From IMG/VR virus record IMGVR_UViG_2563366944_000005: 23,570 nt of DNA. The stretch is one strand, 5' to 3'. Numbering within the stretch: the stretch's first letter is position 1; each line of letters opens with the position of its first letter. The notes beneath the pieces were generated by a model. It worked only from the letters and a program-made list of their open reading frames with translations. It did no database searches and was not told where the DNA came from. A program made the translations under genes and the position numbers. Positions 1-23,570 of the stretch are shown here, piece after piece. The stretch comes from a virus. Lineage: Duplodnaviria > Heunggongvirae > Uroviricota > Caudoviricetes.

Positions 1-12934: not shown

Positions 12935-13222
12935 TCAGAGAATGCGTTTGACCGCCTCGCTATATACTTCCGAGCGTTCTCTTTTCCCAACAGAAATCAC
13001 GAAAACGACAACTTTCTCGTCTATAACCTGGTATACAAGGCGATAGCCTGAAGACCGGAGCTTAATCTTGTAACAATCAGGCATACCACGGAGCTTGTTT
13101 GCTTCAATCCGGGGTGACTCAAGTACTTCAACCAGCTTCTTTTTCAACTGTTCACGTACCGTCGAGCCCAGCTTTCGCCATTCCTTTAGTGCCCGCTCGT
13201 CAAAATCCAGAAAATACGCCAT
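12935..13222 (-). CDS. relE: RelE mRNA interferase toxin (95 aa)
   Basis: Track ORF MAYFLDFDERALKEWRKLGSTVREQLKKKLVEVLESPRIEANKLRGMPDCYKIKLRSSGYRLVYQVIDEKVVVFVISVGKRERSEVY...; ATGA overlap with relB stop. Confidence 0.9.
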   Translation of the reverse strand: MAYFLDFDERALKEWRKLGSTVREQLKKKLVEVLESPRIEANKLRGMPDCYKIKLRSSGYRLVYQVIDEKVVVFVISVGKRERSEVYSEAVKRIL

Positions 13223-13461
13223 CAGAGTTCATCCAGCGTCACACGTACTGGCTTAGGATTACGAAGCCGTTCTTTCACTATCTCCACAAGTTCAGCATCT
13301 TCATCACTCAGGAGTGTCTGTTTGAACGGCAAGCGTTCATTGTCAGCGATATACTCGAGCATGAGACGAAGCGCTTCAGAAGGAGTTACACCCATTTTTT
13401 CAAGCGCGGCGTAAGAACGCGCTTTAAGTTCATCGTCAATACGCAGGTTAATGCTACCCAT
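13222..13461 (-). CDS. relB: RelB antitoxin (79 aa)
   Basis: Track ORF MGSINLRIDDELKARSYAALEKMGVTPSEALRLMLEYIADNERLPFKQTLLSDEDAELVEIVKERLRNPKPVRVTLDEL. Confidence 0.9.
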   Translation of the reverse strand: MGSINLRIDDELKARSYAALEKMGVTPSEALRLMLEYIADNERLPFKQTLLSDEDAELVEIVKERLRNPKPVRVTLDEL

Positions 13462-13469
13462 GTCTTACA

Positions 13470-13500
13470 CCTCTTGTAATTACAAATGTCATTACAAGTA
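13470..13500 (-). promoter_or_regulatory. relBE promoter/operator (relO-like dyad)
   Basis: cTTGTAATTACAAatgtcATTACAAg: palindromic TGTAATTACA plus a repeated TTACAA half-site immediately upstream of relB. Confidence 0.6.
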
Positions 13501-13791
13501 TCGCACTACAACATGCTTAGGGCAAGTCACGAAGGAAGTCAGAAAGTAGTCGTAAGAACGGTGATCACTGTCCGCTTTGTGCCAGGAGCAGCCATTGCTA
13601 AGTCCATCCTGTATTGTGCAGGTCAGCTCGTTTTTAAAGAGTCCGGCCATCATCTTACTGGTACAGACACCATATACTTTGTGACGGTCAGGCTACATAT
13701 GCACAACTCAACTTATTCATCTATTTTTTGCTTTAGCATGTCAGTGTTGCTTTCTCGTCGGCGGGTGAGCGGTGACCTGACCTGTCGATAA
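13486..13791 (+). CDS. ydfV: ydfV-like ORF (101 aa), doubtful coding status
   Basis: Track ORF; no SD; Cys- and Ser-rich, odd composition; overlaps the relB promoter. Confidence 0.3.
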   Translation: MSLQVSHYNMLRASHEGSQKVVVRTVITVRFVPGAAIAKSILYCAGQLVFKESGHHLTGTDTIYFVTVRLHMHNSTYSSIFCFSMSVLLSRRRVSGDLTCR

Positions 13792-13943
13792 AGGAACGTA
13801 ACACGTTTTATGCAACACCCGCATGCGGCAGAAAATTATTGCCGAACGTTTACCCCTGTCAACAAGCTTTACTTTCTGAGGCGCGCCAGCCCGCGAGGAA
13901 AACAATCTGAACATCAAACAATTAATGACACAAGAAATACGAT

Positions 13944-13970
13944 TAAAGATTTTTTTGTGCATGCCGATAG
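13944..13970 (+). promoter_or_regulatory. sigma-28 (FliA) type promoter upstream of flxA
   Basis: TAAAGATT, 11 nt, GCCGATAG compared with the recalled consensus TAAAGTTT-N11-GCCGATAA; about 24 nt before the flxA SD GGAGA. Confidence 0.6.
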
Positions 13971-13993
13971 TGCTTTTTTAAAAGGAGAAATCT

Positions 13994-14326
13994 ATGTCTG
14001 TCACAATTCAGGGAAATACCTCAACCGTTATTTCAAACAACTCCGCCCCGGAAGGAACATCAGAAATAGCCAAAATCACAAGACAAATTCAGGTGCTGAC
14101 TGAAAAGCTTGGGAAAATCTCATCGGAAGAGGGGATGACGACACAGCAGAAAAAAGAAATGGCTGCATTGGTACAGAAGCAAATTGAAAGCCTCTGGGCT
14201 CAACTGGAGCAGTTGTTAAGGCAGCAGGCAGAGAAAAAGAATGAAGACGCGACAGTTCAGCCTGATAAAAAAGAAGAGAAAAAAGACGATACAAATACCG
14301 CTGGCACCATTGATATTTACGTCTAA
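13994..14326 (+). CDS. flxA: FlxA (110 aa)
   Basis: Track ORF; ATG with AAGGAGA SD; coiled-coil, Lys/Glu/Gln-rich. Confidence 0.85.
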   Translation: MSVTIQGNTSTVISNNSAPEGTSEIAKITRQIQVLTEKLGKISSEEGMTTQQKKEMAALVQKQIESLWAQLEQLLRQQAEKKNEDATVQPDKKEEKKDDTNTAGTIDIYV

Positions 14327-14337
14327 GTGACAGCCGT

Positions 14338-14368
14338 ATTGTGGCCCTCATCGGGCCACTTTTCGCCA
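14338..14368 (+). terminator. rho-independent terminator after flxA
   Basis: GTGGCCC-tcatc-GGGCCAC followed by TTTT. Confidence 0.6.
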
Positions 14369-14674
14369 TCAGCCTTTTCTTTAAAGACATATTATCTTTG
14401 TATCATTTCTGATAGTTAACATTACAAGATATAAGTAATGGACGCACTCCCAATTAGTCTATTTAAATCGCCACGAGTTTAACTGACAACCCATGATCAA
14501 TTATGAATTGCAACTATTTCTGTAGTCACTTTTGTGGGGACAGTCCACAAAACTGCCAACTTCCGCTTCTTGCTCTTAGCGGACATTAGCATAGGCTATT
14601 TACCATAACGCCTCATTACGCGCACCGCCCAGACTGACTCAGCGCGTTTCTGGCATATCCCCGGTAAAACAAGT

Positions 14675-16130
14675 AACAAACCACCCGAAAATGAACACCA
14701 GAAACGCGACTTAAGAATCTACCCTATGAATGGATATGCACTCAACCGAATCGATCTTGGTTTCAATCTTTTTTATCGGGATCAGGCTTCTTTTTAGGTA
14801 ACTTCGGGGGCTTAACTTGCTGATGACTTTGCGTTCGGCGCGTAAGCCAGGGATGGTCAGCTTTAGGTTTAACATAGTATTTTGAGCGTAAATCAATACG
14901 GGCATTATCCACTCGTTCATGGACACTCTTTTCATCATCCAGTGGTATAGGCTCCGGGCCATCAACATACTTTTCCCAGCCCAGCGCTTTCCCGTCATAC
15001 AGAACGTTAATTTCACCGTCAAAGTTCTCGCATACAGTAACAACCGAATGCCTAAGTCGATATCCCCGGCCCTCACTGCGTACCTGAAACGCACTGCTTT
15101 TGTACTGGAAAGTGAGATTTTTAGACAGAACGCGCTTCGCCTGTAGGCTGAAGATATAACCCAGTTCCTCTTCAGAATGGTGCACATCAAGATGAGCATT
15201 ATCAGTAGTACGAGGCGACGTAGCGAACCGGTTGTTATAGGCTTCAATAAAGGTCGGCAACCATGCATTTGCTGTTTCAATATCACTGATATTCTGAAGC
15301 CGCATTTCTTTGACCAGCCTGTCCTGTAGTGTCTGATTGGCGCGCTCTACCCGCCCTTTTGCCTGCGGGCTGTTGGCATGGATTGGCTCGATGCCCAGTG
15401 TCTTTATCGCACGAGTGAACTGGGTCAGCTCACCTTCCCGCTCTGGGTTATTTACCCTGAATATACTGTGTCTATCAGAGTAGAGAGCGAGCGGTACGCC
15501 ATGATCATTAAGGTAACCCCGGAGGGTTTCCATGTAAGCCCGGGTTGTTTCAGCAGGCACAAAACGCAACGCCATCAACGCACTGGTGGCATCATCAATG
15601 AAAACGATCAGTGTACATCTGGGGCCTCGATTTTCAAACCAGTCATGAGGTGAGCCATCAATCTGGATCAGTTCACCGTAAGATGGTCGTCGCATGCGGC
15701 GTTGATATATACGGGCAATTTTACGACGGCGTTCACGCCATAACCCCTCTTCTATCATCCACTTTCTGAGAGTTTCAACGGATAAAGATAAACCGTGTAT
15801 CTCGCGCAATTTTTCGCACGCAAACGTAGGTCCAAAATCAGCGTAACGGCCTTTGAGGAGTGAAATTACTGTTGCTCTGAATTCAGTAGAAAAGGAATTA
15901 TTAGGACGCTTTCCACGTCGGTGGGAAACCAGAGCAGAAGGCCCTTCATTTCTATACCGTTGCACCAGACGTTTAACCTGCCGAATAGAAATGCCAATGC
16001 GTGCCGCAGCTTGTTCCTGAATAATCTGAAGTCGGTGGAGTTCCTTATGACTCATCGTAACAGTCTCTTTGATCATGAAAAATCCCCCAGAGAATTGTCT
16101 GGGGACATTTTAGAATGGTTCAAAGGGGAC
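14675..16130 (-). mobile_element. insertion-sequence-like element (about 1.45 kb) carrying the transposase; ends approximate
   Basis: Imperfect inverted repeats: 14679-14693 aaccacccgaaaatg versus 16106-16120 cattttagaatggtt (CATTTTnGnnTGGTT core, roughly 75% over about 20 bp). Confidence 0.45.
14763..16076 (-). CDS. DDE transposase with integrase (rve-type) catalytic core and N-terminal HTH (437 aa)
   Basis: Track ORF; ATG with GGGGG SD; candidate D/D/E residues in LIVFIDDATS, ALYSDRHSIF, GRVERANQTL; HTH IGISIRQVKRLVQRY; IS family not assigned. Confidence 0.85.
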   Translation of the reverse strand: MIKETVTMSHKELHRLQIIQEQAAARIGISIRQVKRLVQRYRNEGPSALVSHRRGKRPNNSFSTEFRATVISLLKGRYADFGPTFACEKLREIHGLSLSVETLRKWMIEEGLWRERRRKIARIYQRRMRRPSYGELIQIDGSPHDWFENRGPRCTLIVFIDDATSALMALRFVPAETTRAYMETLRGYLNDHGVPLALYSDRHSIFRVNNPEREGELTQFTRAIKTLGIEPIHANSPQAKGRVERANQTLQDRLVKEMRLQNISDIETANAWLPTFIEAYNNRFATSPRTTDNAHLDVHHSEEELGYIFSLQAKRVLSKNLTFQYKSSAFQVRSEGRGYRLRHSVVTVCENFDGEINVLYDGKALGWEKYVDGPEPIPLDDEKSVHERVDNARIDLRSKYYVKPKADHPWLTRRTQSHQQVKPPKLPKKKPDPDKKD

Positions 16131-16410
16131 ATTACAGCTTGGTGTTAACAATAGCCTGCTTCTCCGTGCCTTTCGGCACGTAAGAGGCTAACCTACATGT
16201 GTCTAGCATGAAATTGGCCTCAGATTAATGTTAAGCGTCTTGCAGGACGCGTAATGTTAACTGGGGCTTTTCTCTATCTGCCGTTGGTGTCCATGCCCGA
16301 GGCAGATAGCCTCAAGCACCCGCAGTCATTCTACTTAACTAAGATTTCCCCGCAAACCGTTTTTGTCCAGCACAGTAAATATCCAACTAAACCAATGGAG
16401 TTCGCTGTAT

Positions 16411-16590
16411 TTACCGCCAGTATTCAATGCACATGACCGCCATGAACACCCCTAAAAAAAGGGCATTTATATATCCAAATATTAATATCAAAACATCAAC
16501 TTTTTCCATATACCTTGCTGTGAAGATGATGGGCATACATGATGCGAACAACCAGAACGCAACAAACAAAAACTGCAATGCGTTTTTCAT
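16411..16590 (-). CDS. small hydrophobic protein (59 aa, two predicted transmembrane helices)
   Basis: Track ORF 16411..16629 trimmed to the ATG at 16590 preceded by AGGAGG at 5 nt; MKNALQFLFVAFWLFASCMPIIF...VLILIFGYINALFLGVFMAVMCI. Confidence 0.5.
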   Translation of the reverse strand: MKNALQFLFVAFWLFASCMPIIFTARYMEKVDVLILIFGYINALFLGVFMAVMCIEYWR

Positions 16591-16844
16591 TATTCCTCCT
16601 ACAATCAATGTGCAATTACATTTAAACACACCTCAATTTGGCCGGACATATAAATATCTAAACCAGAAAAAATCACTTACATAGCGTTACAAACTCTTTA
16701 GTCTAAAGGTTCATCGTAAAACATTCCCCATACTTATCAGTCCGTTCCGCGCCAGGTAGCTCATTGCCTTATCTGGCAACCTGTAATCAGGTTTCCGCTT
16801 TTTCAGTTGGCTGGTCGTTTAACCGACATAGTTAATCCATTAAT

Positions 16845-17132
16845 CTAGTTGCCGGATGTTGGTGGATTTTCGCGTTTTAGTTGTTCATAAAAGTGCACAG
16901 CTTTAACCAGTTCTTCTGATGTAACGGGGACTGGTGAGGCAGTGAATAAGGCCTGAATTTGATAGTTCGGCCTGTCGTTACAATCCTCTTTTTTCGGTAC
17001 ATATTTCCAGTCACCAGACCACTACTTCCCCTGAAAGTCCGTAACGCCTTTTTTTACGTAGCGATATCGCCATGCCACTGGTTTTGCTTGCCCCGCCGTT
17101 TCATGCCCTTCCTGATAATTAATCTCGCTCAT
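16845..17132 (-). pseudogene. ORF interrupted by an in-frame amber codon (36 codons, TAG, 58 codons)
   Basis: Hand translation MSEINYQEGHETAGQAKPVAWRYRYVKKGVTDFQGK*WSGDWKYVPKKEDCNDRPNYQIQALFTASPVPVTSEELVKAVHFYEQLKRENPPTSGN*; TAG at about 17022-17024. Confidence 0.3.
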
Positions 17133-17742
17133 TCATCGCCCCACTCATCACAATATGCTTCGACCGGAGTTTTTCCCGCTTCATAGTCATCACGCTAGGA
17201 TTCGACATCAGCAGCACTTCCACCGCGTAACTCACCATAGTCCATTAATAGTTCATCCCGCTCTTCAAAACTGATGTTATATTTAGCTGAACAAAAATCA
17301 GCCACTTTGTGCTTCCTCATCGTCTTTTATTTCGTGGTATGAGTAATTGCAGTAGTTAAAGAAAATTTCTTATGCTCCGTCATGAATTTCCTCAGGTGTT
17401 GCGTCATCGTCCACTTCGAATACATCCTCAAAATCTCCACCAGCTATTCCCGTTTCAATAATAATTTTGAACTTTCGCATTTCACTACCGCCCTTTCGGG
17501 CGGCCTCCTGATGTTCTGAGGGTGCAGAAATCCATCCGGTTAAGGATTAAATTTTATTTACAGAACTGAATTTAATTATTCAGATATACGTATCTGTAGC
17601 CTTACGAATCTACTCACTGGATGCCTCTTTCATAAAAATAATCCAGTGGGTTTTATCGTTTTTTCCCTGTTCGTTGACAGATAACAGGTTTTCTGTCTGT
17701 CAGTGCCAGAATCTGGCTTACCGGTATTTGCGTTTCATTCCA

Positions 17743-18099
17743 TTAAAAAATCAGAACGCCGTGCGGCCTCAACACCCGAAAGGCTTCTTTAAATCTCTGT
17801 CGCGAATCATCACGCCAGGCATCTTTATTCAGCCGTCCATATTTCTTTCCCATCCAGGCGTTATCACCAACACTCTCAAGATGCGGAGGGTCTAATACAA
17901 CCATCGAAAAAGATGCGTCTGCAAATGATAATGCACGAAAATCTGCGATAATGTCAGGGCTGATAATCAAGCGTCTCCCATTGCGTAATGTGTATCCTTC
18001 TTTTCTGATATCGCTGAATATCGCCCGTTCGTCAGACTTATCGAACCAGAACATGCGGCTGCCACAGCACATATCAAGAATGGTTGCCGGTGCACTCAC
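17743..18099 (-). CDS. DNA methyltransferase-like N-terminal fragment (118 aa), probably truncated
   Basis: Track ORF with GTG start overlapping the upstream stop (GTGA); SAM-binding-like ILDMCCGS and DPPH motif; ends right after RVLRPHGVLIF with no continuation in any frame. Confidence 0.4.
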   Translation of the reverse strand: MSAPATILDMCCGSRMFWFDKSDERAIFSDIRKEGYTLRNGRRLIISPDIIADFRALSFADASFSMVVLDPPHLESVGDNAWMGKKYGRLNKDAWRDDSRQRFKEAFRVLRPHGVLIF

Positions 18100-18518
18100 T
18101 GCGCCACGTCCTGAAAATTACCCTGATAGAAAGCCAGTATGCGCTGCATAACTTCGCTCTTCCGGCACTCGCGACAGATTATGTTTAGGCGACTGTCGTA
18201 GCGACGTATTTCTCCGTCAGGTGATGACCAGATAAGGTCCGGATCAACCACAGCAGGTTTCTTCACCTTTGCCCTCGAGAGTTTTTTGCGGGCGTTTTGC
18301 CAGTCCTTACGCGCCTGTTCAGAGGGGAATAACCCGTAGCCGGAGTTGTATACATCGCCACTGGCTACCAGCTCTCTGGCAAGAACGCTCATCAGATATC
18401 TAGTCGCACCTGTTTTAGCTTCCAGTTGCCGTAACGTCTCACGGCCGCTCTGGCGCACGAGTTCCACCACCTGCCATTTAATTTTTTCCCGCTCTTCTTG
18501 TGTAAAAACTTTTGCCAC
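18096..18518 (-). CDS. hypothetical protein (140 aa), possible winged-helix DNA-binding protein
   Basis: Track ORF; GTG start preceded by AGGGGG; lies 40 nt downstream of the O-like gene. Confidence 0.55.
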   Translation of the reverse strand: MAKVFTQEEREKIKWQVVELVRQSGRETLRQLEAKTGATRYLMSVLARELVASGDVYNSGYGLFPSEQARKDWQNARKKLSRAKVKKPAVVDPDLIWSSPDGEIRRYDSRLNIICRECRKSEVMQRILAFYQGNFQDVAQ

Positions 18519-18558
18519 AAGTCCCCCTTAAAATTACCTCATGACCTGAAATCAACAC

Positions 18559-19524
18559 TTATCCTCTGAAACCAGGCGGAATTTCTGTATCCGGTTCAGA
18601 AATATGATTAACACAACGCTGTACAGGTGAACGTCCCAGGCGGATGACCAGTTCGTCCCATTTTTCGCGGAGCTTTGACGGGCTCATGATGTTTTTTACC
18701 CAGAATGGATCTCGCTGAACCCGACCAAACATTTCGCAAATTTGTCTGTGGCTTCTGCCATCCAGCATCCGCATTGTGCGCACGTCATTGGCCCAGGCAG
18801 TCCAGTTAGGCTCTTTTGGTCGCATGATCTCGCCATCATCACTGGCTGCCTGTTCGTAGAGACCCACGATCCGCCCCCAGATCCACTGCGCACACGCCAA
18901 ATCCTCCCTGCTACCCCACTGGCGTTTTTTCGCACTAAACACAACCGCGTCGGAGTTCCGGGTTAAAAAATCCTGTTCAGTCGTCTGCGGGTCCGGTTGC
19001 GAAGCTTCCGGACGAAAAGTGTTTTTATTCTCTGTAGTAATCTCTGTTGTATTCTCTGTAAGATCATCAGGCCATTTTGACCCGATGACATTGGGTCGTT
19101 TTGAACCAATGGAGCGTTTCATTTTGACCTCTTCCATCGTGTCATTTTGACCTGATGGAGCGGCGCATTTTGAACCGATGGATTCGCTCAATTTGCCACC
19201 ATCTAAAAGCTCGCTCCCATAGTTGATCGTGTAGAAATTGGTCATATCGCGCTTTGATTTATTGAGCTTTTCACAACGCAAAAGCCCCAGCGTTTTCAGA
19301 CTTGCAAACGCGCGCTTTAACGTTGACTCTGACCAGAATGGGAACTGTTCCAGCCATTGTTCCGTTGTGTTATAAATCCAGCGAACACCATCACATTCCA
19401 TGCCGGAGTTGGTATCTCTCAACCAGTAGTGCAGTTGTTGCAAAACAATGGCTTCGTTTAAGCCAATTTTCATTGCCAGCTGCGTGTTTATAACCAGTGG
19501 GCGTTCAGCAAAAAGAAGGCTCAT
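18559..19524 (-). CDS. replication initiator / replisome organizer (O-like); about 321 aa from the first ATG
   Basis: Track ORF 18559..19578 begins at TTG; N-terminal DNA-binding-like region; central repeated IGSK motifs encoded by iterons. Confidence 0.75.
   Translation of the reverse strand: MSLLFAERPLVINTQLAMKIGLNEAIVLQQLHYWLRDTNSGMECDGVRWIYNTTEQWLEQFPFWSESTLKRAFASLKTLGLLRCEKLNKSKRDMTNFYTINYGSELLDGGKLSESIGSKCAAPSGQNDTMEEVKMKRSIGSKRPNVIGSKWPDDLTENTTEITTENKNTFRPEASQPDPQTTEQDFLTRNSDAVVFSAKKRQWGSREDLACAQWIWGRIVGLYEQAASDDGEIMRPKEPNWTAWANDVRTMRMLDGRSHRQICEMFGRVQRDPFWVKNIMSPSKLREKWDELVIRLGRSPVQRCVNHISEPDTEIPPGFRG
19070..19195. repeat. origin-like iteron array inside the O-like gene (5 direct repeats at about 23-24 bp spacing)
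   Basis: cATTTTGAcCCGATGa / gTTTTGAaCCAATGGA / cATTTTGAcCtcttcc / cATTTTGAcCTGATGGA / cATTTTGAaCCGATGGA starting near 19073, 19097, 19120, 19143, 19167; AT-rich TCTCTGT-repeat stretch at 19030-19060. Confidence 0.65.
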
Positions 19525-20026
19525 AATTCCATCCAGCTTTTTGTTGGTATTGCTGTCGATACGCAAGTTTGAAAGCAATTGCTTTTTCTATAAGTTCGTC
19601 AGTTTCACGATCCACTACGGCAGGATCAGCAAAAAGCAGTCCGGACTCCACCACATCGCCATATTCTTTGTTTAACCCGGCGATCATGCACGTGATGCTT
19701 TTTCCGTCAGTAATTTCACGATACAACCTGAAATCATTAATCCGGATAGCCTCCATAATTGCAGGCACTAGCGCCGTGAACTTTTCACGCTTATCCCTGG
19801 TGTCGATAGCCTTCCAGCGTTCAAATATCTTCACTCGATTAACGCCAAGCGCTCGCTGATCAATCGCGCCACCTTCATATGTGACACGCTGAACATCGAT
19901 GTTCGGGCGCTCTTTCAAAGCCCAGAATGCTTCAGTGATTAATATCGTCGCCTGCTCCTGTGTCATTCCTGGTCGACATATCCAGGCATCCAGAGCCTCA
20001 CGAGCCTGTTCAGGAGTGATTTTCAT
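19505..20026 (-). CDS. hypothetical regulatory protein in the cII position (173 aa); possibly YdaT-family
   Basis: Track ORF; ATG start; overlaps dicC 3' end by 17 nt and the O-like gene start. Confidence 0.6.
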   Translation of the reverse strand: MKITPEQAREALDAWICRPGMTQEQATILITEAFWALKERPNIDVQRVTYEGGAIDQRALGVNRVKIFERWKAIDTRDKREKFTALVPAIMEAIRINDFRLYREITDGKSITCMIAGLNKEYGDVVESGLLFADPAVVDRETDELIEKAIAFKLAYRQQYQQKAGWNYEPSFC

Positions 20027-20240
20027 TGTTCAACCGCCCCGCCCGCTTCGTCTTACGATATTCATCATAAACTTTGGGATCATACTGAAGCTCCCCGCCA
20101 GATGCCTCCTGTAGACGCATCGCGCGACCTTCGGGAACTAAATCCCCTTTCCAGCTATAAAGCGAAGCCAAACGAATACCTGCTGCTTGTGCAAGTTTTG
20201 TTTTTGAACCGAAATACAAAAGAGCGTCAGTTTTAAGCAT
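20010..20240 (-). CDS. dicC: Cro-like repressor DicC (76 aa)
   Basis: Track ORF MLKTDALLYFGSKTKLAQAAGIRLASLYSWKGDLVPEGRAMRLQEASGGELQYDPKVYDEYRKTKRAGRLNNENHS; divergent from dicA. Confidence 0.85.
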   Translation of the reverse strand: MLKTDALLYFGSKTKLAQAAGIRLASLYSWKGDLVPEGRAMRLQEASGGELQYDPKVYDEYRKTKRAGRLNNENHS

Positions 20241-20254
20241 TTAAAACACCTTTA

Positions 20255-20322
20255 TTGTTAGTCATAACTAACAAGATAGATGTTAACAAAAACATAGTCA
20301 ATACGATTTAGCATTAGCTAAC
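20255..20322. promoter_or_regulatory. dicA-dicC divergent control region with two TTAG-N6-CTAA operator-like palindromes
   Basis: TTAGtcataaCTAA at about 20258-20271 and TTAGcattagCTAA at about 20308-20321; also ATGTT-aacaaa-AACAT dyad. Confidence 0.5.
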
Positions 20323-20323
20323 T

Positions 20324-20731
20324 ATGGAAACAAAAAATTTAACTATCGGCGAACGCATCAGGTATCGTCGGAAAAACCTCAAACACACCCAAAGGTCTCT
20401 TGCTAAAGCCCTGAAAATCTCCCATGTGTCTGTATCACAATGGGAACGGGGTGATAGTGAACCTACAGGGAAGAACCTTTTTGCCCTCAGCAAAGTATTG
20501 CAATGCTCACCAACATGGATTCTATTTGGCGATGAAGACAAGCAACCAACACCACCTGTTGAGAAGCCAGTTGCCTTATCCCCCAAAGAACTAGAGCTCC
20601 TTGAGCTGTTTAATGCACTGCCAGAATCAGAACAGGATACCCAGCTCGCCGAAATGCGAGCTCGAGTAAAAAACTTCAATAAACTCTTTGAAGAATTACT
20701 AAAAGCCCGTCAGCGGACAAATAAAAGATAA
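20324..20731 (+). CDS. dicA: HTH repressor DicA (135 aa)
   Basis: Track ORF METKNLTIGERIRYRRKNLKHTQRSLAKALKISHVSVSQWERGDSEPTGKNLFALSKVLQCSPTWILFGDED...; ATG verified. Confidence 0.9.
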   Translation: METKNLTIGERIRYRRKNLKHTQRSLAKALKISHVSVSQWERGDSEPTGKNLFALSKVLQCSPTWILFGDEDKQPTPPVEKPVALSPKELELLELFNALPESEQDTQLAEMRARVKNFNKLFEELLKARQRTNKR

Positions 20732-20791
20732 CATCATCAATGAGTTATCTTTTACCACATCAATTATGTTAGCTATAGCATACAAAATCAC

Positions 20792-23570: not shown

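Follow-up and report, generated by a model that had tools for sequence, protein, structure and literature searches.

Phage morons are self-contained promoter-gene-terminator units that lie between phage genes and are expressed from a repressed prophage. The sigma factor FliA (sigma-28) stays inactive, held by its anti-sigma factor FlgM, until the hook-basal body is finished and FlgM is exported; flxA, a FliA-dependent gene of the Qin prophage in Escherichia coli K-12, should therefore come on together with the flagellin, motor, and chemotaxis genes. The original description of flxA is reportedly that of Ide and Kutsukake in 1997 (Gene 199:19), where it was discovered as FliA dependent, and the title of that paper is said to call the gene FliA dependent yet dispensable for motility development.

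Genome-scale studies place flxA firmly in the FliA regulon. Fitzgerald et al. (2014; PMC4183435) assigned to flxA a FliA ChIP-seq peak with the motif TAAAGATTTTTTTGTGCATGCCGATAGT and a FAT score of 16, reported that normalized RNA-seq expression dropped from 280 in motile MG1655 to 2 when fliA was deleted, a significant difference (both in their Table 2), and counted flxA among the "well-characterized FliA-dependent promoters." Array data from Zhao et al. (2007; PMC1935009, Table 2) show flxA changing −28.4-fold when fliA is deleted and +8.2-fold 5 min after FliA is induced. In genomic SELEX with RpoF holoenzyme, a peak fell in the spacer between ydfV and flxA (Shimada et al. 2017; PMC5493296). 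For ykfB of the CP4-6 prophage, the first two sources give a FAT score of 24 with expression of 118 versus 42 (PMC4183435, Table 2) and a change of −3.7-fold (PMC1935009, Table 2). FliA control of flxA is thus already published, textbook-level knowledge, and the gene serves as a standard positive control in FliA regulon studies.

Here we analyze flxA in a 23.6-kb stretch of prophage DNA (the window, meaning the whole stretch at full length). Its 28-mer upstream of flxA is identical to the K-12 FliA ChIP-seq motif (PMC4183435). The initial annotation of the window, made from the sequence alone, had tied flxA to the host flagellar regulon; with K-12 sharing the same sequence, the published binding and dependence bear this out. 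The comparison it proposed, flxA expression in a fliA null versus the wild type, exists in print as the RNA-seq and array values given above, and in neither data set is expression unchanged by the deletion. Its interpretation that flxA is under sigma-28 control through this promoter is supported.

Prophage setting of flxA

The window represents a lambdoid prophage of E. coli that resembles Qin. Over its full length it is 99.5% identical to a region of isolate AF3, which many other strains carry as well. Positions 13700-14600 are 100% identical to K-12 MG1655. The 4.8 kb at 14947-19747 are absent from the Qin prophage of MG1655 (L001); they comprise most of the insertion sequence (IS) that flanks the flxA region, along with genes for a SAM methyltransferase, a DUF977 protein, and replication protein O and ydaT-like genes. 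Compared with its relative in K-12, the window is thus the less decayed of the two, and it retains the terminase-large-subunit and portal genes at its left end. We set the ends of the IS from homology limits, namely, position 14646, where the match to an Edwardsiella tarda plasmid (L097) stops, and position 16221, where the match to an Enterobacter roggenkampii plasmid (L096) stops (Table 1). The K-12 "gene" ydfW (49 aa; 14763-14912) is merely the C-terminal end of the transposase ORF of this element, and the AF3 annotation of the region consists of ydfW and a transposase pseudogene.

Every annotated phage gene on both sides of flxA lies on the minus strand: the terminase, lysis, Q-antiterminator, and ydfU genes on one side, and the genes for the methyltransferase and replication protein O, together with dicC, on the other. 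With flxA on the plus strand, the initial annotation was right that it points against the surrounding phage genes. The opposition does not extend to ydfV, the ORF upstream, which is oriented like flxA and has no Pfam or PHROG match; moreover, the nearest neighbors are not of phage type, being relB-relE-hokD on one side and the ISNCY element on the other. Neither neighbor, the toxin-antitoxin module (relBE, hokD) or the insertion sequence, is a phage structural or regulatory gene. Neither DicA, the prophage repressor, nor the Q antiterminator should affect flxA, since both drive the opposite strand.

The spacer between ydfV and flxA also holds a near-consensus sigma-70-like promoter on the minus strand at 13835-13862 (TTGACA-16 nt-AATAAT; 11 of 12 matches), directed antisense across ydfV toward relB-relE, with the relB start about 370 nt downstream. 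Its TTGACA half, but not its −10 half, is kept in an Enterobacter copy of flxA (L004).

Table 1. Features of the flxA region and of related loci; positions are those of the window unless another locus is named
Feature	Position or locus	Strand	Details
relE-relB-ydfV-flxA accessory block	12876-14646		Moves as a unit; 99.0% identical on Edwardsiella tarda plasmid
ydfV	13486-13791	+	ORF upstream of flxA
Minimal conserved cassette, promoter to just past stop	13934-14337	+	blastn sharing with L089 and L004
Sigma-28 (FliA) -35 element	13944-13951	+	TAAAGATT; read from sequence, same as FliA ChIP-seq motif for flxA
Spacer	13952-13962	+	tttttgtgcat, 11 nt; read from sequence
Sigma-28 -10 element	13963-13970	+	GCCGATAG; read from sequence
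Short leader	13971-13993	+	Shine-Dalgarno AGGAG at 13983-13987; read from sequence
flxA coding sequence	13994-14326	+	110 aa, FlxA-like family; PF14282 match, RefSeq annotation flxA
Terminator-like hairpin and U-run	14341-14363	+	GUGGCCC-ucauc-GGGCCAC (14341-14359), UUUU (14360-14363); -14.5 kcal/mol, z -4.65
ISNCY (IS1202/ISEsa1-like) insertion sequence	14647-16221	-	Flanks relE-relB-ydfV-flxA block
ISNCY transposase ORF	14763-16076	-	437 aa, uninterrupted in window
Mobile copy L004	Enterobacter, beside integrase next to icd		-35 TAAAGATA, spacer 11, -10 GCCGATAG
Mobile copy L008	Short metagenome contig, transposase fragment adjoining		-35 TAAAGTCT, spacer 11, -10 GCCGATAC
Mobile copy L089	Downstream of TraI relaxase gene, plasmid- or ICE-like		-35 TTAAGTTT, spacer 12, -10 ACCGATAT
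Mobile copy L092	Short contig		-35 TAAAGATT, spacer 11, -10 GACGATAA
Mobile copy L095	IncF-type Citrobacter plasmids		-35 TAAAGTAT, spacer 12, -10 GCCGATAC
E. coli chromosomal FlxA-like gene	L093, 2181-2522 (strain ECA64); also L094		

A single sigma-28 promoter in the window

The flxA promoter differs from the consensus TAAAGTTT-N11-GCCGATAA by one mismatch in each element and has the canonical 11-nt spacer. When both strands of the window were scanned, this was the sole match, and at ≤2 mismatches the chance expectation is 0.01 (1 of 100 shuffled windows contained a match), so that the near-consensus FliA promoter first noted upstream of flxA stands. Between the −10 element and the flxA ATG at 13994 lie 23 nt, with AGGAG placed 6 nt ahead of the start codon. 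Transcription would start a few nucleotides 3′ of position 13970. RNA polymerase carrying sigma-28 reads this class-3-type promoter, and the short leader supplies a strong ribosome-binding site.

We also considered whether the motif might be a chance match, with flxA being expressed through read-through out of ydfV or driven by a sigma-70 promoter. Under a looser limit of ≤3 mismatches the expectation in the window is 0.31, and 28% of shuffled windows had a match; furthermore, ydfV lies upstream on the same strand, with no terminator called between it and flxA by a consensus scan. However, the observed promoter has only two mismatches, for which the lower expectation of 0.01 applies, the consensus scan calls no sigma-70-like site on the plus strand upstream of flxA, and the motif is conserved family-wide (see below). 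FliA was cross-linked at the site, and flxA RNA fell from 280 to 2 without FliA (PMC4183435). A loss this close to complete in the fliA mutant means that flxA transcription does not originate in ydfV and leaves no room for meaningful read-through from that ORF. We therefore regard a chance motif as extremely improbable.

The 3′ end of the flxA unit

A hairpin with a GC-rich, 7-bp stem begins 15 nt past the flxA stop codon and is followed by only 4 U. A consensus scan for terminators, set to require 5 or more T in 8, passed over it on account of this short U-run. In the L008 homologue, which is 65% identical, the equivalent hairpin is followed by UUUUAUU. The claim that flxA ends at its own terminator holds insofar as the hairpin is real, as judged from its folding energy and z score (Table 1), but the structure falls beyond 13944-14326, the span originally assigned to the unit, and its U-run of 4 leaves the scanner silent. 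Transcription likely ends at this hairpin, which would make the flxA mRNA monocistronic and roughly 0.4 kb long. We rejected the hairpin as a bidirectional terminator: the reverse strand forms the stem but has no U-run behind it.

The FlxA protein

FlxA matches the Pfam family PF14282, "FlxA-like protein," with 53.8 bits (cutoff, 26.3) over residues 7-101. Its AlphaFold2 model (pLDDT, 67) is a helical hairpin formed by residues 24-42 and 50-87, with disordered residues at both ends (1-21 and 88-110); pLDDT is <50 for residues 1-21. The first 25 residues are rich in Ser, Thr, Asn, and Gly (64% S/T/N/G/Q/A), and the protein has no signal peptide. A Foldseek search of the model against the PDB gave no match at E ≤ 0.001, and a profile search of PDB sequences returned only designed coiled coils and other noise; FlxA had no match in NCBIfam and matched only a family of unknown function in PHROGs. 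An exhaustive HMMER search of 1.8 billion representatives yielded only 48 relatives, which have in common a helical core rich in Gln and the ending I-D-I-Y-V/I at the C terminus. Stretches resembling FlxA residues 8-50 recur in two giant proteins, at 17 separate places in P0131 (3361 aa) and at 7 in P0147 (2729 aa); the N-terminal FlxA motif is therefore also found as a tandem repeat in very large proteins.

Mobile copies of flxA and the block around it

The Qin-type flxA module occurs in about 1200 of 5426 complete E. coli genomes and is ≥99% identical in 1199 of 1204 records. Since the module is nearly invariant within E. coli, assessing conservation of its promoter required other genera. 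The mobile clade of FlxA proteins shows 45 to 86% identity to Qin FlxA, and all five mobile copies listed in Table 1 have a sigma-28 promoter that ends 23 to 26 nt before the ATG, although their flanks differ. Most mobile-clade copies place the ATG 23 to 24 nt after the −10 element, compared with mostly 26 to 31 nt in the chromosomal clade described below. The −10 variants ACCGATA and GACGATA are both present in listed E. coli FliA promoters, ACCGATA being that of ycgR (PMC4183435).

Comparison of these copies defines a small conserved unit. L089 shares only 13934-14276 with the window (72% identity by blastn) and L004 only 13856-14337 (88%), and in a three-way DNA alignment, similarity to L008 starts at the −35 element; the conserved unit is therefore the promoter plus the gene. 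The GC content of this cassette is 42.6%, versus 48 to 50% for the flanking phage genes.

On a larger scale, the relE-relB-ydfV-flxA block recurs outside prophages. A 6.5-kb Edwardsiella tarda plasmid (L097; 118-1888) carries window positions 12876-14646 at 99.0% identity, and the Enterobacter roggenkampii IncFII plasmid pYK16-mcr-10 (L096; 1867-5255) carries 12859-16221, including the IS, at 98.4%. Block identities of 98 to 99% on plasmids of other genera imply recent exchange between prophage and plasmid. One of these carriers, pYK16-mcr-10, is an mcr-10 colistin-resistance plasmid. Among 72,556 plasmids, 32 encode FlxA, their hosts being Enterobacter, Citrobacter, Salmonella, Edwardsiella, and E. 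coli; the protein is encoded in only 1 of 50,697 phage records, that of the intact, 48.7-kb phage PhiR42_1, whose layout is the same as that of the window. The promoter-gene cassette would be older than the relE-relB-ydfV-flxA block around it, and flxA would have entered the prophage within this block, bordered by the toxin-antitoxin module and the IS element.

FlxA-like genes at a conserved chromosomal locus

A scan of one genome per species identified 80 chromosomal FlxA-like loci in about 80 species of Enterobacter, Citrobacter, Kluyvera, Leclercia, Lelliottia, Buttiauxella, Atlantibacter, Scandinavium, Cedecea, Kosakonia, Pantoea, and other genera. Klebsiella and Raoultella are reported to lack fliA (bioRxiv preprint 10.1101/188474). 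Loci were picked by a protein pattern, independently of any promoter; the pattern for distant loci came from a narrower alignment, as the full 19-sequence alignment has no sufficiently conserved stretch. Proteins of this chromosomal clade are 25 to 36% identical to Qin FlxA over their full length in the family alignment. Ten loci that we inspected have a conserved neighborhood, in the order gltX, FlxA-like gene, convergent LysR regulator, transporter, and ligA, with yfeC/D-like genes on the gltX side (and, in E. coli, tRNA genes as well). The regulator and the transporter are named yfeR and yfeH in E. coli, the latter annotated as a bile-acid:sodium symporter, and genes of this pair adjoin the FlxA-like gene in 9 of the 10 loci.

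A sigma-28 promoter lies within 150 nt upstream of the gene at 71 of 83 loci, a set made up of the window, two mobile copies, and the chromosomal loci, mostly one per species. A locus was scored as positive when its upstream 150 nt contained a −10 element with ≤1 mismatch and a −35 element with ≤3 mismatches; the background of this criterion in the same loci is 48 in 844,054 positions, or 0.0085 per 150-nt window. Most of the 12 loci that fail still have a perfect GCCGATAA and a TCAAG −35 element. Within 150 nt upstream of three members of the chromosomal clade (L078, L082, and L086) we found no convincing sigma-28 motif, which may reflect wrong start-codon calls.

In a profile of 70 distinct promoters anchored at the −10 element, GCCGATA shows no variation and positions −19 to −15 strongly conserve T-C-A-A-G; spacers are 11 nt (occasionally 10 or 12), and the spacer and flank sequences carry almost no information. 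The −10 element was chosen by best match, so that its conservation in the profile is overstated; because such anchoring inflates the signal, the background rate is the proper control. The −35 core is TAAAG in the mobile clade and TCAAG in the chromosomal clade. Taken with the background rate, these alignments indicate that the flxA promoter is under purifying selection across the FlxA family. A short T-rich stretch at +13 to +16 after the first −10 base (about 13976-13979) is moderately conserved across the family, at 0.6 to 1.0 bit per position; it sits near the expected transcription start, and the bases around it are unconserved.

E. coli itself can carry a chromosomal FlxA-like gene in addition to Qin flxA: 1307 of 5426 complete genomes have a second FlxA-like gene between tRNA-Lys and yfeR. 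Its promoter is TCAAGTTC-N11-GCCGATAT, and its 3′ end overlaps the convergent yfeR gene by about 10 nt. In the remaining matching E. coli genomes only 38 nt beside tRNA-Lys match, so the FlxA-like gene is missing or replaced there.

Origin of the flxA unit

We are highly confident that 13944-14363 is a single-gene, FliA-driven unit that the prophage captured ready-made, as a promoter-bearing mobile cassette, rather than a phage invention. FlxA-like genes would be old chromosomal members of the sigma-28 regulon in the Enterobacterales, residing between gltX/tRNA-Lys and yfeR; a diverged mobile branch would have retained the sigma-28 promoter at each landing site, whether prophage, plasmid, integrase island, or relaxase-adjacent locus. 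The breadth and synteny of the chromosomal clade suggest that transfer ran from chromosome to mobile element. From sequence comparison, we conclude that the sigma-28 promoter is an ancestral trait of the FlxA family, a point that is new relative to published work on flxA. In describing a prophage gene tied to the flagellar regulon, the initial annotation was correct about FliA control, but the tie was apparently not made in the prophage: the promoter would be ancestral to the family and the cassette imported with it.

A different history, in which the promoter arose de novo in the prophage and a phage gene thereby senses the motile state of its host, has some points in common with these data: flxA does sit in a prophage, the intact phage PhiR42_1 has a matching layout, and the TAAAG of the mobile clade is nearer the consensus than the chromosomal TCAAG. 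We nonetheless think such an origin very unlikely, given that an equal promoter architecture is found at a conserved nonphage locus in about 80 species, that the promoter also precedes mobile copies outside phages, with the block itself 98 to 99% conserved on plasmids, and that PhiR42_1 is alone among the 50,697 phage records in encoding FlxA. Because the block occurs on plasmids beside an IS, flxA is better described as a captured, moron-like cassette than as a phage gene that gained a host promoter.

Is FlxA exported or cytoplasmic?

For the role of FlxA itself we weighed two readings. The first, which we put forward tentatively and give well under an even chance, is that FlxA-like proteins are an overlooked late substrate of flagellar type III export, of which the Qin branch, found on prophage and plasmid, would be a horizontally traded version. 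FlxA would then be made only when FliA is freed and be secreted through the flagellum; this would explain the sigma-28 promoter in every copy, the disordered N terminus, and the occurrence of extracellular FlxA with flagellar proteins. In sequence terms FlxA has the class 3 promoter and the disordered N terminus without a Sec signal expected of an export substrate, features that are necessary but far from sufficient.

FlgK, FliD, FliC, FlgL, and FlgM are known flagellar export substrates. In an E. coli co-culture exoproteome, FlxA rises with all five; the same list also includes the cytoplasmic proteins CheY and isocitrate lyase (PMC6391000, Table 1). In a study at 42°C (PMC6551532), flagellar secretion fails and class 3 transcription collapses, and FlxA protein and mRNA change in opposite directions, the direction of each being deduced from the fall in class 3 transcription reported there. 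Together, the exoproteome and 42°C data hint at FlxA export, a reading that differs from those authors' own. Our literature searches returned no published demonstration of FlxA secretion.

The second reading, to which we give a little under an even chance, is that FlxA stays in the cytoplasm, where this small helical hairpin would serve as an adaptor or regulator in a late flagellar process or one linked to motility. A helical-hairpin core such as that predicted by AlphaFold2 is seen in many small binding proteins, no signal peptide is present, the gene is said in the 1997 title to be dispensable for motility development, and CheY and isocitrate lyase share the sole exoproteome list that contains FlxA. 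A cytoplasmic role fits less well with the rise of FlxA alongside FlgK, FliD, FliC, FlgL, and FlgM, with the opposite behavior of its protein and mRNA at 42°C, where flagellar secretion fails, and with an N terminus that is predicted to be disordered over residues 1-21 and is Ser/Thr/Asn/Gly rich over its first 25 residues.

The sigma-28 promoter has been kept throughout a whole bacterial order, and mobile elements of at least four kinds carry it too, which argues that expression during late flagellar assembly is essential to the role of FlxA. FlxA is thus a good candidate for a factor that is linked to the flagellum, may be secreted, and has been overlooked. The gene also illustrates cleanly how cargo on mobile DNA can plug into an alternative-sigma regulon of the host with no phage regulator involved. 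Beyond what has been published, the analysis contributes the family-wide, ancestral sigma-28 promoter, the probable capture of the Qin copy as a mobile cassette, and a testable idea about secretion.

Comparison with known systems

The closest described system is K-12 Qin flxAp, which is the same element, the two sequences being identical throughout 13700-14600. The prophage of the window is less decayed than K-12 Qin, keeping the ISNCY transposase ORF and the methyltransferase, replication protein O, terminase, and portal genes. The flxA promoter also resembles those of the class 3 genes fliC, tar, flgMN, motA, and flgKL in its TAAAG/GCCGATA elements, 11-nt spacing, and strong FliA dependence, and its −35 half, TAAAGATT, is identical to that of flgMN (PMC4183435, Table 2). 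Unlike these promoters, it drives a gene without a known role in assembly or motility, on mobile DNA.

Another FliA-linked prophage gene is ykfB in CP4-6, which is likewise of unknown function, FliA bound, and FliA dependent; its control by FliA means that flagellar-regulon cargo on E. coli prophages is not unique to Qin. It differs from flxA in that its promoter is intragenic (inside yafY), its FliA dependence is weaker, and its product is unrelated to FlxA. The FlxA-like gene of the yfeR locus belongs to the same Pfam family as flxA and shares with it the helical core, the I-D-I-Y-V/I ending, and the position of the sigma-28 promoter. The E. coli product of that locus is 45% identical to Qin FlxA over 74 aa, and the −35 core of its gene is TCAAG rather than TAAAG. 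Whereas the yfeR-locus gene has a fixed chromosomal position and runs into the 3′ end of yfeR, flxA probably ends at a free-standing hairpin.

Finally, flxA is moron-like in having its own promoter and a terminator-like hairpin, in its orientation against the phage operons, in its lower GC content, and in its independence from phage circuits. It differs from a phage moron in that its promoter serves an alternative sigma factor and the unit lies inside a larger block bordered by toxin-antitoxin genes and an IS; since the relE-relB-ydfV-flxA block is also found on plasmids, flxA is best regarded as general mobile cargo rather than as phage-specific.

Follow-up and report, generated by a model that had tools for sequence, protein, structure and literature searches.

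A 3274-bp ISEsa1-type transposon of the IS1202 family very probably inserted at the start of hokD in a Qin-type prophage

The window analysed here, the whole 23,570-nt stretch of the Caudoviricetes record IMGVR_UViG_2563366944_000005, contains, in order of position, the coding sequence of HokD (51 aa; 12708-12863, minus strand), relE (12935-13222), relB (13222-13461), the ydfV ORF (13486-13791), flxA (13994-14326), a transposase gene (14763-16076, minus strand) and an orphaned hok leader with its sok/mok region (16151-16321, minus strand), the latter a full-length match of 104 bits to Rfam RF01794. The original prediction, which placed a transposable element encoding a DDE transposase between flxA and the replication module, is borne out, while the limits, composition and insertion site of the element turn out to be different from those proposed.

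The transposase gene is a single ORF of 437 aa, whose product shows helix-turn-helix domains (Pfam HTH_29/HTH_32/HTH_28) at residues ~20-107, a weak integrase-core match (Pfam rve_3) at residues 229-282, and a match to the NCBIfam profile NF033594, 'ISNCY family transposase', with E=1.2e-136 and 455.7 bits (cutoff 250). The HTH plus DDE core organization that had been proposed for this ORF is thus retained, but not the additional C-terminal extension of ~190 aa, since the NF033594 match spans residues 14-368 (profile positions 7-365 of 368) and most of the supposed extension is therefore conserved in the family. Motifs IQID140GS, LYSD201RH and GRVE244RANQTLQ251 point to D140, D201 and E244 as the probable catalytic residues, with Q at E+7, a triad assigned by motif rather than structure and whose spacing parallels D142/D203/E247 of TnpAjo2. 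A search of PDB chain sequences for a TnsB/MuA relative gave no match at E≤0.01. Relative to the undeleted 446-aa form, named in RefSeq 'IS1202-like element ISEsa1 family transposase', the window gene has a 27-bp in-frame deletion (junction within 16015-16028) that removes the nine residues QESINRHIT from the N-terminal DNA-binding region; owing to it, this copy may be defective in transposition, both its ends being kept. Upstream of the gene, the 3' arm of a stem-loop (16084-16105, minus strand) holds GGGGG, the Shine-Dalgarno sequence of the gene, at 8 nt from its ATG, and the structure possibly shields the transposase gene from read-through from the hok promoter.

Context comparison and an empty site were used to set the tips of the terminal inverted repeats (TIRs), placing the whole transposon at 12877-16150 (3274 bp, transposase reading on the minus strand) with the order left end, transposase gene, variable cargo with flxA and ydfV, relBE, and right end. 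The left TIR, TGTTAACACCAAGCTGTAATGTCCCC (16125-16150, minus strand, tip at 16150), and the right TIR, TGTCAACGCAAAGCAGAAGTGTCACC (12877-12902, plus strand, tip at 12877), are 26 bp long, have the form TGT...ACA and are identical at 19 of 26 positions. At the left tip the conserved sequence begins at TGT, the two preceding bases differing by context, and at the right one more than 3500 E. coli genomes that lack the element match the window from exactly 12877 onward. Both ends hold a second, inner repeat, ACCATTCTAAAATGTCCCC at the left (16101-16119, minus strand; 15/19 to the TIR core) and another at the right (12909-12927; 13/19), an architecture equally displayed by relatives in Hahella, Chromatiales and Rhabdochlamydiaceae. 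Over its first 12 nt, the right end agrees completely with that of the cargo-free Rhabdochlamydiaceae relatives, and this common architecture further supports the right boundary at 12877.

Immediately outside both tips lies the same sequence, GGAGAAGCAGGCTAT, at 12862-12876 on the hokD side and at 16151-16165 on the leader side (both minus strand), forming a perfect 15-bp target-site duplication (TSD) that runs from the hokD Shine-Dalgarno sequence through the 'AT' of its start codon. In a related prophage, L086, the hok leader and Hok ORF are contiguous and the 15-mer is present once. Window positions 16797-16151 align there with 4654-5301, and positions 12877-12613 with 5286-5548, so that both alignments overlap on the empty site and the 15 bp must be duplicated in the window. 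Target-site duplications and comparison with the empty site in related prophages, two of the checks suggested along with the original prediction, have therefore both given positive answers, at ends 12877 and 16150 instead of at 14675-16130; the true right end is 1.8 kb beyond the left limit then proposed.

The insertion interrupts hokD at its ribosome-binding site and start codon, splitting this gene from its sok/mok leader; it is this leader/start region, rather than the early region as had been considered, that was disrupted. The Rfam sok match ends at the junction at 16151, where a 'T' of the element stands in for the G of the ATG. Through the duplication hokD keeps a Shine-Dalgarno sequence and an ATG, although severed from its leader and now directly downstream of relE.

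Inside the element, a conserved transposase module, a variable cargo and a conserved right module can be distinguished. The transposase module stops, in all variants, at one and the same hairpin, AATGTCCGCT..AGCGGA (14558-14590), which has a motif resembling the inner TIR and is also a hot spot, ISEsa2 and ISCfr4 being inserted there in other copies. Beyond it the cargo differs between elements: in the window it occupies 13590-14557 (plus strand), with flxA and most of the ydfV ORF, while its place is taken by 10.5 kb with ncrABCY and chrBA in L088 and by 3.8 kb with ISEsa2, a cytochrome b gene and a CDF transporter gene in L089. The right module (12877-13589, minus strand), comprising relB, relE, their upstream region and the right end, is 98.6-98.8% identical in these two elements and always adjoins the right TIR. 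A simple IS carries transposition genes only; here the transposase gene is followed, before the right end is reached, by flxA, ydfV, relB and relE, and the element is a transporter IS, or unit transposon, rather than a simple IS. An ancestral 1.6-kb IS with a right end of its own may have existed. The transposase module also includes a conserved non-coding palindrome, CGCGTTTCTGG ... CCAGAAACGCG, at 14643-14708, enclosing TTTTCGGGTGGTTTGTTAC; evaluated as an RNA structure it showed no compensatory changes and no Rfam match at that place.

Some other candidate ends were discarded. Position 14558-14572, where plasmid matches stop, is where the conserved transposase module gives way to the variable cargo, and, in IncHI2-type copies, the junction with an inserted ISEsa2 or ISCfr4. 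Inspection by eye of the three frames directly left of 14558 revealed no hok coding sequence, that of hokD being 1.7 kb further on. The 14 nt following GAGC, considered as a fossil duplication, were dropped once the true right end was located, and vestigial right ends at 14648-14699 or 14545-14570 resemble the TIRs only weakly, at chance level.

The same backbone, with cargo bringing it to 3.3-12.8 kb and including nickel, chromate and cation-efflux genes, was found at the equivalent position of hok-family loci on IncI, IncF and IncHI2 plasmids, again with 15-bp duplications; in Klebsiella and Enterobacter, IncF and IncHI2 plasmids have copies with metal-resistance cargo. The same unit as in the window, 3301 bp long where the 27-bp deletion is missing, has different 15-bp duplications at its borders in three loci (L005, L006 and L017). 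The copy on a Salmonella IncI plasmid (L006; 3301 bp) has the perfect duplication TGGAGGGGCTATGAT, and when its empty site is reconstructed, 400 nt agree at 100% identity with ColIb-P9-like plasmids. Perfect 15-bp duplications also flank further insertions, regarded as separate events, in L005 (3307 bp), L088 (12,843 bp; reconstructed empty site 98.3% identical) and L089 (6,094 bp; IncHI2). One junction type (L004, 11 loci) shows none. A non-hok insertion (L078) has a 15-bp repeat with 2 mismatches. Cargo-free relatives in other phyla produce duplications of 15-17 bp, as observed for 10 copies of 1449 bp in Hahella and for those of Rhabdochlamydiaceae and Chromatiales. E. coli genomes contain at most 3 copies each (median 1), giving no sign of current activity there. 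The left module of the window shows 99.6% identity with plasmid copies named ISEsa1, while a second group of variants differs from it by about 10%; RefSeq applies the ISEsa1 family to both groups, and ISfinder counts as one IS those sequences with ≥95% nucleotide identity to its reference over the full length.

The original prediction left the IS family unassigned. On its sequence features the transposase is classified in the IS1202 family (formerly ISNCY), as of ISEsa1 type. This family is defined (PMC10132070) by a DDE transposase of 394-507 aa with Q, not K/R, seven residues after the E of the triad, 5'-TGT ... ACA-3' ends with imperfect TIRs of 24-29 bp, a TSD of length typical of the subgroup, and a TnsB-like fold with two HTH bundles, an RNase H domain, a beta-barrel, plus a domain at the C terminus; the element agrees with it in transposase size and profile, Q at E+7, TGT/ACA TIRs, inner repeats and TSD. 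ISEsa1 itself (ISfinder; Harmer/Hall 2023, PMC10132070), whose transposase is about 27% identical to that of IS1202, is described as 1609 bp long, with a TIR of 15/22, no target and membership of a 'no-TSD' subgroup. It has the transposase and left end of the window element, its 439 aa in ISfinder corresponding to the 446-aa form minus the first 7 codons. On the contrary, the element described here measures 3274 bp (3301 undeleted), has 19/26 TIRs and a 15-bp duplication, carries cargo including relBE and shows a strong preference for hok starts. The published description of ISEsa1 thus seems to be based on an incorrectly placed right end, and its TSD of 15 bp (15-17 bp in relatives) puts the ISEsa1 subgroup with the long-TSD type instead of with 'none'. 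The long-TSD members (IS1202, ISTde1, ISCARN53/62/63 and ISVbsp4; TSDs of 16-28 bp) have in common with it TGT/ACA termini, imperfect TIRs of ~26 bp, an inner repeat, a large single DDE transposase and exceptionally long duplications, but they are cargo-free ISs with no known target, and their transposases have only a remote relationship to that of ISEsa1.

Regarding target choice, closer parallels are found in the dif-hunting members of the family, namely the ISAjo2 group, ISKpn21 and ISSen13, together with the 'transporter IS' tISKpn21, tISKpn65 and tISRel10. Like the window element, they rely on one transposase without helper proteins and insert in a specific orientation, at a set distance from a conserved site that is mostly plasmid-borne, and in some cases have a passenger ORF. 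Their target is, however, the XerC/D dif-like site with a duplication of 3-5 bp, in place of the hok Shine-Dalgarno/start region with 15 bp, and they do not have cargo reaching 11 kb as the backbone described here does. Tn7 (TnsB, attTn7) also has TGT...ACA termini, several transposase-binding repeats per end and site- and orientation-specific insertion at a 'safe' site, features that the window element resembles in its termini, its repeats per end and its specific insertion; nonetheless, Tn7 requires TnsA, TnsC and TnsD/E and makes 5-bp duplications, and no genes of the TnsA, TnsC or TnsD/E type are present here. Tn3-family transposons with type II toxin-antitoxin modules likewise keep the TA pair as a constant part of the transposon, beside the transposition functions. 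They differ in using a replicative mechanism with a 5-bp duplication and res/resolvase, their transposase family is unrelated, and they are not known to target hok.

All support for transposition comes from comparative sequence evidence and, taken as a whole, is best explained by a 3274-bp ISEsa1-type transposon of the IS1202 family that was very probably inserted at the hokD start. The simple IS of ~1.46 kb (14675-16130) originally predicted, bounded by CATTTTnGnnTGGTT inverted repeats, is the least credible of the alternatives. Its arms do exist (14679-14693 and 16106-16120), and their pattern has two occurrences in the window where 0.30 would be expected, the pattern having been derived from the arms themselves; nevertheless, they are complementary at only 12 of 15 positions and rank 16th of the 58 inverted-repeat pairs in the 2-kb region, no better than chance. 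In addition, 99.6% conservation in unrelated contexts runs past them to 14558 and 16150, they are flanked by no direct repeat, and diverged variants lose the arm-to-arm similarity. The right arm belongs to the genuine inner repeat at the left end, and the left one to the separately conserved palindrome. The arms are therefore internal to the conserved unit, an outcome that the original prediction had itself named as its refutation. Quite improbable too is a complete 1.6-kb ISEsa1 from 16150 to about 14569, without duplication, that has an unrelated relBE-flxA insertion in hokD as its neighbour. Such a unit would accord with the 1609 bp, 15/22 TIR and missing TSD of the literature, as well as with the module boundary at 14558-14572 and its hairpin with a TIR-like motif in all variants. 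Considering, however, that (i) all 3274 bp are enclosed by the 15-bp duplication together with a family-typical right end, (ii) four other elements, of different cargo, are enclosed alike, (iii) close relatives make duplications of 15-17 bp, (iv) the length of 1609 bp coincides with the ISEsa2/ISCfr4 junction at the hairpin (1611 bp in L089), and (v) among about 170 junctions there were no 1.6-kb copies in unrelated sites with a right TIR and a duplication of their own, the longer element is favoured.

As to how the element comes to be at hok loci, the hok leader ends at the junction in 27 of 44 flank clusters (163 junctions), clusters that may include non-independent insertion events, and the match to the Rfam sok model stops precisely at the left tip both in the window and at six other loci. 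We consider about evenly balanced the proposal that Enterobacteriaceae harbour single-transposase transposons with Tn7-like ends that home to hok start regions on plasmids and prophages, swap hok for relBE and ferry cargo, the K-12 relBEF locus deriving from one such event, with the targeting encoded by the transposase. The single transposase would then recognize some feature of the conserved hok translation-initiation region, comparable to the 'hunting' of dif sites by other family members, and its lineage-specific basic C-terminal tail, that is, the 'YdfW' peptide, is possibly where targeting resides. A less probable, still sizeable alternative is that transposition is real while the hok association reflects selection, for silencing of hok or for the relBE-hok operon. 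About 12 of the 44 clusters are non-hok, so that hok targeting is a preference and not absolute, and no common motif was seen in these non-hok sites. The target sites of the Hahella relatives show no consensus either, so that specificity could stem from selection on plasmids and prophages instead of from the enzyme, and selection could equally be behind the strong bias in orientation (27+ clusters versus 1). Selection accounts less readily for junctions falling within 1-2 nt of one position in hok leaders that are 20-30% divergent, for the insertion of L021, which in opposite orientation uses the identical 15 bp, and for the lack of insertions in the 150-bp hok coding sequence, where they would silence hok too; moreover, site-hunting is known in other IS1202-family members. 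Homologous recombination through flanking hok homology, moving a relBE-transposase block between hok loci, appears highly unlikely. Hok homology in both flanks is in its favour, and both the swapping of cargo between the conserved modules at left and right and the occurrence of mixed flanks (L005 versus L003) look recombinational. Yet every duplication fits the local hok sequence and differs by locus (GGAGAAGCAGGCTAT, GGAGAAGAAGGCCAT, TGGAGGGGCTATGAT), removal of the element with one copy of the duplication restores known plasmids with 100% identity, the 15-bp repeat with its 2 mismatches also occurs at the non-hok L078 insertion, and cargo-free relatives transpose with 15-17-bp duplications.

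Insertion of the transposon would have proceeded by DDE cut-and-join with 15-bp staggered cuts, from the hokD Shine-Dalgarno through the 'AT' of the start codon, in a recipient lambdoid (Qin-type) prophage. It would disarm hok/sok while delivering relBE as the addiction module of the element itself, and would thereby add hokD to the relBE transcription unit as its third gene. K-12 lacks window positions 14948-19746, and its ydfW (14763-14912, minus strand, in the transposase frame and with its stop) corresponds to the last 49 codons of the transposase; a later deletion of 4.8 kb has left only ydfW, flxA, ydfV, relBE and the right end. RefSeq annotation splits the intact transposase ORF into 'ydfW' and a 'partial' transposase. 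The idea that the element took the place of integrase and ydfX remnants of K-12 Qin is not sustained, K-12 intQ being some 4 kb distant, at the opposite end of Qin, and it being K-12 that lacks sequence. Ramisetty and co-workers, as cited in PMC6379469, state that plasmid-derived relBE integrated at hokD and truncated the upstream mok frame, an account that, as far as it is related there, names neither a vehicle nor ends, mentions no duplication and does not tie relBE to the neighbouring transposase and ydfW. In the open-access literature, no earlier description of the transposon or of its hok targeting was found.

A transposon landing on the hokD start would explain the origin of the classic relB-relE-hokD arrangement of E. 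coli, providing a concrete mechanism for the origin of the much-studied toxin-antitoxin locus of K-12 and accounting for the orphan Qin genes ydfW, ydfV and flxA. The analysis also exposes as an annotation artefact the splitting of an intact transposase ORF, and would correct the catalogued ISEsa1 (1609 bp, no TSD, no target), doing away with the alleged 'no-TSD' subgroup within the IS1202 family. As the backbone ferries metal-resistance cargo on IncF and IncHI2 plasmids, its true extent matters for the annotation of resistance plasmids. Hok start regions would be a second, unrelated target in a family known for single-protein dif-site hunting, making the basis of target choice experimentally approachable.

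The left tip of the element lies upstream of the transposase gene, at window position 16150, since TGTTAACACCAAGCTGTAATGTCCCC is constant among the plasmid and genome copies compared while the two bases that precede it vary. A full-length hok leader abuts this tip (Rfam sok model RF01794, 104 bits, 16321..16150), with the T of the insertion sequence in place of the G of the hok ATG, and in many E. coli hok loci the match to the leader is exact as far as 16151, beyond which they continue into hokD. An empty hok locus with the same neighbouring genes was found in a lambdoid prophage of strain CUVET20-PYO4 (L086). It aligns in two blocks, window 16797-16151 with L086 4654-5301 and window 12877-12613 with L086 5286-5548, and the DNA between them in the window is therefore an insertion. 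A perfect 15-bp direct repeat, GGAGAAGCAGGCTAT, flanks it at 16151-16165 and 12862-12876 and occurs once in the empty site. The right end of the insertion, ...GCGTTGACA, has the reverse complement TGTCAACGCAAAGCAGAAGTGTCACC, which agrees with the left terminal inverted repeat (TIR) at 19 of 26 positions, and an inner second copy of the TIR core is found at each end (15/19 and 13/19). Thus, the empty site, the 15-bp repeat, the TIRs and the inner repeats delimit a mobile unit of 3274 bp, window 12877-16150, containing the transposase gene, flxA, ydfV, relB and relE.

The original prediction had described a simple insertion sequence at 14675-16130, to be checked for a target-site duplication and for an empty site in related prophages. 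Both were found, the 15-bp sequence being duplicated around 12877-16150 and single in L086, and together they move the boundaries to 16150 and 12877. The arms of the inverted repeats proposed there exist (14679-14693 and 16106-16120), with only 12 of 15 positions complementary and a rank of 16 among 58 pairs in 2 kb. The observation is thus confirmed in part, and its interpretation partly supported.

Copies of the left stretch in different contexts are 99.6% identical as far as 14558-14572 and divergent beyond, and a first reading that placed the right end there was discarded. Neither a TIR nor a direct repeat is present at that position; what looks like divergence in IncHI2-type plasmids is due to insertion of ISEsa2 (IS110 family) or ISCfr4 (IS30 family); and the left tip abuts a full-length hok leader, yet the hok coding sequence is absent at 14558. 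A hairpin at 14558-14590, conserved in all variants, closes the left module and is an insertion hot spot, with ISEsa2 or ISCfr4 at equivalent positions in IncHI2-type plasmids (L089 ~20137, L010 ~4032). It may be the truncated stump of an ancestral right end, because it carries a GCGGACATT motif resembling the inner part of the right TIR. About 55 nt past the transposase stop, at 14643-14708, an 11-bp perfect palindrome, CGCGTTTCTGG...CCAGAAACGCG around TTTTCGGGTGGTTTGTTAC, contains the left arm of the original prediction; its conservation is strong even where variants share no more than 72-78% overall identity, with no compensatory changes across the variants and no Rfam match.

The transposase is encoded, as originally predicted, by a single long ORF of 437 codons on the minus strand (14763..16076), with N-terminal HTH domains and a weak integrase-core match in Pfam, and with NCBIfam NF033594 (ISNCY family transposase) matching residues 14-368 at E=1e-136. 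The element further shows the features of the IS1202 family (formerly ISNCY), namely the profile match, Q at E+7, TGT/ACA ends, TIRs of ~26 bp and inner repeats. Hundreds of E. coli chromosomes carry DNA identical to this ORF. On such DNA (L001) PGAP/RefSeq annotates an "ISNCY family transposase, partial, missing C-terminus" and a separate ydfW, which is in fact the final 49 codons of the ORF in the identical frame (14763-14912); this split of an intact ORF looks like an artefact of K-12 gene name propagation. A 446-aa form on plasmids is named "IS1202-like element ISEsa1 family transposase" in RefSeq. Compared with it, the window gene is shorter by an in-frame deletion of 27 bp between short direct repeats, which removes QESINRHIT immediately ahead of the first HTH and leaves both element ends intact. 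The 3274-bp allele with this deletion is common (21 further loci), and a Shigella flexneri copy (L017) encodes the 446-aa transposase in an element of 3301 bp. Upstream of the gene, a minus-strand stem-loop (16105-16084, 8-bp stem) holds the transposase Shine-Dalgarno in its 3' arm, and ATTTTTC-ATG comes after this arm. The stem-loop could prevent translation, or end transcripts that come in from the hok promoter, and would on our interpretation guard against read-through activation from the orphaned hok leader pointing into the left end.

The backbone, comprising the left module (16150-14558) and the right module (13589-12877, relBE and the right end), is also bracketed by perfect 15-bp duplications at other hok-family loci. 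Four of these are a Salmonella IncI plasmid (L006; 3301 bp, duplication TGGAGGGGCTATGAT), an Enterobacter IncF plasmid (L005; 3307 bp, GGAGAAGAAGGCCAT), an IncFII/IncR plasmid (L088, CP032294.1; 12,843 bp, GGAGAAGAAGGCCAT) and the IncHI2 multiresistance plasmid pMS7884A (L089, NZ_CP022533.1; 6,094 bp, GGAGAAGAAGGCCAT). With the element and one repeat removed, L006 is 100% identical to plasmids of the ColIb-P9 type across 400 nt, and L088 matches Enterobacter plasmids at 98.3%. The middle section is exchangeable: L088 carries 10.5 kb of cargo with ncrABCY (nickel) and chrBA (chromate) resistance and other genes, and L089 a cytochrome b and a CDF transporter, the hok gene hit in L089 differing from that in L088. 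As part of the constant right module in all cargo variants, relBE behaves like an addiction module at the core of the transposon. The ydfV ORF (13486-13791) may be chimeric or spurious as a reading frame, since it runs across 13589/13590, where the conserved relBE module gives way to variable cargo.

Cargo-free relatives were found in Hahella (ten 1449-bp copies, transposase 62% identical in amino acids, duplications of 15-17 bp), in a Rhabdochlamydiaceae genome (~1465 bp, 15-16 bp) and in Chromatiales (two copies, 15 bp). Their right ends start TGTCAA..., as in the window, the first 12 nt being identical in the Rhabdochlamydiaceae copies; these relatives thus bear out both the end architecture and the long duplication. 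In the family definition of Harmer and Hall, ISEsa1 forms with ISCARN112 a third IS1202 subgroup, in which no target had been recognised, and is listed with 1609 bp, TIRs of 15/22, a transposase of 439 aa and no duplication (PMC10132070), whereas the window element has 3274 bp, 19/26 and 15 bp. In L089, 1611 bp separate the left tip from the ISEsa2 junction, which corresponds to the published length. Both ISEsa1 and ISEsa2 take their names from Enterobacter sakazakii. We infer that the catalogued right end of ISEsa1 is a junction with ISEsa2, which would explain its lack of a duplication.

A search of viral and metagenome collections for the exact left TIR added 147 copies and brought the total, with the earlier loci, to 163 junctions whose flanks were usable, grouped in 44 flank clusters. 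The hok-leader profile ends at the junction in 27 of the 44, Rfam agreeing at the six loci tested; several further clusters retain only an SD-like 15-25 nt, and ~12 have unrelated sequences. The junction follows AT or ATG of the start codon in hok leaders that differ from one another by 20-30%, four different hok coding sequences adjoin such junctions, and the orientation is that of hok in all but one case, L021, in which the identical 15 bp is inverted. Tandem arrangements of right end, duplication-like sequence and left end (L022 ~2390-2450, L220 ~11700-11755) suggest repeated use of the same target. Between the right end and the next left end they hold 10-15 bp resembling a hok duplication, and the second element in L022 is a 73%-identical variant. 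Other IS1202-family members hunt dif sites, and the resemblance of the hok-start pattern to this behaviour argues for targeting of hok start regions that would be directed by the enzyme. Selection acting on plasmids and prophages, instead of the enzyme, might also produce the preference, and the Hahella relatives show no target consensus; we consider selection the less likely of the two.

At L004 and ten loci like it, the hok leader breaks off at ...caaggag, and ttgtatgggtcc or atgtatgggtcc stands between it and the left TIR; where the right end was in range (L153), it showed no matching duplication. In L018, Rfam isrO (RF01397) matches above its gathering score at 2337-2450 (minus), and because this match spans the junction of chromosomal DNA and left TIR, the isrO seed may include part of such an element.

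After insertion, hokD keeps its Shine-Dalgarno and ATG because both lie within the duplicated 15 bp; it is separated from the promoter, from mok and from the Sok target, and lies 71 nt downstream of relE. Among 5426 complete E. coli genomes, 1165 have the relE/right end/hokD junction and 793 the transposase gene (at least 80%), with a maximum of 3 copies per genome and a median of 1; the other junction-bearing genomes, K-12 and its derivatives among them, have the ydfW remnant only. In the Qin prophage of K-12, identity with the window extends over 13589-14947 and starts again at 19747. Displacement of K-12 genes by the element, as originally suggested, is thus reversed: K-12 MG1655 itself lacks 14948-19746, a 4.8-kb stretch that takes in the greater part of the transposase gene, the left end and hok leader, and the genes of the replication module as far as ydfX. 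The integrase placed there in the original prediction, intQ, lies at the far end of Qin. The K-12 deletion junction (L002 7358/7359) has a 2-bp overlap, with ydfX remaining on its far side and the hok leader/sok copy gone.

Integration of a plasmid-acquired relBE into hokD was noted earlier by Ramisetty and co-workers, as cited in PMC6379469. In the open literature, no mention was found of the relBE vehicle, its ends or a link to ydfW or the transposase, and a 2025-26 survey of Hok loci does not mention the transposon. The transposase and its family were already known. New, as far as checked, are the true extent of the element with its 15-bp duplication, the finding that it carries relBE and exchangeable cargo, its preference for the start regions of hok genes and, with these, an explanation of the relBE-hokD/ydfW region of K-12 as a result of this element.

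Follow-up and report, generated by a model that had tools for sequence, protein, structure and literature searches.

The window, by which we mean the whole 23,570-nt stretch of viral DNA analysed here, is a Qin-type lambdoid prophage of E. coli. On the minus strand the gene order begins with dicC, a ydaT-like gene, replication gene O, a DUF977 gene, a methyltransferase gene and two decayed genes, reaches a short open reading frame that we call ORF59, continues with a 437-aa ISNCY-like transposase ORF, flxA and ydfV (on the opposite strand), relBE and hokD, and ends with rem, ydfU and the Q antiterminator gene ydfT. The lysis genes essD/ydfR/rrrQ/rzpQ correspond to ~6.6–8.25 kb of the window. 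ORF59 is located in the nin region, between the replication genes and Q, and is co-oriented with the early-right operon. The preliminary description placed it alone between an insertion sequence and a decayed region. The upstream half of that picture holds, as a decayed nin-region gene with a frameshift and an internal stop (16711..17132, minus strand), of which intact 104–129-aa versions exist in other prophages, and a DUF7167 pseudogene precede it. The downstream half does not, since the next 260 nt carry the promoter, leader and mok start of a hok/sok locus together with its Sok RNA, and the transposase-like gene begins only past this segment. That gene (14763-16076, minus strand) is an uninterrupted 437-aa transposase ORF of the HTH plus rve type, and the K-12 protein ‘YdfW’ is exactly its last 49 residues. 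A 4.8-kb deletion has removed window positions 14948-19746 from K-12 MG1655, so that the ydfW remnant now abuts ydfX/dicC and ORF59 is missing. Because K-12 deleted the gene, small-protein surveys of that strain could not find it.

ORF59 occupies 16411..16590 on the minus strand and consists of 59 codons and a stop, with its ATG at 16590 and its TAA at 16413-16411; the assignment draws on the sequence, comparison with a paralog, dN/dS and AlphaFold2 (AF2). Both the frame and the translation first proposed for it are exactly right. Its GC content is 37%, against 46% for the window. The Shine-Dalgarno (SD) sequence AGGAGG is present as described, at 16600..16595 on the minus strand, but the spacing to the ATG had been called ideal and is only 4 nt (AATA). 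A spacer of that length is at the short end of the working range in E. coli, usable rather than ideal. The pattern AGGAGG-N3-9-ATG occurs 3 times in the window versus 0.93 expected, and 9 of 100 shuffled sequences reach 3; since the motif is so common by chance, the SD alone is weak evidence for a gene. It is also polymorphic, reading AGGGGG in 6 of 30 haplotypes. These are haplotypes with M37/H40, states common to the paralog, so the consensus AGGAGG of the window is probably the derived state.

A 120-nt, nearly invariant leader (16591..16710, minus strand) begins directly after the stop codon of the upstream gene (TGA, 16711-16713) and is a possible promoter and 5′ UTR. A promoter scan found no σ70 consensus promoter upstream of ORF59, and structure prediction around the leader and SD gave no unusual RNA fold (z = 0.11) and none that would mask the SD.

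Distribution and a paralogous subfamily

A search of 5426 complete E. coli genomes detected ORF59 in 1567, of which 1555 cover 80% or more of its length, and the listed records spread down the ranking differ by no more than 3 nt in 180. The remaining ~71% of genomes, K-12 included, are without it. RefSeq/PGAP annotates no feature under ORF59 in any of the matches listed, and many GenBank assemblies give it as a hypothetical protein of either 59 or 72 aa, the latter being UniProt A0A1Q9L2W4. We rejected the GTG start of the 72-aa form: its GAGG lies only 1 nt upstream of the GTG, a stop closes the upstream frame in the paralog, and the two proteins align from the ATG, the position at which the paralog begins. 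Three deposited phage genome records, at least one of them named as derived from ECOR13, also contain ORF59, and all three annotate the opposite strand (as a hypothetical protein, in two cases as ‘hornerin’).

The gene is often broken. IS1 lies within ORF59 in at least 8 complete E. coli genomes, and truncated or chimeric forms are frequent. In strain MB57 the IS1 insertion is flanked by a 9-bp target duplication at 16489-16497, and matches in two pieces suggest the same insertion in at least 7 other complete genomes. In E. coli ECMA0423 (locus L088, 3900-4600) there are many substitutions and indels in ORF59, the SD and the hok leader, next to an intact hokD (51 aa); this copy is either old and decayed or part of a locally error-rich assembly. 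As judged from these genomes, ORF59 is a dispensable accessory gene of E. coli and Shigella lambdoid prophages.

It is not the orphan it was taken for. A HMMER search of 1.84 billion representative proteins returned a single distant relative, a 59-aa paralog (P0042, UniProt A0A2S5RMW9) that aligns with ORF59 end-to-end and without gaps at 41% identity. By this comparison the two constitute an unnamed family with two subfamilies, A (ORF59) and B (the paralog); profile, genome, viral and metagenome searches turned up neither a third subfamily nor relatives outside E. coli and Shigella. The paralog is found in 1045 of the 5426 complete genomes, including ST131, Nissle 1917, NC101 and clone D, is at least 99% identical in 1038 of the 1045, and is unannotated among the RefSeq matches listed. 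In B2-type strains it occupies the Rac attachment region, on a decayed island with ttcA on one side and uspF on the other, where its neighbours are an integrase fragment and fragments of an ABC-3 (sit-like) permease. In one such island (locus L093, 2984-5169), a decayed prophage remnant with a C-terminal integrase fragment and ABC-3 permease fragments, the intact paralog lies at 4001-4180 and a 62-nt hok 3′ remnant at 4235-4296. This remnant of the hok CDS, 55 nt past the paralog stop, is 81% identical to hokD (E = 1e-11). About 70 nt upstream of the paralog is an apparent extended -10 element, TGATATAAT, noted by eye and not scored by the promoter scan. The persistence of the paralog amid fragmentary neighbours argues for a role that would be independent and non-lethal.

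A hok/sok locus in two pieces

The segment between ORF59 and the transposase gene is the 5′ half of a hokD-type hok/sok locus, comprising the hok mRNA leader and the start of mok (16151..16321, minus strand). The Rfam family RF01794 (sok/hok-leader) matches 16321..16150 at 104 bits (E 1.4e-23), above its gathering score of 59, the mok ATG is at 16209, and the hok leader is truncated at 16151. The spacer between the ORF59 stop and the leader (16322..16410, minus strand) contains a putative hok promoter, and in an alignment with the hokW cassette of phage 933W homology starts near 16360. Its hexamers, TTGCGG at 16357..16352 and TAGAAT at 16334..16329, were picked out by eye and missed by the promoter scan. 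From the hok -35 region on, the leader is ~97% identical (by eye) to that of 933W hokW. A Sok antisense RNA is predicted on the plus strand at 16201..16272 from homology to the annotated sokW of 933W. We did not adopt the Rfam strand for Sok, as the sok match falls on the hok-sense strand and the 933W homology puts the true Sok on the plus strand. An antisense RNA near ORF59 had been suggested as something to look for; one does adjoin it, but it is Sok, and it belongs to hok and not to ORF59.

The displaced 3′ half of the locus is the hokD (relF) coding sequence at 12708..12863 on the minus strand. Homology to genomes in which hokD follows ORF59 stops at 16151 and resumes at 12877, just before the hokD ATG. 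Between the hok leader and the start of hokD lies a 3,274-bp block (12877..16150) that contains the transposase ORF (14763-16076), flxA, ydfV, relB and relE, and a perfect 15-nt direct repeat, ATAGCCTGCTTCTCC, bounds it at 12862-12876 and 16151-16165. The leader/Sok element, the mok frame and the hok coding sequence that define a hok/sok locus are all there, so the locus is present but split, and the window keeps its promoter, leader, mok start and Sok (16151-16360) 3.3 kb from hokD. hokD is co-transcribed with relBE as relF (PMC3598666). The split, with the 3,274-bp block between the two halves, seems to record how hokD/relF became third in the relBE operon.

Three observations on hok loci stand apart from this. 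Just 3′ of hokD, where the fold-back region at the 3′ end of the hok mRNA is expected, there is a weak isrK-like Rfam match (12618-12699, minus strand; 25 bits against a gathering score of 50) that is probably not significant. In phage mEp460_ev081 (locus L143, 1197-1289) an unrelated 30-aa hydrophobic ORF with a GTG start, MVLVLKCALAITAVMAIYCLAIVLMDRLSD, ends just upstream of the hok promoter, and one may ask whether prophage hok loci repeatedly have small hydrophobic ORFs upstream of them. Lastly, PP818812.1, the record of Actinobacillus phage vB_Apl-pPE4, encodes at 13401-13553 a HokD that is 100% identical to the E. coli protein; Actinobacillus pleuropneumoniae, to which this phage is attributed, is an odd host for it, and this suggests E. 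coli-derived sequence or a very recent transfer.

In ATCC 25922, AVS0973, clone D i14 and phage vB_EcoS-640R1, an intact hokD lies ~258 nt past the ORF59 stop. Among 104 informative subfamily-A loci, 56 have hokD directly downstream, 47 have the Qin-type junction and one is different. In these alignments ORF59 and the hokD-type hok/sok cassette make up a recurrent mosaic module of ~0.9 kb, of which ORF59 is the upstream half and its 120-nt leader the left edge. As the paralog also has a hok remnant downstream, the linkage of ORF59 with hok predates the split between the subfamilies.

A role of ORF59 in modulating Hok, for example as an early membrane ‘immunity’ against premature Hok killing in lytic growth, would explain this ancestral linkage. 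The synteny in 103 of the 104 subfamily-A loci and the hok remnant 55 nt past the paralog fit such a role, as do the movement of ORF59 and hok as one mosaic block and the inner-membrane location of Hok, which is predicted for ORF59 also. But identical or near-identical hok cassettes without ORF59 are found in 933W, mEp460, PPompW and P1-like phages, which means that ORF59 is not part of the minimal hok/sok unit, and of 80 phage records with hok just 3 contain it. Moreover, the paralog outlived its hok, and the Qin arrangement has hokD 3.3 kb away in the relBE operon. We therefore consider a Hok-linked role highly improbable. The passages retrieved from a recent preprint surveying Hok make no mention of a partner upstream of hok. 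A more ambitious version, in which ORF59 and its paralog would be a new hok/sok-coupled family of phage membrane proteins that provide anti-Hok immunity or a trigger for Hok timing and are diversifying in phage–phage or phage–host conflict, strikes us as improbable.

Coding evidence and selection

That ORF59 is a real, translated gene is likely, on the strength of its comparison with the paralog. The two coding sequences share 59% nucleotide identity and keep the same start and stop with no indel between them, whereas their flanks align only with gaps. In the ORF59 frame the Nei–Gojobori estimates are pN 0.34 and pS 0.72 (corrected dN/dS ~0.2); in the other five frames pS is about equal to pN or at most ~1.6 times as large, and none of these frames is free of stop codons in both copies. 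When 73 random substitutions were simulated, the frame stayed open in only 2.6% of cases, and GRAVY dropped to 0.68 ± 0.38 versus the 1.37 of the paralog. T at the second codon position is kept in 25 of 31 codons. Depending on the alignment, 19–21 columns are invariant between the subfamilies, among them W13, S17, C18, P20, I21, I22, T24, L36, F38, G39, N42, A43, E56, W58 and R59, and a ladder of small residues, G39xxxA43xxxG47 (GxxxAxxxG), is conserved in both.

Within the subfamilies the pattern is a different one. The proportion of segregating sites is 2.8% in ORF59, 8% in the 100 nt upstream of the SD (16700-16601) and 17.5% in the hok leader. The 120-nt leader and ORF59 together are less variable than either flank, and the leader is near-invariant also in sequences with a visibly more divergent upstream gene (about 75% as judged by eye). 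All 10 of the variant sites within subfamilies are non-synonymous (A16V, V31I, I37M, Y40H, L44I, M53T and Y57C in subfamily A; M6V, S11N and A31V in subfamily B), with P ~0.03 under neutrality, and a McDonald–Kreitman-type Fisher test gives p = 0.028. Gene conversion from the paralog is not the source of I37M and Y40H, as the intervening silent difference at ORF position 117 was not co-converted. With every polymorphism non-synonymous there is no sign of recent purifying selection, and we read the two time scales as long-term purifying selection that may now be relaxed or diversifying in mostly cryptic prophages.

The lack of synonymous polymorphism (10 to 0) would equally suit an incidental, non-functional ORF in a T-rich, AT-rich spacer that hitch-hikes with hok/sok, its uniformity being the product of recent horizontal spread and the open frame of the paralog a matter of luck. 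So would the IS1 insertions and a frameshifted copy, the silence of PGAP among the matches listed and of the promoter scan, the expectation of about one SD-plus-ATG motif per window by chance, and the lack of detected relatives beyond E. coli and Shigella. Luck is strained, though, by an open frame of the same length at 59% nucleotide identity (P ~0.026) that has also kept its hydrophobicity, by a synonymous excess confined to the ORF59 frame, and by indels that fall in the flanks and never in the ORF. Polar and small residues are conserved at fixed positions in what is the most hydrophobic ORF of the window. Together these make an incidental ORF rather unlikely.

Still less can be said for the 85-aa ORF on the other strand (16427-16684, plus strand). 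It is annotated in phage records PV340562, ON470612 and ON470619 (in an 83-aa version), and its frame is open in subfamily A. In the paralog, however, the frame has stop codons, there is no synonymous excess in it, and the protein is an N/K/T-rich mirror image of the hydrophobic frame with no family match. The chance that it is a real gene seems to us vanishingly small, and the annotation is almost certainly a mis-call.

Predicted hairpin and possible roles

The strong hydrophobicity first noted for ORF59 is borne out: with a GRAVY of 1.27 it tops the 94 ATG-initiated ORFs of at least 50 aa in the window, the runner-up having 0.90. AlphaFold2, run on a nine-sequence alignment, predicts helices at residues 2-26 and 28-58 with a mean pLDDT of 74. 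By hydropathy and AF2 the helices span residues 2-58 and leave no tail, the C-terminus being only EYWR. A five-residue loop joins the two hydrophobic helices, within which sit the conserved small and polar residues. Both subfamilies have positive charge at the N-terminus (K2 or R2/K3) and a loop with a net charge of 0 or -2, a pattern that fits a predicted N-in/C-in hairpin. The comparative evidence and the AF2 model thus support the original reading of this locus in the early region of the prophage as a gene for a small membrane protein of two helices.

Searches for a family of known function were uninformative. Pfam has no match to ORF59 at E ≤ 10, PHROGs, NCBIfam and PADLOC have nothing above cut-off for the family, and a profile search of the PDB with ORF59 gave 0 matches. 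Foldseek against viral structures (BFVD) retrieved generic hairpins, membrane proteins and holins, none of them significant (best E = 0.94). A match of the paralog to TIGR03647 was dismissed as generic transmembrane similarity, since it is below threshold (14.5 bits versus a cut-off of 26), and a relationship of ORF59 to Hok was dismissed on an hhalign probability of 1.3% against HokD and the lack of a Pfam Hok/Gef match. Literature searches with ORF59 peptides and the UniProt identifiers found no paper.

We infer translation, topology, oligomerisation and function along the following lines. ORF59 would be a 59-residue helical hairpin inserted in the inner membrane, its short ends both facing the cytoplasm, and the hairpin would pack or oligomerise through S17-C18-x-P20, G39xxxA43xxxG47 and N42. 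Rather than a classical toxin, it would be a membrane effector that does not kill the cell, acting for instance by blocking the entry of superinfecting phage DNA or by modulating a host membrane protein. A genuine accessory prophage gene for such a hairpin effector is the best explanation overall, and we advance it tentatively. If the gene is real, we favour exclusion or modulation as its predicted role, at a little short of an even chance, over a toxin, which is doubtful, and over a Hok-modulating factor in third place, which is improbable.

A membrane-damaging toxin, of the type I, GhoT or ‘kil’ kind, would depolarise the inner membrane through an oligomeric glycine-zipper pore, and would be expressed on prophage induction or silenced by an unrecognised antisense RNA. 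ORF59 is small and very hydrophobic, with a strong SD and the conserved GxxxAxxxG; it adjoins the hok and relBE toxin modules; and its frequent disruption by IS1, like its truncated and chimeric forms, might fit a costly gene. What such a toxin would need in order to be held in check is missing from the locus. There is no antitoxin gene, and apart from Sok, which is that of hok, no Rfam antisense RNA covers ORF59 or its leader at E ≤ 1; nor did the scan find an antisense promoter, and no structure masks the SD (z = 0.11). We also considered an antisense RNA ending at a terminator-like hairpin at 16778-16793 and discarded it, as the hairpin is not conserved in other prophages. The protein has neither similarity to Hok (hhalign 1.3%) nor a PADLOC match. 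The paralog, with its apparent extended -10 and no partner gene, reaches 99% identity or more in 1038 of the 1045 genomes that have it. It is retained in a decayed island, where a potent toxin that has a strong SD but lacks an antidote would not easily persist, and it is for this reason that we favour a non-lethal effector. Taken together, the evidence leans away from ORF59 as a potent toxin, and we regard the toxin reading as distinctly unlikely.

Known small membrane proteins of phages and their hosts resemble ORF59 in part. T4 Imm, HK97 gp15 and P22 SieA/SieB are short hydrophobic exclusion proteins with one to a few transmembrane helices, and superinfection-exclusion proteins are dispensable phage or prophage accessory genes that are retained in lysogens. 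ORF59 is likewise short, hydrophobic and dispensable, and its rapid amino-acid change would fit a role in conflict. It is smaller, though, with almost no sequence outside the membrane, and its family has no detectable homology to a described exclusion protein in PHROGs, PADLOC, Pfam, NCBIfam or the BFVD Foldseek search. With Hok/Gef (hokD/relF) it shares a length of ~50–60 aa, the prophage module and orientation, a strong SD and a (predicted) place in the inner membrane. Hok/Gef proteins have one transmembrane helix and a periplasmic C-terminal domain with a conserved Cys, whereas ORF59 has two predicted helices and no tail; unlike hok, it has no mok-type leader ORF, and neither a fold-back mRNA nor a cognate antisense RNA was detected for it.

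GhoT, other two-helix toxins and class II holins such as S21 are proteins of ~57–70 aa with N-in/C-in topology and glycine-zipper-like motifs. ORF59 is similar to GhoT and S21 in size, in its two predicted transmembrane helices and predicted N-in/C-in arrangement, and in its small-residue packing motif. It differs from class II holins in its position outside the lysis cassette, which spans about 7.1–8.25 kb of the window, in lacking a charged C-terminal tail and in having no PHROG holin match, and from GhoT in having no adjacent antitoxin such as GhoS. Its genomic habits are those of lambdoid morons and nin cassettes: it is low in GC, present or absent among related phages, bordered by mosaic junctions and placed between conserved early genes. 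The scan did not find the promoter and terminator of its own that define a moron, and its cassette differs in being composite (ORF59 plus hok/sok).

ORF59 is probably an unstudied small membrane-protein gene of a familiar prophage accessory kind and not a new system. The claim is a modest one, of an annotation gap in thousands of genomes, with no hint so far of a surprising mechanism. What the window does reveal is the missing 5′ half of the hokD locus, and with it an explanation for the third place of hokD in the relBE operon. Should ORF59 be a real gene, ~29% (subfamily A) and ~19% (subfamily B) of the complete E. coli genomes in the search would have a small membrane-protein gene that is unannotated in RefSeq among the matches listed; ATCC 8739, ATCC 25922, ST131, O104:H4 and Nissle 1917 are among the reference and clinical strains concerned. 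K-12 provides a natural null background for ORF59, which would join the short list of candidate small membrane effectors of prophages.

Follow-up and report, generated by a model that had tools for sequence, protein, structure and literature searches.

The minus-strand reading frame that is interrupted by an in-frame TAG codon in this region is very probably a non-functional pseudogene, the remnant of a small lambdoid-phage gene (PHROG 660) within a Qin-type prophage, and is the fourth and last in a row of genes inactivated by nonsense codons. The analysis established the lesions of this copy and their distribution among related loci, and showed that the sequence offers no route to a full-length product. 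The term window is used here for the whole 23,570-base stretch of DNA that was analyzed.

Extent and identity of the pseudogene

Translation of the minus strand from 17132 to 16845 gave 36 codons, a TAG (17024..17022), 58 codons and a second TAG (16847..16845). The amino acid sequence reads MSEINYQEGHETAGQAKPVAWRYRYVKKGVTDFQGK up to the first stop and WSGDWKYV...ENPPTSGN between the first stop and the second. The original prediction had described precisely this arrangement of 36 and 58 codons and had proposed that the gene is inactivated, an interpretation that agrees with the existence of homologs spanning the stop (the 171-aa WP_001289995.1 and the 141-aa P0034). The end that it assigned to the gene at 16845 had to be moved. 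The true stop is a TGA at 16713..16711, and the gene runs to 16711. Table 1 lists the coordinates of the pseudogene, its lesions and its disrupted neighbors.

When both stops and the frameshift were repaired, the translation aligned without gaps along 141 residues to the intact 141-aa P0034 (77% identity, E 7e-83), and the reading frame is therefore not a chance ORF. Judged by this similarity, the window copy is what remains of a PHROG 660 allele of the 141-aa type. It resembles the family in sequence and lacks the intact ORF, which is broken by two in-frame TAGs and a frameshift. No reading frame in the window sequence unites the N- and C-terminal modules, and the longest possible product is predicted to be a 36-residue peptide, itself not conserved.

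The locus is an ordinary pseudogene that is already annotated in RefSeq. The equivalent of 17132..16711 is labeled a pseudogene ("hypothetical protein; frameshifted; internal stop") in the E. coli chromosome NZ_OZ547117.1 (L006) and in three other E. coli genomes, i.e., in every one that was fetched. The RefSeq (PGAP) pseudogenes AC9VVF_RS05035 (NZ_OZ547117.1) and J6O42_RS10965 (NZ_CP081711.1) are identical to the window copy in locus, extent and lesions, with 99.5-100% identity over a 651-base query. The annotation does not itemize the lesions or their order, but otherwise differs in nothing of substance from the description given here.

Table 1. Coordinates of the pseudogene, of the changes found in it and of the disrupted genes upstream.
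Feature	Position	Strand	Remarks
Whole pseudogene	16711..17132	-	ATG 17132..17130; original stop TGA 16713..16711; same extent as RefSeq pseudogene
A-run within first 36 codons	17049..17055	-	Prone to slippage in sister loci
First nonsense codon, TAG at codon 37	17022..17024	-	Replaces sense codon
90-bp in-frame gap relative to 171-aa alleles	junction 16860..16861	-	Natural length variant, not a lesion
Second nonsense codon, TAG (TAG96)	16845..16847	-	CAG (Gln) in all aligned sense alleles
4-bp deletion site	16814/16813	-	TGG[C/T] absent between 16814 and 16813 (nucleotide alignment)
58-codon gene (PHROG 519), dead	17129..17305	-	GTG for ATG start; TGG to TAG at codon 37 (17197..17195)
DUF7167 gene, dead	17298..17480	-	AAA to TAA at codon 37 (17372..17370)
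Class I SAM-dependent methyltransferase gene, dead	17628..18099	-	AAA to TAA at codon 119 (17745..17743); frameshift near 17666

Lesions in the window copy

The TAG at codon 37 had been suspected of replacing a sense codon, and alignment to intact homologs confirmed it. Codon 37 is CCG in 47 intact alleles, ATG in 17, CAG in 10 and CTG in 3. It is TGG in the alleles whose flanks are identical to those of the window (L081, L082 and L091, the last from Shigella dysenteriae), and TGG versus TAG is the sole difference at codon 37 between these nearest sense alleles and the window. Since the identical-flank alleles carry TGG, a G to A transition converting TGG to TAG is the most likely event. Across the intact PHROG 660 alleles (L004 and L007-L088) at least five sense codons occur at this site, each with G as its last base, and the adjacent residues are almost fixed. 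Such variability could mean that the position is hypervariable and on the surface, or that it is a mutational hotspot.

A single nonsense mutation, as originally envisaged, does not account for the damage. The TAG at 16847..16845 is also a nonsense mutation, its context being AACTAGATT in the window and AATCAGGTT in the sense alleles, and a 4-bp deletion follows it. Three-frame translation located the conserved C-terminal module, SQLKKRKPDYRLPDKAMSYLARNGLISMGNVLR, only in a shifted frame, which ends at the TGA that is normal for the family. The module is out of frame because of the 4-bp deletion. Readthrough of both TAGs would reach an out-of-frame TGA after 13 codons, leaving the C-terminal module out. 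In addition, of the 22 C-terminal positions found invariant in 16 diverse homologs, 6 are changed in the window, W133S and L137P among them, and a G74E substitution is also present.

Two other features are of a different nature. The 90-bp gap relative to the 171-aa alleles cannot be counted as a lesion because an intact 141-aa allele (P0034, L090) has the same gap boundaries. The A-run within the first 36 codons consists of seven A in the window because a GTG codon became GTA.

The intact PHROG 660 family

In strain OkiPb01697 (L004) the same position is occupied by an intact 171-aa ORF, WP_001289995.1, which matches phrog_660 over residues 2-171 (E 6e-72). Both WP_001289995.1 and P0034 align across the two TAG sites. 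They belong to the same family as the window copy and, like it, follow the DUF7167 and 58-aa genes and precede hok. The window copy differs from them in having two nonsense codons, a frameshift and changes at positions that are otherwise invariant. The uninterrupted 171-aa ORF was found in 69 loci (IMG/VR and other loci fetched with the intact protein), and a protein search returned 1,567 relatives, with intact forms of 171, 141 and 132 aa.

The intact protein is built of three modules (N-terminal, middle and C-terminal), the first of which covers about residues 1-64 and is followed by a proline-rich linker. An exhaustive phmmer search collected 443 relatives, in which the three modules are shuffled across hundreds of phage proteins. 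In some relatives the N-terminal or the middle module is coupled to Ead/Ea22-like (PF13935) or DUF551 (PF04448) modules, which are known from modular proteins of lambdoid phages. This is sharing of modules and not membership, as the intact 171-aa protein falls below every Pfam threshold. The only Pfam match to this protein was a sub-threshold one to AphA_like; NCBIfam returned nothing, and PHROGs returned only families of unknown function. An AlphaFold2 model built from a 16-sequence alignment was poor (pLDDT 54, pTM 0.30); in it, residues 20-62 seem to form a small beta-domain, with helices after it. A Foldseek comparison of that model with BFVD and PDB gave no match with a TM above 0.3 on the query. 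With a poor model and no fold match, no function can be inferred from structure.

Related loci that share the codon-37 TAG

IMG/VR was scanned for loci with window-type flanks around codon 37, allowing either TAG or TGG at this codon. The scan identified 114 loci, of which 111 carry TAG and three carry TGG. A separate scan of genome contigs returned three loci only. Each of the five independent E. coli records that were fetched, whether genome or phage (L001, L002, L003, L005 and L006), also had the TAG, and a Shigella flexneri locus (L089) combines it with a 1-bp deletion.

The A-run that follows the GT[A/G] codon is A6, A7 or A8 across the 114 loci. The A7 and A8 forms are frameshifts and occur in 60 TAG loci and in the three TGG loci, all three of the latter being A8. 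Since even the TGG loci are frameshifted, none of the 114 loci is intact. In many TAG loci a 55-bp deletion takes out the region of the second TAG, and about 50 loci have the combination seen in the window, TAG96 plus the 4-bp deletion. The pattern, one old common lesion beneath several younger and mutually exclusive ones, is a signature of decay. In Shigella dysenteriae, a form with two additional nucleotides in the A-run has a 152-aa ORF (P0030) that restarts at an out-of-frame ATG and regains the original frame.

We infer the order of events as follows. A 141-aa-type allele would first have gained the nonsense mutation at codon 37, most likely by a change from TGG to TAG. The frame would no longer have been maintained from then on, and the lineage would have gathered further lesions. 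In the copy present in the window, the later hits would be the CAG to TAG change at 16847..16845, the 4-bp deletion at 16814|16813 and the substitutions at positions that never vary in the family. The decay that followed was presumably neutral.

Polymorphism in the TAG lineage was counted after filtering out indel-bearing sequences. The 36 changes comprise 25 nonsynonymous and 11 synonymous ones, compared with a neutral expectation of about 3.7:1. Within codons 1-36 the numbers were 12 and 4, respectively, which is about neutral. These numbers are small; together with the six altered C-terminal residues that are otherwise invariant, they are suggestive of relaxed constraint within the TAG lineage. 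Values of pN/pS between alleles were discarded as evidence of decay, since that of the window against intact alleles (about 0.19) fails to set it apart from pairs of intact alleles (0.2-0.4). As the value is no higher than among intact alleles, most of the divergence of the window allele must be older than its inactivation.

Disrupted genes upstream of the pseudogene

The segment had also been described as decaying, and the genes upstream of the pseudogene support this description: the methyltransferase, DUF7167 and 58-codon genes all have nonsense codons. The methyltransferase gene had been called truncated. It is indeed broken, but the damage consists of a nonsense codon and a later frameshift and not of a truncating deletion. 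Its ORF spans 18099..17743, and homology persists to about 17628. In a tblastn search, the 156-aa methyltransferase of Erwinia phage vB_EhrS_49 passed the stop (70% identity, E 5e-66) and continued in another frame. RefSeq lists the 118-aa methyltransferase as an intact protein; the lesions with respect to the 156-aa phage homolog make it a pseudogene. For the DUF7167 gene, the Pfam match was obtained on an intact homolog, and RefSeq lists the window-type gene as a partial pseudogene. The lesions of the 58-codon gene were read against the intact copies in L002, L004 and L091, and its stop overlaps the start of the PHROG 660 pseudogene as ATGA.

Among IMG/VR loci with window-type flanks, the stop was present in 44 of 44 for the DUF7167 gene (TAA) and in 42 of 42 for the 58-codon gene (TAG). 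For the methyltransferase gene it was present in 43 of 47 loci with exact flanks, and the four sense (AAA) copies are 86-89% divergent alleles from other contexts. Exact-flank scans of IMG/VR for an intact ancestor thus recovered only stop-bearing copies of the DUF7167 and 58-codon genes and no near-identical intact ancestor. Since the stops recur across the exact-flank loci, the window haplotype amounts to a single clonal block of four dead genes. In a lineage of 94% identity (L002), the stop is found only in the third of the small genes, i.e., the PHROG 660 gene.

In all, five nonsense codons are found in four adjacent genes within about 1.4 kb (17745..16845). The first premature stop lies at codon 37 in three consecutive genes (TAA 17372..17370, TAG 17197..17195 and TAG 17024..17022), with spacings of 175 and 173 nt, and all three are on one clonal haplotype. 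This three-fold coincidence would be expected about once in 8,500 if first-stop positions were random, a figure calculated post hoc, and no mechanism for it was found. Five nonsense codons, three of them at codon 37, are more orderly than simple neutral decay predicts.

The Qin-type prophage

The window could be aligned without gaps to the E. coli chromosome NZ_OZ547117.1 (99.46% identity). The chromosomal stretch is flanked by rspAB and ynfA-E, which is the Qin site, and its gene set includes dicB, ydfABC, dicA, dicC, the replication protein O gene, relBE, hokD, rem, ydfU, ydfT, cspB/F/I and the lysis genes. A search of the window against Rfam found DicF and two cspA-type leaders. Gene content, gene order and chromosomal site all identify the window as a Qin-type lambdoid cryptic prophage of E. 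coli. The pseudogene lies in the early-right part of this prophage, between the replication genes and the hok/nin region.

The Qin prophage of E. coli K-12 MG1655 has dicB-dicF-ydfABC-dicA-dicC on one side and ydfW-flxA-ydfV-relBE-hokD-rem-ydfU-ydfT on the other, as the window does, but everything between ydfX, which adjoins dicC, and ydfW is deleted. K-12 consequently has no copy of the pseudogene. Comparison of the K-12 MG1655 region 1643000-1650500 (L208) with 14912..20026 of the window showed that ydfX runs straight into ydfW. The window keeps a ydaT-like gene, replication gene O, DUF977, the methyltransferase gene, three small genes, a sok remnant and most of a transposase gene, all of which are missing in K-12. 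The 651-base query spanning the locus matched 1,913 of 5,426 complete E. coli genomes, with at least 80% of the query covered in 1,204. The window haplotype is very common, the identity reaching 99% or above in 504 records.

Alternative explanations

The loss of the gene might have been selected instead of neutral, either because the products were harmful or because nonsense polarity (Rho-dependent termination) silenced downstream prophage genes, which would make the locus an adaptive pseudogene. The concentration of five nonsense codons in about 1.4 kb of a haplotype whose divergence otherwise looks selected (pN/pS about 0.2) would fit this explanation, as would the high frequency of the haplotype and the invariable presence of the DUF7167 and 58-codon stops at exact flanks. 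However, the haplotype forms a single clonal block that may owe its frequency to vertical inheritance of Qin, and the search for a near-identical intact ancestor, against which an excess of nonsense mutations would show, recovered none. We therefore regard selected inactivation as unlikely. The regular placement of the stops raises the related idea that the nonsense codons are not independent neutral accidents but products of selected silencing (by polarity on toxic or lytic genes, or by removal of harmful products) or of a position-dependent mutational process, and we hold this to be quite improbable.

It is very unlikely that the region contains two separate small genes, one encoding a 36-aa peptide and another one downstream. 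The 36-codon ORF does have an ATG, which overlaps the upstream stop as ATGA. Nevertheless, the intact homologs are single ORFs of 132-171 aa that run across the site, the opposite of what the original prediction would have expected of two genuinely separate genes or of a stop spanned by no homolog. There is no in-frame ATG after the TAG, and no usable in-frame GTG or TTG start was found; the only such codon lies 17 codons upstream of the second TAG. In more than half of the sister loci, slippage of the A-run disrupts even the 36-codon ORF, whose polymorphism is close to neutral (12 nonsynonymous to 4 synonymous).

A functional gene that depends on an amber suppressor, an option raised at the outset, or on programmed UAG readthrough is highly improbable, even though both in-frame stops are TAG and a supE-type suppressor inserts Gln, the residue of the intact protein at the second site and of some alleles at the first. 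Reading through both TAGs leads to the TGA located 13 codons further on, with the C-terminal module out of frame due to the 4-bp deletion, so that the frameshift effectively refutes this reading. Moreover, an ARAGORN search of the 23.6-kb window detected no tRNA gene. Frameshifts precede the TAG in more than half of the TAG loci, and downstream of it invariant residues are mutated. That the gene is intact and the TAG an error of sequencing or assembly can be dismissed, since the same TAG occurs in hundreds of independent assemblies, in all fetched examples and in 111 of the 114 IMG/VR loci, and the remaining lesions are also common to other records.

Significance and other features of the region

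The biological weight of a non-functional PHROG 660 pseudogene is small; it is a further example of a decayed accessory gene in a prophage that is grounded. The gene model is nonetheless corrected, with the end of the gene placed at 16711, the second TAG recognized as a lesion and the 90-bp gap as an allelic difference. Because the segment 18099..16711 consists of four dead genes in a row, they should be left out of any count of functional cargo. The lesions are layered, with TAG37 first and differing secondary hits after it, and provide a handy lineage marker for Qin-type prophages of E. coli and Shigella.

Elsewhere in the window, a 3,274-bp insertion (12877..16150, within 12862..16165) is bounded at both sides by a perfect 15-nt direct repeat, ATAGCCTGCTTCTCC. 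Its cargo comprises an ISNCY-family transposase gene, flxA, ydfV and relBE. The hokD coding sequence, which starts at 12863, is separated by the insertion from a hok leader and a sok-like RNA (Rfam sok, 16150..16321, minus strand); in the related prophages L002-L004 the hok/sok locus is uninterrupted. Integration of relBE into the hokD locus has already been described (PMC6379469). The transposase gene is an uninterrupted 437-aa ORF in the window (14763..16076, minus strand), and in a near-identical RefSeq record it is listed as a partial pseudogene followed by 'ydfW'. As the ydfW CDS corresponds to the last 49 codons plus the stop of the 437-aa ORF, YdfW appears to be a C-terminal remnant of the transposase. 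An unannotated 59-codon ORF (16411..16590, minus strand) is located between the pseudogene and the sok element, after a GGAGG motif. Its predicted peptide (MKNALQFLFVAFWLFASCMPIIFTARYMEKVDVLILIFGYINALFLGVFMAVMCIEYWR) is very hydrophobic, and L002 and L003 show DNA-level conservation of this region. The ORF may be the gene of a small membrane protein.

What the first reader, a model, noticed from the sequence alone, without database searches (positions are those of the whole stretch)
17743..18099. DNA methyltransferase-like ORF that stops just after its DPPH motif
The 118-aa product has a SAM-binding-like ILDMCCGS motif and a DPPH catalytic-type motif but ends about 50 residues later, with no continuation in any frame. 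It is coupled to the upstream 140-aa ORF by a GTGA overlap. This is either a remnant of a phage methyltransferase or an unusually small variant.
Basis: partly seen in the sequence, partly recalled or inferred. Interest (0 to 1): 0.45.

Follow-up and report, generated by a model that had tools for sequence, protein, structure and literature searches.

The report
Dead phage methyltransferase gene remnant
The 118-residue "mini methyltransferase" is the front part of an ordinary ~160-residue phage methyltransferase gene, killed by a premature stop codon and a one-base insertion, so it is a common E. coli prophage pseudogene and not a new small enzyme.

Summary
The ORF at 17743..18099 (-) is real. 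So are its ILDMCCGS and DPPH motifs and the GTGA overlap with the upstream DUF977 gene. After the TAA the same frame reads WNETQIPVSQILALTDRKPVICQRTG, and a shifted frame then reads KNDKTHWIIFMKEASSE*. Both stretches are the conserved C-terminus of the family.

DNA alignment with intact homologues in the same slot (157 and 164 aa) shows two lesions: AAA to TAA at codon 119 (17745-17743) and one extra G in the run at 17665-17667. The surviving 118 residues also differ at 7 of 70 family-conserved positions, against 0-4 in 48 relatives.

A model of an intact relative puts the cut at the end of strand beta-5, so strands beta-6 and beta-7 of the fold are lost. The stop allele is in 475 of 5426 complete E. 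coli genomes, always once and on the chromosome. NCBI's annotation pipeline (PGAP) flags a 98.7%-identical copy as a pseudogene.

The parent family (phrog_954; over 6,600 homologues, mostly 155-170 aa) is a class I SAM-dependent methyltransferase with no solved structure among sequence-detectable relatives. Its "DNA" label was not tested here. Verdict: ordinary pseudogene in a Qin/mEp460-like lambdoid prophage; low interest.

The parts
17610..18099 (-). Full footprint of the ancestral methyltransferase gene. It is 162 codons plus a stop once the extra G is removed and the TAA is read as a sense codon. It is now a pseudogene.
   Evidence: PGAP annotates the corresponding stretch of strain C10 as a pseudogene, 'frameshifted; internal stop'.
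17743..18099 (-). The 118-aa ORF of the finding. It is the 5' part of the pseudogene and equals RefSeq WP_001310834.1.
   Evidence: phrog_954 match at E = 6.7e-58, covering profile positions 52-165 of 229.
18058..18081 (-). ILDMCCGS, a motif I-like (SAM-binding loop) segment following strand beta-1.
   Evidence: Read from the sequence. L8, D9, C11 and C12 are invariant in the family alignment. Strand 7-11 in the model.
17881..17892 (-). DPPH, a motif IV-like segment directly after strand beta-4.
   Evidence: Read from the sequence. D70, P71, P72 and H73 are invariant in 49 sequences. Strand 64-70 in the model.
17743..17745 (-). Premature TAA at codon 119. Intact homologues have AAA (Lys) or AAC (Asn) here, and a metagenomic copy of this lineage has GAA.
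   Evidence: DNA alignment. K119 is at least 90% conserved. P0006 carries GAA. The TAA allele is in 475 of 5426 genomes.
17668..17742 (-). In-frame continuation after the stop: WNETQIPVSQILALTDRKPVICQRT, which are family codons 120-144.
   Evidence: It corresponds to the near-invariant family block KWNETQIP...LT..KP..QRTGK.
17665..17667 (-). GGG run holding one extra G compared with intact homologues (ACA-GGAAA). This is a +1 frameshift that leads to ...GKKR*.
   Evidence: DNA alignment. The allele is in 468 genomes. One genome lacks the extra G but keeps the TAA.
17610..17664 (-). Out-of-frame remainder of the gene. Together with two G of the run it reads GKNDKTHWIIFMKEASSE and ends at the ancestral stop TAG (17610-17612).
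   Evidence: D148, K149, T150, H151, W152, F155 and K157 are near-invariant in the family.
18096..18518 (-). Upstream DUF977 (phrog_142, 'Ren-like') gene. Its TGA stop overlaps the methyltransferase GTG start as GTGA.
   Evidence: The same arrangement occurs with intact homologues.

Best explanation
The ORF is the 5' two-thirds of a pseudogene. Its ancestor was a small (about 160 aa) class I SAM-dependent methyltransferase. That family is carried as an accessory early gene by lambdoid and many other temperate phages (phrog_954).

In this Qin/mEp460-like prophage lineage the gene sits at the end of the rightward early operon: dicC/cro, a YdaT/cII-like gene, an O-like replication gene, DUF977, then the methyltransferase. 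Its start is translationally coupled to DUF977.

The gene was inactivated by an AAA to TAA change at codon 119 and by one extra G at codon 145. The remaining part also carries substitutions at family-invariant residues.

If the ORF is still translated through the coupled start (inferred, not shown), the 118-residue product ends at the end of strand beta-5. It lacks strands beta-6 and beta-7 and 26 conserved residues, so it cannot form the seven-stranded fold. It is expected to be inactive and unstable (inferred from the model).

The lesions are inherited vertically with the chromosomal prophage in about 9% of complete E. coli genomes.
For: Shown:
- Frame continuation after the stop, then in a shifted frame.
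- Base-level lesions against intact homologues that sit in the same slot after DUF977: 157 aa WP_001275735.1 and 164 aa WP_001275731.1.
- There are 6694 homologues. The 120 listed are mostly 155-170 aa, with a second group near 248 aa that carries C-terminal extensions. The best intact relative is only 88% identical.
- 26 columns conserved at 90% or more lie beyond residue 118. The ORF departs from the family at 7 of 70 conserved columns (H36Y, C39R, D40N, P58S, F69L, R76S, G102R), against 0-4 (median 1) in 48 relatives.
- In the AlphaFold model of intact P0004, beta-5 is residues 110-119, beta-6 is 138-143 and beta-7 is 150-156.
- PGAP flags the 98.7%-identical C10 copy as 'frameshifted; internal stop'.
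- Two genes just downstream are also pseudogenes in PGAP, and one was re-checked in the window.
- The TAA allele is in 475 genomes and the extra-G allele in 468, once per genome and always chromosomal. No genome shows this lineage's flanks with AAA.
Against: - PGAP annotates the 118-aa ORF as a normal protein (WP_001310834.1) in most genomes.
- The start codon, the coupling to DUF977 and the two motifs are intact, so a truncated polypeptide may still be made.
- Pairwise dN/dS against intact homologues (0.20) is not clearly higher than between intact homologues (0.13-0.37), so relaxed selection is not shown by that measure.
- The structural model is of moderate confidence: best model pLDDT 74, the other four about 50.
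Confidence: 0.9

Rival explanations
1. A working miniature variant: the 118-residue protein retains a function of its own, such as SAM binding, acting as a subunit, or regulation.
For: Motif I-like and DPPH segments, the start codon and the coupling to DUF977 are all intact. The allele is stable in 475 genomes. PGAP does not flag it in most genomes.
Against: - No 118-aa class appears among the 120 best of 6694 homologues. The only shorter entries are themselves frameshifted or partial: P0006 (133 aa) and P0020 (155 aa).
- The homologous C-terminus still lies downstream, so the truncation is a recent lesion and not a distinct architecture.
- Strands beta-6 and beta-7 are missing.
- Six residues invariant in all 48 relatives are mutated.
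- The allele's frequency is explained by vertical inheritance of one chromosomal prophage, seen once per genome.
Confidence: 0.05
2. Programmed recoding: read-through of the TAA plus a ribosomal frameshift at the G/A run restores a full-length enzyme at a low level.
For: The frameshift lies in a slippery-looking homopolymer stretch, GGGAAAAAA. The downstream coding remnant is still well preserved.
Against: - Two independent recoding events would be needed.
- Intact homologues encode the same protein as one plain ORF.
- One genome lacks the extra G but still has the TAA, and a metagenomic copy has GAA but keeps the frameshift, so the two lesions behave as separate mutations.
- Residues invariant across the family are mutated.
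Confidence: 0.02
3. A sequencing or assembly artefact created the stop and the frameshift.
For: The frameshift is in a homopolymer, and one genome differs there.
Against: Identical lesions occur in about 470 independently sequenced complete genomes and in a phage record.
Confidence: 0.01

Closest known systems
Intact prophage 'class I SAM-dependent methyltransferase' of E. coli (WP_001275735.1, 157 aa; WP_001275731.1, 164 aa; clusters P0001, P0002 and P0004, 161-162 aa); PHROG family phrog_954
   Same: - Same gene in the same slot after DUF977, with the same 4-nt start/stop overlap.
- 87-90% nucleotide identity.
- Same DMCCGS and DPPH motifs.
   Different: - The window copy has TAA at codon 119 and an extra G at codon 145.
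- It has 7 substitutions at conserved positions.
- Its annotated product is 118 aa instead of 157-164 aa.
The same pseudogene as annotated in RefSeq (E. coli C10 RG32_RS17860, 'frameshifted; internal stop') and the 118-aa protein WP_001310834.1 (E. coli W, ATCC 8739 and others)
   Same: Same locus and same two lesions. WP_001310834.1 is annotated at the matching position of E. coli W, whose 651-base stretch is 100% identical to the window.
   Different: The C10 allele still has R76 and L98 where the window has S76 and S98. The window allele is therefore one step further decayed.
Amino-group methyltransferases with a (D/N/S)PP(Y/F/W/H) motif IV: DNA m6A/m4C enzymes (Pfam N6_N4_Mtase; M.TaqI, CcrM, M.BceJIV) and RNA m2G enzymes such as Trm11
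   Same: - A DPPH tetrapeptide directly after strand beta-4. Motif I precedes motif IV, which I recall as the gamma-type motif order (own knowledge).
- Weak structural similarity to Trm11 (Foldseek E = 6e-4), and weaker still to M.BceJIV, CcrM and M.TaqI.
   Different: - The intact family is only about 160 aa, with no recognisable target-recognition domain.
- Pfam N6_N4_Mtase is below its threshold.
- Generic small-molecule class I methyltransferases score as well or better in the fold searches.
- The substrate is untested.

Membership tests
phrog_954 (phage 'DNA methyltransferase', about 160-aa class I SAM methyltransferase) | Significant match to the family HMM | tested here: met
phrog_954 (phage 'DNA methyltransferase', about 160-aa class I SAM methyltransferase) | Complete domain, including the conserved C-terminal block KWNETQIP...QRTGK.DKTHW..F.K | tested here: not met
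26 columns conserved at 90% or more are missing from the product.
Pseudogene of that family | Premature stop and/or frameshift relative to intact orthologues, with homologous sequence continuing downstream | tested here: met
   AAA to TAA at 17745-17743 and +1 G at 17665-17667. Continuation shown. PGAP pseudogene flag in strain C10.
Class I (Rossmann-like) SAM-dependent methyltransferase fold | Seven-stranded beta-sheet with motif I after beta-1 and the catalytic motif after beta-4 | tested here: not met
Pfam Methyltransf_11 / Methyltransf_25 | Score at or above the gathering threshold | tested here: inconclusive
   Methyltransf_11 scores 21.6 bits against a cut-off of 21.2, with no single stretch passing on its own. 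Methyltransf_25 scores 18.1 against 27. All 49 members of the alignment match both families at E <= 0.1; best E-values 6.8e-06 and 1.1e-05.
Pfam N6_N4_Mtase (PF01555) DNA methylase | Score at or above the gathering threshold (26.7 bits) | tested here: not met
   No hit for the 118-aa ORF. None of the 49 family members matched it.
DNA amino-methyltransferase (m6A/m4C) in general | A (D/N/S)PP(Y/F/W/H) catalytic motif plus a SAM-binding motif | tested here: met
   DPPH is invariant, and the DxCCGS motif is invariant or nearly so. These motifs are shared with RNA and protein amino-methyltransferases, so they do not identify the substrate (own knowledge).
DNA amino-methyltransferase (m6A/m4C) in general | A target-recognition domain and demonstrated DNA methylation | not testable with these tools
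   No room for a target-recognition domain in about 160 aa. No solved structure among sequence-detectable relatives, and the literature searches found no relevant paper.

The most novel reading that the evidence does not exclude
The window copy is dead, but the parent family may be interesting. It is a very widespread family of about 160-aa methyltransferases with a DPPH motif and no target-recognition domain. It has over 6,600 homologues and is found in phages of both Gram-negative and Gram-positive hosts. No sequence-detectable relative has a solved structure, and I found no characterised member.

The gene has been inactivated independently at least three times in E. coli prophages:
- TAA at codon 119 plus an extra G in this lineage.
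- TGG to TAG at the invariant Trp (W95 in P0004 numbering; codon 94 of the O157:H7 gene).
- A frameshift in the A-run in cluster P0020.

Recurrent loss could mean its activity is costly in a lysogen. One possibility is that it provokes methylation-dependent restriction such as Mrr or McrBC. Another is that it modifies something other than DNA.
Probability: 0.12. Interest if true: 0.4.

Novelty: already known. Interest (0 to 1): 0.1.

Why it matters
It matters mainly for annotation. RefSeq carries this fragment as an ordinary protein (WP_001310834.1) in hundreds of E. coli genomes, yet flags a 98.7%-identical copy as a pseudogene. Treating it as a small methyltransferase would be a mistake in methylome or defence/anti-defence surveys.

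A secondary point concerns the intact parent family, which is abundant in temperate phages and uncharacterised as far as the literature and structure searches showed. Its repeated decay in E. coli prophages is a modest lead for anyone studying phage-encoded methyltransferases.

Tried and rejected
- dN/dS (Nei-Gojobori) between the window and intact homologues gave 0.20, against 0.13-0.37 among the others. This is uninformative about relaxed selection, because most of the divergence predates inactivation or comes from mosaic exchange.
- Searches of solved structures with an intact homologue and with the family profile gave no significant hit; the best was E = 0.036 to a generic methyltransferase.
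- NCBIfam gave only noise-level hits.
- Five literature searches found no paper on this gene or family. The terms were DUF977 + methyltransferase + prophage; Qin prophage + methyltransferase; phage + methyltransferase + DPPH (swamped by the DPPH antioxidant assay); class I SAM-dependent methyltransferase + prophage + pseudogene; and orphan methyltransferase + lambdoid.
- The promoter and terminator scan around the gene was at or near chance for promoters. It added nothing beyond a hairpin-plus-T-run that overlaps the TAA, which is simply the T-run of ...ATTTTTTAA.
- The idea of a deletion was rejected. The alignment shows no missing bases, only one extra base and substitutions.

Full report
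**1. Observation**

The window holds a 118-codon ORF at 17743..18099 on the minus strand, starting with GTG.
- ILDMCCGS is residues 7-14 (18058..18081).
- DPPH is residues 70-73 (17881..17892).
- The ORF ends 45 residues after DPPH.
- Its GTG overlaps the TGA of the upstream 140-aa ORF (18096..18518, Pfam DUF977, phrog_142) as GTGA.

The ORF is not a chance ORF: it matches phrog_954 ("DNA methyltransferase") at E = 6.7e-58.

**2. The part of the observation that fails**

Translating through the stop shows otherwise.
- The same frame reads ...GVLIF*WNETQIPVSQILALTDRKPVICQRTGKKR*.
- A frame offset by one base then reads ...GKNDKTHWIIFMKEASSE*.
- Joining these pieces into a 162-aa "repaired" protein raises the phrog_954 score from 196.6 to 268.6 bits and extends the match from profile position 165 to 205.
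- tblastn aligns residues 1-146 of the repaired protein in one piece across the stop codon in the near-identical phage record (H84).

**3. Locating the lesions**

Intact homologues sit in exactly the same slot, after a DUF977 gene with the same 4-nt overlap.
- E. coli 2014C-3599 has a 157-aa gene, WP_001275735.1, with 90% nucleotide identity.
- E. coli O104:H4 has a 164-aa gene, WP_001275731.1.

The DNA alignment shows no deletion. The differences are:
- (i) A substitution turning AAA (AAC in O104:H4) into TAA at codon 119, at window 17745-17743.
- (ii) One extra G in the run at 17665-17667. Intact genes read ACA-GGAAA and the window reads ACAGGGAAA. This shifts the frame into ...GKKR*.
- (iii) Missense changes. 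R76S and L98S are specific to the window allele. The 98.7%-identical allele of strain C10 has both lethal lesions but still has R76 and L98.

PGAP annotates the C10 copy as a pseudogene, "frameshifted; internal stop". The ancestral gene footprint is 17610..18099.

**4. Evidence that the fragment is not a working small variant**

- A search of about 5.8 billion protein clusters found 6694 homologues at E <= 1e-5. The 120 best are mostly 155-170 aa. A second group near 248 aa carries C-terminal extensions. No 118-aa class appears.
- In a 49-sequence alignment, 26 columns conserved at 90% or more lie beyond residue 118: KWNETQIPV..LT..KP.I.QRTGK.DKTHW..F.K.
- Within the surviving 118 residues, the window departs from the family at 7 of 70 such columns: H36Y, C39R, D40N, P58S, F69L, R76S and G102R. 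Six of these positions are invariant in all 48 other sequences. The others depart at 0-4 columns, median 1.
- An AlphaFold model of intact P0004 has a best-model pLDDT of 74 and pTM of 0.76, so it is of moderate quality. It gives strand beta-5 at 110-119, a helix at 127-131, beta-6 at 138-143 and beta-7 at 150-156. The stop therefore removes two strands of the class I sheet.
- Pairwise dN/dS was uninformative.

**5. Population and context**

- A 41-nt probe centred on the TAA matches 475 of 5426 complete E. coli genomes, once each and always on the chromosome.
- The same probe with AAA never matches over all 41 bases.
- The extra-G allele is in 468 genomes.
- One genome (VE-V11-M) lacks the extra G but keeps the TAA and the identical 118-aa protein.
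- A metagenomic copy (P0006) has GAA at codon 119 but keeps the frameshift. The two lesions are therefore separable mutations, and their order is unresolved.

In E. coli W the neighbours are dicA, dicC, dicB, ydfA-D, relBE, hokD and flxA. This is the Qin-type lambdoid prophage, and two genes just downstream are PGAP pseudogenes. One of them (17298..17480) was confirmed here to contain a stop.

The whole window is 99.1% identical to Escherichia phage PhiR42_1. Phages of the mEp460 group (HannyBb, Tritos, mEp460) match roughly 40-50% of the window, but none of them appears among the matches to the methyltransferase stretch. The gene is therefore an accessory. In a P22-like prophage an intact copy sits in the leftward early operon next to ead/Ea22 genes, so it behaves as a mobile early-gene module.

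**6. What the intact family is**

- Pfam gives only weak Methyltransf_11/25 matches.
- N6_N4_Mtase is below its threshold.
- NCBIfam gives nothing.
- No sequence-detectable relative has a solved structure.

A DPPH tetrapeptide right after strand beta-4 is the hallmark of methyl transfer to an exocyclic amino group. This holds for DNA m6A/m4C, RNA m2G and protein glutamine methyltransferases alike (established knowledge). At about 160 aa there is no room for a target-recognition domain. My best guess is that the intact enzyme methylates an amino group on a nucleic acid early in infection. The "DNA" label is only an annotation, and I found no experimental paper.

**7. Mechanism for the window copy**

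What is shown is that the gene is disrupted.

What is inferred is the following. Transcription from the early rightward promoter and coupled initiation at the GTGA may still yield a 118-residue polypeptide. That product cannot complete the fold and is expected to be inactive and degraded.

The rivals are a functional mini-variant, recoding, and a sequencing artefact. They are unlikely for the reasons given under each.

**8. Related observation**

The family has been hit independently in other E. coli prophages.
- The O157:H7 copy has TGG to TAG at the invariant Trp (W95 in P0004 numbering).
- Cluster P0020 (82 member sequences) carries a different frameshift in the A-run.

This recurrent loss is the only mildly interesting lead.

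**9. Verdict**

This is an ordinary pseudogene that is already annotated, inconsistently, in RefSeq. The "remnant" alternative is supported and the "small variant" alternative is rejected. Interest is low.

Noticed in passing
window 17298..17480 (-) and 16711..17132 (-): The two genes just downstream of the methyltransferase remnant are also decayed. One is a DUF7167-family gene with an internal stop. The other is a hypothetical gene with a frameshift and a stop, according to PGAP in E. coli W and C10. The whole stretch between the replication module and the IS element is a run of pseudogenes.
   Followed up: partly
window 14763..16076 (-): A 437-aa transposase ORF with HTH and integrase-core (rve) domains; PGAP calls it ISNCY family. 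It is complete in this window. The corresponding gene is annotated as truncated in E. coli W and is split into two ORFs in phage PhiR42_1.
   Followed up: partly
window 16150..16321 (-): Rfam sok antitoxin match (104 bits against a gathering score of 59) next to the transposase gene (14763..16076), with no intact hok-like ORF beside it. This may be a second hok/sok locus cut by the IS insertion. The intact hokD is at 12708..12863.
   Followed up: partly
window 21773..21824 (+): DicF small RNA (Rfam 76.7 bits), upstream of the dicB ORF. Together with dicA (20324..20731) this confirms the Qin-type immunity and division-inhibition region.
   Followed up: no
window 8912..9304 (-) and 6017..6402 (-): Two full-length matches to the cspA thermoregulator leader (158.8 and 112.8 bits), which would be leaders of cold-shock-protein paralogues carried in the late region of the prophage.
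   Followed up: no
window 12935..13461 (-): A relBE toxin-antitoxin pair (RelE 12935..13222, RelB 13222..13461), with flxA at 13994..14326 (+). These are cargo genes typical of Qin.
   Followed up: no
L005 (E. coli O157:H7 Rafaela_II) 1566..2039 (-); protein cluster P0020: Independent inactivations of the same methyltransferase family in other prophages. The O157:H7 copy has TGG to TAG at the invariant Trp (W95 in P0004 numbering). A separate frameshift in the A-run gives ...GKTIKPTGLFL in cluster P0020 (82 member sequences).
   Followed up: partly
L007 (E. coli L65) 3890..4375 (-): An intact 161-aa family member lies in the leftward early operon of a P22-like prophage (kil, cIII, a Rad52/Rad22-family gene, ssb, an anti-RecBCD gene, then the methyltransferase and ead/Ea22), not after DUF977. 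The gene moves between early operons as a module.
   Followed up: no
proteins P0009, P0005 and other ~248-279 aa clusters: Many Enterobacterales homologues are about 248 aa (P0005 is 279 aa). They carry C-terminal extensions beyond the ...THWIIF.K end of the methyltransferase; I did not check what the extensions resemble. They could be fusions with the downstream gene or a true two-domain form.
   Followed up: no

Follow-up and report, generated by a model that had tools for sequence, protein, structure and literature searches.

That an origin of replication can lie inside the gene of its own initiator is textbook knowledge for phage lambda, so that finding one in a lambdoid prophage is in itself expected, and origins within the gene are likewise found for SPP1 G38P and for Rep of the lactococcal phages TP901-1 and Tuc2009. 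O genes of lambdoid phages are, in addition, known to contain a recombination joint. Lambda, the Stx phages and the locus described below have in common a mid-gene array of four to six iterons of ~18–23 bp with dyad symmetry, spaced by 20/24/23 bp in lambda. Both in lambda and here, transcription next enters an AT-rich region, whose A-rich strand is the coding strand, and the origin belongs to the pR operon. Stx phages carry six iterons, four of which are strongly bound (PMC7466680). In pSK41, the N-terminal domain (NTD) of the 319-aa Rep protein binds four Rep boxes located centrally in its own gene, the central domain encoded by ori serves as a linker and is dispensable, and the C-terminal domain (CTD) is host-specific (PMC5703833). 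RepA_N replicons have semi-palindromic iterons that converge on an A-tract (PMC7145576).

Here, we analyzed a viral stretch of 23,570 nucleotides (the window), in which positions 19020–19203 are, judging from sequence comparisons, highly likely to be the vegetative replication origin of a Qin-type prophage, located inside the linker-coding part of the initiator gene. This minus-strand gene contains at 19065–19203 an array of six 23-bp units, one of them degenerate, with 23/24-bp spacing and register positions 19181, 19158, 19135, 19112, 19089, and 19065. The unit reads as a semi-palindrome on the coding strand (CATCAGGTCA-AAA-TGACCTGATG; ideal sequence CATCAGGTCAAAATGACCTGATG). Iteron 1 (GATGGTGGCAAATTGAGCGAATC, 19181–19203, all units being on the minus strand) is the degenerate one, lying in the 23-bp register with 13/23 positions matching the ideal; relatives carry a good GAGGTCAAAGTGA unit at its position. 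Iteron 2 (CATCGGTTCAAAATGCGCCGCTC, 19158–19180) was identified via repeat search and autocorrelation, iteron 3 (CATCAGGTCAAAATGACACGATG, 19135–19157) and iteron 6 (CATCGGGTCAAAATGGCCTGATG, 19065–19087) match the ideal palindrome at 21 of 23 positions each, iteron 4 (GAAGAGGTCAAAATGAAACGCTC, 19112–19134) has kept the core with diverged flanks, and the outer arms of iteron 5 (CATTGGTTCAAAACGACCCAATG, 19089–19111) are complementary (CATTGG/CCAATG). The initial annotation had described five direct repeats of ~19 bp; the array, its place, and its 23–24-bp spacing were borne out, with the count corrected to six register positions and the unit to a 23-bp semi-palindrome.

The repeat search yielded families with 23/23/23 and 24/46/23 spacing at 19065–19196, and TRF reported a 23-nt array at 19099–19182 besides a 12-nt array at 19029–19060; over the entire 23.5 kb, the sole further tandem array is a small one at 22003 (25-nt array, 13-nt pair). 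Allowing up to three mismatches, the consensus CATTTTGAMCNRATGGA has four matches, all within 19073–19182, compared with 0.96 expected from shuffles and with 0/100 shuffles reaching at least four; the unit at 19120 has only the CATTTTGACC half in common with this consensus. Autocorrelation at lag 23/46 amounts to 0.54 vs a shuffle maximum of 0.44 (n = 2000) and ranks top among all 146-nt stretches, and no other periodic signal in the window is as strong as the iteron array. Two further peaks were rejected as repeat arrays, one of lag 33 near 5221–5400 and one of lag 25 near 20221, where an operator-like inverted repeat is found instead.

The region corresponds to the early-right operon of a lambdoid prophage of the Qin/DicA-DicC type. 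Along the minus strand, a pR-like promoter is followed by a Cro/DicC-like gene, a gene in cII position, the initiator gene, a DUF977/Ren-like gene, and a truncated methyltransferase gene. The promoter (TTGACT-17-TATCTT, 20273–20301, minus strand) is predicted to drive the cro-like gene (20240–20010, minus strand), the cII-position gene (19505–20026, minus strand), and the initiator gene, through the origin. The cII-position product matches Pfam YdaT_toxin (4.5e-5) and PHROG ‘CII-like activator’, and its gene, named cII in PhiR42_1, overlaps the initiator start by 20 nt. According to the ORF call, the initiator gene extends over 18559–19524 on the minus strand (ATG at 19524, stop codon included) and encodes 321 aa. 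It is 100% identical to a gene of Escherichia phage PhiR42_1 (host ECOR13), labelled ‘DNA replication protein O’ there, and 97–98% identical to those of phages mEp460_ev081 and HannyBb; the protein matches PHROG 391 ‘replication initiation O-like’ at 1e-91. The N-domain and the origin of the window are also those of the phage record mEp460. Downstream, the DUF977/Ren-like gene (18096–18518, minus strand; Pfam PF06163 at 5e-29; PHROG 142) takes the place held by P in lambda, and the methyltransferase fragment (118 aa) follows at 17743–18099. An 18-nt inverted repeat (AACACCTTTATTGTTAGT/ACTAACAAGATAGATGTT, 20245–20284) that overlaps the pR-like promoter between the divergent cI/DicA-like and Cro/DicC-like genes is likely an operator. 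Cargo typical of Qin-type prophages separates the replication genes from the Q antiterminator (~12935–16076), namely a relBE toxin-antitoxin pair, a hok-like gene, rem, flxA, and an IS element, whose transposase was placed at ~14763–15560 and 15687–16076 by coordinates transferred from the PhiR42_1 annotation.

The layout of the initiator is that of a predicted N-terminal winged-helix domain, a disordered origin-encoded linker, a lambda-O-type C-domain, and a DnaT-like tail. An AF2 model based on a 14-sequence alignment places the N-domain at residues 12–101, disorder at 102–175, a helical C-domain at 180–297, and a disordered tail behind it; the stretch of predicted disorder, 102–175, is exactly the one encoded by iterons and AT-rich DNA. 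The C-terminal helical domain (aa 180–297, encoded at 18634–18987, minus strand; pLDDT 70–84) is a homolog of the lambda O C-domain, with 34% identity between aa 147–294 and lambda O 135–270 (BLASTP, E 1e-26). The N-terminal domain (aa 1–105, encoded at 19210–19524, minus strand), predicted to bind the iterons, adopts a winged-helix topology when modelled from a deeper alignment (pLDDT 81). It differs from lambda O, which itself matches PF04492 (Phage_rep_O) at 5.7e-36, in lacking a match to this family even at E 10. The term ‘O-like’ used initially hence fits one half of the protein, the C-domain but not the N-domain, and the ‘different initiator specificity’ suggested on the basis of the iterons proved correct and understated, the N-domain belonging to another family. 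No family was assigned by Pfam and NCBIfam searches with the whole protein and each half, the 20-residue DnaT tail being the sole NCBIfam match; a PDB sequence search with the full protein hit the DnaT tail only, and the N-domain profile gave weak PadR matches only. Thus, neither Pfam nor the PDB profile search revealed a significant sequence match of the N-domain to any characterised initiator. Foldseek with a first full-length model (pLDDT 55) returned weak winged-helix matches only (E ≥ 0.05), and a BFVD fold search only unnamed or ‘replication protein’ matches, with lambda O outside the top 50. The N-domain family comprises 10,213 representative clusters (50% identity) at E up to 1e-3. Many of its members of 400–880 aa contain two tandem copies of the domain (P0125, P0127, P0129–P0132, and others).

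Among described systems, pSK41 Rep shares its three-part protein layout with the window initiator. The predicted structure of the N-domain shows the winged-helix fold of RepA/DnaD NTDs, and semi-palindromic iterons on an A-tract, central in the gene and encoding a linker (predicted to be disordered in the window protein), are present as in RepA_N replicons. In contrast, the N-domain does not match PF06970 (RepA_N) at E up to 10, the C-domain is of the lambda O type instead of the DnaG-binding CTD of pSK41, the context is a phage pR operon, and the conserved ACAGAG 12-mer element presented below is absent from the accounts of RepA_N replicons consulted (PMC5703833, PMC7145576). Replisome organizers and DnaD-like proteins of Firmicute phages represent another point of comparison: N-domain relatives carry the PHROG labels ‘DnaD-like helicase loader’ and ‘replication initiation protein’, and those in Staphylococcus, Bacillus, Listeria, and Lactobacillus phages have 50% N-domain identity and even the same GGTCAAAATGACC core, with Pfam models Phage_rep_org_N and DnaD giving no match to the window protein. 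Rep_3 iteron plasmids (F, R6K, pPS10, RK2), in which monomers bind direct-repeat iterons and the origin contains DnaA boxes, do not fit, as there is no Rep_3 match, the iterons are palindromic, and 18000–20500 contains no DnaA box; across the window, DnaA boxes occur at chance level. Compared with lambda, iteron sequences are unrelated (GGTCAAAATGACC vs TCCCTCAAAACGAGGGA), a specific 12-nt repeat makes up the AT-rich part, and the protein ends in a DnaT-like tail with no P gene next to it.

This tail, the last 20 residues of the protein (RCVNHISEPDTEIPPGFRG, 18562–18621, minus strand), is near-identical to the end of E. coli DnaT. A recent capture from host dnaT was considered but rejected, since the DNA is identical at only 42/72 positions with many synonymous differences, which argues for selection at the peptide level. 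Genes downstream of the initiator include no P, DnaC, or DnaB, but DUF977 and the methyltransferase fragment. The same applies to relatives: 41 ORFs downstream of 22 loci ending in [IV]PxGF[RK] comprise neither IstB, DnaB, nor P, whereas 57 ORFs downstream of 40 loci without this tail include 16 IstB_IS21, 11 DnaB_C, and 2 lambda-P (Fisher’s exact p ≤ 5e-4). In Enterobacterales, the extreme C-terminus tracks the next gene, with ‘...WENTL’ preceding lambda P, ‘FSEQDYG..NW’ preceding an IstB/DnaC-like ATPase, and the DnaT-like tail preceding no loader (0/22; compared loci L014:3412-4137, L016:1473-2201, L022:3362-4237, and L038:959-1855, and tail-bearing loci within L006–L047). The DnaT-like tail was found on two unrelated C-domain types, as would be expected of a portable motif. 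Since a phage loader gene is lacking, the C-terminal part of the initiator probably recruits host machinery. A 2026 preprimosome paper makes no statement on contacts of the extreme DnaT tail, and the route by which the preprimosome recruits DnaB/DnaC is stated as unknown (PMC13377028).

The 196-bp origin segment is present in 1,956 of 5,426 complete E. coli genomes (~36%), mostly at 95–100% identity, a range reached in 1,732 complete E. coli records. Carriers include BL21, ATCC 8739, and O26:H11 11368, and the gene is nearly always annotated as ‘hypothetical protein’. The segment also occurs on ~40-kb circular records of E. coli, Klebsiella, and Enterobacter, and the iterons alone (63 nt) match a ~40-kb circular record of Staphylococcus hominis. 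Klebsiella phages combine the same N-domain, iterons, and AT-rich part with a different C-domain. Two natural hybrid proteins (P0013 and P0026, alignment A2) change parent within the iteron/AT-rich segment, so that the origin is at the same time a recombination joint between a specificity half and a host-interaction half.

These data bear on the possibility that the window contains an origin by descent that is non-functional here, in a decaying Qin-like prophage without helicase loader. An IS element, the truncated methyltransferase gene downstream, and the missing P, DnaC, or DnaB gene after the initiator would be in line with decay. However, the initiator gene is intact and has a 100% identical counterpart in a deposited phage genome, N-domain and origin recur in the mEp460 record, absence of a loader is the rule in all 22 tail-bearing relatives, and the origin is conserved at 95–100% throughout the E. 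coli records counted above. We therefore consider loss of function unlikely, and favor a vegetative origin at 19020–19203.

Such an origin would include the AT-rich element at 19020–19062 (minus strand), the presumed DNA unwinding element, with a GC content of 0.30 across about this range. It is built from three 12-nt repeats, which read ACAGAGAWTACW on the coding strand (TATTCTCTGTAG-type; 19026–37, 19038–49, and 19050–61 on the plus strand), and encodes LTENTTEITTEN. The initially noted AT-rich stretch with three TCTCTGT repeats behind the iterons was recovered as described (19029, 19041, and 19053). The initially drawn parallel to lambda ori inside gene O holds in layout, with a mid-gene array and a downstream AT-rich element; both lie in the pR operon behind the cro- and cII-position genes. 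The least stable 40-mer of the initiator gene coincides with the AT-rich element (−44.3 vs a mean of −55.1 kcal/mol). A GATC (Dam) site marks its junction with iteron 6 (19062–19065) and is conserved in many, not all, relatives. Some relatives harbor a Dam-type methylase gene just downstream (L002:1233-1886, L003:1279-2088), the methyltransferase in the window being truncated.

ACAGAGAWTACW is located beside iteron arrays in Enterobacteria, Xenorhabdus, Pantoea, Pseudomonas, Staphylococcus, Cellulosilyticum, Fructilactobacillus, and Neobacillus. The O gene of Stx2a phage Stx2_14040 (L005:2501-2540) contains the 12-mer element at 97.5% over 40 nt, although its N-domain and iterons differ from those of the window. 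When IMG/VR was scanned blindly for the AT-rich module, at least 120 contigs were identified, of which 80 were fetched; one of two N-domain types is encoded directly upstream of the module in 60 of these 80 (39 window-type, 21 Stx-type), and the best lag upstream of the module is 22–24 in 62 of 77. Codon usage inside the module is strikingly uniform, with Glu encoded by GAG in 101/107 cases vs 382/795 elsewhere in the genes (~48%), and Thr by ACA/ACT in 223/229 vs 318/720 (~44%). As GAG is the less AT-rich option, its fixation exceeds what AT-richness alone explains. The AT-rich element thus appears to be sequence-specific. In Firmicute prophages (L056, L075, L080, and L082), the 12-mer element was likewise observed with fixed GAG and ACA/ACT codons.

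For comparison of the iterons, 80 diverse loci with N-domain identities of 45–100% were fetched from Enterobacterales, Xenorhabdus, Pseudomonas, Comamonas, Acinetobacter, Psychrobacter, Bacillus-type genera, Staphylococcus, lactobacilli, and clostridia, and 79 of them were analyzed for lag. Just after the N-domain, lag 23–24 scores best in 57 of the 79. This applies to every complete locus from proteobacterial records except two, as well as to many of the others; each locus contains 3–6 units. The core always has the form x-CA-WWW-TG-x′ and changes in paired half-sites (GGTCA/TGACC, GGGCA/TGCCC, GGACA/TGTCC, GATCA/TGATC, and CGACA/TGTCG). The variable half-site base tracks a tripeptide at aa 65–67, following a conserved FPFW: SES goes along with T (GGTCA) in 19/19 loci from Escherichia to Staphylococcus, SxD or GED with G (GGGCA/GTGCA) in 15/15, TGK, SEK, SAK, or SKR (K/R in third place) with A (GGACA/CGACA), and GEH or GLN with C. 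Residues 65–67 cap helix 66–78, the recognition helix predicted via a weak PadR alignment. As a protein surface co-evolving with a palindromic site suggests, the N-domain very probably binds the units as a dimer.

Covariation proves co-evolution of a binding site, not initiation, and the iterons could accordingly be initiator sites for autoregulation, copy control, or incompatibility (titration/handcuffing), with strands opened and replication initiated elsewhere in the phage; plasmid iterons in Rep_3 and RepA_N systems also serve control (PMC5703833). Nevertheless, the array invariably comes with the conserved AT-rich 12-mer element, whose DNA is the least stable of the gene, TRF found no other tandem array except the one at 22003, and no further AT-rich-plus-repeat structure was seen in the part of the window that was read. 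Moreover, lambda and pSK41, whose in-gene origins were defined by experiment, have this same layout (PMC7466680, PMC5703833). A pure control function consequently appears unlikely, and initiation at the array itself the better reading.

Whether DNA or peptide is under selection can be read from the codons. The initial annotation had the units encode IGSK motifs, which holds for three of them: iterons 2, 5, and 6 translate to SIGSK, with PSGQN in iteron 3 and EEVK/DGGK in iterons 4 and 1, a period of 23 not being divisible by 3, so that translation of the one DNA motif runs through all three frames. Nine loci with N-domain identities of 72–100% were compared, in pairs that share phylogeny and in a region where recombination could inflate DNA identity. 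For the N-domain, amino acid identity is 0.87, nucleotide identity 0.81, and the share of identical codons among identical residues 0.56; the respective values are 0.70, 0.84, and 0.90 for the iteron segment, and 0.78, 0.92, and 0.98 for the AT-rich segment. This inverted pattern, with protein less and DNA more conserved, is the one predicted for an overlapping DNA site. A flexible, repetitive IGSK/TENTTE linker whose DNA repeats are a by-product of peptide duplication could account for three copies each of IGSK and T-E-x-T in a region of predicted disorder, but is highly improbable given the three reading frames, the lowest amino acid identity coinciding with the highest nucleotide and synonymous-codon identity, GAG and ACA/ACT codons fixed in the 12-mers across phyla, and palindromic half-sites covarying with the N-domain. 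Collectively, the comparative data point to DNA-level selection combined with protein–DNA co-evolution.

From these comparisons, we infer a route for origin activity at this locus. The N-terminal winged-helix domain would bind each 23-bp semi-palindrome (GGTCA-AAA-TGACC core) as a dimer, and up to six sites at 23-bp spacing would form a lambda-like initiator–origin complex (O-some). This complex may destabilize the adjacent AT-rich ACAGAGAWTACW element, and the host helicase would be loaded at the opened element, with host machinery presumably recruited by the C-terminal part, i.e., the lambda-O-type domain together with the tail copying DnaT. In a literature search outside of which older reviews lay, no publication on this iteron family and no experimental binding or origin test for any family member was found.

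Taken together, the locus may represent in E. coli a class of phage origins that is pan-bacterial and as yet unnamed, a joint reading that we regard as possible rather than probable. Initiators of this class would have a winged helix of RepA_N fold that reads 23-bp palindromes by a code, in which the third residue of the tripeptide at the recognition-helix cap corresponds to the half-site base (S-T, D-G, K/R-A, and H/N-C). Their unwinding or loading element would be the sequence-specific ACAGAGAWTACW 12-mer, from Enterobacteria to Staphylococcus and Clostridia, and its conservation over this range would imply a conserved reader, either the initiator acting on single-stranded DNA or a factor of the host replisome. 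Loader-less ‘solo’ initiators of Enterobacterales would use a portable mimic of the DnaT tail, which would take over from a phage loader by connecting the origin complex with the restart pathway of the host (PriA/DnaT-DnaC-DnaB).

Beyond the in-gene location, what lies outside textbook knowledge is an origin-binding domain from a very large family that has no Pfam model, an origin segment widespread in E. coli and usually hidden behind ‘hypothetical protein’, and an AT-rich module in common with non-lambda-type O genes of Stx-converting phages. The half-site/tripeptide code, if real, would allow prediction of phage replicon specificity and incompatibility from sequence, as well as the design of orthogonal origins. 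The DnaT-like tail, in turn, offers a handle on how loader-less phage initiators obtain DnaB, and on what the end of DnaT contacts.
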